A DNA stretch of 64,000 nucleotides from Candidatus Limnocylindria bacterium (GTDB lineage: Bacteria > Chloroflexota > Limnocylindria > QHBO01). The notes under the pieces were generated by a model. It was not told the origin of the DNA, did no database searches, and worked only from the letters and a program-made list of their open reading frames with translations. The stretch spans positions 5,108 to 69,107 of the forward strand of contig JBBSCG010000004.1 of NCBI GenBank assembly GCA_038250515.1. Direction: 5' to 3'. Made by a program: the position numbers and the translations under genes. Below, in pieces: positions 1-64,000 of this stretch; positions within the stretch are counted from its first letter, which is position 1, and each line of letters begins with the position of its first letter.

Positions 1-2
1 CG

Positions 3-95
3 ACGGCAATCCGCGCCGCAATCTACCTGCTGGTGGCCGCCATCCTGGTCGCGGGCGCGTACATCGCGGTTCTTCGCGTCCCCGCCTTCGGCTGA
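3..95 (+). CDS. 3' end of a membrane protein, truncated by the window edge
   Basis: Frame 3 reads TAIRAAIYLLVAAILVAGAYIAVLRVPAFG*, one hydrophobic helix with GC3-rich codons. Confidence 0.55.
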   Translation, partial: TAIRAAIYLLVAAILVAGAYIAVLRVPAFG

Positions 96-281
96 CCTCG
101 CTCCGCGGTCGCCCGCCGCCGTGCTTACGCAGACTGTACCGATTCCGCATTGGAGCTGCTCCGGCCGGCTTGCTCGCCGCTGCGGACCGACTTCGTCCGG
201 AGGCCGTGTTTTCGAGCCCCTTACATCCGTCGATGAGGCCCCTCTCGCGGTTGGCGTTGGGATATCGCCCGCAATGGTTGG

Positions 282-306
282 TTGACATCAGGGACTATAG
301 TCTATA
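282..306 (+). promoter_or_regulatory. Promoter/operator of the Cys-rich peptide cassette
   Basis: Perfect TTGACA at 282-287, then overlapping palindromes GACTATAGTC (293-302) and TATAG-T-CTATA (296-306). The -10 element is not clean. Confidence 0.45.
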
Positions 307-339
307 CGTGGGTAATCGCAGTGAGATGAGGTAGGGGAC

Positions 340-678
340 ATGGAAAGGCTCGCTGAATTCTCCGAGCGCGCCGGCGAAGCGATCGCGCGTCGGCGCTTCC
401 TTGGACGCGCGGCTACCTGGGGGGCCGGGCTTGCGGGAGCGCTGCTGCTTCCTTCCCTTTCGAGGGCGGGCACCAGCGATGCCGAGAGCAACCGCGTGTC
501 GAGCGTGCACCAAACGGGACTTCGCGCCTGCACCATCTATTGCACCAAAGTCGAGTCGTGCGGAGCGTGTGCCGCCAGCAAGTCATGGCACCGCTGCGTC
601 AACACCTGTGATGGCTTCGTCTCCTACGCCTGCCTGTCGCCGTGCAACAGCTTCTGCCAATCGATCGGAACCTGCTAA
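340..678 (+). CDS. Tat-exported cysteine-rich small protein (10 Cys in the C-terminal 49 aa)
   Basis: Twin-arginine motif ARRRFLG, hydrophobic h-region and SRA cleavage-like site. Core pattern C-x3-C-x5-C-x2-C-x8-C-x3-C-x7-C-x3-C-x3-C-x5-C. Purine-rich RBS-like GAGGTAGGGG upstream. Confidence 0.85.
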   Translation: MERLAEFSERAGEAIARRRFLGRAATWGAGLAGALLLPSLSRAGTSDAESNRVSSVHQTGLRACTIYCTKVESCGACAASKSWHRCVNTCDGFVSYACLSPCNSFCQSIGTC

Positions 679-693
679 GCGGGACCGCAGCAC

Positions 694-3363
694 GTGCTCC
701 GCTTCGCCTTGGCACAACTCTGGTCCAGTCGCGTCGCTACGGTCCTGGCGTCGCTCGGCCTGCTGACGGCAACCGTAGGGTTCCTCCTTCTGACCAGTAC
801 ATCGAGGACCACCCGCGCGGTGGTCACCGGCGATCTTAGTCGAGCGTGGCGCGCCCCCTACGACATTCTGGTTCGGCCCCTGGGTGCGCGTGCCGATCTT
901 GAAGAGCGCCAAGGGCTGCTACGTCCGAATTTCTTGTCTGGCGTGACCGGTGGGATTACTCGCGATCAGCTCGCCGCGATCCGGGACGTTAGTGGAGTGC
1001 AGATTGCCGCCCCGATTGCGCTCGCCGGGATGGTGACCTGGCCGTCGGCCGTCTCGATCAACGACCTAGTGCCGTACGTCGACGATGAGAGCTCACTCCA
1101 ATTGTTCAGACTAACTCTTGAACTCCGCGGTGAGGCGGGACTGTCGCGCTATCCGGCACCGCCACCCGACTACTTACTGGTCGCGCCACATGGTCGCATC
1201 GATCTGAAGGAGTCCACCGAATCTACGGAGGTCAGGCTGTCCGCGGCGAGTCACAGCCTCGATTGTTATCAAGTCCCCGTTTCGCCCGACGAGAAGGTGG
1301 CCGTGCCGTGTTTTGGCGGCGATAGCGCCGGGGTTGACAACGGATTCTTCCGACCCAGTGCCGTACCGGCGGATCGTCCGGCGATCTGGGCACGCTTCAA
1401 TCAGCCGATCGTCGTCGCGGGGATCGATCCGTCAGCCGAGGCGGCGCTGGTCGGACTCGATTCGTGCCTGGCCTCGGGGCGCTACCTGACCAACAGCGAT
1501 GGGCCAATGCTGGCTAAAAGGCCGAACATACCGGAAGAGGTGTCGGTCATTCCAATGCTGGTCAGCAACCAGTCGTTTCTCGATGAAGATTTGACCTTGC
1601 GGGTCGAACGCTCATCGGCGGATGGGCTCTGGAACGGAGCATCCATTGCGCAGCTGGATGACTGGCGGGAGGTCGCCCGCGTCACGGCGACTGCCGATGA
1701 CGCCTATCGCAACTTTCTCCCCACTCTGTCGTCGAGCAACACGACACTCATCGGCTCATCACTCTGGACGCCGAGCGACGTCTCCTACACGACGGTCGGG
1801 CCGGACCATCTGGCCGCCCACAGCATGCAGCCGAATCTCGCGCTGTTCGCTTCCCCGCGATTCTCGCAGGGGGTGGATGTGCCGCCTGAAGCACACGACG
1901 ATTGGTTCCGTTCGCTCACTCCGCACCCTCAGATCCTCGCTGGTGAGCCTCCTCCGATCTTCGGACTGGCGGGCCAGTACGATCCGACCTGTCTTCCGGG
2001 ATTCGACCCGCTCGCCGGCTATCGGCTGGAAACCTACGCTCCCGCTCAGGTAGCTCTAGCCAATGGCGAAGTATTGGGGCCCACACGAAACATGGCCGGC
2101 TACGTCAACTCGCCGCCCCTCGCGTTGACGACGCTGGAGACCGCGGAATGGCTCGCCGATCCGAAGCGTTTTGAAGGAAGGCCGGGTTCTGCATTCATCA
2201 GCGCTGTGCGAATACGGGTAAATGGGGCAGAGGAGCCAGGACCGATTGCGGAGGCGCGCTTGGCCCGAGTCAGCGAAGACATTGCTACCGCCACGGGCCT
2301 GGACGTCGACATTGTCGTCGGCTCGAGCCCCCGTCCGATTCAGGTGGATCTGCCGGATGGAAAGTTCGGACGTCCCGCCCTGACCGTCAGCGAGGGGTGG
2401 TCGGTCAAGGGTGTTGCGGTTCGCTTCCTCGAGGCAGTGCGGATCCAGGATGTCGTCATCTTCAGCCTTGTACTGGTGGCCGCAGGGCTTCTCGTAGCGG
2501 AAACGGCGTACCTCTCCGTTCGACAACGACGGCTTCAGTTTGGTCTCCTGCGAGCCCTCGGTTGGTCCCGGCTACGGATTGCCGTGCTGGTCGAACTGGA
2601 GATGCTGCTGCTGGGCGCGGCAGTCGGAATTGTCGCGTTGCTCATCGGAGTTGGGTTGACACAGACCGGCGTCGGCGCGGCGCCCATTCTCGCCGCCATT
2701 CCGCTCTCCGTACTGATTGCTGGCCTGGGCGCTCTTGGTCCGGCATTCGCGGCCTCGCGTGGCCCAGCAGTTCAGACGCTTCGAGGAAATCCAATCACAG
2801 CAACTGGCCGATTCAATAGCATCGGCGCCTTCTCTATAAACGAACTGCTCAGAAACCGGCGTGTCGAAGCGGGTCTCGGCCTATTGGCGGTCGTCATGGC
2901 ATCCGTCCTATTGGGCAGCGTTCTGCTGGTGACCACGGCGTTCGCCGGCACACTCGACACGACGCTCCTGGGCACCTACCTGTCTGGCCGAGTGCAACCG
3001 TTCCATCTGTTGATCACCGGGTTGACGTTTGTCGTCACCATTTTCGCGATCGCCGAGATCGTCATGATCAGCTATCTCGAACGCGCACCCGAACTTGCCA
3101 CGCTACGTGCGCTGGGTTGGCCCCGCCGTGCATTGGCGATGTTCATCGTGACGCAGGCATTTGTCCTCGGCTTGATCGGCGGTTTGGTTGGCGGAGGAGT
3201 CGTCGGCGTCTTGGGGGTGGGCCTTGGAGCGAGCCCCGCCGCCCTACTGGGATCGGCCGCGGCGGCGAGCCTGACCGCGACGCTCCTGACGACGGCGGCA
3301 AGTGCTGGACCCCTGGCCTACATCTATCGGGCGCAGCCGATCACGACGTTGCGGGCCGAGTGA
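694..3363 (+). CDS. MacB/FtsX-family ABC transporter permease with a large extracytoplasmic domain
   Basis: N-terminal TM helix, about 550-aa soluble domain, two FtsX repeats (RQRRLQFGLLRALGW; ERAPELATLRALGW). Confidence 0.85.
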   Translation: MLRFALAQLWSSRVATVLASLGLLTATVGFLLLTSTSRTTRAVVTGDLSRAWRAPYDILVRPLGARADLEERQGLLRPNFLSGVTGGITRDQLAAIRDVSGVQIAAPIALAGMVTWPSAVSINDLVPYVDDESSLQLFRLTLELRGEAGLSRYPAPPPDYLLVAPHGRIDLKESTESTEVRLSAASHSLDCYQVPVSPDEKVAVPCFGGDSAGVDNGFFRPSAVPADRPAIWARFNQPIVVAGIDPSAEAALVGLDSCLASGRYLTNSDGPMLAKRPNIPEEVSVIPMLVSNQSFLDEDLTLRVERSSADGLWNGASIAQLDDWREVARVTATADDAYRNFLPTLSSSNTTLIGSSLWTPSDVSYTTVGPDHLAAHSMQPNLALFASPRFSQGVDVPPEAHDDWFRSLTPHPQILAGEPPPIFGLAGQYDPTCLPGFDPLAGYRLETYAPAQVALANGEVLGPTRNMAGYVNSPPLALTTLETAEWLADPKRFEGRPGSAFISAVRIRVNGAEEPGPIAEARLARVSEDIATATGLDVDIVVGSSPRPIQVDLPDGKFGRPALTVSEGWSVKGVAVRFLEAVRIQDVVIFSLVLVAAGLLVAETAYLSVRQRRLQFGLLRALGWSRLRIAVLVELEMLLLGAAVGIVALLIGVGLTQTGVGAAPILAAIPLSVLIAGLGALGPAFAASRGPAVQTLRGNPITATGRFNSIGAFSINELLRNRRVEAGLGLLAVVMASVLLGSVLLVTTAFAGTLDTTLLGTYLSGRVQPFHLLITGLTFVVTIFAIAEIVMISYLERAPELATLRALGWPRRALAMFIVTQAFVLGLIGGLVGGGVVGVLGVGLGASPAALLGSAAAASLTATLLTTAASAGPLAYIYRAQPITTLRAE

Positions 3364-3366
3364 AGG

Positions 3367-3801
3367 ATGGCGATGTTCAGTACGATTACTGCACTCGGTG
3401 TTGCCACCCTCTTTCTCGTGTCGGGTATTGCGAAGGTTACCAATCCAAGCAGTTTTCGTTCGGTTCTGTTCAGTACCTACCACATGCCTCGACGATTGGC
3501 ATTTGTCGCGTCGTTCGGCGTACCGCTCGCAGAGATCGTTTTGGCTGTGCTTCTGCTTGTCCCAAAAGTGCGACCAATCGGACTGATCGCGGCCGTTTGC
3601 CTGTTCCTGGTGTTCACTTTGACCCAAGCGGTGGCCTGGTCGGCCGGATGGAGCGGCGAGTGTGGCTGCTTCGGGAGCCTCAAACGGCAGCACCTAGGAG
3701 GCCGGACCCTCTTGCAGGTCACACTCTTGGCTCTCGTCACGAGCGTCGCCATGGCGCTGTCGATAAACGAAGCCTCTACCCACGTGGCTGGGCTTCGGTG
3801 A
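3367..3801 (+). CDS. MauE/DoxX-family redox membrane protein
   Basis: FLVSGIAK, VPLAEIVLA and GECGCFG motifs; four TM segments. Confidence 0.85.
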   Translation: MAMFSTITALGVATLFLVSGIAKVTNPSSFRSVLFSTYHMPRRLAFVASFGVPLAEIVLAVLLLVPKVRPIGLIAAVCLFLVFTLTQAVAWSAGWSGECGCFGSLKRQHLGGRTLLQVTLLALVTSVAMALSINEASTHVAGLR

Positions 3802-4343
3802 CCGACTTGCTTCCTATTATCACCTCCGTTGCGGCAGTGATCCTGTCAGCCCTTGCGCTCGCTCTGGCGGCGGGTGCGACGCTCAGGTTAGCGAGGTTGG
3901 AGCGAGCCGTTCAAGGGTCTACGCGAGGACTGCCAAATGGATCAGTTGCGCCGCTCAAGCCGCTCGAGACACTCATCGGGAGTGGGAACTCAGAGATGTG
4001 GATGGAGGGGCCATCACTCATCATCTTCGCAAGTGCCGCTTGCCCACCCTGCCGTGAACTGATGGAGACCATCGAAGATCTCGCCACTCCCTTCTCAGGG
4101 CGGGTGTTGGTTGCCGATGTCGGCGCAGATACCGAAACGTTGAGGCGAATGGTCCGATCCGATGCGGCGAAGGTTCGGAACGATCAAGATCGCATTTTGC
4201 AGCATGCCTTTGGGAGCGACACCACTCCCCATTCGTTTCTTGTCCTGCACGGCGAGGTCGCCGACCAAGCGATAGGCAGCGATATTCAGCGATTGGTGGA
4301 GCACGCGCGGACCGGCGCGAAGCAAACGCAAACCACGGCATGA
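3798..4343 (+). CDS. MauD/TlpA-like membrane-anchored thioredoxin
   Basis: GTG start overlaps the previous stop (GTGA). N-terminal TM, GLPNGSVAP, F-x4-CPPC and a cis-Pro-like TTP motif. Confidence 0.8.
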   Translation: MTDLLPIITSVAAVILSALALALAAGATLRLARLERAVQGSTRGLPNGSVAPLKPLETLIGSGNSEMWMEGPSLIIFASAACPPCRELMETIEDLATPFSGRVLVADVGADTETLRRMVRSDAAKVRNDQDRILQHAFGSDTTPHSFLVLHGEVADQAIGSDIQRLVEHARTGAKQTQTTA

Positions 4344-4891
4344 GCCTGCAGGGAGCGCTCGCCGGCCTGCTCCTTCGGGGTCCTGCGCACGGTTACGAAC
4401 TGCATGCTGCGCTCGAGGCGGAGTTAGGCCCCCTCTGGTCGGTGCGCGCAAGTCAGGTGTATCTAACCTTGGGCAGAATGACCCGAGACGGCCTGATCCG
4501 TTCGCGGCGTGTGCGTCAGTCGTCACGCCCCGACCGGCAGATACTGACCCTCACTGCGTCGGGGCGCACGCTCGCCAGCTCGTTCTTGATGGACGAGGGT
4601 CCTGCAGCCGAAATGGTCGTACGACTATGCATCGCCCGGCTCTCGACGCCCGAGAGCTTTGGCGCGGTGTTGGATGCGATCACCGAGGAGCAGTCCGCCG
4701 CCGTACATCGCCTGCGCCGCCTGCTGCCGGGGTCCGAGGCCGGATTTCAAGAAGAGGCGCTGCAGTTGGAGATTGCGCGCCGCGAAGCGGACTTGCGGTG
4801 GCTCGCCGTCGTGCGCGATAAGGCGGATGCCGTCGTCGACCGGCCTCCGGCGCGGAATATGGCAGACACGGTGATCCGCCTTGCGCGATAG
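4340..4891 (+). CDS. PadR-family transcriptional regulator
   Basis: LAGLLLRGPAHGYEL, SQVYLTLGRM, RPDRQILTLTASG. Confidence 0.9.
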   Translation: MSLQGALAGLLLRGPAHGYELHAALEAELGPLWSVRASQVYLTLGRMTRDGLIRSRRVRQSSRPDRQILTLTASGRTLASSFLMDEGPAAEMVVRLCIARLSTPESFGAVLDAITEEQSAAVHRLRRLLPGSEAGFQEEALQLEIARREADLRWLAVVRDKADAVVDRPPARNMADTVIRLAR

Positions 4892-5609
4892 AGTCGCCAT
4901 CTCGTTGCAGGGCGCCGGACGCACGTACCGCGAGGCCGCGCAGAGCATCGCCGCGCTGCGCGATCTCACCCTTGACATCGCCTACAATGAGAGTCTGGCC
5001 GTGACCGGCCCTTCCGGGTCCGGCAAGACGACTCTCTTGCACTTGATCGCTGGACTCGATCGTCCTACCAGCGGGACCGTCACGGTCCTTGGTCAGCGGC
5101 TGGAGGACGCATCGGAAGGGACTCTGACCAGGTTTCGCGCCAAGCGGGTAGGTATCGTGTTCCAGGATCCGCATCTGCTTCCCGGGCTATCAGCTCTCAA
5201 CAACATCGTGATAGCCGGCCTGCCGTATGCCTCCCGAAAGCTGCTCGAGTCCGAGGCTAGGGAGTTGTTGGAGGCTGTCGGATTAGGTGCGCGGATGGAT
5301 GCTTCACCCACCCGACTGTCGGGGGGAGAGCGCCAGCGTGTCGGGATTGCGCGTGCGCTGCTTGGGGGCCGGCCGATTCTCGTCGCGGATGAGCCGACGG
5401 GCAATCTTGACGCTGCGACCACGGAGGAGATCCTCTCACTTATCGATCGCCTCCGGCTGCAGCGTGAACTCACGGTCGTACTCGCGACACACGACCCGGC
5501 TGTGGCAAGCTTCGCTGACCGCGTGGTGCGGCTGATCGACGGACGGCTCGACGGGGAGCACCGACCGAATCGCCCCGGCCCACTCGAGGTCCATGAGCTC
5601 GATTCGTAG
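4881..5609 (+). CDS. ABC transporter ATP-binding protein (LolD/MacB type)
   Basis: Walker A GPSGSGKT, LSGGE signature, ADEPTGNLD, ATHD. Confidence 0.92.
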   Translation: MRDRVAISLQGAGRTYREAAQSIAALRDLTLDIAYNESLAVTGPSGSGKTTLLHLIAGLDRPTSGTVTVLGQRLEDASEGTLTRFRAKRVGIVFQDPHLLPGLSALNNIVIAGLPYASRKLLESEARELLEAVGLGARMDASPTRLSGGERQRVGIARALLGGRPILVADEPTGNLDAATTEEILSLIDRLRLQRELTVVLATHDPAVASFADRVVRLIDGRLDGEHRPNRPGPLEVHELDS

Positions 5610-5781
5610 GAGTACGAGCGTACCCTTGCCCAGCCGCGACGACGCCTCGACCGCGGTGCCTCCCCACACAGACCCTGCAGGGCCGCAAACGGCCTGATGA
5701 GGGTCGGCGGAACGCGCCTCTTGCGTACCGGCTCTTGCATGGCGCCACTTGCGATGGCGCGGCGGATTGAGTTAGCGCCAG

Positions 5782-5810
5782 TTGACGCCTGGCCGCCAGC
5801 GGCTCATGAT
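5782..5810 (+). promoter_or_regulatory. sigma70-type promoter of the trp leader
   Basis: TTGACG-N17-CATGAT just upstream of the T-box. Confidence 0.6.
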
Positions 5811-5832
5811 GCGCGCTCAATCGAACACGACA

Positions 5833-6090
5833 GGCGTCGACCGGGACGAGTACTCCGCCTCGACAGGCCACTTCAGCGAGCCGGGATGGTGCAAGCCGGC
5901 GTGGACCGCACGGACGAACTGGACCCGCGAGCTTCGCTCCGAACCCCGATCAGGGCAGTAGGCGGCGACGGACGTGAGCCACCGTTAGCATCGGGCTCGA
6001 ACCAAGCGCGGATCTGCTCGGCGGATCCGAACCAGGGTGGCACCGCGGAAGAACGCCTCCGTCCCTTCAATGGATGGAGGCGTTGTCATA
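5833..6090 (+). ncRNA. T-box riboswitch with tryptophan (UGG) specifier
   Basis: Stem I AGTA, AGCGAG and GGTGCAA boxes; specifier loop GAACTGGA (TGG at 5920-5922); stem II GAA/AGTA; CCGTTA F-box; antiterminator AGGG-TGGCACC-GCGG...CCGT-CCCT; competing hairpin AACGCCTCCGTCC/GGATGGAGGCGTT. Confidence 0.92.
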
Positions 6091-6108
6091 TCCGGAAGGA
6101 TGAAACCC

Positions 6109-7152
6109 ATGGCGAGCAGGACGGACGAATCGGCCCAGCACCGGCCGGCGGTGGCAGCCGCGGTCGAGCTCGTCGCCAACGGCGCCCCGATGCCGGCACC
6201 CCTCGCTGAGGCGGCCATGGAAGAGCTGATGGACGGCAGCGCGCCGGCCATCCAGGTGGCGGCGCTGCTGGCCATGCTGCGCCTGCGAGGCGAGACGCCG
6301 GAAGAGCTGGCGGCGTTTGCCCGGGTCATGCGTGCGCGCGCCGTGCACGTCGAGGCTCCCGAGAACGCGGTCGATCTGTGCGGCACCGGCGCCGACGGAA
6401 GCGGCACCTTCAACATCTCGACGCTGGCCGCCTTCGTGGTGGCCGGAGCGGGTGTGCCGGTGGCAAAGCACGGCAATCGCGCGATCACCAGCCGATGCGG
6501 ATCCGCGGACCTGATCGAGGCGCTTGGCATCCCGCTCGATCCGGGACCCGAAACAGTGGCGAGGTCCATCCGCGAGACCTGCTTCGGCTTCATGTTCGCG
6601 CCGTCCTACCACCCAGCGCTCAAGCACGCCATACCTATCCGTCGCGAGCTGCCGATCCGCACCGTCTTCAATCTCCTTGGACCGATTTCGTCGCCGGCGG
6701 GCGTTCGCCGCCAGCTGCTTGGCGTGGCCGATGTGGGCCTGCTGCCGCTCATCGCCGGGGCGCTGGCCCGACTGCAGACGCTGCGAGCGCTGGTCATCCA
6801 CTCCCCGGAGGGTTTGGACGAGCTGACGCTCAATGGCCCGAACCGGGCGATGCTGGTCGAAGGCCGCACCGTGTCAGAGATGGAGATCGACGCCGCGGCC
6901 TTCGGGTTGAAGCGAGCGCCAGCCTCCGCGTTGGCCGGCGGTGACGCGCAGCTCAACGCAGCCATCGCCATGTCCGTGCTCGGCGGCGAGCCGGGCCCGG
7001 CGCGTGATGTGACGCTGCTCAACGCCGGCGCGGCGCTTTTCGCGGCGGGACGAGTGGCGGATGTTGCCGAGGGCGTCGAGCTGGCGGCGACCTCCATCGA
7101 TTCAGGCAAGGCCGCTGAGGTCGTCACCGCGGCAGCAGCGATCATAGCATGA
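6109..7152 (+). CDS. trpD: Anthranilate phosphoribosyltransferase
   Basis: [28 protein letters not shown]. Start chosen after the GGAAGGA RBS. Confidence 0.95.
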
Positions 7153-9815
7153 CCATTCTCGATCAGCTGCTCACGGCGTCGCGGGCTCGTGCGCGGCACG
7201 ACGCACGGATCGTGCCGTTCCGCGAGCTGCGCCACGAGGTCAACGCCCTTCCGCCGGCGCGACGCTTTGAGGCGGCACTGCGCTACGGCAATCGGCTGGG
7301 TGTCATCGCCGAGATCAAGCGCACTTCGCCGTCCGCGGGCAGCTTTGCCGCTTTCGGTGGCGTGGCACAGCTGGCGCACGGGTATTTCGAAGCCGGCGCG
7401 GCTGCGCTTTCGATCCTGACCGAGCCGACGCACTTCGGCGGCAGCGACGAGGACCTGCGGGCGGCGTCAGGCATCGGTCTGCCGGTCCTGCGGAAGGATT
7501 TCACGACGAATGCCTACCAGGTCTTCCAGGCGCGAGCCATCGGGGCCGATGCGGTCCTGCTGATCGCGCGCGCCCTGCCGGGCGACGCGCTGCGCCAGCT
7601 GCTCGAAGCGGCCGCCGAGGCCGGCCTGGACGGCCTGGTCGAGGTGCACGACCAGGCCGAGCTGGAGCGGGCGCTCGAAGCGGACGCGACGCTGATCGGC
7701 GTCAATGCCCGCGATCTCGCGACGCTCGAGACGGACGTGCCGCGTGCCCTTCGCCTCGTCGAGCAGGCGCAATCCTCGGGCGCCACCCTCATCGCGGAGA
7801 GTGGCCTGTCCACTGCTGATGATCTCGCGCGGGCTGGGGAGACCGGCGCACACGGCGTCCTCGTCGGCGCGAGCCTGCTGGCGTCGGCCGATCCCGCCGG
7901 CACCGCCCGGCGACTGATCGAGGTTGCGCCGCGACGTGAGGCGCCCAGCGTGCCGGAGCATCCAACACGTGCGATGGTCAAGGTCTGCGGAACGCGGACT
8001 GAGGCCGGCGTTCGCGCGGCCGTCGCCGCGGGTGCGGACTTCGTCGGGTTCGTGGTGGCGTCCGAACGGCGTCGCCGCGTCGGCGCTGAACGCGTCGCTG
8101 AGCTTGCCCGAGGGCTCAATGGCGGACCGAAGCCGGTCCTCGTCTTCCATCGGCCGACCCGTGATCAGGTCGAAGCGGCCATCACGGAGAGCGGCATCCG
8201 CAACATCCAGCTGTCCGGCTTCAGCGCGCCGCCGCCCTGGGCTGCAAACGTCGACCACGACGAGCTGATCGGCGTCCTGCACGGCGGACCGGGTGCGCGC
8301 GAGACGTTGCAGCACGCCGAAGCGTGGTATGCCGCCGGCGCGACCCGGATCCTGTTGGAGGGCGCGACTGGCGCCGAAGGCGGCGGCTCGGGCCGCACGC
8401 CGCCGCTGGAGCTCCTGCGGCGACTGAACCGCATCCTGCCTATGGGTTTGGCCGGAGGGCTGGTGCCCGCGAACGTGAGCCGCGCGACGGCCATCGCCCG
8501 GCCGGCGCTCGTCGACGCCAGCGGGGGATTGGAGCGTGACGGAGAGCCAGACCCCCAGCGGGTCACGGCCTTTGTGCGCAATGCGCGTCGCGACCCGACC
8601 GGCGCCGACCGCGTCGACGCCCGGGGCCGCTTCGGCCGCTTCGGCGGGCGCTACGTTCCCGAGACGCTCATCCCGGCACTCGACGAGCTGACCGACGCCT
8701 GGACGATCGCGCGCCGCGACCCGGCGTACACCGCCGAGCTCAGCAGCCTGCATCGCGATTTCATCGGTCGTGCCACGCCGATCTTCGAGATCCCGCCCGA
8801 CGCGCTCGCGGAGCGCGGCGGAATCGGTCAACGGGTATTCCTCAAGCGCGAGGATTTGGCGCACACCGGCGCGCACAAGATCAACAACGCCATCGGGCAG
8901 ACGCTGCTGGCCAAGCGTATGGGCAAGCCGCGGGTGATCGCCGAAACCGGTGCGGGTCAGCATGGCGTCGCGACCGCGACCGCCTGTGCGCTGCTCGGCC
9001 TGGAGTGCGTCGTCTACATGGGCACGACCGACATCGAGCGCCAGGCGCCGAATGTCCAGCGCATGCACCTGCTCGGCGCCGAGGTTCGCCCTGTCGCCAC
9101 CGGCAACGGCACGCTGCGGGACGCGCTCAATGAGGCGCTGCGCGACTGGGTTGCGAACGTCGAGACGACCTTCTACGTCCTCGGCTCAGCCGCTGGCCCG
9201 CATCCCTATCCGGACATGGTCGCCGAGCTCCAGTCCGTGATCGGCCGCGAGGCACGCGCGCAGATGCTGGAACGCCTCGGCCGGCTGCCTGACGTCGCGA
9301 TGGCCTGCGTCGGAGGTGGTAGCAATGCCATTGGCCTCTTACGGCCGTTCCTCGACACGCCGGTGCGGCTGATCGGCGTCGAGGCGGGTGGCCGCGGCGA
9401 CGCGCTCGGTGACAATGCCGCCTCGCTCGGCCTCGGCCGTCCGGGCGTGCTCCACGGCGCCTTCACGATGCTGACCCAGACCGCCGACGGGCAGGTCGTC
9501 GAGCCGCATTCGCTCTCCGCGGGCCTCGACTATCCTGGTGTCGGGCCGCAGCTGTCGGCGCTGGCGGCTTCCGGTCGCCTGCGGGTCGAGCGTGCCACGG
9601 ACGATGAAGCACTCGAGGCATTGCACTGGTTGTCGCGGCGCTGCGGGATCGTGCCGGCGCTCGAGTCGGCGCACGCCGTGGCGGCGGCTCTGCGGATGCT
9701 GCCCTCGCTGCCCGCTTCGACTGCCGTGCTCGTGAATCTTTCGGGGCGGGGCGACAAGGACCTGGCGATCGTCGAGCAGGCACTGCCCTCCGCGGTGGCT
9801 GCCGTGACTGCATGA
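7149..9815 (+). CDS. trpB: Fused indole-3-glycerol-phosphate synthase / PRA isomerase / tryptophan synthase beta (TrpC-TrpF-TrpB)
   Basis: TrpC: [26 protein letters not shown]. TrpF: VKVCG, GLAGGL, DASGGLE. TrpB: [55 protein letters not shown]. Confidence 0.92.
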
Positions 9816-10627
9816 GCGCTTCACGGACCGATGGCGCCGCGCGCGTGCGCGCCGCCTTCTCCTCCGCGACCGATGCCGGCCGGTCGGCCTTTGTCGCCTA
9901 CGTCATGGCCGGCTACCCGTCGGACCATGTCGGGACCGATGCGGGCGAGGCCGCACTTCGCTGCGGTGCGGACATCCTGGAGGTGGGTGTCCCGTTCAGC
10001 GACCCACTGGCCGACGGCCCGGTGATCGCCGAGGCGGGCCGCGTGGCGCTCAGCCACGGTGGCGGGTTCGATTCGGCCGTGCGCATGATCGCTTCGCTCC
10101 GCGAGCGTGGCCTGGATCAGCCGATCCTGGCGATGAGCTACCTCAACCCGTTGCTGGCGGTCGGCGCGGACGTCGCATTGCGCCGCCTCGCGGGGGCCGG
10201 TTGCGACGGCCTGATCCTGCCGGACCTTCCCGCCGGGGAGATGCCCGGATTCGAGCGCTCAGCCGCCGACCATCGGCTCGCCCTCACCTTCCTCGTCGCG
10301 CCGAATACGGCACCGGCCCGCATGGAGGCCGCGATCAACGCCTCGACCGGCTTCCTGTACGTCGTTCCGCTGCTGGGCGTGACCGGTGCCCGCGACCGCC
10401 TGGCCGATGGTGCGACCGCGTTGCTCGCCCGCGTGCATGAGGCAGCCGCCGGCCGCCTGCCGGTCGCCGCAGGCTTCGGCATCTCGACGCCGGAGCAGGC
10501 TCGCGCCCTGGCCGGCGTTGCGGATGGCATCGTGGTCGGCTCGGCGCTCGTCGCCGCCACGGGTGAAGGCGGACCTGGCGCTGTCGGCGACCTCGTCGCC
10601 CGATTATCTGGCGCAGTGCATGCGTAG
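9812..10627 (+). CDS. trpA: Tryptophan synthase alpha chain
   Basis: [33 protein letters not shown]. Confidence 0.95.
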
Positions 10628-10636
10628 TATCGCGGC

Positions 10637-11401
10637 ATGTGCTTTGAAGTAGACGCTCACCCGCCCATCGCGCCGATCCGCGGCTCGGCACTCGACTCGC
10701 GCGACCTGACGCTCACCTCCGCCGACGGCACGCAGGTCGCGGCCTTTGCGGCGCGGGCGGAGCAGCCGAGCGGCGCCGGCATCGTGATCATCCCCGACAT
10801 CCGCGGGCTGCAGCCGTATTACGAAGAGCTCGCGCTGCGCTTCGCCGGAGCCGGCGTGCACGCCATCGCCTTCGACCTGTATTCGCGCAGCGCAGGCACC
10901 GGCAAGCGTGACGGTGAATTCGATTTCATGCCGCACGTCGCACAGCTCAGCTTGGACGGCCTCAACGCGGACGTCGCCGCAGCCGCCACGTACCTTCGCT
11001 CTCCCGACGGCGGCGAGCCGCAGCGGCTCTACACCGTCGGATTTTGCGTCGGTGGGCGCATCAGCTTCCTTCAGGCGGCGACCGGCATCGGCCTCAGCGG
11101 CGTCATCGGCTTCTACGGACCGCCGGCGGGGGAGCATCGCAGCGGCCTGCCCGCTCCGACCCACGAGGCACAGCGCTTCAGCTGCCCCGTGCTCGGCCTG
11201 TTCGGCGGCGCGGACAAGTCAATCACCGCCGAGGCGCGCGACGAGTTCGACCGCTCGCTCAGCGCTGCCGGGGTGGAGCACCGCTTCGTCGTCTACGAGG
11301 GCGCGCCGCACTCGTTCTTCGACCGCAAGGCGGACGAGTACGCCGACGCATCGGCCGATGCCTGGCGTCAGATGCTCGACTTCATGCAGGTCACGGGTTA
11401 G
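10637..11401 (+). CDS. Dienelactone hydrolase family protein
   Basis: Nucleophile elbow GFCVGG, G-x-x-D acid residue, YEGAPHSF. Confidence 0.9.
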   Translation: MCFEVDAHPPIAPIRGSALDSRDLTLTSADGTQVAAFAARAEQPSGAGIVIIPDIRGLQPYYEELALRFAGAGVHAIAFDLYSRSAGTGKRDGEFDFMPHVAQLSLDGLNADVAAAATYLRSPDGGEPQRLYTVGFCVGGRISFLQAATGIGLSGVIGFYGPPAGEHRSGLPAPTHEAQRFSCPVLGLFGGADKSITAEARDEFDRSLSAAGVEHRFVVYEGAPHSFFDRKADEYADASADAWRQMLDFMQVTG

Positions 11402-11576
11402 GCCTGCGACCGGCTCCGCGGCATACCGACACCCGCGGGAGTCGGTATTTCCGGGGTCTTGGGCTCATCCTGCCGTAGCGGTTCCGGTAGGAACCGATAC
11501 ACGCCGTTTTGCGCGAAACCCCGTAGATACCGGCTCCGCGGGGAAGCGGTACGAGCCGTGGTGGCCGCGACCAACG

Positions 11577-11607
11577 AAAAACGCCGGGGGGCGGGTGCCC
11601 CCCGGCG
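11577..11607 (-). terminator. Rho-independent terminator of the FTR1 gene
   Basis: Minus strand reads CGCCGGGGGGC-ACCC-GCCCCCCGGCG-TTTTT. Confidence 0.8.
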
Positions 11608-11623
11608 CATCGGTCAAAAGGGG

Positions 11624-12499
11624 TCAGGCGCCGGCGACCTTCTGCTCGGAGCGCGATTCAACCGGACGCGACGGCATCGGTCGAAGATAGGCGGTCAGCA
11701 CCAGGGCGATGTAGCCCAGCCAGGCGACGAAGGTGATCCATTCCGGATTGGCGCTATAGCCAAAGATGGCACGCAGCATCTCGCCAAGCAGGTTGCCCTC
11801 GTGCGGCAGGACGGCGCTGATGTCGAACGCCGTGGCCGTCCCGAAGGAGATGACGCCGGCCCCGATGAACTCGTGGATGCCGTGGCTGAGCAGCCCGGCC
11901 GCGATGAATACCAGGGCGACCCCGGTCCACCCGAAGAAGCTCCGCAGGTTGATGACGCGTGCGCCTCGGTACAAGCCGTAACCGATGACCGCCGCGATGG
12001 CGAGGCCGATCACCGCGCCGAGCAATGTGCTGACGGCATTGCCGTCGGCCTGGCTCGCGGCCTGGGCCTGCGCCATGAGGAAGAGCGACGTCTCGATGCC
12101 CTCGCGGATCATCGCGGTGAAGGCCAGGATCGACAGTCCCCAGATGCTGCCCTCGACCAGATGCCGGTCGACCTTCGTGTGCAGCTCGCCCTTCACGCTC
12201 GCGGCGGTGCGCCGCATCCAGAACAGCATCCAGGTCACGACCGCCGCGGCCAGCACCATGGCGCTTCCCTCGAAAATCTGCTCAGCCGGCGCCTTCAGGC
12301 CGCCGATGGTGACGAACAGGACCACGCCAACCGCCACGCTCGCAGCGACCGCGGCAGCGGCGCCGATCCAGATCTTGCCGAAGTGGCGCGCGTTTCCGGT
12401 CTTGGCCAGGTAGGCGAGGATGATGCTTACGATGAGCGCCGCCTCGACGCCTTCGCGTAGACCGGTGAGCAGGCCGGTCGTCAGGAAACCGAAATCCAA
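11624..12499 (-). CDS. FTR1/EfeU-family iron permease
   Basis: Two RExxE motifs (REGVE, REGIE) and multiple TM helices. Confidence 0.92.
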   Translation of the reverse strand: MDFGFLTTGLLTGLREGVEAALIVSIILAYLAKTGNARHFGKIWIGAAAAVAASVAVGVVLFVTIGGLKAPAEQIFEGSAMVLAAAVVTWMLFWMRRTAASVKGELHTKVDRHLVEGSIWGLSILAFTAMIREGIETSLFLMAQAQAASQADGNAVSTLLGAVIGLAIAAVIGYGLYRGARVINLRSFFGWTGVALVFIAAGLLSHGIHEFIGAGVISFGTATAFDISAVLPHEGNLLGEMLRAIFGYSANPEWITFVAWLGYIALVLTAYLRPMPSRPVESRSEQKVAGA

Positions 12500-12555
12500 C
12501 GCGTTCTCCTGGTGCGTGGGGGCATTCGCCGCCTCTCGTCGGCGGCTCGATTGCT

Positions 12556-12591
12556 GCGAGTCAGGCTAGCCTAAGGCAATTCCTTCGTCAA
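12556..12591 (-). promoter_or_regulatory. FTR1 promoter with an overlapping DtxR/IdeR-like box
   Basis: TTGACG-N17-TAGCCT on the minus strand. TTAGGCTAGCCTGAC covers the -10 and resembles the DtxR/IdeR consensus TWAGGTWAGSCTWACCTWA. Confidence 0.65.
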
Positions 12592-12691
12592 TACGAATCA
12601 CCGGTGGCTTGGTCGGGATTGACCAATGGCTTGCGGGCCGCGTCGCATCGGTAGAATCAGGCCGTTACCACGACCTTCTCACGGAGCCTTG

Positions 12692-13888
12692 ATGATCGAC
12701 TTTTCCCTGACCGATGCCCAGCGTCAGGTGCAGCGCACCGCGCGCGCCTTCGCCGAGCGCGAGATCCTGCCACGCATCCAGGAGATGGATGCCAAGGCCG
12801 AGTACGACCGCTCCCTCTACGAGAAGATGGGCGCCGAGGGCTTCCTTGGGCTACCCATTCCCGAGCGATACGGCGGTGCGGGCATGGACTACATCGCCTT
12901 CGCGCTGCTGTGCGAGGAGATGGAACGCGCCGACACCGCCTTCCGCGTGATCCTGTCGGTCCACACCGGGCTCAACTCGCTGACGCTGCTGCAGTGGGCC
13001 AGCGAGGAGCAGAAGCAGCGGTACCTCGTGCCGCAGGCGCGGGGCGAGAAGATCGGCACGTTCGCGCTCACCGAGCCCGGCGTCGGCTCCGATGCCGGCA
13101 ACCTCGTCACCACCGCGCGGCGCGACGGCGACCGATACATCCTCAACGGTTCAAAGATCTGGATCTCATTGGCCGATGCCGCGGATCACTTTTTGACATT
13201 TGCGACGCTCGACAGGGGCGCCGGGCACAAGGGCATCGCCGCGTTCATCGTTGAGCGCGGGTTTCCGGGGTTCAGCAGCGACTCGCTGCACGGCAAGCTC
13301 GGCGTTCGGGCGGGAAACACGGGCATCGTCTACTTCTCCGACTGCGAGGTTCCGGCCGCCAACCGCGTCGGCGAGGAGGGTGAGGGCTTCACGATCGCGA
13401 TGAGCGCCATCGACCAGGGGCGCTACACCGTGGCCGCTGGATCGGTCGGACTGGCGCAGGCATGCCTGGACGCATCGGTCAAGTACGCGCACGAGCGCAA
13501 GACGTTCGGCGACGAGATCGGGCGGCACCAGCTGGTGAAGCAGATGCTGGCGAAGATGGAGCAGGGGATCGAGGCCGGCCGGCTGCTGGTCTGGAAGGCC
13601 GGCTGGAAGAAGAACCGTGGCGAGCGCAACACGCGCGAGACCTCGCTGGCGAAGTGGTTCGCCACGGACCATGCGGTGCAGTCGGCGATGGACGCGATCC
13701 AGATCCACGGCGCCTACGGCTACTCGAACGAGTACCCGGTGGAGCGCTACCTGCGCAACAGCAAGGGATCGGTGATCTACGAGGGAACCTCGCAGATCCA
13801 TACCCTGATGCAGGCCGATTACCTGCTCGGCTACCGCAAGGACCGCGAGCTGCGCATGGCCCAGCCGCCGTACGAAGGCGAGATGTAG
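12692..13888 (+). CDS. Acyl-CoA dehydrogenase
   Basis: FALTEPGVGSD, LNGSKIWIS, KLGVRA, IQIHGAYGY, IYEGTSQI. Confidence 0.93.
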   Translation: MIDFSLTDAQRQVQRTARAFAEREILPRIQEMDAKAEYDRSLYEKMGAEGFLGLPIPERYGGAGMDYIAFALLCEEMERADTAFRVILSVHTGLNSLTLLQWASEEQKQRYLVPQARGEKIGTFALTEPGVGSDAGNLVTTARRDGDRYILNGSKIWISLADAADHFLTFATLDRGAGHKGIAAFIVERGFPGFSSDSLHGKLGVRAGNTGIVYFSDCEVPAANRVGEEGEGFTIAMSAIDQGRYTVAAGSVGLAQACLDASVKYAHERKTFGDEIGRHQLVKQMLAKMEQGIEAGRLLVWKAGWKKNRGERNTRETSLAKWFATDHAVQSAMDAIQIHGAYGYSNEYPVERYLRNSKGSVIYEGTSQIHTLMQADYLLGYRKDRELRMAQPPYEGEM

Positions 13889-13935
13889 GTCCGCCGCCGT
13901 CTCGGGCCGTTGCGCGACGGGGATAGAGTGGCGGC

Positions 13936-14586
13936 GTGATCGAACCGAGCAGCGGGCGGCCGAGGACGTCGGGGCCGGGAGCTTCCCTGCTGATCGGCAT
14001 CGGAGCGTCGGCCGGGCTGCTGATCGCCTTCCTCTTCGGCTTCCAGCTTGGCCGCGGGCAGGACACGGTCCGGACGGTGGTCATCGGCAGCATCGTCCCG
14101 TCCCAAGGGACGGAACGGCCACTGTCGGCCGCCGCTGCTGGAGGCTTCATCCAGCAGCCGCAGGTCGACGACCAGCTGCAGCAGGCGTATTACACGCACC
14201 TTGGCCTCGGGTCCTGGGTCGTGTGCGCCCAGCACCCGAGGCCGTCATTGACGTGCGTTTCGATCCAACCGGTACCGCTCGACGGGCGAAGGGCGTTCGA
14301 TGCGCCGTCGACGCACTGGGCCGATGTCCACGTCGCCAGACTCGAGAAGGGAGCGCGCGTCTACCTGATCGGCAATCTCGAGCACGTGTGGTTGGGTGAC
14401 GTTCGCGCTGGCGCCGGCTTCTACGATCGGCTCCTCGGCGTCACCCTCAATGGATCGGTCCAGTACTTCGACCTGGGTGATCTCGCACCCGGCCGGTACG
14501 TTCTCCTCGACCGTTCGGAGAATGCCTTCACCGAGCGCGGCCCGGTGAGCAAGGCCGCCGGATTGGCGGTCGTGGGGCCGCCATAG
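13936..14586 (+). CDS. Hypothetical single-pass membrane protein
   Basis: N-terminal TM helix and GC3-biased ORF; TAGAGT lies just before the GTG. Confidence 0.6.
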   Translation: MIEPSSGRPRTSGPGASLLIGIGASAGLLIAFLFGFQLGRGQDTVRTVVIGSIVPSQGTERPLSAAAAGGFIQQPQVDDQLQQAYYTHLGLGSWVVCAQHPRPSLTCVSIQPVPLDGRRAFDAPSTHWADVHVARLEKGARVYLIGNLEHVWLGDVRAGAGFYDRLLGVTLNGSVQYFDLGDLAPGRYVLLDRSENAFTERGPVSKAAGLAVVGPP

Positions 14587-14628
14587 CGGCGATCGGGCCG
14601 GCTGAGGGTTCTCGGTATACTCGCCCGC

Positions 14629-15177
14629 ATGAGCCGCACGATCGAGCTGCTGACCGGGTTGATGCTCCTCGTCATCGGCGTCCTCGTGCTCGCCAGCGAC
14701 GCGCTGCACGATTGGTTTGCGAGCTTGGGCGTCAGCGACGACGTGCTTGCCTGGTGGCCGGCCCTGCTCGTCGGCCTGTCACTGTTCTTCCTCCTGCCGG
14801 CATTGGTCGGAAGGCAGCATCGACGGCTGCGCGCCGGCATGGTGATCCCCGGCGCGATCTTCGCCGGCGTGGGTGCGGCACTGCTGTACACCAGCCTCAA
14901 CGACCGATGGACCGCCTGGTCCTACCTGTGGACCACCTTCCCGTTCAGTCTCGGCCTCGGCATGTACGCAGCCGGCTGGATCGCCGACGCGCCGGCCTTC
15001 AAGTGGATCGGATCGGGCATCGCGGCGGGCTCGGTCGTGGCCTACCTGGCCTTCGCGACGGCGTTCGGTGGCGAGGCGTTCCGGCTGGTCGGAGCCCTCG
15101 GCATCATTGGGCTCGGCTTGGCACTGACCATCGGCGGCCTCGCCGAGCGGCTCAGCCGCAAGTCGCCCCTCGCCTAG
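14629..15177 (+). CDS. Integral membrane protein (LiaF/LiaI-like TM region)
   Basis: About six TM helices and a WWPALL motif. Confidence 0.65.
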   Translation: MSRTIELLTGLMLLVIGVLVLASDALHDWFASLGVSDDVLAWWPALLVGLSLFFLLPALVGRQHRRLRAGMVIPGAIFAGVGAALLYTSLNDRWTAWSYLWTTFPFSLGLGMYAAGWIADAPAFKWIGSGIAAGSVVAYLAFATAFGGEAFRLVGALGIIGLGLALTIGGLAERLSRKSPLA

Positions 15178-15183
15178 CCGGCG

Positions 15184-16491
15184 CTACTGCTGGTGCGCGT
15201 ACCAGACGTTGCCCGGCCCGGCGTAGCTGTTTCCCTCGCCCCACAGCGCATGCGTCTTGCCGTTGGCGTCGATGTCGATCTCGAAGTAGTCGCCATACGG
15301 CTGCAGATAGCCATCCTTGGGCGACCTGAGCTTGTAGCTGAAGCCTGGCCGGTACGTCGAGAGCTGAGACTCAGCGCTCCAGGTGGTCCCGCCGTTGGAC
15401 GACGTGCGGTAGTAGGTGTTCCAGCGGGCGTCCGGGTCATTGCCGCCGGCGTCGGACCCGTTGCGGTCATCCTGCCAGGCGATTCGCACGTCGCCGTGGC
15501 CTGTCGCCGCGATCGCCGGGAAGAGCTCATTCGCGTGCGCCGGTGCAGGCGAGACCTTCTTCGGCTCGGACCACTTGGCACCACCGTCCGTCGAGCGCGC
15601 GAAGAAGAGGTCGTTGGGCGCGTAGCGCCCACGGTTGGCATCCCACAGCGCGTACAGCTTCCCGTCGGCGTCGTTGGCGAGTGCTATCTGGCCACCCCAG
15701 TAGTCCCAGCCAGGGCAGCCGCACACCGGCGGCGTCTCCGAGGCGTCTACCAGGGAGGTCGTCCACGTGAGTCCACCGTCCGATGAGCTGGTGACGTACA
15801 GGTTCACCTCGCCCTTGGGCTGGCCGTAGCGCCGAACCCCGTTCCAGGCGAAATGCACGCTGCCGTCGGGGCTGACCGTTCCGCCGCTTCCCAGCGAGAG
15901 GCCGAGCTGCGACGTGTTGTTGATCGGCCGGTGGATAGTCCACGTAGCGCCCTTGTCGTGCGAGGCCGAGACGTAGATCCTCTGGCCGGCGTGATACGAC
16001 AGATAGACGTTGCCGTTGCGGGCGGCGAGGATGTCCTTGTCCGTGCCCTTCTGCAGGCTCTCCACGAGCGCCGTGGTCCACGTCTTCCCATGATTGTCGG
16101 ACCGCGCGACGTACTGGCTCGACTTGTTGCCCTGCATGTACGACGCGTATAGCGTCGTGCCGTTGGCCGGATCGACCACGATCTGTGGATCATCCTGGCG
16201 GGTCGTGGCGGGTGCCAGCGGCCGCGGATCGCCCCAGGTGGCACCGCCGTCGCGCGAGATCTGCAGCTCGGTGTGCGGGCTGGGGCAACCGGGGCAGAAG
16301 GCATCCTCGCCGTAGTGGCTCCAGACCGCGTACACGCTCCCCAGTGCATCCGTCGCGATGGCAGGTTCCCAATCGTCGCCGGCCTGGAATCCCAAGCGGG
16401 TCGGTTTGGTGAAGCTTGGAGGGGACGCCGCTCCGAGCAGGAGGACGGCGGTGGCGAGCACGGCGGGCACGGAGAGCGTTCGGCGATTCAT
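15184..16491 (-). CDS. Secreted BNR/Asp-box (sialidase-fold) beta-propeller protein
   Basis: Signal peptide and six Asp-boxes (SRDGGATW, SDNHGKTW, SHDKGATW, SSDGGLTW, STDGGAKW, SSNGGTTW). Confidence 0.85.
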   Translation of the reverse strand: MNRRTLSVPAVLATAVLLLGAASPPSFTKPTRLGFQAGDDWEPAIATDALGSVYAVWSHYGEDAFCPGCPSPHTELQISRDGGATWGDPRPLAPATTRQDDPQIVVDPANGTTLYASYMQGNKSSQYVARSDNHGKTWTTALVESLQKGTDKDILAARNGNVYLSYHAGQRIYVSASHDKGATWTIHRPINNTSQLGLSLGSGGTVSPDGSVHFAWNGVRRYGQPKGEVNLYVTSSSDGGLTWTTSLVDASETPPVCGCPGWDYWGGQIALANDADGKLYALWDANRGRYAPNDLFFARSTDGGAKWSEPKKVSPAPAHANELFPAIAATGHGDVRIAWQDDRNGSDAGGNDPDARWNTYYRTSSNGGTTWSAESQLSTYRPGFSYKLRSPKDGYLQPYGDYFEIDIDANGKTHALWGEGNSYAGPGNVWYAHQQ

Positions 16492-16542
16492 GCCGCACTC
16501 TAGGCAGCCGCGCAGCCGGACGTCAATGCGTGCGGTTCGTCG

Positions 16543-17760
16543 CTATGCCACGAACTTCAGGACGTTGACGACGTAGAACGCGTAGGCGTGCATGGCGACC
16601 CCGAACACGATGGCTGCCCGCGCGGGCAGCGAGATGCGATCGCGCCACACCAGGCCCAGCAGGAGCAGCAGCAGCGGCATCGCGTCGAGGACGAAGCGGT
16701 ATCCGAATTGGGCGAAGCCCCACGAGCCGTGCATCACGTCGGGGAGCAGCACCAGCGCGATCGCGGCGCCGAGCCCGATGGCCAGCCGTCCACGCGCGGC
16801 GACCACCCAGAACAGGAACGGGGCGGTGAAGGTCAGTGCCGTGCCGCTCCACGACGGGCGCAGGAATGGCCCCTGGTCGACCCAGTCGAAGCTCTGGAAG
16901 AAGATGGCGTACAGGTGCCGTGGAATGTGGGTCACCGAGACGATCCCGTCGCGGAACCAGGGTTCATCGGTCACCAATCCGCTGCCGGATGGGATGCGCG
17001 CGTAGCCGAAGTCTGCGGGTGAGCCGAACCGGGCGACGTTGTAGGCCGCCACCAGCAGCGCCGGGATCGCCACACCGACCAGCACGCGGAGCTGCGCCCA
17101 GGTGGGTCGATATCCGTAGAAGCCGAGCAGCACCGGAAGCGCCAGCCCCATCGGCAGGCGGCTGGCGGCGGCCAGCCCGAGCATCAGCCCGGCGACCCAC
17201 GGCCACTTCCGGCGGATCGCCAGGTTCAGCGCGACGAGCGTGAAGAAGACGCCGCACACCTGCGCGTAGTGATGCGTACCGCCCATGCCGGCGACCCACC
17301 AGTGGGTCGTGAACGCGAAGGCCACGACAAGCCACAGCCTTGGCTTGACCGATACGCCCCAGGCCGAGAGCATCGTCCAGGCAAGCGCCACATTCGCGCC
17401 GCCGAGCAGGGACGACATCACGTTGGACGGCAGCTCGGTATTCCATGGCTGCGAGCCCATGACCGCCACGATCGGCATCAGGGTGAGCGCAGGTGCCGGT
17501 GGGAAGGGGACAAGCCAGCCGGAGCCGCCGGTGGGCACCAGCTCGAGCCAGGATCGGCCGTCGATGGTGAATCGGCCGTGGAGCAATGCGTCGGCGAGCG
17601 GCACGTAGACGTCGGTGCCGCTGCTCATTGGTCCGCTGAAGAAGTAGACGACCGCGGCGACGATCGGCAGCGCGACCGGGACCAACGCCCAGCCGCGCAG
17701 TTGGCTGATCGCCAGTGCGCGGATGCGCGCCTGCCAGCTGCTGGCGGCGCTCGACTGCAT
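16543..17760 (-). CDS. Polytopic membrane protein, GT-C glycosyltransferase-like
   Basis: Many TM helices; D-x-Y..LADALLHG, YNVARFGSP and GYRF motifs. Confidence 0.6.
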   Translation of the reverse strand: MQSSAASSWQARIRALAISQLRGWALVPVALPIVAAVVYFFSGPMSSGTDVYVPLADALLHGRFTIDGRSWLELVPTGGSGWLVPFPPAPALTLMPIVAVMGSQPWNTELPSNVMSSLLGGANVALAWTMLSAWGVSVKPRLWLVVAFAFTTHWWVAGMGGTHHYAQVCGVFFTLVALNLAIRRKWPWVAGLMLGLAAASRLPMGLALPVLLGFYGYRPTWAQLRVLVGVAIPALLVAAYNVARFGSPADFGYARIPSGSGLVTDEPWFRDGIVSVTHIPRHLYAIFFQSFDWVDQGPFLRPSWSGTALTFTAPFLFWVVAARGRLAIGLGAAIALVLLPDVMHGSWGFAQFGYRFVLDAMPLLLLLLGLVWRDRISLPARAAIVFGVAMHAYAFYVVNVLKFVA

Positions 17761-17765
17761 GGCCG

Positions 17766-18311
17766 CTACGCTAGCAGGCGCCCCGCCATGATGGCGACCG
17801 CCAGGCCGATGCCGCCGGGTGCCAGCACTCGTCGAAAGCGCGACGGCAACCGGGCGAGCGGCGGTGCGATGATTGAGGCGGCCAACGCGCCCGCCAGGCC
17901 CGCCGTGGCGCCGACGAACGCGTGCGCGATGGTCGGCGAGGCGGCACCCACCTGCCGCTCGCTGGTCATGATCGCGCCGACGAAGACGCTGCCGAGCGCA
18001 CCGAACAGCGCCGCGCCGAGCGTCCCGGCGAAGGCTCGCACGCGGCCGATCTGGGTGGCGCCGGTGATCACGCCGCCCAGCACCACGGCCGCCGCAATGA
18101 GCGTGCCGGGCAGGAGATCGCCGCTGTCGCGTGGCGGTGCTATCCAGAACCCGAGCAGCGCCACAATGGGTGCGGCGAGCATGCCGACCGCCGCGACCCA
18201 GGTGAGCGGCCGGGTCCAGTCCTCCGGATCCTCGGGCGGTACGACCGTACCCAGCCGCACGCTGATCGGGACGCCGTCGTCGTTATCGGGTGGCATGGCT
18301 GCCTCGGCCAT
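17766..18311 (-). CDS. Hypothetical membrane protein
   Basis: ATG overlaps the upstream stop (TAATG); about five TM helices. Confidence 0.65.
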   Translation of the reverse strand: MAEAAMPPDNDDGVPISVRLGTVVPPEDPEDWTRPLTWVAAVGMLAAPIVALLGFWIAPPRDSGDLLPGTLIAAAVVLGGVITGATQIGRVRAFAGTLGAALFGALGSVFVGAIMTSERQVGAASPTIAHAFVGATAGLAGALAASIIAPPLARLPSRFRRVLAPGGIGLAVAIMAGRLLA

Positions 18312-19588
18312 TACGCCAGCATCGCCTCGTGCTTCTCGCGCACGCTTGGAACGGTGGCCAGGCGCAGGCCAAGGATCCGCGCACCGAGCTCGCGCACCAT
18401 CCATCCACCCTCGACGCGCAGCCGTCGGTCATCGGTCTGCTCGCAGATGGCGGCCAGCGCGTGCAGCTCGGCCAGCGCGGCCGGCGTGTTCAGGTCGTCA
18501 TCCATGGCCGCCAGGAAGCGCGCGCGATGCTCGGCCACGACCGGATGCAGAGCCGCGGGATCGGCCAGTGCCGGGGCGAGCGGCTCGAGCTGCTCGGCTG
18601 AGTGACAGGCATGGCGCAACCGAGCGGCTGCCAGTACCGAGGCATCGAGGTCACCCTCGTCGAAATGGAGCTCGGAGCGGTAGTGGTGCGACACCAGGTA
18701 GTGGCGGATGGCGTCCCCGGGATACGAGGCCAGCAGGTCGCGCACCAGCACGAGGTTGCCGAGCGACTTGCTCATCTTGTCGCCCTCGTAGCTGAGCATG
18801 CCGGCGTGCATCCAGTAGCTGACGAATGGCCGTTCGCCGGTCGCTCCCTCGCTCTGGGCGATCTCGGACTCGTGGTGCGGAAAGATCAGGTCGGAGCCGC
18901 CGCCGTGGATCTCGAAGCGCTCACCGAGGTAGGTCATGCTCATCGTCGAACACTCGATATGCCAGCCAGGTCGCCCGGCACCCCAGGGCGACGGCCATGA
19001 CGGCTCGTCAGGCGCGGACGGCTGCCACAGCACGAAGTCGAGGGGATGGCGCTTGCCGGGCATGTCCGGTACGTTGCCGCGCTCGTTGGCGATCGGCAGC
19101 ATCGCCTCGCGCGCCAGCTTCGACAGCTCACCGTAGTGGCGATCGCTGTCGATGCTGAAGTAGACGCGTCCCTCGGCGACGTAGGCATGGCCCCGGTCGA
19201 GCAGCAGCCCGATCAACGCCTGCATCTCCGGAATGTGCTGCGTGGCGCGTGGGTATCGGTCCGGTGGCAGCCAGTTGAGCGCGGCCATCTCGGTCAGGAA
19301 GGTGGTGACGTGCCGGTTGCCGAGCGCCACGTAGTCCTCGCCGAGCTCGCGCGCCCTGCGCAGCAGGTCGTCGTCGACATCGGTCAGGTTCTGGACGTAG
19401 CGCACGTCGTGCCCGAGGTATTCGAGATACCGATGCAGGACGTCGAAGCTGACGTAGGTGAACGCGTGCCCCAGGTGACCGGTGTCGTATGGCGTCACGC
19501 CGCAGACGTACATGCCCACGGGCTCGCCGTGGATCGGCTCGAAGCGGACGACCTCGTCGCGGAGGGCGTCGTGGAGGCACAGTGTCAC
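18311..19588 (-). CDS. Cysteine ligase of the CysRS/MshC family (MshC-like)
   Basis: [46 protein letters not shown]. 425 aa, with no C-terminal anticodon-binding domain. Confidence 0.85.
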
Positions 19589-19656
19589 GCTATGGATTCT
19601 AGAGCGGGTCGCTTTGGCGTGGGGACAGTGGACAAGCGGCCGTACAATTCGCCGCG

Positions 19657-19761
19657 ATGGAAGTCCTGCGCTGGTTTGCCGTCTTCGTCGTTGCCATCCT
19701 GCTCATGGTGGCGGGCATCTTCTGGCTGATGGGCCGTCCGCTGCCGATTCCGCACTTCTAG
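19657..19761 (+). CDS. 34-aa single-TM small protein (below the ORF-track cutoff)
   Basis: MEVLRWFAVFVVAILLMVAGIFWLMGRPLPIPHF*; TACAAT lies 8 nt upstream; the ORF fills the intergenic gap. Confidence 0.7.
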   Translation: MEVLRWFAVFVVAILLMVAGIFWLMGRPLPIPHF

Positions 19762-19766
19762 CGCCC

Positions 19767-20225
19767 CTACCAGAGCGCCGGTTTGGTGCTCATCAGGAAG
19801 CCGATGGCGCCGGTCGCCGCGGCCATGCCGTACGCCACATAGCGCTGCCGCCTGGCTCGACGCTCCCAGCTCGCGGCGTCCGTCGGAGTCTGGCCCGGCC
19901 GGATGAGGCGTCGCAGGTTTGGCCGTGAGACGAAGGCCGCGACCAGCAGGTTTGCGGCGTACAGGCTCAGCGCGACGAGCATCCACGGTTGGCTCAGTAG
20001 ACCGATTCCCAGCGTCAGCAGCAGCGCGATCCCGGTCACGGCCAACCCCAGCCCGATGAGCAGCGTCGGTCCGCCCTGCATGCGCATCAGCAGCCGCGCC
20101 CGCGTTCCCGGCTCCTCGCCGGCCGGTCTGCGGCGCAGCAGGAATGGCACGATGGCGCTCGGCGCGAGGAGCGCCATCGCCAGGCAGATGTGGGCGATGA
20201 GCAGGATCGGAAACCAAGCCGGCAT
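19767..20225 (-). CDS. DUF2269-like membrane protein
   Basis: Four TM helices with LIAHI, TGIALL, QPW and a C-terminal LMSTKP. Confidence 0.75.
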   Translation of the reverse strand: MPAWFPILLIAHICLAMALLAPSAIVPFLLRRRPAGEEPGTRARLLMRMQGGPTLLIGLGLAVTGIALLLTLGIGLLSQPWMLVALSLYAANLLVAAFVSRPNLRRLIRPGQTPTDAASWERRARRQRYVAYGMAAATGAIGFLMSTKPALW

Positions 20226-20249
20226 GTTGGGCCGGATGCTAATGCATGG

Positions 20250-20597
20250 TCACGTTCGGCGATTCGGCTTCTTCATGACGCCGACTCGCTTCAGAACGGC
20301 CGGGATGTTGACCGACCAGCCGACCCCGATCGGTTTGTCGGTGAAGATGCGGTTGCTGCTGGTGTTCCAGTAGCTGTCGCGAATGCGTTTGAAGCTCGGC
20401 AGGCGGAAGTCGTAGGGCACGAAGCCGATGAGCTTGCCCTCCCAGGTCCGCTCCGCCGGCGCCTTGCGCATCTCCCTGTAGATCGCGCCGGCCACGGCGG
20501 CCATCACGGCGGTGCGAATCAGCCAGCCGAAAGCGCTCAGCTCTTCGCCGACCGTGCCAGCGGTATCGGAAATGTCATCGCGGACTCGTTCGATCAT
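20250..20597 (-). CDS. DUF5808-like small membrane protein
   Basis: VPYDFRLP, YWN..IFTDKPIGVGWSVN; GAGGAGGAG RBS before the ATG at 20597. Confidence 0.75.
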   Translation of the reverse strand: MIERVRDDISDTAGTVGEELSAFGWLIRTAVMAAVAGAIYREMRKAPAERTWEGKLIGFVPYDFRLPSFKRIRDSYWNTSSNRIFTDKPIGVGWSVNIPAVLKRVGVMKKPNRRT

Positions 20598-20625
20598 GTG
20601 GCTCCTCCTCTTGCTGGTGCCTGAT

Positions 20626-20641
20626 CGCAAGCGCCGTGCCG
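20626..20641 (-). promoter_or_regulatory. sigma54 (-24/-12) promoter candidate
   Basis: CGGCACGGCGCTTGCG (GG-N10-GC) upstream of the DUF5808 gene. Confidence 0.6.
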
Positions 20642-20651
20642 CTCATGCGAC

Positions 20652-21872
20652 TCAGCTTGTCGGCAGCAGCGAGAGAAGTATGGCCGCATGGCCGCGGATG
20701 AGCTGGTTCCTCAGCTCGTCGGCGAGCTGGTCGAGCGTCGCGGCGAAGAGTACGTGGAAGCTGACCAGGCGCAGGTCGCCTCGAGGCGCCGCAAGATTTT
20801 CACCGCTCATCTCCATGTCCGCGCCCTCCGGGATCCGCTGCATGAATCTCGGCCTGGTGCTCGGCTGCGGGCCCGGCTCGGGCGTTGTCACGGCTGCCGC
20901 CAGCGGTTGTGGTGCGACGACGATGGGCTTTGGCTGGGGAGGTGGAGGCGGCGGTGGAGCTGCGACGCCCACCACCCCGGACTGCCCGCCGCCCGGTAGC
21001 TCGGTGACCGGTGACGCGCGCGGCGCGGGCGTGGACGTCCGAGTCGGCGTCGGCGTCGGCGTCGGAATCGGCTTCGGGCTCGCGGTGGCAATTGGCGTCG
21101 GCTTCGGCGTCGCCGCGGGGCTGCCGGATGGGCCTGTCGGCCCGGGAGTCGGGGTGGCCGTCGGAGCCGGCGTCGGAGCGGGCGTGGACCTGGCCGTCGG
21201 TACCGGCGTCGGAGCCGGCGTCGGCGAAGGAGTGGATGGAGGCGGTGCCGCCGGAGGCGCATCGGTCACGGTGATGCCGGCGTAGTAGATGGCCATGATC
21301 TGTGCCGCCGATTTCCCGTTGAGGCCGCAGGCCTGGGTGCCCCACTGGTACATCTTCCAGCCGTTCGCGTTTGCGCCACAGGCCTCGTAGGCCGATCCGG
21401 CGTTGTAGTACGTCGGAAAGATCCTGCCGTTCTTCAGCGCGAGCGTCGACCAGGTCGAATCGACGGCCGCTGCGGCGCTCGGCCAGGTCGCCCGGGACGG
21501 GTCATAGACCTGGTCGCGCGTTGTGTCGAACACGTCGAAACACTGGCCACTGCCGTCGGCCACGTAGCCGCGCCAGTGCAGCACCTGGTACCAGGCGTAG
21601 TTCTTGATGGCCAGCGCGCCCGATCGCAGCGATTCGGTCGTCCAGGAACCGATCCACTCGCGTGAGAGGACGTTCTTGACGTAGACCTTGAAGTTGACGG
21701 TGTCGACCGCGCCTGACGCCGCGCGAAAGACCCGGATGCTGGCTGGCGGTTGTGCCTCGGACGTCCAGTTGCTGCACGAGGCGGCCGCGACCGGGGCGGT
21801 GAGGCCCGGGAAGGCACCGAATGAGGCGACGAGCACGGCCAGCAGCAGGGCCGTCGCGGTGCGTCGTGGCAT
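20652..21872 (-). CDS. Secreted SpoIID/LytB-domain protein with a Pro/Thr-rich tail
   Basis: Signal peptide; YVKNVLSREW, ESLRSGALAIKNYA, DTTRDQVY, MYQWG, QIMAIYY; PT repeats. Confidence 0.85.
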   Translation of the reverse strand: MPRRTATALLLAVLVASFGAFPGLTAPVAAASCSNWTSEAQPPASIRVFRAASGAVDTVNFKVYVKNVLSREWIGSWTTESLRSGALAIKNYAWYQVLHWRGYVADGSGQCFDVFDTTRDQVYDPSRATWPSAAAAVDSTWSTLALKNGRIFPTYYNAGSAYEACGANANGWKMYQWGTQACGLNGKSAAQIMAIYYAGITVTDAPPAAPPPSTPSPTPAPTPVPTARSTPAPTPAPTATPTPGPTGPSGSPAATPKPTPIATASPKPIPTPTPTPTRTSTPAPRASPVTELPGGGQSGVVGVAAPPPPPPPQPKPIVVAPQPLAAAVTTPEPGPQPSTRPRFMQRIPEGADMEMSGENLAAPRGDLRLVSFHVLFAATLDQLADELRNQLIRGHAAILLSLLPTS

Positions 21873-21934
21873 GGGCGGGCACCGTAGCAGCGCACCTCAC
21901 CACACCGCACCCCAACGAAAGTACCGTTCGCCGG

Positions 21935-22804
21935 TCAGGCCCAGCGGTGCACGCGCTCGCGGATGCGGGTGAAGCCGAGCTCCTCGCACAGGCCGATGAA
22001 GTCCTCGCGCGGCACTCCGCGCCACTCCAGGTCGGCCAGGCTGGTGGTACCGATGTCGGAATCGGTGCTCAGCATGGCCAGCCGCCGGTAGAGCAGCGCC
22101 TCCTCGCGCTGCTCGTCGAGGGTCGCGGCCAGGCGGCTGGCGTTGCGCAGCGGTAGATCCCAGTCGAGGGCGCTCGCCGGAATGGCCTCGAGATGCCCCC
22201 AGCGCGCCAGCACGCTGGCGGCCGATTTGGCTCCCCAGCCGGGGAGGCCGGGGAATCCGTCGGCGGCATCGCCGACCAGGGCGAGGTAGTCGGGGATGCT
22301 CAGCGGCGGGACGCCCCACTTCTCGATCACGCCCGCTTCGGTGTAGGTGCGGTTGCGGATCCGATCGCGCAGCACGACCTGCTCGTCGCGAACACATTGC
22401 GCCAGATCCTTGTCGACGGAGCAGATGACGACCTGCTCGGGGTCGTCGCCGAAGCGAGCGACGGCAGTCGCGATGGCGTCGTCGGCCTCGTCGGCGACCA
22501 TCGGCCAGACGGTGATGCCGATCGTCCGCAATGCCCGCTCCGCGTCGTTGAACTGGACGAGGAGCTCCGGCGGCACGCCGGCATCGGTCTTGTAGCCGGG
22601 ATAGACATCGTTGCGCCACGAGGCGATGACGTGGTCAGTTGCGGCAGCGATATGGGTCACGTCAGGCTCGCGCAGCAGCGACAGCATCGAGTCGAGCAGC
22701 CCGTGAATGGCATTCACCGGTCGGCCGTCCGGCGCGTTCTCGGGTGGGCGCGAAAAGTGGGCGCGGAACAGCTCGAAGGTCGCGTCGACGAGGTGGAGCT
22801 TCAT
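21935..22804 (-). CDS. Stand-alone 5'-3' exonuclease (flap endonuclease, Pol I N-terminal type)
   Basis: LVDAT, EADDAIAT, SVDKDL, DYLALVGDAADGFPGLPGWGAKSA. Confidence 0.92.
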   Translation of the reverse strand: MKLHLVDATFELFRAHFSRPPENAPDGRPVNAIHGLLDSMLSLLREPDVTHIAAATDHVIASWRNDVYPGYKTDAGVPPELLVQFNDAERALRTIGITVWPMVADEADDAIATAVARFGDDPEQVVICSVDKDLAQCVRDEQVVLRDRIRNRTYTEAGVIEKWGVPPLSIPDYLALVGDAADGFPGLPGWGAKSAASVLARWGHLEAIPASALDWDLPLRNASRLAATLDEQREEALLYRRLAMLSTDSDIGTTSLADLEWRGVPREDFIGLCEELGFTRIRERVHRWA

Positions 22805-22859
22805 TGGTCTGGGCAGGATAGGCGGGGACGCGGGCATGGGCCATGCTTTGACGCACGGT

Positions 22860-22989
22860 GTGTCATCATCGAAGCTGCGCATTGCCCTCCTGGTGGCACC
22901 GATGATTCCCGCCCCGCCGCCGCCCTACGCCGGGACGGAGCGCGTGGTACGAGGCGCTGTACCGAAGGCTCGTGGACGAGCGCGGGTGA
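22860..22989 (+). pseudogene. Remnant of a GT4 glycosyltransferase (N- and C-termini only)
   Basis: LRIALLVAPMIPAPPPPYAGTERVV is joined out of frame to YEALYRRLVDERG*. Confidence 0.7.
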
Positions 22990-23131
22990 GGCCGATTCAG
23001 TAAGCCGCCAGTAAGTGGCTGGTAATGGGTGGTGTGGCACGATCGCCTCGCGGGGGAGCGGCGCGGGCGCGTGCCCTGCGATTCTCTCGGCGGCGGCCCA
23101 CTGGCGCGCCGGGAACCGCGCCGTTCCCCTG

Positions 23132-24880
23132 TTAGACGGCGAGCGGCTCGCGGTACTCCCCGTAGACGTGCCGCAGCACGCCGCACATCTCACCGAGGGT
23201 GGCGTAGGCGCGCACGCACTCGATGATGGCCGGCATCAGGTTCACGTCGCCGCGCCGCGCCTCGTCCTCGAAGCGTCGCATGGCGGCGGCGTGCGCGGGT
23301 GCGTCGCGCTCCGACCGCACGCGCGCCAGGCGTCCGAGGTGTCGCGCCTCCTGCTCGCGCGAGATGCTCAGCAGCGGGATGCCCGGCTCTTCCCCGGGGT
23401 TCGCGTACTTGGTGACGCCCACGACGTCGCGTTCATGCTCCTCGAGCTCGCGCGTCTGCTCGTAGGCGGCATCGGCGATCTCCGCCTGCGGGAATCCCTG
23501 CTCGATGGCGCGGACCATACCGCCGAGGTCGTCGATCTGGCGGATGTAGTCCCACGCCCGCTGCTCGGTCTGATTCGTGAGCGTCTCGACGAAATAGGAG
23601 CCGGCCAGCGGATCGACCGTGTTCGCGGCGCCGGACTCCTCGGCCAGGATCTGCTGCTGACGCAGTGCGATCAGAGCGGCCTCTTCCGATGGAACCGCCC
23701 ACGCCTCGTCGTAGGCATCGGTATGCAGCGATTGCGTGCCACCGAGGACGCCTGCCAACGCCTGGATGGCGACGCGGGTGAGGTTGTTGAGCGGCTGCTG
23801 GGCCGTCAATGACACGCCGGCCGTCTGGGTGTGGAAGCGCATCCAGGTGGAGCGCTCGTTCTCGGCGCCGAAGCGTTCGCGGGCGAGCTTGTACCAGATG
23901 CGACGTGAGGCGCGGAACTTGGCGATCTCCTCGAAGAAGTCGTTGTGCGAATTGAAGAAGAAGCTCAGCCGTGGTGCGAAGTCGTCGAAGCGCAGACCGC
24001 GCGCGACCGCGTCCTCGACATAGGCGATCCCGTCGGCGATGGTGAAGGCCAGCTCCTGGACGGCGGTCGCGCCGGCCTCGCGGATGTGATAGCCGGAGAT
24101 CGAGATCGTGTTCCAGCGTGGCATTTCGCGGGTGCCGAACTCGACGGTGTCGGTCACCAGCTTCAACGAAGGCGCCGGCGGGAAGATGTACTCCTTCTGG
24201 GCGATGAACTCCTTGAGGATGTCGTTCTGCAGCGTGCCGGAGAGCTGGGCGCGTGGCACACCCATCTTCTCCGCGGCAACGATGTACATCGCCCAGATCA
24301 TGGCGGCGGGCGAGTTGATGGTCATCGAGGTCGAGATGTCGGCCACCGGCAGGTCCGAGAGCAGGATCTCCATGTCCGCCAATGAGCTGACCGCCACGCC
24401 GCAGGTGCCGAACTCTCCGGCCGCCTCCGGCGCGTCGTGGTCGTAGCCGTACAAAGTCGGCATGTCGTAGGCGATCGACAGGCCGGTGCCACCGGCGGCG
24501 ATCAGCTTCTTGAAACGCTCGTTGGTGTCCTCCGCCGTGCCGAACCCGGCGAACATGCGCATCGTCCACAGGCGCCCGCGATAGCCGGTGGGATGGATGC
24601 CCCTCGTGTAGGGCGCCTCCCCGGGGAGCCCGAGATCCGCGATCTCATCCCAGCCGGCGTCACCGTCGGCCGATGCAGTGCTGAAGCGATAGCGCGGCCG
24701 TCCCCGATCGGGATCATTGGCGGGATCATGAAGGTCGGACGGCGTGTACAGCCGATCGATCTCGACACCGGACTGGGTGATGAAGCGCTGCCTGCGCTCT
24801 GGTGCCTTCTCGAGCGTCGGCTCCAGGCGCTCGGTCTGCCACTGGCGCTGGTGATCGGTCCATCGCTTGCTGTCGCTCAT
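23132..24880 (-). CDS. B12-dependent acyl-CoA mutase large subunit (isobutyryl-CoA mutase-like)
   Basis: [47 protein letters not shown]. No B12-binding domain. Confidence 0.9.
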
Positions 24881-24924
24881 GCCGCCAAGTGTGCGGGCAA
24901 GACCGATGCCTCCGCAACCGACCT

Positions 24925-25848
24925 TCAGTCGACGAGGCTGGCCTCACGCTCCTCGGTGGCCGCCCGCTTCTCCTCGAAGCGCGAGGCGCTGGCGTCGAGG
25001 TGACCGAGGAAGTGCTTCAGCCGCGCTCGCGCCTGCTCCGCTCGCGGGGAGAGGCCGTCCATCTCGAAGATGCCCCAATGCCGCAGCAGCGGCCAGATGA
25101 TCTCGTCATGGTGGATGCGCAGGTCGTAGATGCCGGCCTTGGCCATCTTCGCCGCCTTGCGCGTGTACTGGGCCATGCCGGCGCCGGGCATCTGGAAGTT
25201 GATGACTTCGGCGCTCACCGCCTCCACGACGCCGGATCGATCGATCTCGGCCGCCTCCGAGAGCATGTCACGGTAAAAGACCATGTGCAGGTTCTCATCG
25301 GCGGCGATGCGGGCCATGATGCGATCCGCCACCGGGTCCGATGAATAGCGACCCGTGTTGCGGTGGCTGATGCGCGTGGCGAGCTCCTGGAAGGCGACGT
25401 AGGCCAGCCCGCGCAGCACGTTGCCTTCATCGGCGTGGCTGTAGCCGATCTGCAGCTGCTGCATGCGGGCCCGCTCAAGGGCCACCGGATCGATGTTGCG
25501 GGTGACGACCAGGTAGTCGCGCAGCACGATGGCATGCCTGCCTTCCTCGGCGGTCCATCGGTGCACCCAGTTGATCCAGGCACCGTCACCGCCCGCGAAC
25601 ATGCGGAAGATCTCGCGGTGGTAGCTGGGCAGGTTGTCCTCGGTGAGTAGATTGACCTCGAAGGCGATCTGCGCAACACCCGAGATGCGTGGCTGGTCCG
25701 GGGTCCACGGCTCCTTGTCGTAGTCGCGACCGACCGAATACGGGATGTAGTCGTGCGGAAACCATTCCCTGGCCATCCCGAGATGGCGGTTGAGGAACGC
25801 TTCAGCTCGCGGCTCGAGCTGGATGAGCAGGTCGCGGTCAGTTGTCAT
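24925..25848 (-). CDS. Soluble acyl-ACP desaturase (DesA type)
   Basis: Di-iron motifs [27 protein letters not shown]. Confidence 0.92.
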
Positions 25849-26074
25849 GGGAGCCTCAACTGGACAGAGCGCCCCGAAGTCGACGACGCGCGTGTAGTCA
25901 GTACGCTTGGCGGCAATGTTTGCATGATCCGCGCCGTAATGCTGCGCGGACGATAATCACAGGGATGCCGCAATCCTGCTGGCAAGCTCCGGCGAGATCG
26001 CACGATCAAGTCGACCACCGGATGGGCGGCCATTTGTTGCGGGGATGAGTGCGACGCTCAGCCAGCGAGCTGCC

Positions 26075-27349
26075 CTACGGGTAGAGGCCTCGCAGCTGCG
26101 TGGCTTCCGCAACACGCGCGACGGCCACCATCATCGCCGCGCTGCGCAGGTCAACACCCTTCTCCTCGCTCATGGCAACAACGTTGGCAAAGGCGTCATC
26201 CATGATGCGGTCGAGCTGCGAAGCGATCTCTGCATCGGTCCAGAAGAACGACTGCATGTCCTGCACCCATTCGAAGTAGTTGAGTACCATGCCGCCGGCT
26301 GTGCACAGGATGTCGGGAATCATCCGGACCTGGTGCTCGCGCAGGATGGCGTGCGCCTCGGGCGTGGTGGGAGCGTTCGAGGCCTCGGCCACGATCCTGG
26401 CGCGGACGCCGCTGGCATTGGCGCCGGTGATCTGGCTCTGCACGCCCGCCGAGACGAGGATGTCGCAGTCAGCCGAGAAGATGTCGGCGCGGCGCATCGG
26501 CTCCGTTTCGGGCAGCCCGGCGATGGCGTCGTGCTCGTGCACCCAGGCGACCGCCCGGTCGACGTCGATGCCGGACGGCCGAGCCACGGCGTCGCGGTCG
26601 TCGGCGATGGCGATCATTCGGCAGCCGGCTGCGCACAACATCTCGGCCAGGATGCTGCCGACGCGCCCGAATCCCTGGATCGCGACACGCGCGCCGTCGA
26701 GTGGCAGGTCGATTGCCCGCGCGCAGGCGGCGATCGTGCGAAACGCCCCTCGGCTGGTTGCCTCGCGCCGTCCGCGCGTGCCGCCGATCTCCAGTGGCTT
26801 GCCCGACACCGCGGCGGCGACCGTCTGCCCGGTGTGCATCGAGTAGGTGTCCATGATCCAGGCCATCGTCTGTGAGCCGGTATTCACGTCAGGCGTCGGG
26901 ATGTCGCGGTCAGGACCGATGAGCACGCTGATCTCCGTCGCATAGCGGCGTGTCAGACCCTCCCGTTCGTGGCGGCTGAGCGTCCTTGGATCGACGACCA
27001 CGCCGCCCGAGGCACCGCCGTACGGGATCTGCACCAGCGCGGCCTTCCAGCTGTTCAGCATCGCCTGGGCGCGCACCAGGTCGAGGGTGAGGTCCTTGGT
27101 GTAGCGGGTGCCGCCACTGGCAGGCCCACGGTTGATGTTGTGATGGACGCGGTAGCCCACGAAGCTCTGCACGTCGCCACCGTCCATCGTCACCGGGAAA
27201 TGCACCTCGAGCTCGCGCTTTGGTACGCGCAGAACGCGGCGCATGCCGTCGTCGAGGTTGAGCCGCTCCGCCGCCTGGTCGAGTGCCGCCTGTGCCGCTG
27301 CCCAGCCGCCCTGCGCGACTCGAGAGGATTCAGCCGCCTGCGAGACCAT
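26075..27349 (-). CDS. Glu/Leu/Phe/Val dehydrogenase paralog lacking two active-site lysines
   Basis: GDH fold (GYRVHH, PDVNT, GFGRVG, YFEWVQ) but RGPASGG and GGASGG. AAGGAG RBS upstream. Confidence 0.88.
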   Translation of the reverse strand: MVSQAAESSRVAQGGWAAAQAALDQAAERLNLDDGMRRVLRVPKRELEVHFPVTMDGGDVQSFVGYRVHHNINRGPASGGTRYTKDLTLDLVRAQAMLNSWKAALVQIPYGGASGGVVVDPRTLSRHEREGLTRRYATEISVLIGPDRDIPTPDVNTGSQTMAWIMDTYSMHTGQTVAAAVSGKPLEIGGTRGRREATSRGAFRTIAACARAIDLPLDGARVAIQGFGRVGSILAEMLCAAGCRMIAIADDRDAVARPSGIDVDRAVAWVHEHDAIAGLPETEPMRRADIFSADCDILVSAGVQSQITGANASGVRARIVAEASNAPTTPEAHAILREHQVRMIPDILCTAGGMVLNYFEWVQDMQSFFWTDAEIASQLDRIMDDAFANVVAMSEEKGVDLRSAAMMVAVARVAEATQLRGLYP

Positions 27350-27494
27350 GTGGGGAGTCTCCTTCCATTCGGTGCACAGCAGGCTAGCAGACGCGTTCGC
27401 TCGGTCAGATACCGTGGCAACATGGCTGCGTCCATTCAAAGCCGCGCCGGCGCACCAGCATTCGCGACCGGCGTTCGAACAACCGAGGTGAGCC

Positions 27495-28433
27495 ATGGCA
27501 CCCCGCGTCATGACCGTCGCTGGACCGATTCCGCCTGACAGCATCGGCTTCACGCTTCCCCACGAGCACACGGGCATCGCGCTTTGGCATGTCAAGGACC
27601 GATGGGACTACTGGGAGCTGACGCCCGATGACGAGCTGATCGCCGACGAGCTACGTGACTTCCGCCGCCGCGGCGGAACTGCTCTGGTCGACCTCACGCC
27701 GCCGGGTGTCGGTCGCGATCCGGAGCGGCTGCGACGCCTCGCCGGCAGCACGCGCCTGTTCATCGTGATGGGCACCGGCTGGTATCGGGAGACGTACTAC
27801 CCGCCCGAGGCACGCATCGATCGTCGCAGCGTCGACGACCTGGCGCGTGAGATGGTGGCCGAGTTCAACGATGGCGTCGCCGGGACGGGCGTGCGGCCGG
27901 GCATCATCGGCGAGATCGGGACCGACAAGCCGTGGGTCAGCGCCCAGGAGGAGCGGGTGCATCGGGCCGCGGCGCGCGCCGCGAAGCAGACCGGCATGGC
28001 AATCAGCACCCATGCCGTCCTGTCGCCGGTCGGCCTGGCGCAGTTGCGCATCTTCGCCGACGAGGGCGTGGACCCATCGCGCGTTGTCATCGGTCATGCC
28101 GATTCGTACCCGAATCTCGACCATTACCTGGCCGTGCTGGACCAGGGTGCCAACCTGCAGTTTGACTTCCTGGGGCAGCGTTTCGGCATTGAGGAGGCCG
28201 CCGAGCCGCGGTTGATCGAGATGATCGTCGAGCTGCTGGAGCGCGGCTTCGCCGATCAGCTGCTCCTGAGCCAGGACGTTTGCCACAACACGCAGCTGAA
28301 GGCCAACGGGGGATTCGGGTACGTGTACCTGCAGCAGCATTTCCTGCCGAAGCTGCGCACTGCGGCGGTGGGGGAGGGCGAGATCGAGCGCATGACGGTC
28401 GACAATCCGCGTCGGATCCTGACAGTTCCCTGA
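27495..28433 (+). CDS. Phosphotriesterase-related amidohydrolase
   Basis: TLPHEH, GEIG, STH, IGH and SQD metal ligands. Confidence 0.9.
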   Translation: MAPRVMTVAGPIPPDSIGFTLPHEHTGIALWHVKDRWDYWELTPDDELIADELRDFRRRGGTALVDLTPPGVGRDPERLRRLAGSTRLFIVMGTGWYRETYYPPEARIDRRSVDDLAREMVAEFNDGVAGTGVRPGIIGEIGTDKPWVSAQEERVHRAAARAAKQTGMAISTHAVLSPVGLAQLRIFADEGVDPSRVVIGHADSYPNLDHYLAVLDQGANLQFDFLGQRFGIEEAAEPRLIEMIVELLERGFADQLLLSQDVCHNTQLKANGGFGYVYLQQHFLPKLRTAAVGEGEIERMTVDNPRRILTVP

Positions 28434-28452
28434 AGAACGCGGTCGCACAACT

Positions 28453-28479
28453 TGACATGACTATGGTAGTTTCGTGTCA
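28453..28479. promoter_or_regulatory. Inverted repeat (candidate operator) directly before the MerR-like gene
   Basis: TGACATGA-CTA-tgg-TAG-tt-TCGTGTCA. Confidence 0.45.
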
Positions 28480-28844
28480 TGAACGAATCCACCACCGACC
28501 GGCGCATCGGCCCAGCCGCCGAACGCCTGGGTCTCTCGCCGCGCATGGTCCGCTACCTCGAGGCGCAGGGCGTACTGTGCAGCGAGCGCGGCCCCGGCCC
28601 ACGGGGCCACCGGCATTTTCCACCGCCTGAGCTCCTGCTCGGCGCCGCGGCCGTCGCGGCAGCCGATGCAGGGCACCCGACCGCCACACTGCGCGCGCTG
28701 CGCGATCTGGCCGACCGCCGCGTCCGCGCGGCACTGGAGAGCGACGATCCGCTGCAGCGCTTCGAGCTGCTGGCGCTCGCGCGGGCCGTTGAGGAGGCGA
28801 CGCGCCTGGATCCGGCCCCGCCGCAGCCTCCACCCGCACCATGA
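28479..28844 (+). CDS. MerR-family HTH regulator
   Basis: IGPAAERLGLSPRMVRYLEAQG...GHRHF. Confidence 0.75.
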   Translation: MNESTTDRRIGPAAERLGLSPRMVRYLEAQGVLCSERGPGPRGHRHFPPPELLLGAAAVAAADAGHPTATLRALRDLADRRVRAALESDDPLQRFELLALARAVEEATRLDPAPPQPPPAP

Positions 28845-29458
28845 CCGCACGACTGGGCCTCGCACCACGATTGGGCCTCGCGTCGCTGCCGGCACTCGTC
28901 GTTGCCTGCCTGGCGCTCATCAGCGCGCCGCTCGGTCCGTTGCGCGACACGGTGCTGCTGGTCGTCGTGCTCCGATGGCACTCGCGCTCGCTTCCCTTGG
29001 CTGGACCGACGTCCTGGCAGATCGGCTCTCGGTGCTCGGCTCCGGTCGGGCTGGCGATGGCGCGGCGGGGGATCGGCAGCTCCGCCGACCAGGTCGACGC
29101 CGCCATCTATGGCAGCAACGTCGGATCGATGCTGTTCCCACTCAGCAACCTGACAAACCTCTTGGTGGTTTCGGCGAGCGGGGTGACCTTCGCCGCATTC
29201 GTCGGAGCGGCCGCGGTGCCGCAGCTCGCGGCCGCGGTTGTCGTCGGCGCGCTGCTGTACCGGCGCCTCGCGCGCCAGCCGGCCGGGCCTGTTGCCGCGG
29301 TGAAGCTGCCCTCGATTCCGAGGACGCCCCGCTTGTTGGCCGGCGCGGCCGCCCTCCTTTCGTCGGTCGCCGCGGTGGCACCCGGCTTTCTCGGTGGAGA
29401 CGTGCCACGCCGAGCCGAGGTACTCGCAGCCTGCGCGGTGCTGCTGCTCATCGGCTAG
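28841..29458 (+). pseudogene. Decayed ArsB/NhaD/SLC13-type anion transporter
   Basis: GSNVGSMLFPLSNLTNLL motif in a 205-aa ORF, about half the normal length, with non-TM stretches. Confidence 0.55.
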
Positions 29459-29475
29459 CGCCGCATACTCGTCCG

Positions 29476-30501
29476 ATGCGTGACGTCGTCGCCGATCTGA
29501 AACGGATGGCCTTCCTGCTCGAGGCGGCGCACGAGCCCGGCTATCGCGTCAGGGCATTTCGGGCTGTGGCCGGCCTTCTTGTCGGACTGACCGAATCCGA
29601 GCTTGCCGATCGGGTTCGTGCCGGGACGCTCCGGGAACTTCCGGGCATCGGCGAGGTGCTTGAGCGAACGATCCTCGAATCGGTGCGCGATGAGGAGCCG
29701 GTCTACCTGCGCCGGCTGGAGGCGACTGGCGGTCGTCCGGCGGTCAAGGGTGGCAGCGAGCTGTGCGCCGCTCTGCGTGGCGACTGCCATGTCCACTCGG
29801 ATTGGAGCGACGGTGGGTCGCCGATTCGTGAGATGGCGGAGACCGCGCGCGACATCGGCCACGAGTACATCGTGCTGACCGATCACTCGCCGAGACTGAC
29901 CGTGGCTCATGGGCTCTCGCCGGCGCGGCTGCGGACACAGCTCGATGCGGTGGCTCGTCTGAATGCGGATCTGGCGCCGTTCCGCATCCTGGCCGGGATC
30001 GAGGTCGACATCCTGCCGGACGGTTCGCTGGACCAGGAAGCCGAGCTGCTCGACCGCCTGGACGTGGTGGTCGGCAGCGTCCATTCCGAACTGCGCTTGC
30101 CGGCCGGGTCGATGACCCGGCGGCTCGTGACTGCACTGGCCGACCCGCATCTCGACGTGCTGGGGCACGTTACCGGACGCCTGAAGACGCGCAAGCGGCC
30201 GCGTCCGGAATCGGAGTTCGATGCCGAGATCGTCTTCGCCGCCGCCGTTCGATTCGACAAGGCGATCGAGATCAACAGCCGTCCCGAGCGAGCGGACCCA
30301 CCGAAGCGGCTGCTGCGCCTTGCGGTCGAGGCCGGGTGTCGGATTGCGATCGACTCGGATGCGCACGCACCGGGTCAACTGGCATGGCAGCCGTTCGGCT
30401 GCGAGCGCGGGGCGCGCTGCGGCGTCGAGGTTGCATCGGTCGTCAATGCCATGTCGGCCGACGAGCTGGTGCGTTGGGCGGGGACTCACCAGGCCCAGTG
30501 A
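29476..30501 (+). CDS. PHP-domain protein with a PolX-like HhH N-terminus
   Basis: LPGIG, DCHVHSDWSDG, TDHS, GIEVDI, GSVHS, DSDAH. Confidence 0.88.
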   Translation: MRDVVADLKRMAFLLEAAHEPGYRVRAFRAVAGLLVGLTESELADRVRAGTLRELPGIGEVLERTILESVRDEEPVYLRRLEATGGRPAVKGGSELCAALRGDCHVHSDWSDGGSPIREMAETARDIGHEYIVLTDHSPRLTVAHGLSPARLRTQLDAVARLNADLAPFRILAGIEVDILPDGSLDQEAELLDRLDVVVGSVHSELRLPAGSMTRRLVTALADPHLDVLGHVTGRLKTRKRPRPESEFDAEIVFAAAVRFDKAIEINSRPERADPPKRLLRLAVEAGCRIAIDSDAHAPGQLAWQPFGCERGARCGVEVASVVNAMSADELVRWAGTHQAQ

Positions 30502-30530
30502 ATTCGGGCGCTTCGACCGCCGAGCTCGAA

Positions 30531-30563
30531 GAAAAAGAAGAGGCGCCCCTTGCGGGACGCCTC
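30531..30563 (-). terminator. Rho-independent terminator of the csp gene
   Basis: Minus strand reads GAGGCGTCCC-GCAA-GGGGCGCCTC-TTCTTTTT. Confidence 0.8.
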
Positions 30564-30599
30564 GTTCGTCGTCAGCGGCCCGGAATGGGCCGCATCGGT

Positions 30600-30806
30600 C
30601 TATTCGACCGGCGCAACGTTCGTCGCGCGGGGGCCGCGGTCGGAACGCTCCGTGTCGAAGTTGACCGCCTGTCCAACCTGGAGCTGCTCGATCTGCAGTC
30701 CATCGGCCAGGCCGGAGAAGTGGAAGAAGTGCTCGTTGCCACGGTCGTCGGCAATGAAGCCGAATCCGCGGTCCGCAACGATGCGCTTGATAGTGCCAGT
30801 AGGCAT
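30600..30806 (-). CDS. Cold-shock protein
   Basis: RGFGFI (RNP1), FFHFS (RNP2), RGPRATNV; TTGACG-N17-CACACT promoter at 30891-30919. Confidence 0.93.
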   Translation of the reverse strand: MPTGTIKRIVADRGFGFIADDRGNEHFFHFSGLADGLQIEQLQVGQAVNFDTERSDRGPRATNVAPVE

Positions 30807-30972
30807 GATTTGTTCGGGCCTCCTCGGACCGATGCAGAAACGCTCGCAATCGCAATCCGAAAGGAGTACGCCGACGCTTCGTGATTGAGCAGTGTGGAGC
30901 CTCGCCGGCGCTTCGTCAATGCACCATACTTGGATTCATCATCCCGAGCAGCCACAGCCAGGAGAAAGCGCC

Positions 30973-31176
30973 ATGTCCGTCGCCAGGGTTACCGAGCTTT
31001 CATGCACCTCTACCGATAGCTTCGAGGAGGCCATCCGCCAGGGTATCGAGCGCGCCGGAAAGACGTTGCGTCAGGTCCGCAGCGCCTGGGTCAAGGAGCA
31101 GCGCGTCAACGTCGGCCGCGATGGCACGATCGAGTTCCAGGCCAATATCCTGGTCACCTTCGTCCTCGAGGACTGA
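30973..31176 (+). CDS. Dodecin family protein
   Basis: 67 aa; SFEEAIRQGIERAGKTLRQVRSAWVKEQ; AGGAG RBS. Confidence 0.9.
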   Translation: MSVARVTELSCTSTDSFEEAIRQGIERAGKTLRQVRSAWVKEQRVNVGRDGTIEFQANILVTFVLED

Positions 31177-31191
31177 CCGCTCAGAGAGGAA

Positions 31192-32133
31192 TCAGCTCTC
31201 CGCCAGGCCAATCTTGCCGTCCTCGCGACGGAAGCGGGACCGATAGATCGGGTTCGAGACCCGGCTGTTGACCGTGGCGGCATCGAGCGGACGGTCGCTG
31301 CGCGGGGCGCTGTAGCGGCCGCGCTGCACGATCGCCGTGGCGATATCGCCGGCGCTGAGCGGCCCGGACTCAGCGATGACCGCGGCGATCTCCTCGTGGA
31401 GCGGGACGCGTGGACCGCGCTCATTCGCCGCCGGAGCGGCTTGGCCCTCGCCCTTCGGCGGCCTGCCGCGGCGCGCCGGTGTCGTCGTGCGAGCCGCCTC
31501 GGCATTCGTCGCGCTGGTCGCCTCGACGTCCGTCGCGCGCATTACCTCGACGTCCGCCGCGCCGTTCGCCTCGACGCCCGGCTTTGGTGCAGCCATCGGA
31601 GCGTCATTGGAGCGCTTGCGCTGGTCGGGCTTCCGCTGGATCATCGCTGGTCGCGTGCCGACGCTCAGCTCGTCCACGCGACGAGCCAGAGCATCCAGGC
31701 GCTGGGTCAGCGCGGCGAATGCGCCGCTATCCGGGGAACTGGCGGGCCTCTGTGTGCCACCCGAGCGCTCGGCGTCGAGTCGTTCCTCGATCCACGTGGT
31801 GACGAGCTCGCCCGGTCGGAGATTGGTCTCGGCGGCGAGCTGCTTCAGCAGTGACAGGCGGCGCGGATCGAGCCGGATCGCCATGCCGCCCTCGTCCATG
31901 GGGCTGCGCGATGGCGGCCGTCCCATGCCGCTGTCGCGGCGATCGCCTCCATACGGGCGGTCGCTGGGCGGATATGACCGCTCGCCGGGGCCGGAGGGCC
32001 GGTCGCGCGGGAATTCGCGTCGCGGGGCGCGGAAGTCGCCGCGATCGCCGTAATCGCGTCGTGGGCCACCACGCTGATCGCTGCGCGGCCGTCCGCCTGA
32101 TCGGCCCCCGCCACCTCGTCGGTCATCTTGCAT
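31192..32133 (-). CDS. Hypothetical DNA-binding protein (low-complexity N-terminus, RHH-like, AT-hook, C-terminal winged HTH)
   Basis: R/G/D/P-rich N-terminus; MAIRLDPRRLSLLKQLAAE; RRGRPPK; LHEEIAAVIAESGPLSAGDIATAI. Confidence 0.65.
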   Translation of the reverse strand: MQDDRRGGGGRSGGRPRSDQRGGPRRDYGDRGDFRAPRREFPRDRPSGPGERSYPPSDRPYGGDRRDSGMGRPPSRSPMDEGGMAIRLDPRRLSLLKQLAAETNLRPGELVTTWIEERLDAERSGGTQRPASSPDSGAFAALTQRLDALARRVDELSVGTRPAMIQRKPDQRKRSNDAPMAAPKPGVEANGAADVEVMRATDVEATSATNAEAARTTTPARRGRPPKGEGQAAPAANERGPRVPLHEEIAAVIAESGPLSAGDIATAIVQRGRYSAPRSDRPLDAATVNSRVSNPIYRSRFRREDGKIGLAES

Positions 32134-32193
32134 GGGCTGCACGATACCCGGCTTCCGGCATGGGCGCCACTCGCCCCATCAGAGCGCCCACCG

Positions 32194-33439
32194 TCAGAAG
32201 CTGCCGCTCGCCCCTCCGCCGCCGGAGCTCCCGCCGCCACTGAAGCGGCCGCCCGAGCTGCTGGAGCTTGAGGGAGGTGTTGAGCCGATGCTTCCGAGCG
32301 CCGAGAACATGCCGCCGAAAGAGCTCGCCGATCCCGATGGCTGTCCAGCGCGTGATCGCTGGACCGGGCAGATGGGCGAACCAGCCGAGTCGCAGCGCCT
32401 CCTGATCGAGGAGCTGCTTGACGGAAGCGAGCTCGCCGTTGAGCGACCACAGCGAGCTGCGCGTCACGCGGTCGTCGCTTCCCGCCAGGCGGCGGATGGT
32501 CTGGTCGGCGAGCGCCTGTGGTGCCGCCATCGGCCGGTCATCGGTCGCACGGGAAGTCACGAGGATCGCAGGATCGAGGAGCGGGTCCGGAACCGAGTCG
32601 CGGCGCGCCTCCGCGACCTGGTCGAGGTTCGAGAAGGCGATGTGGCCGCGACTGGCGAGCTCGACCACGGTGGTATCGATGCTGTGCTGCGTGGCTCTGC
32701 CCTGTCGCACCACGGTGGCCAGCGGCGGCGTCATGGCGGCTGGCGGTCCGGCCATCAGCACCGACGGACTATCGAGGTACTCGGGGTCGTCCCCTTCCCG
32801 GCGCCACCTGGCGTAGGCCACGCCGACGAGCATGAGCAGGACCAGCGGCGCCACTACGAGGCCGAGGACGGCATTGAGGCGCCGCATCGTCTCGAGTCGC
32901 TCGCGGCGACCCGGCGTGACCCCCGCTTCGATCGCGTCGACGGCCACGAACAGCGCTCCGTCGATGTCGCCGCCGCTGCGCGCGGCCGGCACCATTTGCT
33001 GGTCGATAATGTTCGCCCGGCCCTGCTCGTCGATGTAGGCGTTGAGGAAGCCAGAGCCACCGAAAAGGCTGATGCGGCCGTGCAGCTTCATCTCGTCCAG
33101 ACCCAGCAGGATGACCAACCCGTCGTCGAATCCTGAGCGGCCGATGCCCCATTGGTCCATCAGCGCTTTCGCGTCGCCGAGGTTCTGCTCCTCGCTGATG
33201 CCGGGCTTCACGTGCAGGTAGACCACGATCTCCGCGCCGCTGCGCGCCTCGATGGCGTCGACGCGCTGTTCAAGCGCCGCTTGGGTGGCTGGCCTGATCG
33301 CCGCCGCACGGTCATAGATCGCCTGGTCGGGCACGGCATTTGGGAAGGGCGGACCGGCGGCGATGGCTCCTGCGGCGACGGCGCTGACTGCCAGTGCGAG
33401 AGCGGTCGCGCGGAGCAGCAGTCGCGTGCGGACGGTCAT
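32194..33439 (-). pseudogene. TPM-domain/DUF2207-like membrane protein with an internal deletion and frameshift
   Basis: Signal peptide and TPM domain (WGIGRSGFDDGLVIL). The expected Ser/Gly tail (SSSSSSGGRFSGGGSSGGGGASGSF*) is in another frame after about 32320. Confidence 0.7.
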
Positions 33440-33496
33440 TCTCGGAGCATAGCGGGCCGGGTCGTCCGCCGGCCCATTTGACCCGCCGCGGGGCCA

Positions 33497-33513
33497 CTGG
33501 CACTCTTAGTGCG
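33497..33513 (+). promoter_or_regulatory. sigma54 (-24/-12) promoter candidate
   Basis: CTGGCACTCTTAGTGCG (GG-N10-GC). Confidence 0.5.
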
Positions 33514-33597
33514 CCTTCCAACGGCAAACGTTCCGGGCGGCATCGTGCCCTTTCGATGCCCTCTCTCGCCGCCCGATGAATCCCATGGAGATCTCAA

Positions 33598-34200
33598 TTG
33601 AAGTATTTCGCCGGGGCGCTGGTCGCCCTGTTCGGCGCTGCAGCCGTCGTAGTTGCGGCCTCTCCCAACGTGTCGGCGTTCCGCGAAGCGCAAACGGTGC
33701 AGCATCGGCTGCTTGCCCAGGTCGGCGAGCAGCAGGTCCTCTCGGCACGCGGCAGCGGGTCGAGCCGCGGCAGCGTGCGCCAACGCGAGGTCTTGGCGCC
33801 GACGCCCGAACCGACTCCACCGGCGCCGCTCGGGCGGCGTGCGGTCACCAGCCCGCGAGCCACTCTGGCGCCGACCCCTGAGCCGACGCCGGACCCGATC
33901 TCGGGCGGCCCATCGGTATCAGGTCGCGCCAGCAACTACGCCGGAACCGCCGGCTTCAGCGGACAGGCGGTGGTGGCTCTACCGGGCGCGCTTGGCGGCC
34001 ACTACACCGGATCGATCAACGGCTATGTCACCGTCTGCGCGGACCGATGCGCCCGACTGCCCGTCGCCGATTGGTGCCAGTGCTACTGGGGAACGGACGA
34101 TCAGCGGGTCATCGACCTGAGCTACGCCGCCTGGGCGGTGGTCAGCGACCAGCCGCGGTCGCGCGGCATTCTGTCGGTCCGGCTGATCCTCGAGGGCTGA
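33598..34200 (+). CDS. Secreted RlpA/expansin-like double-psi beta-barrel protein
   Basis: Signal peptide, PT linker, [24 protein letters not shown]; GGAG RBS before the TTG. Confidence 0.7.
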
Positions 34201-34204
34201 GGCG

Positions 34205-34651
34205 CTACTGGCACGCGACGCTGACGTCGGCAGCCCCGGCGATGCCGGGAATCCGCTCGTCAAAGGTGATCGAGCTGCCGCCGGGCACCTGGGGCGAGAG
34301 GATTGAGCGACTCTGCAGTGAGCGGCCCTCGCCGTCCTGAGCGATCAGCTGGCATTTCGCACGTCCGGGCTTGGTGCCTTCGTTGGTGACCGAGACCGTC
34401 GCCTGGAGGCTGCCGCCGGCTGTTCGCGTGTCGACGATCTCACCACGGTACGGTCCAACGCCGCGCAGTGCCAGGCTGGCGGCGACCGCCAAGAGGACCA
34501 CGCCCAGCACGATGCCGACCGCCATCGTGCCGTGGTACTGGCTCGCCGACGGCGTCGCCATGCCGGCGCGGTTGCAGATCGCGCATATCGTCTCGTCCGG
34601 GCCGATCTCGCGGCCGCACTTGATGCAGTGGCGGACGTCGCCGGTGGTCAT
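34205..34651 (-). CDS. Zinc-ribbon single-pass membrane protein
   Basis: CIKC...CAIC, a TM helix and an Ig-like C-terminus; ATGA overlap with the upstream gene. Confidence 0.7.
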   Translation of the reverse strand: MTTGDVRHCIKCGREIGPDETICAICNRAGMATPSASQYHGTMAVGIVLGVVLLAVAASLALRGVGPYRGEIVDTRTAGGSLQATVSVTNEGTKPGRAKCQLIAQDGEGRSLQSRSILSPQVPGGSSITFDERIPGIAGAADVSVACQ

Positions 34652-35277
34652 GACTCGCCGATTCCGGTGAGGCGCTCTCCGGCCTCGATCGGCACCGACA
34701 GCCAGTTCTCCTGCGGTGCCAGCGGGCAGCTCCAGCGCGGGTCGTAGGTGCACGATGGGTGGTAGGCGTAGTTGAAGTCGAGCGTCAGCTCGTCGCCGTC
34801 TGAGCCGAGGTCCGCGCCCTTGGCCGAGTCCCACAGGTAGCGACCGCCGCCGTACGTGGCATCACCGCTGGTGGCGTCGCGGAATGGGATGAAGATGCCG
34901 CCGCCGTAGTCGTTCAGCCAGTAGACCGATAGCCGGCACGCCGTGCCGCCGACCTCGAACAAGACCCAGCCGATGCGCGAGAAGGGCATCGTCGCGCTCT
35001 CGCCGGAGCGTGGCAGGTCGAGTGGCGGCGCAGCAGCATCGGGCTCAAGACGAGCGGACATGTGAAGCGTCGGATCATGGCGCCAGTAGGCCAGGCCGCG
35101 GAAATCGCGGCGCTCGTCGGGCGGAATGGGGGACTGCGCATGCTCGGCGAAGAGCCGGTCCTTGCGCGAGCGGAAGTTCACCAGGCGCAACGGAGTCGCA
35201 CGGCGGTCGCGGCGCAGCGCGTCGTAGAGCGCGAAGACGCGGCGGCGATAGTCGGCGAGCTCGAGATGGTCGGACAT
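34648..35277 (-). CDS. DUF1684 protein
   Basis: FIPFRDATSG, TYGGGRYL, LDFNYAYHPSC, WSCPLAP. Confidence 0.9.
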   Translation of the reverse strand: MSDHLELADYRRRVFALYDALRRDRRATPLRLVNFRSRKDRLFAEHAQSPIPPDERRDFRGLAYWRHDPTLHMSARLEPDAAAPPLDLPRSGESATMPFSRIGWVLFEVGGTACRLSVYWLNDYGGGIFIPFRDATSGDATYGGGRYLWDSAKGADLGSDGDELTLDFNYAYHPSCTYDPRWSCPLAPQENWLSVPIEAGERLTGIGES

Positions 35278-35355
35278 GAGTCTGGTGAGCGCAAGGATAA
35301 GGGGCGGCGAGCCTTTCGGCCGGTCGCCCCTCGCGGTGTTGCCCAGGAGCAGGCC

Positions 35356-36300
35356 CTAGGTCAGGCCGTTGTCCTGCAGGAACTGCTTCGCCACGGTGGC
35401 GACGTCCTTCTGGTCGACGGCCACCTGCACGCCGAGCTTGGTCAGGATATCGGTCGTCATCTTGGCCGAGACGTCATTCAGCGTCTTGGCGAAGTCGTCA
35501 CCGCCCGCGTTGAGCAGATCCTTCGTGGTGATCGGCGCGATATTGTCCGCCGGCTGTGACTTCATGTCGTCCTCGAGCAGCACGAAGTTGAACCGCTCGA
35601 TGTCCGGCTGGGTGGTGCACAGCTCGGCGATGTCCACGGCGCCGGTCTGCAGCGCTTGAGCGATCGGCGCGTCGCAGGCGGCGAGCTTCTCGACGTCGAG
35701 TGAATCGAAGTTGATCCCGTACAGCTTGAGCGCACCGGAGCACAGCTCGTTCGTCTTGCATTCGGGCGGTAGCCCCCATTTCACCTGGTCGGCGACCTTG
35801 GCGAGGTCGCTCATGGTCTTGAGGCTGAACTTGTCGGCCGTCTCCTGGCGCACCACGAAGCCGTTCTGGTCCTGCGCCGGCGTCGCGTCGAGCAGTTCCA
35901 GGTTCTTCGACTTGAGCGCAGCGGCGAGCGCGGTGTGGGTCGCGTCGGCGTCGCCGGTCGGCGCCCCCTTGAGGAACTTCAGCTCGGAGCCGATGTATTC
36001 CGGCAGCAGATTGACCTGGCCGCTCTCAAGTGCCGGTTGGGTTGCTTCGCGTGTTCCGAGGTTCAGCTTGCGCTCGACCGTATATCCGTGCGCTTCGAGC
36101 GCCTGGGCGTAGATTTCCGCCATCAGCTGCGACTCGTAAAAGCCTGCCGAGCCGACCGTGACCGTGGGTTTGGTGCCGCCACTGGCGGGCACGCTTCCGT
36201 TCGCCGAAGGTGACGTGCTGCTGCCCCCACCCGTCGTGCACGCGCTGACGACCAGCGCGAGCAGCGACGCCCCGAGGGCGAGCCTGCGGTGTAGCCGCAT
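35356..36300 (-). CDS. Osmoprotectant (OpuC/OsmF-type) ABC substrate-binding lipoprotein
   Basis: Lipobox VSAC, VGSAGFYES, PEYIG, LEDD. Confidence 0.9.
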   Translation of the reverse strand: MRLHRRLALGASLLALVVSACTTGGGSSTSPSANGSVPASGGTKPTVTVGSAGFYESQLMAEIYAQALEAHGYTVERKLNLGTREATQPALESGQVNLLPEYIGSELKFLKGAPTGDADATHTALAAALKSKNLELLDATPAQDQNGFVVRQETADKFSLKTMSDLAKVADQVKWGLPPECKTNELCSGALKLYGINFDSLDVEKLAACDAPIAQALQTGAVDIAELCTTQPDIERFNFVLLEDDMKSQPADNIAPITTKDLLNAGGDDFAKTLNDVSAKMTTDILTKLGVQVAVDQKDVATVAKQFLQDNGLT

Positions 36301-36406
36301 TGGGTTCTCCTTGTTCTGATGCCTCCCGCGTCGCGGCGCAACGCACAGGCAAGCGCCGAGTTTAGCAGGGCTCCCATGACAGGCCGATGAAGCTGTATCC
36401 GCTTAC

Positions 36407-37129
36407 TCAGCCGTTGCCGACTGCGGCCTCTGGCTGTGCCCGGGTCACGGGCCGCGTGCTGCGCTGCAACCAGACGAAACCGAGCTCGGTGAGAATGGCC
36501 AGCAGCGCGACGATGACCGCCCCAGCGAAGACCTCCTCGTACTGGCGCGTGGCGAGGCCGTCGATGATGTAGCGGCCGAGTCCGCCGGTGCCGAGCACCG
36601 CTCCCAGCGTCGCCGTGGCGACGACCTGCACCGCCGAGGTGCGGATGCCCGCAAGGAGGATTGGCATGGCGAGTGGCAGCTCGACACCACGCAGGAGCTG
36701 GCCGCCGGTCATGCCCATGCCACGCGCCGCCTCGACCAGCTCACGGTCGACTTCGCGCAGACCGGTGTGCGCGTTGGTCACGATCGGCGGAATGGCGAGC
36801 AGGGTCAGTGCGATGAAGGTGGGCGCCACACCGACTCCTCCCGCTCGCATATCGAGCTGCTGCTGCAGCCACAGCGTGAGCGGCAGTGCCATGCCCAGCA
36901 CGCCGAACGAGGGCAGCGCGCGACCGATGTTGCTGACGCTGACCGCGAACAGGGCGCCGCGCCCGGTGTGCCCGATGTAGAGCCCGACCGGCAGGGCGAT
37001 GATCAGGCCCGCGAGCAGCGACACGCCGGACAGCGCCACGTGCTCGAGGACGCGAATCGGGACGCCGTCAGCCCCCTGCCAGTGGGCCGGATCGGCAAAC
37101 CAGGCGATCGCCCGACCGAAGAACTCCAT
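36407..37129 (-). CDS. Osmoprotectant ABC permease
   Basis: EAARGMGM, VELPLA, GGLG. Confidence 0.9.
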   Translation of the reverse strand: MEFFGRAIAWFADPAHWQGADGVPIRVLEHVALSGVSLLAGLIIALPVGLYIGHTGRGALFAVSVSNIGRALPSFGVLGMALPLTLWLQQQLDMRAGGVGVAPTFIALTLLAIPPIVTNAHTGLREVDRELVEAARGMGMTGGQLLRGVELPLAMPILLAGIRTSAVQVVATATLGAVLGTGGLGRYIIDGLATRQYEEVFAGAVIVALLAILTELGFVWLQRSTRPVTRAQPEAAVGNG

Positions 37130-37132
37130 GGC

Positions 37133-37795
37133 CTAGGCCGTCGCCCGGGCGCGTGCCCACGGAGTGAGCGCGCGCTGCAGCCACACGAAGAGCAGGTCGG
37201 CGACGACGGCGAGCGTCACTGAGAGAATGGCACCCACATAGATTGCGGTCGGGAAGAAGCGGCTGATGCCGATGTTCAGGATGAAGTAGCCCAGCCCACC
37301 CTCGCCGATGAACGAGGTGACCGTGACCAGTCCGATGGTGGTCACCGTCGTGATGCGCAGGCCGGCGATGATGACCGGCAGGGCCAGCGGCAACTCGACG
37401 CGCCACAGCCGCTGCGTGGTGGTGAAGCCCATGCCATCGGCTGCTTCGAGGATCTCGGGTGCGATGCCGTCGAGCCCGGCCAGAATGTTGCGGATCAGGA
37501 TCAGCAGCGTGTAGCTGACCATGGCGATCTCTGCCGTGAGCAGGCTCAGTCCAGTGAACGGGATCAGCAGCCCGAAGGCGGCGAGGCTCGGAATGGCGTA
37601 CATCGCTCCGGCGATGCCGATGGTCGGGCCACGCAGCACGCGATAGCGCCGCGCCAGCAGCGCGAGCGCCAGGGAGAGGGCGAAGCCGATGCTGATGGCA
37701 ATCGCCGTGATCTCGAGGTGCTGCAGCGTCCGCGCGCCGATCTCGCCGAGGTTGTCGACGACCCAGTCGGGGCGGAAGAACGGCTGGTCAGCCAT
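37133..37795 (-). CDS. Osmoprotectant ABC permease
   Basis: EAADGMG, VELPLA, IPSLA. Confidence 0.9.
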   Translation of the reverse strand: MADQPFFRPDWVVDNLGEIGARTLQHLEITAIAISIGFALSLALALLARRYRVLRGPTIGIAGAMYAIPSLAAFGLLIPFTGLSLLTAEIAMVSYTLLILIRNILAGLDGIAPEILEAADGMGFTTTQRLWRVELPLALPVIIAGLRITTVTTIGLVTVTSFIGEGGLGYFILNIGISRFFPTAIYVGAILSVTLAVVADLLFVWLQRALTPWARARATA

Positions 37796-38945
37796 CGGTG
37801 GCGACCGAGCGCACCTCACGCCGAAGAATCTCGGCGATCTGGTCGACACTCACCAGGCCGATGACCGAGTCCTTCTCGTCGACCACGGCGCCCAGCTGCA
37901 CGCTCGAGCCGAGCATCGCGGACAGCGCATCCCGCAGCGTCGATTCGGGGTCGAGCAGCGGTGCACCAGGCGTGGCCAGGTTCGCGGGCAGCGTGCCATC
38001 GCCGGCAAGCTGGGCCGCCTCGACCCAGCCGAGTGGCCGATTTCGATTGTCGACCAGCAGTACGTAATCGACTTCGGCTCCACCCAGGCGCCGTCGCAGC
38101 TTGGCGAGCGGCTCGCCGGCATGCGCCAGGGCCGGCTGGATGAGCGGCAGATCGCGCACGCGTGCCAGGGAGAGCCGCTTCAGCCCGCGATCGGCTCCGA
38201 CGAAACGCTCGACGAAGTTGCTCGCCGGCGCGGACAGGATCGCCTCCGGGGTGTCGTACTGGGCGAGCACGCCGCCGACCTGCAGGATGGCGATGCGGTC
38301 GGCCATCTTGATCGCCTCGTCGACGTCGTGGGTGACGAAGATGATGGTCTTGCGCACGCGCGCCTGGAGCCGCAGGAACTCGTTCTGGAGCCGGTCGCGG
38401 CGGATGGGATCCACGGCGCCGAAGGGCTCGTCCATGAGCATCACCGGTGGGTCGGCCGCGAGGGCACGGCCAACGCCGACGCGCTGGCGCTCGCCACCGG
38501 ACAGCTCGGCGGGGTAGCGCTCGCGATAGGCGGCCGGATCGAGGCCAACCAGGTCGAGCAGCTCGTCGACCCGCTCGCGAATGCGCCCTGGACGCCATTT
38601 CAGCAGCTTCGGCACGATTGCCACGTTGTCGGCGACGGTGAGGTGCGGGAAGAGGCCGACCTGCTGGATGACGTAGCCGATGCGACGCCGCAGCTCGACC
38701 GCCGGCAGCTTCATGACGTCCTCGCCGTCGATCAGGACGCGGCCGCTGGTCGGCTCGACCAGGCGGTTGATCATCTTCATGGTGGTCGTCTTGCCGCAGC
38801 CCGACGGCCCGACCAGCACGCAGATCTGCCCGGCCGGCACGGTCAGCGACAGGTCGTTGACGGCCGGCTTGCTCGAGCTCGGGCCGTAGCGCTTGGTCAG
38901 GTGGTCGAGCTCGACCACCGCGCCGCCGCCGTTGGCGTTGATCAT
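37788..38945 (-). CDS. Osmoprotectant ABC ATPase with CBS domains
   Basis: GPSGCGKTT, LSGGE, MDEPFGAVD and a C-terminal CBS pair. Confidence 0.92.
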   Translation of the reverse strand: MINANGGGAVVELDHLTKRYGPSSSKPAVNDLSLTVPAGQICVLVGPSGCGKTTTMKMINRLVEPTSGRVLIDGEDVMKLPAVELRRRIGYVIQQVGLFPHLTVADNVAIVPKLLKWRPGRIRERVDELLDLVGLDPAAYRERYPAELSGGERQRVGVGRALAADPPVMLMDEPFGAVDPIRRDRLQNEFLRLQARVRKTIIFVTHDVDEAIKMADRIAILQVGGVLAQYDTPEAILSAPASNFVERFVGADRGLKRLSLARVRDLPLIQPALAHAGEPLAKLRRRLGGAEVDYVLLVDNRNRPLGWVEAAQLAGDGTLPANLATPGAPLLDPESTLRDALSAMLGSSVQLGAVVDEKDSVIGLVSVDQIAEILRREVRSVATDG

Positions 38946-38992
38946 CGGTGCATCATACGGAGGGCGCCGCAATCTCCCTACACTTGAGCGTC

Positions 38993-39721
38993 ATGCTCCA
39001 CGCTCGCCGAACCGGTCCCTCAATGCTGGTGCTGGCCGCGATGGCCTGCCTGGCGGCGGTGGCCCTCCTCGCCCTGCTGGTCAGCGCCGGTATCACGCGG
39101 CCCGTGGACGTGTCGATCATCGATGCGGTGCGCAGTGATGCGCTGCTCGCGGCGCTCTCTTTCCTGACGCCCACGACCAGCCTCGGATCGACTCCCTGGA
39201 TCACCGCCATGTCACTGCTGGTGCTGTTCGTCGAGCTCGTCGGGCGGCGGCCGTGGCTGGGCCTCGCGGCGGCCGGCACCATCGGTCTGGCGTCAGTCTT
39301 CAACACCGGCATCAAGGACCTTGTGCATCGGGTCCGGCCCGACTTCCTGCCGCCGCTCGAGATTGAGCCCGGCTACAGCTTTCCATCGGGTCACGCCGCA
39401 CTGTCGGTGGTCGCCTACGGCATCTTCGCGGTGCTCATCGCGCACAGCTCGTTGCCGCGCTCGGTGAAGGTGGTGGCGATTGGTGCGCTGGCGCTGCTGA
39501 TTGGCCTCATCGGCCTGTCACGCATCTACCTCGGGGTTCATTACCCGAGCGACGTGCTGGGTGGCTGGCTCACGGGAGCCACCATCGTGCTGCTGTTTGA
39601 GGCGCTGGTGAGGTCGCGCTTCGCTCCGACTGTCAGCCGCGAGGCGTCGACGGCGCCAGGCGACGGAGCGGCTGTCGCGGATCGAGCAGTGTCACGATCC
39701 GATCCACCTGCGCCGGGGTGA
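38993..39721 (+). CDS. PAP2-family membrane phosphatase
   Basis: K-x6-RP, SFPSGH, SRIYLGVHYPSDV. Confidence 0.92.
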   Translation: MLHARRTGPSMLVLAAMACLAAVALLALLVSAGITRPVDVSIIDAVRSDALLAALSFLTPTTSLGSTPWITAMSLLVLFVELVGRRPWLGLAAAGTIGLASVFNTGIKDLVHRVRPDFLPPLEIEPGYSFPSGHAALSVVAYGIFAVLIAHSSLPRSVKVVAIGALALLIGLIGLSRIYLGVHYPSDVLGGWLTGATIVLLFEALVRSRFAPTVSREASTAPGDGAAVADRAVSRSDPPAPG

Positions 39722-40205
39722 GCACCTCGTCACGCGAGATGCGTTCGGCGAGGCGCGCGATGTCGTGATGGACGTGCAGGCCCGGCCGCTCGGTCGACTC
39801 CCAGTCGATCTGAACGTCGGGTGCCACCAGCAGCACTGGCTCCACATTTGCCGGCAGCCCGGCGCGATCCAGATGCAGCTCCAGCCGATGCCCTGCCAGC
39901 CGCGCGTTCGTCACCGGCTCGGCGGCCCACGGAACCCAGGACTCGGTGGAGCGGTTCCATCGGTACCAATGTCCGTTGCGCTTGAGGAACCGGCCGGTCT
40001 CGTTGTCCGGCATGATCGTCCAGGTGCCGCCCGTTCCGACCAGCACCGCATCGATCGGCTGCGCACCGGCGTAGACCCGGCGCAGGTAATGGAAGCCGTC
40101 GTCGAGCTGCCGCGCCAGGCCGTTCGCCAAGCGATCGGAACCCAGGCTCGAGAAGCTTGGAATGCCGAGGCGATAACCGCGTGAGATGGGTTGATGCAGG
40201 ATCAT
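39633..40205 (-). CDS. NERD-like domain protein
   Basis: LDDGFHYL...IDAVLVGTGG, followed by a Trp-rich segment. Confidence 0.55.
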   Translation of the reverse strand: MILHQPISRGYRLGIPSFSSLGSDRLANGLARQLDDGFHYLRRVYAGAQPIDAVLVGTGGTWTIMPDNETGRFLKRNGHWYRWNRSTESWVPWAAEPVTNARLAGHRLELHLDRAGLPANVEPVLLVAPDVQIDWESTERPGLHVHHDIARLAERISRDEVLTPAQVDRIVTLLDPRQPLRRLAPSTPRG

Positions 40206-40302
40206 GGCGCTGAAGGATCGTCTCTCGTGAGGCGGGCGGATCGGTCATGTCCAGTCTAGCCGGTGCGCGGAGGCACGCCCCCCTACTGATAGCATGCCGA
40301 AC

Positions 40303-40878
40303 ATGAACCATCAGGCCATGCCGACCGGGCAGCTCGAGAGTGCGGTTCGCACGCTCCTCGAGGAGATCGGCGAGGACCCCACGCGTCCCGGACTGGTCGA
40401 CACGCCGGGGCGCGTGCGACGTATGTACGGCGAGCTGACATCGGGCTACCAGACCGATCCGGATGCGCTGATCAACGGCGCCTGCTTCGAGGTCGACTAC
40501 GACGAGATGGTCGTCGTCCGCGATGTCGAGTTCTTCTCGCTGTGCGAGCACCATCTCCTGCCGTTCTATGGTCGCGCCCACGTCGGTTACCTGCCACGCG
40601 GCAGAGTCATCGGTCTGTCGAAGATTCCGCGCATCGTCGACATGTTCGCTCGGCGCCTGCAGGTGCAGGAGCGGATGACCCAGCAGATCGCGGCGTTTCT
40701 GATGGAGCGGTTAGATCCCAAGGGCGTGGCCTGCGTCGTGGAGGGTTCGCACCTGTGCACCAGGATGCGCGGCGTGCGGAAGGAGCAGGCCTCGATGGTG
40801 ACATCCGCCATGCTCGGCACGTTCCGGCGCGACGGTCGTACCCGCAACGAGTTCCTGAAGCTGATCGGGCGCGGGTAG
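40303..40878 (+). CDS. folE: GTP cyclohydrolase I
   Basis: [30 protein letters not shown]. Confidence 0.95.
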
Positions 40879-40891
40879 AATCGGCGGGCCG

Positions 40892-41305
40892 ATGACCGAC
40901 GATCGCTCGATTCCCATCCGCGTTCTCATCGCCAAGCCCGGCCTCGACGGCCACGACCGTGGTGCCAAGGTGCTCGCCCGCGGCCTGCGCGACGAGGGCT
41001 TCGAGGTGATCTACACGGGCCTGCGCCAGACGCCCGAGATGGTGGCCGACGCCGCCGAGCAGGAGGACGTCGACGTCGTGGGCCTGTCGATCCTGTCCGG
41101 CGCGCACATGGCGCTGCTGCCGCGCATCGCCGAGCTGGTCCGCGAGCGCGGCATGGACGACGTGCTGATCGCAGCCGGCGGAATCATCCCCGACGCCGAC
41201 ATCACGAAGCTCAAGGCGGCGGGCATCGCCGAGGTCTTCGGCCCGGGAACCAGCATCGGGCAGATCGCGCGCTACTTCCGAGAGCACGCGCGCATTCGCG
41301 CGTGA
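40892..41305 (+). CDS. Acyl-CoA mutase small (cobalamin-binding) subunit
   Basis: [29 protein letters not shown]. Confidence 0.93.
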
Positions 41306-42222
41306 TCGACTTCGCGGCGCTCATCGAGGCCGCGCGGACTGGCGAGCGACGGCCACTGGCGCGGCTGTTGACGGCCATCGAAAGCGGCGATCCTTCGCTG
41401 CGACCGATGCTGCCGCAGCTCTTCGCCGCGGGCCGCGGCGGACACCTGGTGGGCATCACCGGCCCACCAGGAAGTGGCAAGTCGACCCTCGTCAGCGCGC
41501 TGATCGGCGAGTTCCGCAGACGTGGGCGGCGAGTCGGCATCCTGGCGGTCGATCCCAGCTCGCCCTACACCGGCGGCGCGATCATGGGTGACCGCATCCG
41601 GATGATGGATCACGCGGCCGATCGGGACGTGTTCATGCGCTCCATGGCGTCGCGCGGTGAGCTCGGTGGACTGGCCGCGGCCACCTGGATCGCCGCGGCG
41701 GCGCTCGATGCCGCGGGCTACGACCCGATCCTGGTCGAGACGGTCGGGGCGGGCCAGTCGGAGGTTGAGGTCGCGCGGTTGGCGGAGACGACGGTCGTGG
41801 TCGAGGTGCCGGAGATGGGCGACGAGGTGCAGGCCATCAAGGCCGGGCTGCTGGAGGTTGCCGACGTGATCGTCGTCAACAAGGGTGACCGACCTGGCGC
41901 GCCGCGCGCCGCTCGGCAGCTGCGCGCGATGATGTCGACCGCCGGAGGGCGCGTCGAGCGCAAGCCGCCGCCGATCATCGTCACTACTGCGACCACCGGT
42001 GAGGGTGTGGCCGCCCTGGCGGACGCCATTGAGAAGCATCGGTCCGTTGCGCGCTCTCCGGAGCAGGCGCGGCATCGCGCTCGAGGCCAGATCGCTCGGG
42101 CGCTGGCCGACCTGGCGCTGCGCCGGGCTCGCGGTGCCGCAGGATGGGATCGGACGCTCGACGAGGTTGCTGCCCGCGACCTCGATCCAATCACTGCCGC
42201 CGAGCGCCTCTTCGACGTCTGA
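41302..42222 (+). CDS. meaB: MeaB-family mutase-associated GTPase
   Basis: [35 protein letters not shown]. Confidence 0.92.
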
Positions 42223-42296
42223 GCCGGAGGAGTTGATCGGGACATGGCGGTCCGTACGATCTTCGCGCGGCCCCGCCCCTGCTAGGCTTCTGCCAC

Positions 42297-43169
42297 ATGA
42301 CCATCGAACGCATCTTTGTCGTCGGCGCCGGGCTGATGGGCCACGGCATCGCGCAGGTCAGCGCCGCTGCCGGCAAGCAGGTCACCCTCGCCGATCGCAC
42401 CGCTGAGCTCGCGGAAAAGGGCAAGCAGCGCATCGCCGCCAACCTCACGCGCCAGGTCGACAGAGGCAGGCTGCAGCAAGGCGCGGCGGACGAGATCCTG
42501 GGACGCATCGGTACCGCGGTCGGAACCGAGCAAGCGACCGACTACGACCTGATCGTCGAAGCGGTCTTCGAGGACGAGCCGCTGAAGCGCGACACGTGGG
42601 CGCACCTGAGCCAGGTCGCCAGCCCGCGAACGATTTTCGCCAGCAACACCAGCAGCATCAGCATCACCAGCCTCGCGACGGCGAGCGACCGCCCGGCGCA
42701 GTTCATCGGTCTGCATTTCTTCTCGCCCGTCCCTGTCATGAAGCTGATCGAGATCATCCGTGGTCTCGAGACCAACGACGCGACGTTCGTTGCCATGCGC
42801 CAGCTTGCCGAGCAGCTGGGCAAGACCGTGATCGAGTCGAAGGACTATCCGGGGTTCCTGGTGAACCGCCTGCTCGGCCCGTTCATCAACGAGGCGGTGT
42901 TCGCGCTGATGGAGTCGACCGGCACCGCGGAGGACATCGACACCGGCGCCAGGCTCGGCCTGAACCACCCGATGGGACCGCTCGAGCTCAGTGACTTCAT
43001 CGGCAACGATGTGATGCTGGGCGTGATGGACGTCCTGTACCGCGGCTTCGGCGATCCGAAGTTCCGCGCCGCACCGTTGCTGCGCCAGATGGTTGCCGCC
43101 GGACACCTCGGTCGGAAGACGGGCGAGGGCTTCTACCGATACGACGAGCAGGGCACCAAGATCCGCTGA
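42297..43169 (+). CDS. 3-hydroxybutyryl-CoA dehydrogenase
   Basis: GAGLMGHGI, ASNTSS, GLHFFSP, NHPMGPL. Confidence 0.92.
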   Translation: MTIERIFVVGAGLMGHGIAQVSAAAGKQVTLADRTAELAEKGKQRIAANLTRQVDRGRLQQGAADEILGRIGTAVGTEQATDYDLIVEAVFEDEPLKRDTWAHLSQVASPRTIFASNTSSISITSLATASDRPAQFIGLHFFSPVPVMKLIEIIRGLETNDATFVAMRQLAEQLGKTVIESKDYPGFLVNRLLGPFINEAVFALMESTGTAEDIDTGARLGLNHPMGPLELSDFIGNDVMLGVMDVLYRGFGDPKFRAAPLLRQMVAAGHLGRKTGEGFYRYDEQGTKIR

Positions 43170-44350
43170 TGGACGAATCGACCGCGGCCGTCCGCGATCC
43201 CTTCGCCCTCAGCGCCGAGGAGCGCAGCGTGCGCGACACGGTGCGCGAGTTCGCGCAGCGCGAGATCGCGCCCGGTGCCGCCGAGCGCGACGAGCAGGAG
43301 CGCTACGACCGGCACCTGTTCGAGCGAGCCGGCGAGCTGGGAATCACCGGGCTGCCATATCCGGAGAAGGTCGGCGGCGCGGGCATGGGCACCTTCGCCT
43401 GGATCCTGGCCTGCGAGGAGATCGCGGCGGCCGACATGGGCCTGGCGGTGTCACTCAGCGTCCATATCCTGAGCCAGCTGTGCATCTTCGCCAGCGGGAC
43501 CGATGCGCAGAAGCAGCACTTCCTGCCGCCGATGACCGCCGGACGGGAACTCGGCGCCTTCGCGCTCACCGAGCCCGGCGCCGGCTCCGATGCTTCGGCG
43601 ATCGCGCTGCGCGCCGAGCGCGACGGGGACGACTATCTGCTCTCCGGCACCAAGATCTGGATCAGCAACGCCGGCGATGCAGAGCGCTACGTGGTCTTCG
43701 GCACGGTCGACCGGAGTAAGGGTAAGGACGGCATCACCGCCTTCGTCGTCGAGCGTGACACGCCCGGGTTCCGGGTCGGCAGCAAGGAGCACAAGATGGG
43801 CATCCGTGGCACGACCGCCGCCGAGCTCGTGTTCGAGTCGGCGCGCGTTCCTGCCGCGAATCGCCTTGGTGATGAGGGAGCCGGCCTGAAGGTCGCGCTC
43901 GGCGCGCTCGGATCGGGCCGCATCAGCATCGCGGCGGCCTGCGTGGGGCTCGCCCGATCGGCGCTCGAGCTTGCCGGCCGCTACGCCCTCCAGCGCAGCC
44001 AGTTCGGCCGGCCGATCGGCCAGCAGGAGATGATCCAGGCAATGCTCGCCGACATGGCCACCGCGGTCGAGTCGGCGCGGCTGCTGACCTGGCGGGCCGC
44101 TCGCATGCGTGACGCCGGGCAACCGATCAACGCGGCGTCGAGCATGGCCAAGATGTACGCCAGCGACGTTGCCATGCGCGTCAGCACCGACGCCGTCCAG
44201 ATCTACGGCGGCGCCGGCTACAGCCGCGACAATCCGGTCGAGCGCCTCATGCGCGACGCCAAGGGCGCGCAGATCTACGAGGGCACCAACCAGATCCATC
44301 GGTTGATCATCGCCCAGCATCTGCTCGACGGCCTTCGTCGCGAAGGATGA
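43169..44350 (+). CDS. Acyl-CoA dehydrogenase
   Basis: FALTEPGAGSD, KMGIRG, IYEGTNQI. Confidence 0.93.
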   Translation: MDESTAAVRDPFALSAEERSVRDTVREFAQREIAPGAAERDEQERYDRHLFERAGELGITGLPYPEKVGGAGMGTFAWILACEEIAAADMGLAVSLSVHILSQLCIFASGTDAQKQHFLPPMTAGRELGAFALTEPGAGSDASAIALRAERDGDDYLLSGTKIWISNAGDAERYVVFGTVDRSKGKDGITAFVVERDTPGFRVGSKEHKMGIRGTTAAELVFESARVPAANRLGDEGAGLKVALGALGSGRISIAAACVGLARSALELAGRYALQRSQFGRPIGQQEMIQAMLADMATAVESARLLTWRAARMRDAGQPINAASSMAKMYASDVAMRVSTDAVQIYGGAGYSRDNPVERLMRDAKGAQIYEGTNQIHRLIIAQHLLDGLRREG

Positions 44351-46311
44351 GCGAGCGCATCAACGTCGCGGACGATCAGGCGGTTGCCGCGCCTGAGGAG
44401 GTCGAGCCCGTCCATCCCGCTCAGGTGGCGCCATTCGAGCCGCTGCGCGTCGCGGAGGAGGATCGCGTCGCGAACCTGCTCGAGCTGGTGCACCGCACCG
44501 CTCGGCGCCAACCGGACCGCGAGGCGCTGCGCTGGAAGCTGCCGAAGTCGCGCCGCCCGAGCGGTGGCGAGGCGCAGACGGAGGCCGTCTCGTGGACGAG
44601 CACCACCTACCGCGAGACGTGGGAATGGATCCGCGACGTGTCGCTGGGCATGCAGCAGCTGGGGATCACCGACGGCGACCGCGTCTGCATCATCAGCCGC
44701 ACCCGTGCGCTGTGGCTGATCGCGGACCTGGCCACCATGGCGCTCGGCGCGGTTTCCTGCCCGATCTACCCGTCATCGGAGGCGAACCAGGCGGCATTCA
44801 TCATCAACAATGTCGGCGCGAAGCTGATCTTCGTCGAGAACGCGCAGCAGGCGGCCAAGATCGCATCGGTCAGGGAGGAATGCCCGACCCTGGAGCACGT
44901 CGTCGTCGTGGAGGACCGCGGCAAGCCGGCGGAGGGCACGGTCACGCTCGACGACGTGTTCGACCTGGCGCCGACCGATCCCGACCATCGCCGGCTGTGG
45001 GACGAAAGCTGGCGGAGGCTCACGCGGGAGACGCTGGCCACGATCATCCACACCTCGGGCACGACCGGTGATCCGAAGGGCGCGATGATCACGCACGGCA
45101 ACCTCGTGTTCAACTACGAGGCCGTCATCCAGTGCGTCGACTTCACGCCCGATGACGTCTTCCTCTCGTGGCTACCCCTGTCGCACATCTACGAGCGGGT
45201 GGCGGGCATGGTCGTGCCGATGGGCCGCGGCTGCACGATCGCCTACGCCGAGCCGCTGATCGAGCGGCTGCCGGCCAACATGGTCGAGGTGCAGCCGACG
45301 GTGATGGTCGCGGTACCGCGGCTGTATGAGCGGGTGTTCGCGCGCGTCACCGCGACCGTCGAGTCGGGACCGGAGCTGCGGCAGCAGATCTTCCACTGGG
45401 CCGTCGGCCTCGGCCGGCACAAATACGCCAACCACCTCGAAGGGCGCCGCGACTCGTTCTGGCTCACGGCGCAGTTCGCCCTCGCCGACCGGCTGGTCTT
45501 CGCCAAGATCCGAGGGCGGACCGGCGGTCGGGTCCGCTACTTCGTCTCGGGCTCGGCGCCGCTGGCGCGCGAGATCGGCGAGTTCTTCTACGCCTGCGGG
45601 ATGCTGGTGCTCGAAGGCTACGGCCTGACCGAGACGTCCCCCTTCGTGTCCATCAACCGGCCCGATGACTTCGTGTTCGGCACGGTCGGGCGTCCCGCTC
45701 CGGGCACCGAGGTGCGCATCGAGCAGGGAAGCGGCGAGATCGTGGTGCGCGGGCCGCAGATCATGCGCGGCTACCTCAACCAGCCGGAGGAAACGGCTCG
45801 CGTCATCGATGCGGACGGCTGGTTCCACACCGGCGACATCGGCGAGGTCGACTCCGGCGGACGGATTCGAATCACCGATCGGCTCAAGAACATCATCGTG
45901 CTGGCCAACGGCAAAAACGTGTCTCCGGCACCGATGGAGGCAGCCCTCTCGACCTCGCGTTACATCGCGCAGGCGGTGATCCTGGGCGACCGCCGGCCGT
46001 ACACCGGTGCGCTGATCGCCCCTGATTTCGAGGAGCTCGGCCCGTGGGCGGCCGCCAACGGGCTGGCCGCGATGCCACCCGAGCAGCTCGTTGAGGAGCG
46101 TTCCATCCAGAAGCTCTTCGACCAGGAGGTCAAGCGCACGCTGGACGGTTTCGCCATCTTCGAGCGGCCGCGCCGCGTGGTGTTGCTGCCCCGGCTGCTC
46201 TCCGAGGAGGCGGGCGAGCTCACGCCGTCGATGAAGACGAAGAACCGCGTCGTGCTCGCCAATTGGCCGGACAAGGTCGCACACCTGTTCGACGAGGAGA
46301 CGGGCGACTGA
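44347..46311 (+). CDS. Long-chain fatty acid-CoA ligase
   Basis: HTSGTTGDPKG, EGYGLTE, GWFHTGDIG, ELTPSMK. Confidence 0.92.
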   Translation: MSERINVADDQAVAAPEEVEPVHPAQVAPFEPLRVAEEDRVANLLELVHRTARRQPDREALRWKLPKSRRPSGGEAQTEAVSWTSTTYRETWEWIRDVSLGMQQLGITDGDRVCIISRTRALWLIADLATMALGAVSCPIYPSSEANQAAFIINNVGAKLIFVENAQQAAKIASVREECPTLEHVVVVEDRGKPAEGTVTLDDVFDLAPTDPDHRRLWDESWRRLTRETLATIIHTSGTTGDPKGAMITHGNLVFNYEAVIQCVDFTPDDVFLSWLPLSHIYERVAGMVVPMGRGCTIAYAEPLIERLPANMVEVQPTVMVAVPRLYERVFARVTATVESGPELRQQIFHWAVGLGRHKYANHLEGRRDSFWLTAQFALADRLVFAKIRGRTGGRVRYFVSGSAPLAREIGEFFYACGMLVLEGYGLTETSPFVSINRPDDFVFGTVGRPAPGTEVRIEQGSGEIVVRGPQIMRGYLNQPEETARVIDADGWFHTGDIGEVDSGGRIRITDRLKNIIVLANGKNVSPAPMEAALSTSRYIAQAVILGDRRPYTGALIAPDFEELGPWAAANGLAAMPPEQLVEERSIQKLFDQEVKRTLDGFAIFERPRRVVLLPRLLSEEAGELTPSMKTKNRVVLANWPDKVAHLFDEETGD

Positions 46312-46342
46312 TCAGTATCGGTCTCCGCGGTACCATGACGTC

Positions 46343-47524
46343 ATGAACGACGTGTACATCCTTTCCGCTGCCCGAACGCCCATCGGCAAGTTCGGCGGTG
46401 GACTTTCGACGACGCCCGCTCCCGAGCTGGGAGCGGTCGCCATTCGCGCCGCGGTCGAGCGGGCGGGGATCGCGCCCGAGAGCGTGGACGAGGCGATCAT
46501 GGGCGAGGTGCTGCAGGCCGGCGTGGGCCAGGCACCGGCGCGCCAGGCGGCGCTCAAGGCGGGTCTGCCCGAGGGCGTCAGCGCAACGACCATCAACAAG
46601 GTCTGCGGCTCCGGCCTGAAGGCGGTGATGATGGGCAGCGCCGCCATCCGCGCCGGCGATGCCGAGCTGATCGTGGCCGGCGGGATGGAGAACATGAATC
46701 TCGGCCCGTACCTGATGCCCGGCGCGCGGACCGGCTACCGGCTGGGTGATCAGACCGTCGTGGACAGCACCGTGCACGACGGTCTGTGGTGCTCAAGCTG
46801 TGACGTGCATATGGGACTGCACGCCGAGCGGGTCGCCGGCAAGCACGACATCACGCGCGAGGCGCAGGACGCCTTCGCGCTGCGCTCCCACCAGCGCGCC
46901 ATCGCCGCGCAGGAGAGCGGCGCATTTGACGAGGAGATCGTGCCGGTCGAGGTTCCGGGCCAGAAGGGAACGACCACCGTCAGCCGCGACGAGGCGCCAC
47001 GGGCCGACACCAGCGCCGAGGCACTGGCCCGGCTGAAGCCGGCATTCCAGCCCGACGGCGGGACGGTCACGGCGGGCAACGCGCCGGGGATCACTGACGG
47101 CGCCGCGGCGCTGGTGCTTTGCGGCGATGCGGCGCTCGACCGCAACGGCCTCACGCCGATGGCGCGGATCATCGGTTACGTACAGGCTGATGTCGCACCG
47201 GAGTGGCTCTTCGAGGCGCCGATCCACGGCGTGCAGCGGCTGCTCGACAAGCTGGCGGTGAGCATCGACGAGTTCGACCTGATCGAGATCAACGAGGCGT
47301 TCGCCGCGCAGGTGCTGGCCGATGGCAACGCACTCGGCTTTGACTGGGACCGGGTCAACGTCAACGGCGGCGCGATCGCGCTCGGTCATCCGATCGGCGC
47401 ATCGGGCGCACGTGTCCTGACGACGCTGCTGTATGCGCTGAGGCATTCGGGCGGCCGCAACGGCCTCGCCACCCTGTGCCTTGGCGGCGGGGGAGCGGTC
47501 GCCCTCGCGGTCGAAATGCTCTAA
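46343..47524 (+). CDS. Acetyl-CoA C-acyltransferase (thiolase)
   Basis: NKVCGSG, NEAF, GHPIGASG, LCLGGG. Confidence 0.94.
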   Translation: MNDVYILSAARTPIGKFGGGLSTTPAPELGAVAIRAAVERAGIAPESVDEAIMGEVLQAGVGQAPARQAALKAGLPEGVSATTINKVCGSGLKAVMMGSAAIRAGDAELIVAGGMENMNLGPYLMPGARTGYRLGDQTVVDSTVHDGLWCSSCDVHMGLHAERVAGKHDITREAQDAFALRSHQRAIAAQESGAFDEEIVPVEVPGQKGTTTVSRDEAPRADTSAEALARLKPAFQPDGGTVTAGNAPGITDGAAALVLCGDAALDRNGLTPMARIIGYVQADVAPEWLFEAPIHGVQRLLDKLAVSIDEFDLIEINEAFAAQVLADGNALGFDWDRVNVNGGAIALGHPIGASGARVLTTLLYALRHSGGRNGLATLCLGGGGAVALAVEML

Positions 47525-47647
47525 GAGTTCGGCATGCGGGCTGCGATCCCTATAATCGAACATATTTCCCGCGTTCGCGGCCAGCTTCCGCCTGAGATGG
47601 CGTGCAGAGGCGCCAGGGCGCGCAACAAGGAGGCATTCCAACAGCCG

Positions 47648-48937
47648 ATGGCTACCCAGAACCCGGTCATGGCCCAGAACCCGGTCACGGCGCAGGCGCC
47701 AAATATCTGGTCGGTCGCGCAGCAGCAATTCGACGCCGCGGCCCAGAAGCTCGATCTCGACGACGCTCTGCGCCGTGTCCTGCGTGTTCCCAAGCGTGAG
47801 CTCACGGTCAACTTCCCGGTCACCATGGACGACGGACACGTCGAGGTGTTCACGGGCTACCGCGTGCAGCACAACGTGTCGCGGGGTCCGGCAAAGGGCG
47901 GCATCCGCTACCACCAGGACGTTTCGCTCGACGAGGTGCGTGCCCTCGCGATGTGGATGACCTGGAAGTGCGCGACCGTGAACATTCCGTTCGGCGGCGG
48001 CAAGGGCGGCGTGATCGTCGACCCCAAGCAACTGAGCATGAAGGAGCTCGAGGGCCTGACGCGACGTTTCGCCACCGAGATCACGCCGCTCATCGGTCCC
48101 GATCGCGACATTCCGGCCCCCGACGTCAACACCAACGCGCAGACAATGGCTTGGATCATGGACACCTTCTCGATGCACCACGGCTACACGATCAGTGGCG
48201 TGGTCACTGGCAAGCCAATCAGCATCGGCGGCTCGCTCGGCCGCAACGAGGCGACTGCACGTGGCGCGGTGTTCACCCTTCAACAGGCAAGCGCAGTGCT
48301 GCACGTGCCCCTGTCCGGCGCGCGGGTGGCGATCCAGGGCTACGGCAACGCCGGCTCGATCGCGGCGACGCTGCTGGCCGATGAAGGTGCCAGCATCGTG
48401 GCTGTCTCGGACTCCAGCGGCGGCACCCACAACGCCAACGGCCTCGACCCGGCGAAGGTCGGCGCCTGGAAGCGGGAGCACGGAACGGTGGTCGGCTTCC
48501 CCGGCGCGGACGAGGTGACCAATGCCGAGCTGCTCGAGGTCGACTGCGACATCCTGGTCCCCGCCGCACTCGAGAACCAGATCACCCGGGAGAACGCACC
48601 GAACGTCAAGGCGCGCATCGTGGCCGAGGCCGCGAACGGGCCGACGACGCCCGATGCCGACGCGATCCTTCAGGACAAGGGCGTCTTCCTGATTCCCGAC
48701 ATCCTGTGCAATGCTGGCGGCGTCACCGTCAGCTACTTCGAGTGGGTGCAGGACATGCAGTCCTTCTTCTGGACGGAGGACAGGATTAACGAAAGCCTCA
48801 AGGGCATCATGGACCGCGCCTTCGAATCGGTTCATGCCATGAGCGAGCACCGTGACGTGAACATGCGGACGGCGGCCTACATGGTCGCGGTGGCGCGCGT
48901 CGCCGAGGCGACGACGCTGCGAGGCCTCTATCCATAG
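47648..48937 (+). CDS. Glutamate dehydrogenase (Glu/Leu/Phe/Val family) with intact active site
   Basis: RGPAKGGIRY, MTWK, GGGKGG, GYGNAG; AAGGAGG RBS. Confidence 0.93.
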   Translation: MATQNPVMAQNPVTAQAPNIWSVAQQQFDAAAQKLDLDDALRRVLRVPKRELTVNFPVTMDDGHVEVFTGYRVQHNVSRGPAKGGIRYHQDVSLDEVRALAMWMTWKCATVNIPFGGGKGGVIVDPKQLSMKELEGLTRRFATEITPLIGPDRDIPAPDVNTNAQTMAWIMDTFSMHHGYTISGVVTGKPISIGGSLGRNEATARGAVFTLQQASAVLHVPLSGARVAIQGYGNAGSIAATLLADEGASIVAVSDSSGGTHNANGLDPAKVGAWKREHGTVVGFPGADEVTNAELLEVDCDILVPAALENQITRENAPNVKARIVAEAANGPTTPDADAILQDKGVFLIPDILCNAGGVTVSYFEWVQDMQSFFWTEDRINESLKGIMDRAFESVHAMSEHRDVNMRTAAYMVAVARVAEATTLRGLYP

Positions 48938-48981
48938 ACCGATACGGGCGGCACGCATGCGCGTCGCCCGGAGGACCTTCC

Positions 48982-49584
48982 ATGCTCGATCATGAAGAGC
49001 GCTTCCTGTTCCGCGAAGAGATCCTCAACATGGCGAACGCCCTCGCCGATCCCGGCGCGCTCGACAACGTCGAGGACCTGCTCGCCGAGGTGACCAGCAG
49101 TCCCCGCTTCGATTCGGACGTCTTCACGCTCGAGCGCTCGCTGCAGGTGATGCTCGGGTCGCGCGCCGGGTCGACGCTGGTCGGGCTGCTGACGGTGAGC
49201 CGCGAGGTCTTCGAGGAGCTCGGCGATATGGGCCTGTCGGCCGAGGTGCACGAGCGCCTCGTGTCCTGGCGCGCACGCTTCGGCCTCGCCATCGACAATG
49301 CACTGAACTTTCTCAACAACCCCGACGGCATCCAGGGCCATAACTTCGGCACGCAGTTGTCACACGCGGAAAGTGGCACGACGCTCCAGGGCCGGCTGAC
49401 ACTCGTCCGCTACAACAACGAGCCGCAGTTCTTCATCGCCGATGCCGACGTCCTGCTTGCGGTGGCGGCCGACATGATGGAGCGCCTCGGTGAGCATCTC
49501 GCTCCGGAGATGCTCGACGCCGAGCTGGTCGGCCGGCTGCGCGAGGGGGTCGAGCTGATCGAGCGTCGCACCAAGACGCGGTGA
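48982..49584 (+). CDS. Hypothetical protein
   Basis: GGAGG RBS, GC3-biased 200-aa ORF, GTGA overlap with the next gene. Confidence 0.7.
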   Translation: MLDHEERFLFREEILNMANALADPGALDNVEDLLAEVTSSPRFDSDVFTLERSLQVMLGSRAGSTLVGLLTVSREVFEELGDMGLSAEVHERLVSWRARFGLAIDNALNFLNNPDGIQGHNFGTQLSHAESGTTLQGRLTLVRYNNEPQFFIADADVLLAVAADMMERLGEHLAPEMLDAELVGRLREGVELIERRTKTR

Positions 49585-50678
49585 GCGACGGCGCTCAGCG
49601 CATCTTCCTGGCGGCGACCGGCCAGAATCGTGGCAAGACCACCGTCTCGCTGGGGCTGATCGCCGCAATCCTGGATCGCGGGCATCGGCTCGGCTTCCTG
49701 AAGCCGGTGGGTCAGCGCTACCTGGTGATCGACGGCACGCGCGCCGACGAGGACGCGGTGCTCGTCCGCGACGTCTTCGGCCTGACCGATGCGCTCGACG
49801 ACATGAGCCCGGTGACGCTTCCTCGTCACTTCACGACCGACTTCGTGATGGGTCGCATCCACGACGATCTGGCCACCCAGGTGAGCGATGCCTATGCTCG
49901 CGTCGCCGCCGACAAGGACCTGGTGATCATCGAGGGCACCGGCCACGCCGGCGTGGGCGCGGTGGTTGGGTTGTCAAACGCCCGCGCGGCGGCCACGCTC
50001 GATGCGCCGGTGATCATCGTTTCCGAGGGTGGCGTCGGACGGCCGATCGACGAGATCGCGCTCAACTGCGCGCTCTTCGCCGAGCACGGCGTGCGCGTCC
50101 TCGGCGCGATCGTCAACAAGGTCGACGTCGGCGCACGCCCCGAGCTTCGTGAGGTCCTCCAGCGCGGGCTCGCCCGGCAGGGCGTTGACCTGCTGGGCTG
50201 CCTGCCCTACAGCCGGTTGCTGGCCAACCCGTCGCTCGAGCTGATCGTGACCCATCTCGAGGGCGAGCTGCTGAGCGGCGAGGCGACGCCGGGCCGGACG
50301 ATCGGTGAGGTGGCGATCGGCGCGATGCACGCCAGCCACGCCATGGCGCTGCTTCGCGATCGCGTCCTGCTCATCACGCCCGGCGATCGCGAGGACCTGA
50401 TCCGGGCGTCGGTCGCCGCCAACCGGGCCGCCCCGGATCGGCCCAAGGTGATCGGCGTGGTGCTGACCGGCGGCTTCCGTCCCTCGGCGGACGTGCTGGA
50501 TGAGCTGCGCCGCTGCGGCCTGTTCGCGTATTTGGTCGAGAGCGACACGTATCGGACCGCGCGCGCCGTCGACGACATCCTGGTCAAGACGCATCCGAGC
50601 GACACCGAAAAGATCGCGACGATCATCGACCTCGTCGCCGGTTCCCTGGACGTGGACGGGTTGCTCGCCCGCCTCTAG
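49581..50678 (+). CDS. AAA_26/BioD-like + DRTGG protein (Pta N-terminal-like)
   Basis: TGQNRGKTT, KPVG, IEGTGH, ITPGDRED, LTGG. Confidence 0.85.
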   Translation: MSDGAQRIFLAATGQNRGKTTVSLGLIAAILDRGHRLGFLKPVGQRYLVIDGTRADEDAVLVRDVFGLTDALDDMSPVTLPRHFTTDFVMGRIHDDLATQVSDAYARVAADKDLVIIEGTGHAGVGAVVGLSNARAAATLDAPVIIVSEGGVGRPIDEIALNCALFAEHGVRVLGAIVNKVDVGARPELREVLQRGLARQGVDLLGCLPYSRLLANPSLELIVTHLEGELLSGEATPGRTIGEVAIGAMHASHAMALLRDRVLLITPGDREDLIRASVAANRAAPDRPKVIGVVLTGGFRPSADVLDELRRCGLFAYLVESDTYRTARAVDDILVKTHPSDTEKIATIIDLVAGSLDVDGLLARL

Positions 50679-50699
50679 CCGCGTTAGTCGGCGGCAGTT

Positions 50700-50762
50700 C
50701 TTGACAGATTCCATTCAGGAGCGGCTTGCATGCCCGATGCCGCTCAGTGCTTGACAGATTCC
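50700..50762. repeat. 13-bp direct repeat flanking a hairpin
   Basis: CTTGACAGATTCC at 50700 and 50750, with a GAGCGGC...GCCGCTC inverted repeat between the copies. Confidence 0.7.
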
Positions 50763-50766
50763 GCCG

Positions 50767-50807
50767 AAAACGAGAAGGAGGCCGGGCGTGGGCACTCGCC
50801 GGCCTCC
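50767..50807 (-). terminator. Rho-independent terminator (minus strand)
   Basis: GGAGGCCGG...CCGGCCTCC-TTCTCGTTTT. Confidence 0.65.
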
Positions 50808-50925
50808 TCGGGCGCCGGCGGACCGGCGTCGCGCGGATCATACGAAGCGAGCGGCGAGCTGCACTAGTACTTCCGACGATATCGGATGTGCCGACATGCC
50901 TTCCACTGGTCGCGTACCGCCACCT

Positions 50926-51783
50926 TCAGCCGGCGACGTCCCAGGCCAGCGGCATGTTGTCGGTCAGGCGCGTGCGACCTATCCATACGGCGAGCAGGGC
51001 CAGCGCCGGTCCACTGACCCGCTGGAGCTCGGCGAGCGTGTTCGCGTCGGCGACGCTGATGTAGTCGGGACGGGCCATCGGCTCGTCCGCGATCGCATCG
51101 GTCATGCGTGCGCGAAGAACCTCGGCTGAGCGCTCACCTGAGTCGTACGCCTCCTCGGCAGCCGAAAGCGCCGTGTACAGGCAGGTTGCGGCGTGCCGCT
51201 GCTCGATCGACAGCTGTGCATTGGCCGATGACAGCGCCAGGCCATCGTTGGCCCGCACGGTGGGGCACACGACGAGCTCCACGTTCAGAAACAGATCGCG
51301 CAGCAGACGGCGCAGGATGACGACCTGCTGGGCGTGCTTCTGCCCCAGGTACAGCCGCGCGGGGCCGACCAGGTTGACGAGCTTGAGCATCACCGTCGTC
51401 AGCCCGTCGAGGTGACCGGGCCGCGAGGCGCCCTCCAGCTGACTGGTCAGCCCCTCGACGCTGACGCGCGTTCGGTCGTCGGGCGGGAAGACGGTCGCCA
51501 CGTCAGGAAGGAAGGCGATGTCGGCGTGTGCCTGCTCGAGCAGTGCCAGGTCGTGCTCGGTGTTGCGCGGGGTGCGGGTCGATTCGTCGAGCATGTGGAA
51601 ATCGCTCGGGTTGACGAAGCTCGAGACCACCACGCAGCCGTTCTCCTCGTGCGCGCGCTCGACCAGCGACAGCTGCCCGGCGTGCAGGAAGCCCATGGTC
51701 GGCACGAAGCCGACTGAGTCGCCGGCGCGGCGACGCTCGAGGATCGCGGCACGGAGCTCGGGAACGTCGCGGGCGACGTTCAT
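50926..51783 (-). CDS. panC: Pantothenate synthetase-like protein with a divergent active site
   Basis: GFVPTMG, FVNP, LEGASRPGH, GQK..QQ, DGLALSS, RLTDN. Confidence 0.8.
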   Translation of the reverse strand: MNVARDVPELRAAILERRRAGDSVGFVPTMGFLHAGQLSLVERAHEENGCVVVSSFVNPSDFHMLDESTRTPRNTEHDLALLEQAHADIAFLPDVATVFPPDDRTRVSVEGLTSQLEGASRPGHLDGLTTVMLKLVNLVGPARLYLGQKHAQQVVILRRLLRDLFLNVELVVCPTVRANDGLALSSANAQLSIEQRHAATCLYTALSAAEEAYDSGERSAEVLRARMTDAIADEPMARPDYISVADANTLAELQRVSGPALALLAVWIGRTRLTDNMPLAWDVAG

Positions 51784-51793
51784 CGCCGTGCGA

Positions 51794-53083
51794 TCACCCG
51801 CGGCTGCGTCCCCGGCCCCGGCCGCGGCCGCCGGTTGGATCGCTCGGCGACTCTTCGCGCGCCTTGCGGTAGCGGTCGGCGATCAGGTCCCACAGGCGCT
51901 CGGCGACCTGGCGCTTGGGCAGCATTGGCCAATCCGTGAGGGCTCCCTCGACGCCGAAGACGGTGACCTTGTTCTCGTCGGATCCAATGGCGTCGAACGG
52001 CCCCCCCACGACATTGCCGACGATCAGGTCCAGGCCCTTGTCGCGCAGCTTGCCGGTGGCATTTGCCTCGAGCTCGTCGCTTTCGGCCGCGAAGCCGATG
52101 AGGAACGGCCGCACGCCGGACGGCATCTCGCCGACCTCGGCGACGATGTCGGGGTTCGGCACCAGCTCGACGTTCATGCCCGATCCATCGCGCTTGATCT
52201 TGCGGCTCGCGGCATGTACCGGGGCGAAGTCGGCGACGGCGGCTGCCATCACCAGGATGTCGGCATGCGGCGCGCCGCGGATGATCGCCTCGCGCATGGC
52301 GGCCGCGGTGGTCGCCTCGGTCACGGTCACTCCACGCGGCGGTGTGACGCTCATGGCGCCAGCCACCAGCGTGACCGATGCACCGCGGTCGCGGGCCGCC
52401 TCGGCGAGTGCCACGCCCATCTTGCCGCTGCTGCGATTGCCGATGAAACGCACCGGGTCGATCGGCTCGCGCGTTCCGCCGGCGCTGACCACGACCCGCA
52501 CGCCCTCGAGGTCGCCGGAGCGGGCGAACAGTCGCTCGACCGCCTCGACGATCTGCGCCGGCTCGGCCAGCCGGCCGATCCCCGTCAGGCCGCTGGCCAG
52601 CATGCCGACCTCCGGCTCAACGATGAGGTAGCCGAAGTCGCGCAGGGTGGCGACGTTGCGCTGGGTTGCGGGATGGGTCCACATGCCGGCGTCCATGGCC
52701 GGTGCGAGCAGCACCGGGGCGCGGCTGGCGCAGGCGACGGCCGTCACCGCGTCATGCACCAGCCCCGCGGCGAGCTCCGCCAGCAGGTTCGCGGTGGCCG
52801 GGGCGATGACGATGGCATCGGCGCCCTCGGCCAGCTCGATGTGCGCGATCTGTTGCTCGCCATCGAGCTCGAGCACGTCGGTGAGCACCGGGCGGTGTGT
52901 GAGCGAGGCAAAGGTGAGTGGCCCGACGAAATGGGTTGCCGCAGGCGTCATGGCCACGTCGACGATCGCTCCGGTCTCGAGCAGTCGCCGGACGACGAGC
53001 ACGGCCTTGTAGGCCGCGATGCTGCCGCTGACCCCGACCACCAGCCGCCGTCCGGCGAGCGAAGGAGCCTGCTCGTCGCTCAT
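51794..53083 (-). CDS. coaBC: Phosphopantothenoylcysteine decarboxylase/ligase
   Basis: SGSIAAYK, APATAN, APAM, GTREPIDPVRFIGNRSSGKMG, AAVAD, GFAAE. Confidence 0.94.
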   Translation of the reverse strand: MSDEQAPSLAGRRLVVGVSGSIAAYKAVLVVRRLLETGAIVDVAMTPAATHFVGPLTFASLTHRPVLTDVLELDGEQQIAHIELAEGADAIVIAPATANLLAELAAGLVHDAVTAVACASRAPVLLAPAMDAGMWTHPATQRNVATLRDFGYLIVEPEVGMLASGLTGIGRLAEPAQIVEAVERLFARSGDLEGVRVVVSAGGTREPIDPVRFIGNRSSGKMGVALAEAARDRGASVTLVAGAMSVTPPRGVTVTEATTAAAMREAIIRGAPHADILVMAAAVADFAPVHAASRKIKRDGSGMNVELVPNPDIVAEVGEMPSGVRPFLIGFAAESDELEANATGKLRDKGLDLIVGNVVGGPFDAIGSDENKVTVFGVEGALTDWPMLPKRQVAERLWDLIADRYRKAREESPSDPTGGRGRGRGRSRG

Positions 53084-53928
53084 CGCGGCATCTCGGCGTG
53101 CGAGCGTCCGGGCGATGGGGCGTCGCGGCGCGCGTCGGCGATGAGCGCCTGCCAGGCATAGCGGATGCCGCGCAGCGTCAGGTCCGGCTCGATGCGGTCG
53201 ATCCCGGGCACCTCGCGCAGCCACGGCTGATGGGTATGGCCTCCGGTGGCCACGACGGTCACGTGCGAGCCCGCCGGCGAACGCTCGATGAGCTCGCCGC
53301 GGAGTGCGGTCAGCAGACCGCTCACCAGGCCGATGTATCCCAGCACCGTGCCGCTCTGCATGGCATGCACCGTGTTGGCGGCGATGGCATGCGGCGGTCG
53401 CACGAGGTCGATGCGCGGCAGCTTGCTGGCGTATCCGACCAGCGCCTCGAGCGACAGGCCGAGCCCCGGCGCGATGGCGCCGCCGATGTACGCGCCATCG
53501 GCCGAGACGACGTCAAAGTTGGTGCTCGTGCCGAGGTCGACCACGATCGCCGGGCCGCCGACCTCGGTGTGCGCCGCGAGAGCATTGATCAGTCGGTCGG
53601 CGCCGGCCTCGGCCGGCCGGTCGATCTGGATCTGCAGCACGCCGGCGAGCGAGGCGGCGTCGATGATCAGCGGCGTGATTCCCAGGCGCTCGCTGACGAA
53701 TCGGTCGAATGTGGCGGACAGCGGCGGGACGACGCTGGCCAGCGCGACGGCGTCGAGCTCCTCCAGGTGGTGGCCGTCGAGAGCGAGCAGGGACGCAGTC
53801 AGCGCGGCAAGCTCATCCTCGGTTGCGCCGGAGGACGTGGTCGCGCGCCACGACCCGACCAGCTCGTCGCCGGCGAAGAGGCCCAGCGTGATGTTCGTGT
53901 TCCCGATGTCGACGGCAAGCAACTGCAC
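53080..53928 (-). CDS. coaX: Type III pantothenate kinase
   Basis: DIGNT, SVVP, GADR, VVDLGT, GGAIAPG, ATGG. Confidence 0.94.
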   Translation of the reverse strand: MQLLAVDIGNTNITLGLFAGDELVGSWRATTSSGATEDELAALTASLLALDGHHLEELDAVALASVVPPLSATFDRFVSERLGITPLIIDAASLAGVLQIQIDRPAEAGADRLINALAAHTEVGGPAIVVDLGTSTNFDVVSADGAYIGGAIAPGLGLSLEALVGYASKLPRIDLVRPPHAIAANTVHAMQSGTVLGYIGLVSGLLTALRGELIERSPAGSHVTVVATGGHTHQPWLREVPGIDRIEPDLTLRGIRYAWQALIADARRDAPSPGRSHAEMPR

Positions 53929-54024
53929 GCGGGCTATCCTAGCAGTCGACCGATGCGTGCCAGCCCGTATCGGTCAGGTGCTAGACTCGCCGACGATCCA
54001 CCGCCCAACGCCTGAGAGTGCCCG

Positions 54025-54507
54025 ATGTCCGAGGCGCGAGCCAAGCTCTACATCAACACCGGCGTCGTCACCAATCGCAGCGACATCTACAACATCCTGC
54101 GTCCGCTGCTCAAGCAGACGGTCACCTACACCTACTATCGCGGCAACCAGGTGACGAGCAGCGGCACGGGCTGGGTCGAGCGGCTGGTCGTCGATCACCC
54201 CGAGATCGCGAGCTACTTCACTCCGCTGGCAATCTGCCTGAACCTCGACTCGTTCGACTATCTACAGTTCGACACGACCTCGGAGCAGTTGCTGGTCTAC
54301 ACGCTGGTGATCGGGAGCGAGCGAGTGGTGATGGAGTTCGCCGCCGCACCGCGGCTCGGCGAGGTTGATGAGCTTCAGCCGAACGGCCGGCCGCTGCCAC
54401 GCAATGCCGACGAGCTCGCTCGCGATCTGCGCTTCATCCAGATGGAGCTCAGCATGTCGTCGGACGCTTCCGACGCGACCGATGAGGACGAGGACTCGAC
54501 GCGGTGA
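54025..54507 (+). CDS. Hypothetical protein
   Basis: Strong GC3 bias; GTGA overlap with the peptidase gene. Confidence 0.75.
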   Translation: MSEARAKLYINTGVVTNRSDIYNILRPLLKQTVTYTYYRGNQVTSSGTGWVERLVVDHPEIASYFTPLAICLNLDSFDYLQFDTTSEQLLVYTLVIGSERVVMEFAAAPRLGEVDELQPNGRPLPRNADELARDLRFIQMELSMSSDASDATDEDEDSTR

Positions 54508-55829
54508 GCGTCGGCCTCGCGGCCGTCGGACAGGCCTTCGAACGCAGCGTGCTGCCCAACGGCATGCGGGTGCTGACCCAGCCGATGCCGACCGCCCGTT
54601 CCATCTCGGTGGCGCTCTTCGTGGGGGTCGGCTCGCGCCACGAGACCGATGAGCAGGCGGGGCTCTCCCACCTGCTCGAGCACCTCGTCTTCAAGGGCAC
54701 GCGCGGCTATCCCGATGCCGGCAGCCTGTCCGAGGCGATCGAGGGCAGCGGCGGAAGCGTCAACGCCTCGACCGATCGCGAGCTGACCGTCTACTCCTCG
54801 CGCGTGCCGCGGTCGCAGGCGGCGCGTGGCCTGGAGGTCGTTGCTGAGCTGGCGCTGCGTCCGCTGCTGCGCCACGCGGACCTGGTGGCCGAGAAGCCGG
54901 TCATCGTCGATGAGATCCGCATGTACGTCGACTCGCCGGGCGATCACATCTTCAGCCTGTTCGACGAGACGCTCTTCGCGGGCCATCCGCTCGGCCGGGA
55001 GATTGCCGGCACGCCGCGGAGCGTGCGTCGCGCCTCGCGGGCCTCGGCCGCCGCGCACTGGCGACGCTGCTACCGGCCGCAGCACCTGGTCTTGGCCGTT
55101 GCCGGTGCGATCGAGCATGACGAGGTGTTGCGTGCGGTCGAAGCCTGGTGGGACGACGAGACGACCGATTGGTTGGCCGATGCCACGGCCGAGGGATCGG
55201 ACGGTGTCGCCGGGCTGGGGCCGCCGCGCTTCGGCGCGGAGGGTGTCGTGCGCGTCGTGCACCGTGGCCTGGCGCAGGGGAACCTGTGCCTCGGCATGCC
55301 CGGCGCCGCGCGCGACGATCCGGACCGCTGGGCGCTCGACCTGCTCGGCACGGTGCTCGGCGACGGCATGAGCAGCCGCCTCTTCCTGGAGCTGCGCGAG
55401 CGCCGATCGCTCGCCTACGACGTTTCGACCTTCGCCGCCACCTACGCCGACTGCGGCACGTTCGGCGTGCATGCCGGCTTCGATCCGGACCAGGCGGAGC
55501 AGGTCGTGGTCGCGATCCGCGAGCAGCTCGAGCGAGTGGTCCAGGAGCCGGTGACTGCCGCGGAGCTCGGACGTGCATTGGCCTACACCCGCGGCCGGCT
55601 CGAGCTGCGCATGGAGGAGACCGCGGCCGTCGCCTCATGGCTCGGAACCGGCGAGAGCCTGCTGCCGCGGATCATGAGCGTCGAGGAGGTCGTCGAGCGC
55701 CTCGAGTCCGTCACCACCGACGACATGCTGCGCGTGGCACGTCGGTTTCTTGCGCCGCAGCACGCGCGGCTGGCGTTGCTGGGTCCGTTCAAGTCGGCCC
55801 GGCGTTTCGGGCGAGCACTCGCCGCATGA
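54504..55829 (+). CDS. M16 (pitrilysin-family) zinc peptidase
   Basis: HLLEH inverted zincin motif, NAST, GMSSRLF.ELRE..LAY. Confidence 0.93.
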   Translation: MSVGLAAVGQAFERSVLPNGMRVLTQPMPTARSISVALFVGVGSRHETDEQAGLSHLLEHLVFKGTRGYPDAGSLSEAIEGSGGSVNASTDRELTVYSSRVPRSQAARGLEVVAELALRPLLRHADLVAEKPVIVDEIRMYVDSPGDHIFSLFDETLFAGHPLGREIAGTPRSVRRASRASAAAHWRRCYRPQHLVLAVAGAIEHDEVLRAVEAWWDDETTDWLADATAEGSDGVAGLGPPRFGAEGVVRVVHRGLAQGNLCLGMPGAARDDPDRWALDLLGTVLGDGMSSRLFLELRERRSLAYDVSTFAATYADCGTFGVHAGFDPDQAEQVVVAIREQLERVVQEPVTAAELGRALAYTRGRLELRMEETAAVASWLGTGESLLPRIMSVEEVVERLESVTTDDMLRVARRFLAPQHARLALLGPFKSARRFGRALAA

Positions 55830-56581
55830 GCGGACCGGTGGAGGAGTACCTCATCGACCTCATCCCGGACGACCTCGCGCTCGGCCGGACGCAGATGGCC
55901 TCCGGGCTGGCCTCGCTGGCCGAGGCGACCTTGCGCCGTCGCATTGCACGGCTGGAGCTCGAGGGCCCCGGCGCGCTCGAGGAGATCGACGTCGCCCGCG
56001 GCCTGCTCGCGGAGTCGCTGTGGCGACAGCAGCGGCCACTGGCCGCGGGCGCTGCCCTGGAGGCGATCCGCGGCTCGAGCCTGGAGCGGCGCCGGCCATT
56101 GCTGATGCTGATCGAGGCCGAAGCCTCGGCAGCGTCGGGGCAGCCGGATCGCGCCGCGGCGCTCATGGAGCGCGTGCTGGGAGCCGTCGGCGTCGACGAG
56201 GCGTGGCGCCTGCGCGCCGGTGTCCCGACACGCCTCGCCTGGCCGTTGCCCGCGTCATTGCGCCCCGGCGCCCGGCGTGCCACGGCGCCGGCGGCACCGG
56301 TCAGCAGCGAGCCGGCGCCCGAGCGCACGGCTGCCGCGCACGCTCGCCTCGAAGGAGCGCGGCAGGCCTACGCCGCCGGTGCCGAGGAGTTCGGCGATCG
56401 GGAGCTGGGCGTGGCGCTGCGCCTGGATCCGCGTATCGGTCTCGAGGGCGTGGCGCTCATCGAGCCGACACTCGGCGAGGAGCCGCCCGCGGGGCGTCTG
56501 CTACTCTACGGCGACCTGCTGCGGGCCGCCGGCCGGCACGCCGACTCGTCGGCCGCCTATGACCGCGCCGCCCGAGCCTGA
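55826..56581 (+). CDS. Hypothetical TPR-like helical protein
   Basis: ATGA overlap; Ala/Leu-rich helices; YGDLLRAAGR...AYDRA. Confidence 0.65.
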   Translation: MSGPVEEYLIDLIPDDLALGRTQMASGLASLAEATLRRRIARLELEGPGALEEIDVARGLLAESLWRQQRPLAAGAALEAIRGSSLERRRPLLMLIEAEASAASGQPDRAAALMERVLGAVGVDEAWRLRAGVPTRLAWPLPASLRPGARRATAPAAPVSSEPAPERTAAAHARLEGARQAYAAGAEEFGDRELGVALRLDPRIGLEGVALIEPTLGEEPPAGRLLLYGDLLRAAGRHADSSAAYDRAARA

Positions 56582-56607
56582 ACCCTATTTCAGACCCAAG
56601 GAGCGGC

Positions 56608-57063
56608 ATGGAACGAACTCTCGTGCTGGTCAAGCCGGATGGCGTGCAACGCGGCCTCATCGGTCAAATCCTGGCCCGATTCGAACGCAAGGGCCTCAAG
56701 GTGGTCGGCCTGCGACTGTTGACGGTGCCCCGCGCGATGGCCGAGCGCCACTACGCGGTCCACGCCGGCAAACCGTTCTACCCCGGGCTCGTCGACTTCA
56801 TCACCTCAGGCCCGGTCGCCGCCTTCGCCCTCGAAGGGCCCGATGCGATCACGACCGTTCGCCGCCTGGTCGGCAAGACCATGCCCAACGAGGCGGACGC
56901 CGGCACGATCCGCGGCGATTTCGGCATCAGCGCGCTGCGCAACCTGATCCATGCGTCGGATGCGCCCGAAACGGCGGCCGAGGAGCTCGGCCTGTGGTTC
57001 GAGAGCGGTCAGCTGCTCGACTACGCGCGGGATGTGGACGCCTGGATCGTGGCCGAGGACTAG
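56608..57063 (+). CDS. ndk: Nucleoside diphosphate kinase
   Basis: KPDGVQR, GTIRGDF, NLIHASD. Confidence 0.96.
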   Translation: MERTLVLVKPDGVQRGLIGQILARFERKGLKVVGLRLLTVPRAMAERHYAVHAGKPFYPGLVDFITSGPVAAFALEGPDAITTVRRLVGKTMPNEADAGTIRGDFGISALRNLIHASDAPETAAEELGLWFESGQLLDYARDVDAWIVAED

Positions 57064-57786
57064 CGCCGGCTGGGCGGCGGGTGCCAGGCCACGCGCGGGC
57101 GATGCGGCGGCGGGGGACTCCTGTGGTTGTCCCGAGAGTCCCGGATACGTCGGGCGCTCGATGAAGCCGACGCGATCAAGCGGGAAGTAGCGCAGCCAGG
57201 CGCGCCCGATGATCGCGTCACGGCCGATTGGTCCGAACACGCGCGAATCTTCGCTCTTCTCCCGGTTGTCGCCCATCACGAAGTAGCTGCCGTCGGGGAT
57301 CGTCCACGTGCTCTCAGGGTTCGGCCCGTGATTCTGGGTCGGCACCGGGCGGCCGTCGCCGGTTCGCGCAACGTACGGCTCCTCGATGTGCACCGTTTCG
57401 CCGTTCGGCGGCGTGACCAGGACGCGGCCGTTCTCCAGTCGGACCGTGTCGCCGGGCAGGCCGATGATGCGCTTGATGAACGGAATGCCGCCCTGCTCGT
57501 AGCCCGACGGCGGGTGAAAGACGATGACGTCGCCGAGCTGGTAGTCGCCGAAGCGCGGCGTCACCTTTTCGATCAGGACGTAGTCGCTCGGCGTGATGGT
57601 CGGCAACATCGACTCCTGCTGCACCTCGAACGGCTGCGCGACGAAGTTGTGGATCAGCAGGTAGATGACGAGGGTGAGGACAAGCGTTTCGATGATCTCG
57701 AAGGCGCAGCCGAAACCTCTGCGCGAGGGGCGCTCGCTGTCGGCGGGCGTGCCGTCGCTGCTGGTCTGGTTGGGGGCGTAGGTCAT
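56806..57786 (-). CDS. lepB: Signal peptidase I (C-terminus reads on into ndk)
   Basis: SMLPT, GDVIVF, IKRIIGLPGD, MGDNR..S.DSR.FG. Confidence 0.9.
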   Translation of the reverse strand: MTYAPNQTSSDGTPADSERPSRRGFGCAFEIIETLVLTLVIYLLIHNFVAQPFEVQQESMLPTITPSDYVLIEKVTPRFGDYQLGDVIVFHPPSGYEQGGIPFIKRIIGLPGDTVRLENGRVLVTPPNGETVHIEEPYVARTGDGRPVPTQNHGPNPESTWTIPDGSYFVMGDNREKSEDSRVFGPIGRDAIIGRAWLRYFPLDRVGFIERPTYPGLSGQPQESPAAASPARGLAPAAQPALVLGHDPGVHIPRVVEQLTALEPQAELLGRRFGRIRRMDQVAQRADAEIAADRAGVRLVGHGLADQAANGRDRIGPFEGEGGDRA

Positions 57787-57866
57787 CGGCGCTCCGTGGG
57801 GCGATGGGATGCGGGCGGCCGGTAGCATACCCCACGCCGGGCATCGGTCGAGGCTAGACTCCGGTC

Positions 57867-58547
57867 ATGGGCAGTCTCATCCTGGTCCGCCACTCGACGA
57901 CCGCCGCGAGTGCCAGTGGTCGCAACCTCGGGAGCCGGGACGATTCTCCGCTGGCGCCGGCCGGGGTCACGCTTGCGGACGGGCTCGCGGCGACGCTCGT
58001 CGCGGAGCTCATGGAGCTGCCACATGACTCGATCAGGCTGCTGAGCAGCCCCACTCAGCGCTGCCGCCAGACGATGGAACCGGTCGCCCGCTTACTGGGG
58101 ATTGACCCGAGCGCCGTCGAGGTGGAGCCCGGTCTGATCGAGCTTGACTACGGCGACTGGGACGGCCTGACCGCCGATGAGTGCCTGGAGCGCGACCCGG
58201 AGCTGCGTCGAGCGTGGATCGCCGACCCGTATCACATCCGCTGCCCGCAAGGCGAGAGCGGCGAGGACGCGGCGCGCCGCGCCTTCCCGGTCTTTCATGC
58301 GATTGAGGCGTGGCTCGCCGACGATCGCGCACGCTGCGCCATCGTGGTCGCGCACAACCACGTCAACCGTTTGCGCCTCACCGCCCTGCTGGCATGGCCC
58401 ATGCGTGACTACCGACGACGCGTCGTGCAGGATCCCGCCGGTTACAGCCTCATCAGCTACGGCGCCGGGCTGCCCGGCATGCGACGCATCAACGCACCGG
58501 CATCGCTGACTGTCCCGCTGGGGACTGAGCAAGCGCCGGCCGTATAA
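57867..58547 (+). CDS. Histidine phosphatase family protein
   Basis: LVRH, SSPTQRCRQT, ELDYGDWDG, GES, VVAH. Confidence 0.88.
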   Translation: MGSLILVRHSTTAASASGRNLGSRDDSPLAPAGVTLADGLAATLVAELMELPHDSIRLLSSPTQRCRQTMEPVARLLGIDPSAVEVEPGLIELDYGDWDGLTADECLERDPELRRAWIADPYHIRCPQGESGEDAARRAFPVFHAIEAWLADDRARCAIVVAHNHVNRLRLTALLAWPMRDYRRRVVQDPAGYSLISYGAGLPGMRRINAPASLTVPLGTEQAPAV

Positions 58548-58597
58548 TCGGTTCAAGCGGCTCTGCGCGGGGCCGATTCTTCCAGCCCTGAGGTGAC

Positions 58598-60013
58598 ATG
58601 TCGCTCGATCTCAAGCAGCAGATGCAGCCAGCGATGCATCTCAAGGTCACGCCCAAACAGATCGCCGCGAACTACATCCTGCAGATGAGCTCGATGGAGC
58701 TCCAGGAGGCGATCAGCCAGGAGCTCGACGAGAATCCTGCCCTCGAGATGGAGGAGCTGCAGAGCTGTCCCATCTGCGGCTCGCCGGTCGTCGGCAACTA
58801 CTGCACCGAGTGCATGCCGCGCAAGGCAAACGATGGCGATCCGGCCGATTCGGCGGTCGATGAGCTTCCCGCCGACTCCCAGCAGCGTCTCCGCGATGAG
58901 GCCGATGAGCTCGATCCGATCGCGCGCGCCGAGGCCGAGTTCACGTTGGAGGAGCACCTCACCTGGAATCTCTACGCGCTCCTTCCGACGGCACTGCACC
59001 CGGTAGCCGATTACGTCATCGGCGCACTCGACGGTAGCGGCTTCCTGACCGAAAGCGACGAGGCGATCGCTGCGGCCACCGGCGTCTCCATCGCCGACGT
59101 CGAGCAGGTGCTGGCCGCGATGCGCGGGCTCGAGCCGATCGGCATCGGCTCACGATCCATCACCGAGAGCCTGCTTGCGCAGATCGCCCACCTGCGCGAG
59201 ATCGACGACGAGGTGGCGGTGCCGGAGATCGCCGAAGCGGTCGTCCGCGATCATCTGCAGCGGCTCGGTGAGCGGAAGTTCCGCGAGATCGGACTGCAGC
59301 TTGGCGTCGACGGCAATGCCGTGGTGGCCACCTGGGAGTTCGTCAAGTCGAACCTGAACCCGTATCCGACCTCGGCCTTCACCGCGGCGGTGAGCGGCGG
59401 TGGGCCGCGCACCATCATCCGCCCCGACGTGTTCATCCGCGACACGGACAACGAGCTGCTGGTCGAGGTCGTCGAGTCGCGGCGCTTCAGCCTGCGGGTC
59501 ACGCCGATCTACTCGTCCCTCTCATCGCAGCTGCGCAGCGCCGAAGCAACGGAGGACGAGAAGCAGCACGTCCGCGACTACGTCGGCCGCGCCAAGTTCT
59601 TCATCGACAACATCAACCGGCGGCGAGCGACCATGCAGCGCATCGCCGAGTGCCTGTGCGACCGGCAGCGCGACTACCTGCTGCACGGCGTCCAGCACCT
59701 CGTGCCGCTGACGCGTGCCGAGGTGGGGGAGCTGATCGGAATGCACGAGTCGACCGTCAGCCGCGCCACCGCCGACAAGTTCGTGATGATTCCATCGGGC
59801 GAAGTGGTGCCGTTCAGCCACTTCTTCACCGCATCGCTCGGCATCAAGGATCAGATCCGCAAGATGATCGAGGCGGAGGATACCGGGAACCCCTATTCCG
59901 ACCAGGAGATCGCCGATCTGCTGCTCGGCGAAGGAGTGGCCATTGCCCGGCGCACCGTCGCCAAGTACCGCGACGAGCTGCAGATTCTGCCCGCGCGGCT
60001 GCGCCACAGGTAG
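58598..60013 (+). CDS. rpoN: RNA polymerase sigma54 factor
   Basis: Region I LQMSSMEL..ENPALE, HESTVSRA, RpoN box ARRTVAKYR. Confidence 0.95.
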   Translation: MSLDLKQQMQPAMHLKVTPKQIAANYILQMSSMELQEAISQELDENPALEMEELQSCPICGSPVVGNYCTECMPRKANDGDPADSAVDELPADSQQRLRDEADELDPIARAEAEFTLEEHLTWNLYALLPTALHPVADYVIGALDGSGFLTESDEAIAAATGVSIADVEQVLAAMRGLEPIGIGSRSITESLLAQIAHLREIDDEVAVPEIAEAVVRDHLQRLGERKFREIGLQLGVDGNAVVATWEFVKSNLNPYPTSAFTAAVSGGGPRTIIRPDVFIRDTDNELLVEVVESRRFSLRVTPIYSSLSSQLRSAEATEDEKQHVRDYVGRAKFFIDNINRRRATMQRIAECLCDRQRDYLLHGVQHLVPLTRAEVGELIGMHESTVSRATADKFVMIPSGEVVPFSHFFTASLGIKDQIRKMIEAEDTGNPYSDQEIADLLLGEGVAIARRTVAKYRDELQILPARLRHR

Positions 60014-60016
60014 GCC

Positions 60017-62110
60017 GTGCGGCGTGTGCTGCTCCGCAGCCTGGCGGTCTTCGCCGTCGGCGGGGCGCTGCTGGCAGGCATCCTTTACTACGCCAGCACG
60101 GTCGACTCGCGCCCTCCGGGGATCACCGGCTTCTCACTGAGTCAGCACCTCTCCGGCGATTCGGCGATCGCGCTGACCAGCACGAGCCTCGAGATCGACT
60201 TTTCCGAGCCCGTCGAGGAACCCAGCGCCGAAAAGGCGTTTCGCATCGATCCGGCGGTCCAGGGCTCCTACAGCTGGAGCGACAGCACCATGACCTTCAC
60301 GCCGCTCAGGGCGCTGCCCCCGACCACCCAGTTCAGCGCCCATCTCGAGCCGGGCGTTCGGGACGCCGCGGGCAACGAGATGACGCAGGCGTCGCAGGCG
60401 TTCTCGTTCACCACCGTCGGCGAACCCCAGGTGGTCGACAGCGAACCGGCGGCCGATGCGACGGACGTGTCACTCGACGCCTCGGTCAGCATCACCTTCT
60501 CGACCCTGATGGACACCTCCTCGGTGGCCGATGCGCTCAAGCTGTCGCCGCAGTTCGCGCACAAGCTGCGCTGGAACGGCGAGCGGCTGACGATCGTCCC
60601 CGACGGTCCGCTCGTCGCCAACCGGCAGTACACGCTGACGCTCGACCAGACCGCACGCGACCTGGGCGGCACGCGCCTTCAGCAGCCGTTCAGTCTGTCG
60701 TTCTCGACCGTCGAGTCGGGCCCTGTCGTCCGCATGCTCGTGCCGGCCGATGGCAGCGATGGGATAGCGGTCACCTCATCAATCGCGGTTGACTTCGACC
60801 GCGCGCTCGACCCCGGCAGCGTCAACAACGAGCTGCTGCAGATCAGCCCGGCCATCCCCGGCAGCCTCGAGGTGACCACCACGCCCGGTGCCGCCGGGCT
60901 GGCCTCCGCCGAGCGTCGCATGCTGCGGTTTCAGCCGTCCGGCCCGCTGCCGCCGAACACCACCTTTGCGGTGACGCTTGGCACGGGGCTGCGCGGCGCC
61001 GATGGTTCCCGCCTGGCCGCGCCGCTGACGTGGACCTTCCTGACCGGTGCGCCGATGGCGACGCTCGGCAACCAGATCGTGTACCTGTCTGATCGCTCCG
61101 GCGTGGCGAACCTGTGGGCCATGAACCCCGACGGCACCGGTCGACGACAGCTCTCGGCCGAACTCTCGCCGGTGGTCGACTACGCCGTCTCCCCCGACGG
61201 CCGCTCGTTCGTTGTTGGCGATGGCGAGCGGTTGATCGAGCAGCGAGCCGACGGCAGCGTGCGGCAGGTGCTGACCGACGAGGGGGTCCTCGAGTTCGAT
61301 CCGGCCTACTCGCCGAATGGCGCGCAGCTCGCCTTCGGTCGGGCGGATATGGCAACCGGCGCCGGGCAGGGGCTGTGGGTGCGCGACGTCGGCGGTGGGG
61401 ACGCCCACCGGCTCGAGCTGCCGCCCGAGCTGACGGCGAGCGCGACGCCCACGCCGAGCGCCAGCGCTGAGTCGCCGGACGGTGGGCTGCTCCGTGCGCC
61501 GCGCTATTCGCCCGACGGTCAGGCGCTGGCCTTCGTCGACGAACATGGCCGTGTCGATGTGCTCGAGCTGCCGGGCGCGCGATTGACGACGGCCCCATTT
61601 GCAGCGGTCGAGCCGCCGGTGTGGCTGACCGATTCGAGCGGCTTGCTGCTCAGCGGCCTGGCGCCGGACGATGTGACAGCGCCGTCACCGCCGGTCGCTG
61701 GTGAGCCCGTGCTGCCACTCGCGCTCGAGCGCGCCGGCCTCTCGCCGGCGGAGCGCGGGCAATTGCGGGTGGTGCGCCTCGATCGCGGCGCCGCCACAGT
61801 CGCCGCGACGGGTCTGCCGCCCGGCGTGGCGGGTCCGGCGGCTGACGCATCGGGCCGCGTGGCGTATCTGCTGCTGAACTCTGGCAGCACACATGGCGCT
61901 CCGTGGCTCGCGCCCCGCGGCGAGGGACCCGGCCGCAGCCTGCTGGTGAATGCACCGGTCAGCAGCGTCCGCTTCACGCCCGACCCCGACCGCCTGCTGC
62001 TGGCGACCGATATGGGAACCCAGGCCGGCGGCATCTGGCTGTTCAACATCGCCGACGGCATCACCGATCGGCTGGGCAATGAGGGCTGGATGCCGCGCTG
62101 GGTTCCGTGA
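60017..62110 (+). CDS. Membrane-anchored protein with three Big_5/SbsA Ig-like domains and a TolB/PD40 propeller
   Basis: N-terminal TM; repeats IDFSEPV/ITFSTLM/VDFDRAL...F.F.T; SPDG repeats. Confidence 0.8.
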   Translation: MRRVLLRSLAVFAVGGALLAGILYYASTVDSRPPGITGFSLSQHLSGDSAIALTSTSLEIDFSEPVEEPSAEKAFRIDPAVQGSYSWSDSTMTFTPLRALPPTTQFSAHLEPGVRDAAGNEMTQASQAFSFTTVGEPQVVDSEPAADATDVSLDASVSITFSTLMDTSSVADALKLSPQFAHKLRWNGERLTIVPDGPLVANRQYTLTLDQTARDLGGTRLQQPFSLSFSTVESGPVVRMLVPADGSDGIAVTSSIAVDFDRALDPGSVNNELLQISPAIPGSLEVTTTPGAAGLASAERRMLRFQPSGPLPPNTTFAVTLGTGLRGADGSRLAAPLTWTFLTGAPMATLGNQIVYLSDRSGVANLWAMNPDGTGRRQLSAELSPVVDYAVSPDGRSFVVGDGERLIEQRADGSVRQVLTDEGVLEFDPAYSPNGAQLAFGRADMATGAGQGLWVRDVGGGDAHRLELPPELTASATPTPSASAESPDGGLLRAPRYSPDGQALAFVDEHGRVDVLELPGARLTTAPFAAVEPPVWLTDSSGLLLSGLAPDDVTAPSPPVAGEPVLPLALERAGLSPAERGQLRVVRLDRGAATVAATGLPPGVAGPAADASGRVAYLLLNSGSTHGAPWLAPRGEGPGRSLLVNAPVSSVRFTPDPDRLLLATDMGTQAGGIWLFNIADGITDRLGNEGWMPRWVP

Positions 62111-62268
62111 CGAAGCCGCGCTTCTCGGTCGATGTGCCGCCAAAGTTGACCCGACCGCTCTCGGCGGGCTACCATTTCGGCCGCTTCGCTGGCGGACGCG
62201 GCTAGGGGCCCGTCGCCGGCGATTTCCGTGTGTCAGACCATTTGCCATCACCCCCTGTCGGAGGATCA

Positions 62269-64000
62269 ATGGAGCTCCCCATCATCTGGGTCATCCCGAT
62301 CGCCGGGATCGCGTCGATCATCTTCGCCGTCTGGCTGGCGTGGGGCGTCCTGCATGCCGACATCGGCACTCCAGCGATGCAGGAGATCGCCGAAATGATC
62401 TTCGAGGGCGCTGTCGCGTTCATTCGGCGTCAATACCAGACCATCGGCATCCTGGCGATCGCCGGTGCGGTGACCATCGGCCTGGTGATCGCGCTGGTCG
62501 AGGGCAAGCAGGTCGCCGACACCGACATCTACGGTCTGGACCTGGGGATCCGCACCGGTGTCGCGTTCCTGGTGGGTGCGGCGTGCTCGATGGCATCGGG
62601 CATCATCGGTATGTTCATCAGCGTCAAGTCGAACCTGCGCACCGCAGCAGCGGCGCGCCATAGCCTCGTCGGCGCGGTGCAGATCGCGATGCGCGGTGGC
62701 GCCGTTTCCGGCTTCCTGGTGGTCGCGCTGTCGCTGCTCGGGGTGTGGGGCATCTTCGCCGCGTATGGCGGCTTCACCCATCCCAACCAGGCGCCGTTCC
62801 TGATCGTTGGCTTTGGTTTCGGGGCGAGCTTCGTGGCCCTCTTCGCGCAGTTGGGCGGTGGCATCTACACCAAGGCGGCGGACGTCGGCTCGGACCTGGT
62901 CGGAAAGGTCGAGGCTGGCATCCCCGAGGACGATCCGCGCAACGCGGGCGTCGTCGCGGACCTGGTCGGCGATAACGTCGGCGACTGCGCCGGTCGTGGT
63001 GCGGACCTGTTCGAATCGACCGCGGCCGAGAACATCGGCGCGATGATCCTGGGCGTGGCGCTGTACACCATCGCCAGCACGTCGCATTGGCCCCATCCGG
63101 AGGCGTGGATCTTCTTCCCGCTGGTGGTGCGCGCGTTCGGCCTGCTGGCGACCATCGTGGCCATGTTCTTCGTCAACGGCCGCGAGGACGAAGATCCCAT
63201 GAACATCCTGAACCGTGGCTACTGGGTGACCACCATTCTCTCGGTGGTCGGTCTCGCTTTCACCACCTGGGTCATGATGGACACCGGCGGCCAGGTGGGT
63301 GCCAACGGCATCCCGCCGTGGCTCTTCTTCTTCGGCGCCGGGCTGGTCGGCCTGCTGACCAGCGTCGTGTTCGTCTACATCACGCAGTACTACACCGCCG
63401 GTGGCTGGCGGCCCGTCAAGGAGATCGCCGAGGCATCCAAGACCGGCCCCGCCACGAATATCATCTCGGGCATGGCGGTCGGCTTCGAGACCACCTTTGC
63501 GACGGCGATCACCATCGGCGTCGCGCTGCTGGCCAGCCACTGGTTCGGCACGCAGGCCCATCTTGAGATCGATGGCCGCGACGTGGGCGGGATCTTCGGC
63601 ACCGCGGTGGCGACCATGGGCATGCTCATGACCACGGCCTACATCCTGGCCATGGACACCTTCGGGCCGATCACCGACAACGCCGGCGGCATCGCCGAGT
63701 TCAGCAAGTCTGAGGTGAGCGCTCGCGAGATCACCGATCGCCTCGACGCGGTCGGCAACACGACCAAGGCGCTCACCAAGGGCTATGCCATCGCCTCGGC
63801 CAGCCTCGCCGCATTCCTGCTGTTCAGCGCCTACATCGACAAGGTCAACCTGATCCTCACCCGCCAGATCGAGGCGGGCACGCGCGCTGCGGGCACGCTG
63901 CTCACCTCCGTCGACCTGTCGAACGTGTCGGTGTTCGTCGCCGCGCTGATCGGCGCCATGCTCGTCTACTTCTTCTCGAGCCTGGCCATTCGTGCGGTCG
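62269..64000 (+). CDS. hppA: Membrane pyrophosphatase (K+-independent H+-PPase signature), truncated by the window end
   Basis: GGGIYTKAADVGSDLVGKVE, DNVGD, DNAGGIAE, GNTTKA. Confidence 0.95.
   Translation, partial: MELPIIWVIPIAGIASIIFAVWLAWGVLHADIGTPAMQEIAEMIFEGAVAFIRRQYQTIGILAIAGAVTIGLVIALVEGKQVADTDIYGLDLGIRTGVAFLVGAACSMASGIIGMFISVKSNLRTAAAARHSLVGAVQIAMRGGAVSGFLVVALSLLGVWGIFAAYGGFTHPNQAPFLIVGFGFGASFVALFAQLGGGIYTKAADVGSDLVGKVEAGIPEDDPRNAGVVADLVGDNVGDCAGRGADLFESTAAENIGAMILGVALYTIASTSHWPHPEAWIFFPLVVRAFGLLATIVAMFFVNGREDEDPMNILNRGYWVTTILSVVGLAFTTWVMMDTGGQVGANGIPPWLFFFGAGLVGLLTSVVFVYITQYYTAGGWRPVKEIAEASKTGPATNIISGMAVGFETTFATAITIGVALLASHWFGTQAHLEIDGRDVGGIFGTAVATMGMLMTTAYILAMDTFGPITDNAGGIAEFSKSEVSAREITDRLDAVGNTTKALTKGYAIASASLAAFLLFSAYIDKVNLILTRQIEAGTRAAGTLLTSVDLSNVSVFVAALIGAMLVYFFSSLAIRAV

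Follow-up and report, generated by a model that had tools for sequence, protein, structure and literature searches.

A lower-GC island in Limnocylindria encodes a putative Tat-exported, cysteine-rich mini-protein together with MauE, a thioredoxin-fold protein, PadR and a type VII ABC transporter

An inserted island in the window (the 64,000-nucleotide stretch of a Candidatus Limnocylindria genome analysed here) carries an operon of six co-oriented genes (340-5609) and most likely provides everything needed to make and handle a peptide that serves as weapon or signal. On the + strand, the genes encode in order a peptide precursor (340-678, 112 aa) and an FtsX permease (694-3363, 889 aa; PF02687), followed by MauE (3367-3801, 144 aa; PF07291), a membrane-anchored thioredoxin-fold protein with a CPPC motif (3798-4343, 181 aa), a PadR regulator (4340-4891, 183 aa; PF03551) and an ABC ATPase of the LolD/MacB/FtsE type (4881-5609, 242 aa; PF00005). 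Neighboring genes overlap or nearly abut: gaps of 15 and 3 bp separate the first three genes, and the next three junctions are, in order, overlaps of GTGA, of ATGA and of 11 bp; all open reading frames (ORFs) and junctions of the six tightly coupled genes described in an earlier sequence-only reading of this DNA were recovered. A dedicated maturation step for the peptide, combining Tat with the MauE/thioredoxin pair, is probable in its own right. For the whole chain, in which the operon is a portable kit that produces and handles a secreted mini-protein knotted by disulfides and having a bacteriocin-like role, we put the chances a little below even, and we lean against, without dismissing, an antimicrobial role combined with immunity.

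The operon lies on a lower-GC insertion of 5.7 kb (97-5795, no strand assigned) that is not present in congeners, as delimited by comparison with the congener G002 and by GC content. The empty site of G002 has only 37 bp between the homologues of window positions 5-96 and 5796-6398, and the GC content of the island is 0.61-0.65, compared to 0.69-0.73 from position 5501 onward. The permease was found in none of five congeners. A 6004-base contig from sequencing run X1 spans positions 1-5829 with zero differences, but this run may be the source sample, and its match to the island therefore lacks independence; a run from another study, X2, contains most of the island at ~99% identity. Of six sequencing runs listed, none is recorded as RNA. 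A search of positions 1-6400 against Rfam at the gathering threshold gave no match.

The region upstream of the peptide gene (282-339, + strand) was read from the sequence as a putative promoter/operator and ribosome-binding region. On the same strand, it contains a TTGACA hexamer (282-287), the palindrome GACTATAGTC (293-302), a TATACG element (303-308) and a GAGG/AGGGG ribosome-binding region (328-337). A consensus promoter scan upstream of the peptide gene called no canonical promoter. TATAGTC/GACTA elements are also present upstream of the homologous operons G035, L054 and L059, and the region might serve as an operator. The PadR regulator matches PF03551 with 49.1 bits (cut-off 27).

The precursor begins with a leader extending to about residue 45, which a linker joins to a core of 49 aa with ten Cys residues (64, 68, 74, 77, 86, 90, 98, 102, 106 and 112), the last of which is the C-terminal residue. 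The leader bears a twin-arginine motif (RRRF, residues 17-20) and the core a single Trp, in agreement with the Tat precursor, 10-Cys core and lone mature Trp first read from the sequence. Although its TIGR01409 score of 15.7 bits is slightly below the cut-off of 16.7, the precursor has the twin arginine and hydrophobic region of a Tat substrate, TatC is encoded in the genome (198 bits), and the twin arginine is kept in 32 of 32 family members. Two other identities were considered and not adopted, that of an Fe-S ferredoxin because the CxxCxxC pattern is absent and that of a lipoprotein because no lipobox Cys follows the signal.

A search of 1.84 billion proteins with a three-sequence profile retrieved 42 representatives at E<=1e-3, including one false positive (P0042), and 13 at E<=1e-10. 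No member of the family matches Pfam or NCBIfam, and the peptide belongs to an undescribed but conserved family of ~40 clusters among these proteins, as had been suspected. The members share a long MauA-like leader followed by a core of ~50 residues with 8-14 Cys and a terminal Cys. In a 32-row alignment, the twin arginine and six Cys are invariant, three further Cys occur in >=90% of the rows, and the C-terminal Cys is present in 31 sequences. The core is a conserved Cys scaffold, and not a variable core of RiPP type; the sequence-only reading had suggested a test for a variable core. No RiPP-type modifying enzyme, such as a radical SAM enzyme, cyclodehydratase or lanthionine synthetase, was found in the cluster, which besides the peptide contains only redox, transport and regulator genes. 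A word-based homologue search with the peptide returned only the peptide itself, and two metagenome scans gave no match. The structure model of the peptide has a mean pLDDT of 64, the core being of moderate confidence (pLDDT 72-87). Neither Foldseek (best E 0.38) nor VIA-align (best Z 3.4, chiefly on the leader helix) matched it to a known structure, which at this mean pLDDT is uninformative on the novelty of the fold.

The window MauE matches PF07291 over residues 1-126, with 89.1 bits against a cut-off of 27. It has four hydrophobic segments, the motif C99-G-C101-F-G, and residues K23 and E56, and thereby all the residues reported as conserved in a preprint on this family, namely CXC-FG, a Lys in TM1 and a Glu in TM2. 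Accordingly matched in family and signature, it is predicted to be a DsbB-like membrane thiol oxidase. In its available text, the preprint describes MauE as a DsbB-like generalist that acts as an oxidase in E. coli and requires the CXC motif, with MauA present in merely 10.2% of MauE-bearing species; a thioredoxin-fold partner is proposed, to which 8.2% of MauE entries are fused (10.64898/2026.03.05.709764). Because MauE is already presented there as a general DsbB-like enzyme, the repurposing of the MauDE machinery put forward in the sequence-only reading becomes less novel, whereas the association of the pair with a Tat-type Cys-rich peptide outside the mau context stands. The same text makes no mention that we found of Cys-rich peptides of the present kind. 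Literature searches for MauA-, MauE- or MauD-like proteins or for MauE with DoxX found no papers, and those pairing MauE with related terms yielded as relevant only this 2026 preprint and papers on the fet system of Campylobacter jejuni.

The thioredoxin-fold protein has one N-terminal hydrophobic segment (residues 1-32) and a CPPC motif at residues 82-85. It scores 20.4 bits against PF00085 (cut-off 23.5), all its thioredoxin-family matches are sub-threshold, and its score against the MauD equivalog TIGR02661 is 14.4 bits compared to a cut-off of 188.6. In view of these weak scores, the term MauD-like applies to the architecture of anchor and CPPC motif and not to the equivalog. The corresponding motifs among the loci are CPPC, CQPC, CEPC, CAPC and CGPC, which are as close to the motifs of reducing proteins of the ResA/TlpA type as to those of oxidising proteins, so that electrons might flow in either direction.

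The permease matches PF02687 (41 bits) in two stretches, which correspond to two FtsX modules in a single chain, and has an extracytoplasmic domain of ~550 aa (residues 37-585, by hydropathy). Structural similarity search using Foldseek with a model of pLDDT 65 gave Spr0694-0695 (5xu1), LolCDE, MacB, HrtBA, YbbAP and FtsEX as best matches, with E values of 2e-4 to 1e-2 for 5xu1, LolCDE, MacB, YbbAP and FtsEX. The ATPase matches PF00005 (ABC_tran) with 113 bits, and its best NCBIfam matches are LolD, MacB and FtsE, all under their equivalog cut-offs. With FtsX modules, an external domain and a LolD/MacB-type ATPase, the transporter is a type VII (MacB-superfamily) ABC transporter. The external domain contains four Cys, of which C206 is invariant and 191, 258 and 433 are in the consensus of eight homologues. 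No MacA-type adaptor or outer-membrane duct was found among the six genes or in the homologous loci inspected.

We propose that the long MauA-type leader would direct the 112-aa precursor to the Tat translocase. On the outer side of the membrane, the thioredoxin, held by its anchor, would use its CPPC motif to form or shuffle disulfides, five at most, within the 49 residues of the core, and the CGC site of MauE would recycle the thioredoxin, with electrons presumably passing to quinone. The peptide would not be carried across the membrane by the PadR-controlled type VII ABC transporter, whose large external domain may push the folded peptide off the cell surface for release, protection of the producer, or both. 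Encoded on an accessory island, the product might act as a bacteriocin-like competition factor. A complex prediction of the external domain (37-585) with residues 58-112 of the peptide scored 0.01, which weighs neither way.

Eight loci with a family peptide, all in Chloroflexota MAGs, were compared. A CxxC thioredoxin homologue adjoins the peptide gene in all eight, an ABC ATPase in seven, and intact MauE and PadR in six each (in G035, MauE is reduced to a remnant without the CXC motif). FtsX is present in six of the eight, and one more contig ends before the position of FtsX. The genes occur in at least four orders. Since the set recurs around homologous peptides in seven further loci and in several orders, the arrangement exceeds chance.

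These loci also bear on an alternative that we regard as unlikely, in which the type VII ABC transporter, under PadR regulation, is itself the central element and acts in envelope stress or resistance. MauE and the thioredoxin would then serve the external domain or reduce incoming disulfide-rich toxins, and the peptide would be no weapon but an optional partner or modulator, comparable to EnvC, LolA, MacA or TesA. At locus L054 of G758, the thioredoxin, PadR, ABC, FtsX and MauE genes are retained with no family peptide in the whole 2.3-Mb assembly, so the five-gene module can exist without the peptide. The external-domain Cys, with C206 invariant, fit the same explanation, as does the position of the peptide gene directly upstream of FtsX in four of the six FtsX-bearing loci (G000, G027, G035 and G136). 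Moreover, each characterised E. coli type VII ABC transporter has a periplasmic partner, according to the available text of PMC12646458. However, G079 encodes the peptide, thioredoxin and MauE with both ABC transporter and PadR missing nearby, and in L059, L060 and L061 it is the thioredoxin, not FtsX, that comes next after the peptide. A second locus in the window genome, on contig C73, encodes a membrane protein, MauE, a MauD-like protein (TIGR02661, 62.3 bits, below the cut-off of 188.6) and, last, a Tat protein of 160 aa that has 22 Cys, again in the absence of an ABC transporter.

It is improbable that the Cys residues are metal or cluster ligands of a small Fe-S, Cu or Zn protein, which would acquire its metal or cluster in the cytoplasm and for this reason pass through Tat in folded form, the oxidoreductases keeping its ligands reduced outside. 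The Tat signal, the six invariant and three near-invariant Cys within ~50 residues, their C-x3-C spacings and the reductase-compatible thioredoxin motifs all accord with such a protein. Nevertheless, the core has no CxxCxxC ferredoxin pattern, and metal-handling genes occur in none of the eight peptide loci. MauA provides an example of a Tat substrate with disulfide-forming Cys, and the oxidase activity of MauE in E. coli likewise points away from metal ligands (10.64898/2026.03.05.709764).

Less probable still is the lack of any dedicated link, with a housekeeping MauE and thioredoxin as chance neighbors of a small ORF and of an ABC/PadR module unrelated to them. The generalist nature of MauE in the available text of the preprint (10.64898/2026.03.05.709764) would allow this, but the present MauE, despite the shared CXC-FG/Lys/Glu signature, is tied by its operon to a single substrate family, and the genome also encodes two VKOR homologues, so that disulfide generation does not depend on MauE alone. 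Together with the C73 pair beside a different Tat Cys-rich protein, such that both MauE copies adjoin Tat Cys-rich ORFs, this suggests that MauE is dedicated rather than housekeeping. In addition, the whole set moves as an island missing from five of five congeners and recurs in shuffled orders.

One close comparison is the maturation of methylamine dehydrogenase, in which MauE and MauD act on MauA, the light chain exported by Tat. Among solved structures, the family profile best matches the precursor of this light chain (3c75_L, residues 10-143, E 7.2e-6), with the identity concentrated in the leader, and the peptide leader resembles that of MauA, being a long Tat leader with a conserved N-region; this likeness was beyond the reach of the sequence-only reading. 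Both systems have a CXC-type MauE, a membrane-anchored thioredoxin-fold partner and a small Cys-rich Tat substrate, whose leaders align in N-region, twin arginine and h-region. By contrast, the ~50-residue core has no sequence relationship to PF02975, the thioredoxin falls outside the MauD equivalog, and the operon further includes an ABC transporter and PadR. At E<=10, PF02975 (MauA) matches none of the 32 family members, nor does the core-only profile match MauA in the PDB at E<=10; moreover, Trp is not conserved, being missing from 18 of 32 cores, and the window core has one Trp compared to the two that form TTQ in MauA. The sequence-only reading had noted the absence of mauB and mauG from the window, and neither was found in the 96%-complete genome. 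For mauG (PF03150) the control matched four genomes, whereas the blanks for mauB (PF06433) and mauA (PF02975), also not found, are weak because their controls matched no control genome. It is scarcely credible that the peptide is a cryptic quinoprotein amine dehydrogenase small subunit, a shortened MauA with a TTQ- or CTQ-type cofactor, even though PF02975 appears in 4 of the 30 nearest clusters of a language-model feature search and the C73 locus keeps a mauF-E-D-A-like order, because besides the above points the family ends ahead of the MauA region that presumably bears the second TTQ Trp.

Returning to the kit for a secreted disulfide-knotted mini-protein, a bolder version that we rather doubt would regard the MauA-type leader, MauE and a MauD-like protein as an old portable maturation cassette for Tat-exported mini-proteins of this sort, of which MauA is merely the studied member and in which the N-region of the leader couples export to folding. 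Limnocylindria would have joined a PadR-controlled type VII ABC transporter to this cassette, giving a Tat-dependent bacteriocin with pump immunity.

The sublancin/glycocin cluster of Bacillus subtilis SPbeta (sunA-sunT-bdbA-sunS-bdbB) has a DsbB-family oxidase, a double-glycine leader, a peptidase-ABC exporter, glycosylation and SunI immunity. Similarly, the present island is a mobile element on which a ribosomal peptide is accompanied by its own pair of thioredoxin-like protein and membrane thiol oxidase and by an ABC transporter; it differs in having MauE instead of a DsbB-family oxidase, Tat instead of double-glycine export and a MacB-type pump instead of SunI. Among MacB-superfamily peptide handlers with the same FtsX/MacB permease fold (including BceAB), MacAB-TolC expels enterotoxin STII following Sec export and Dsb oxidation, YknXYZ guards cells against SDP, a peptide that they make themselves, and AS-48EFGH works for a bacteriocin, as described in the available text of PMC5985334. 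The logic is alike, in that translocation and oxidation take place elsewhere and are followed by mechanotransmission outside or by protection of the producer. Compared to these handlers, the present permease has two FtsX modules per chain, as in YbbP, and an unusually large external domain, and the operon lacks a MacA-type adaptor, TolC or two-component sensor, its regulator being PadR. The C. jejuni fetMP-fetABCDEF system also brings together membrane-associated thioredoxins, of as yet unexplained function, and an ABC transporter encoded by two permease genes and an ATPase gene, yet it serves iron uptake, and neither MauE nor a Cys-rich peptide is described in the available text (PMC10783030).

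The peptides would be the first candidate dedicated substrate family of the newly recognised MauE oxidative-folding pathway outside methylamine dehydrogenase, and their MauA-like leader makes the link between MauE and substrate testable. They add a bacterial family of disulfide-rich mini-proteins from Limnocylindria, a poorly known soil and sediment class, and scaffolds of this kind attract interest as stable frameworks for peptides and as potential antimicrobials. The compact, self-regulated six-gene system also raises the question of how an extracellular peptide that is already folded is handled by a type VII ABC transporter.

The net charge of the core is +1 in the window peptide and ranges from -4 to +3 across the family; many antimicrobial peptides are cationic, and a near-neutral core counts against the antimicrobial reading. 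In one database protein of 311 aa (P0032), a thioredoxin is fused to a leader and core, in favor of the proposed kit.

The sequence-only reading had described six tightly coupled genes, and the open reading frames, gaps and overlaps are all as it stated. On the forward strand of the window, the peptide precursor (340-678) is followed by an FtsX permease (694-3363), MauE (3367-3801), a thioredoxin-fold protein (3798-4343), PadR (4340-4891) and an ABC ATPase (4881-5609), with gaps of 15 and 3 bp and then overlaps of 4, 4 and 11 bp at the junctions. Searches against Pfam and NCBIfam confirmed FtsX and PadR, recognized MauE with 89 bits and assigned the ATPase to the LolD/MacB/FtsE type. Family recognition of the thioredoxin-fold protein was weak, with 14.4 bits falling far under the MauD equivalog cut-off of 188.6, although the N-terminal anchor and the CPPC motif are present. 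The precursor carries RRRF at residues 17-20 and ten cysteines from residue 64 to the C-terminal residue 112; the only family model it hit, one for Tat signals, stayed below threshold.

A word-based search with the peptide found nothing, and a search with the permease gave syntenic loci in two genomes, G035 and G027, both of which encode a homologous peptide. The family profile built from these three peptides and scored against 1.84 billion representatives yielded 42 matches at E<=1e-3, of which 13 reach E<=1e-10. A few of the 42 are truncated proteins, and one, P0042, was rejected as an unrelated repeat protein. All named members of the ten family clusters examined are labelled "hypothetical protein". 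All 32 rows of the family alignment share the twin arginine and six cysteines, and a further three cysteines are nearly invariant; the cores have 48-63 residues and 8-14 cysteines, with a C-terminal cysteine in 31 of the 32. The family is rare. Among 401 genomes sampled from the class, full-length matches occur in the source genome G000, G027, G035 and G079, in addition to a divergent match in G136, and a further 102 genomes match at E<=0.01 only at leader positions or in frames of unrelated length; in a phylum sample of 401 genomes, two match the family. In the database protein P0032 (311 aa), a thioredoxin is fused to a leader and core; as it comes from a single 1.8-kb contig, it is a lead only.

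Among solved structures, the profile best matches the light-chain precursor of methylamine dehydrogenase (3c75_L, E 7.2e-6), and PF02975 clusters make up four of the 30 nearest neighbours in a language-model feature search. The identity to 3c75_L is concentrated in the leader, whereas a core-only search found no MauA, no family member matches PF02975 and 18 of the 32 cores have no tryptophan. The leader is therefore MauA-like, whereas the mature part is no recognizable MauA and is unable to make TTQ. Beyond the window, which is contig C4 of the 2.19-Mb, 96%-complete G000 assembly, a genome-wide profile search (MauA and MauB controls silent) found no MauA, MauB or MauG.

Eight loci with a family peptide were compared (G000, G027, G035, G136, G079, L059, L060 and L061). 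A CxxC thioredoxin is present in all eight, an ABC ATPase in seven, and intact MauE, PadR and FtsX in six each; G035 has a MauE remnant without CXC, the 1.6 kb available for L060 contains none, and the L059 contig stops before the FtsX position. The gene order differs between loci: pep-FtsX-MauE-Trx-PadR-ABC, Trx-PadR-ABC-pep-FtsX, MauE(-)/pep-Trx-PadR-ABC-FtsX, MauE-Trx-pep-FtsX-ABC and pep-Trx-MauE. L054 (Trx-PadR-ABC-FtsX-MauE) lies in a genome, G758, in which no family peptide was found, which counts against a strict dependence of the gene set on the peptide.

Individual loci show further features. In G035, the MauE-like frame 3' of FtsX (L017, 9846-10292, +) comprises only the N-terminal part, and this MauE has apparently decayed. 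The G027 permease (L018, 6711-9390, -) is split by a TAA stop into two ORFs in an otherwise intact syntenic operon. About 8 kb from the peptide-Trx-MauE locus of G079, there are an extra thioredoxin-MauE pair and another MauD-like gene (L052, 15955-17969), with a tyrosinase-like ORF and an ECF sigma factor, both assigned by eye, in the vicinity. The palindrome GACTATAGTC (window 293-302) or related TAGTC/GACTA elements overlap TATAGT-like boxes 5' of several homologous operons, including L017 (about 4946-4962) and the upstream regions of L054 and L059; the palindrome may be a PadR operator.

The hydropathy of the permease indicates one helix, a ~550-residue external domain and three helices, followed by a second four-helix module. 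Foldseek matches of its AlphaFold model (mean pLDDT 65) include Spr0694-0695, LolCDE, MacB, HrtBA, YbbAP and FtsEX. The protein belongs to the type VII (MacB-superfamily) ABC permeases. Such systems act outside the membrane instead of moving substrates across it, and cases include the expulsion of the Sec-exported, Dsb-oxidized enterotoxin STII, protection against SDP, and the AS-48 cluster (PMC5985334; PMC12646458).

Altogether, the finding is real and coherent, and the operon is best classed as a case in which genes for dedicated oxidative folding accompany a secreted peptide and a MacB-type pump for handling or immunity. Comparative evidence supports the maturation logic well; the biological role of the peptide is inferred. 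According to a 2026 preprint, MauE proteins of two phyla can stand in for E. coli DsbB via a CXC site, a thioredoxin-fold domain is fused to 8.2% of MauE entries, and MauA is present in only 10.2% of MauE species (10.64898/2026.03.05.709764). As the window MauE carries the signature given there, the enzymology here is not new. The new elements are the family of substrates, the MauA-like leader of its members, and the repeated association with a PadR/type VII ABC module carried on an island; literature searches that took in the main part of the preprint, whose supplements may list Chloroflexota, found no paper on these.

A second MauE locus of G000 (contig C73, 2580-5009, -) consists of co-oriented genes for a membrane protein of 267 aa without a family match, MauE, a MauD-like protein (62 bits from end to end) and a Tat protein of 160 aa with 22 cysteines, in an order resembling mauF-E-D-A. 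It is flanked by relaxase-like (Replic_Relax-type) and transposase-like genes. Three relatives of the 22-Cys protein are present in the database, and it bears no family name; in its leader it is similar to the first peptide family and to another Cys-rich ORF of G136. Since the genome encodes two homologues of VKOR and no DsbB was found in it, its two MauE genes are unlikely to be its general disulfide source.

The operon lies between genes for a TPR-rhomboid protein (upstream) and trpD (downstream), which are adjacent in the congener G002, with 37 bp in place of window 97-5795; it is therefore a 5.7-kb insertion. The GC content of the insertion is 0.61-0.65, compared to ~0.70 in adjoining sequence. 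The permease was found in none of five same-genus genomes, where peptide-profile matches were limited to leader positions. Contigs of sequencing run X1, possibly the source sample, span window 1-5829 with zero differences, and run X2, from a second study, contains most of the island at ~99% identity. One X2 contig (record 9) aligns to window 266-742, and its 435 bases upstream of 266 do not align to the window, so the island there may have a different genomic context. The X2 depth of the flanks (88-460) is far above that of the island (~5-7).

Directly at the right edge of the island begins a T-box leader 5' of trpD (5828-6069, +; RF00230, 86.2 bits, E 2.8e-19, just below the gathering score of 93). 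The GTG at 6037 that is annotated as the trpD start falls inside this leader, so the real start is probably further downstream. Beyond it, an 888-aa ORF (7149-9815, +), read by eye, is a candidate TrpC-TrpF-TrpB triple fusion.
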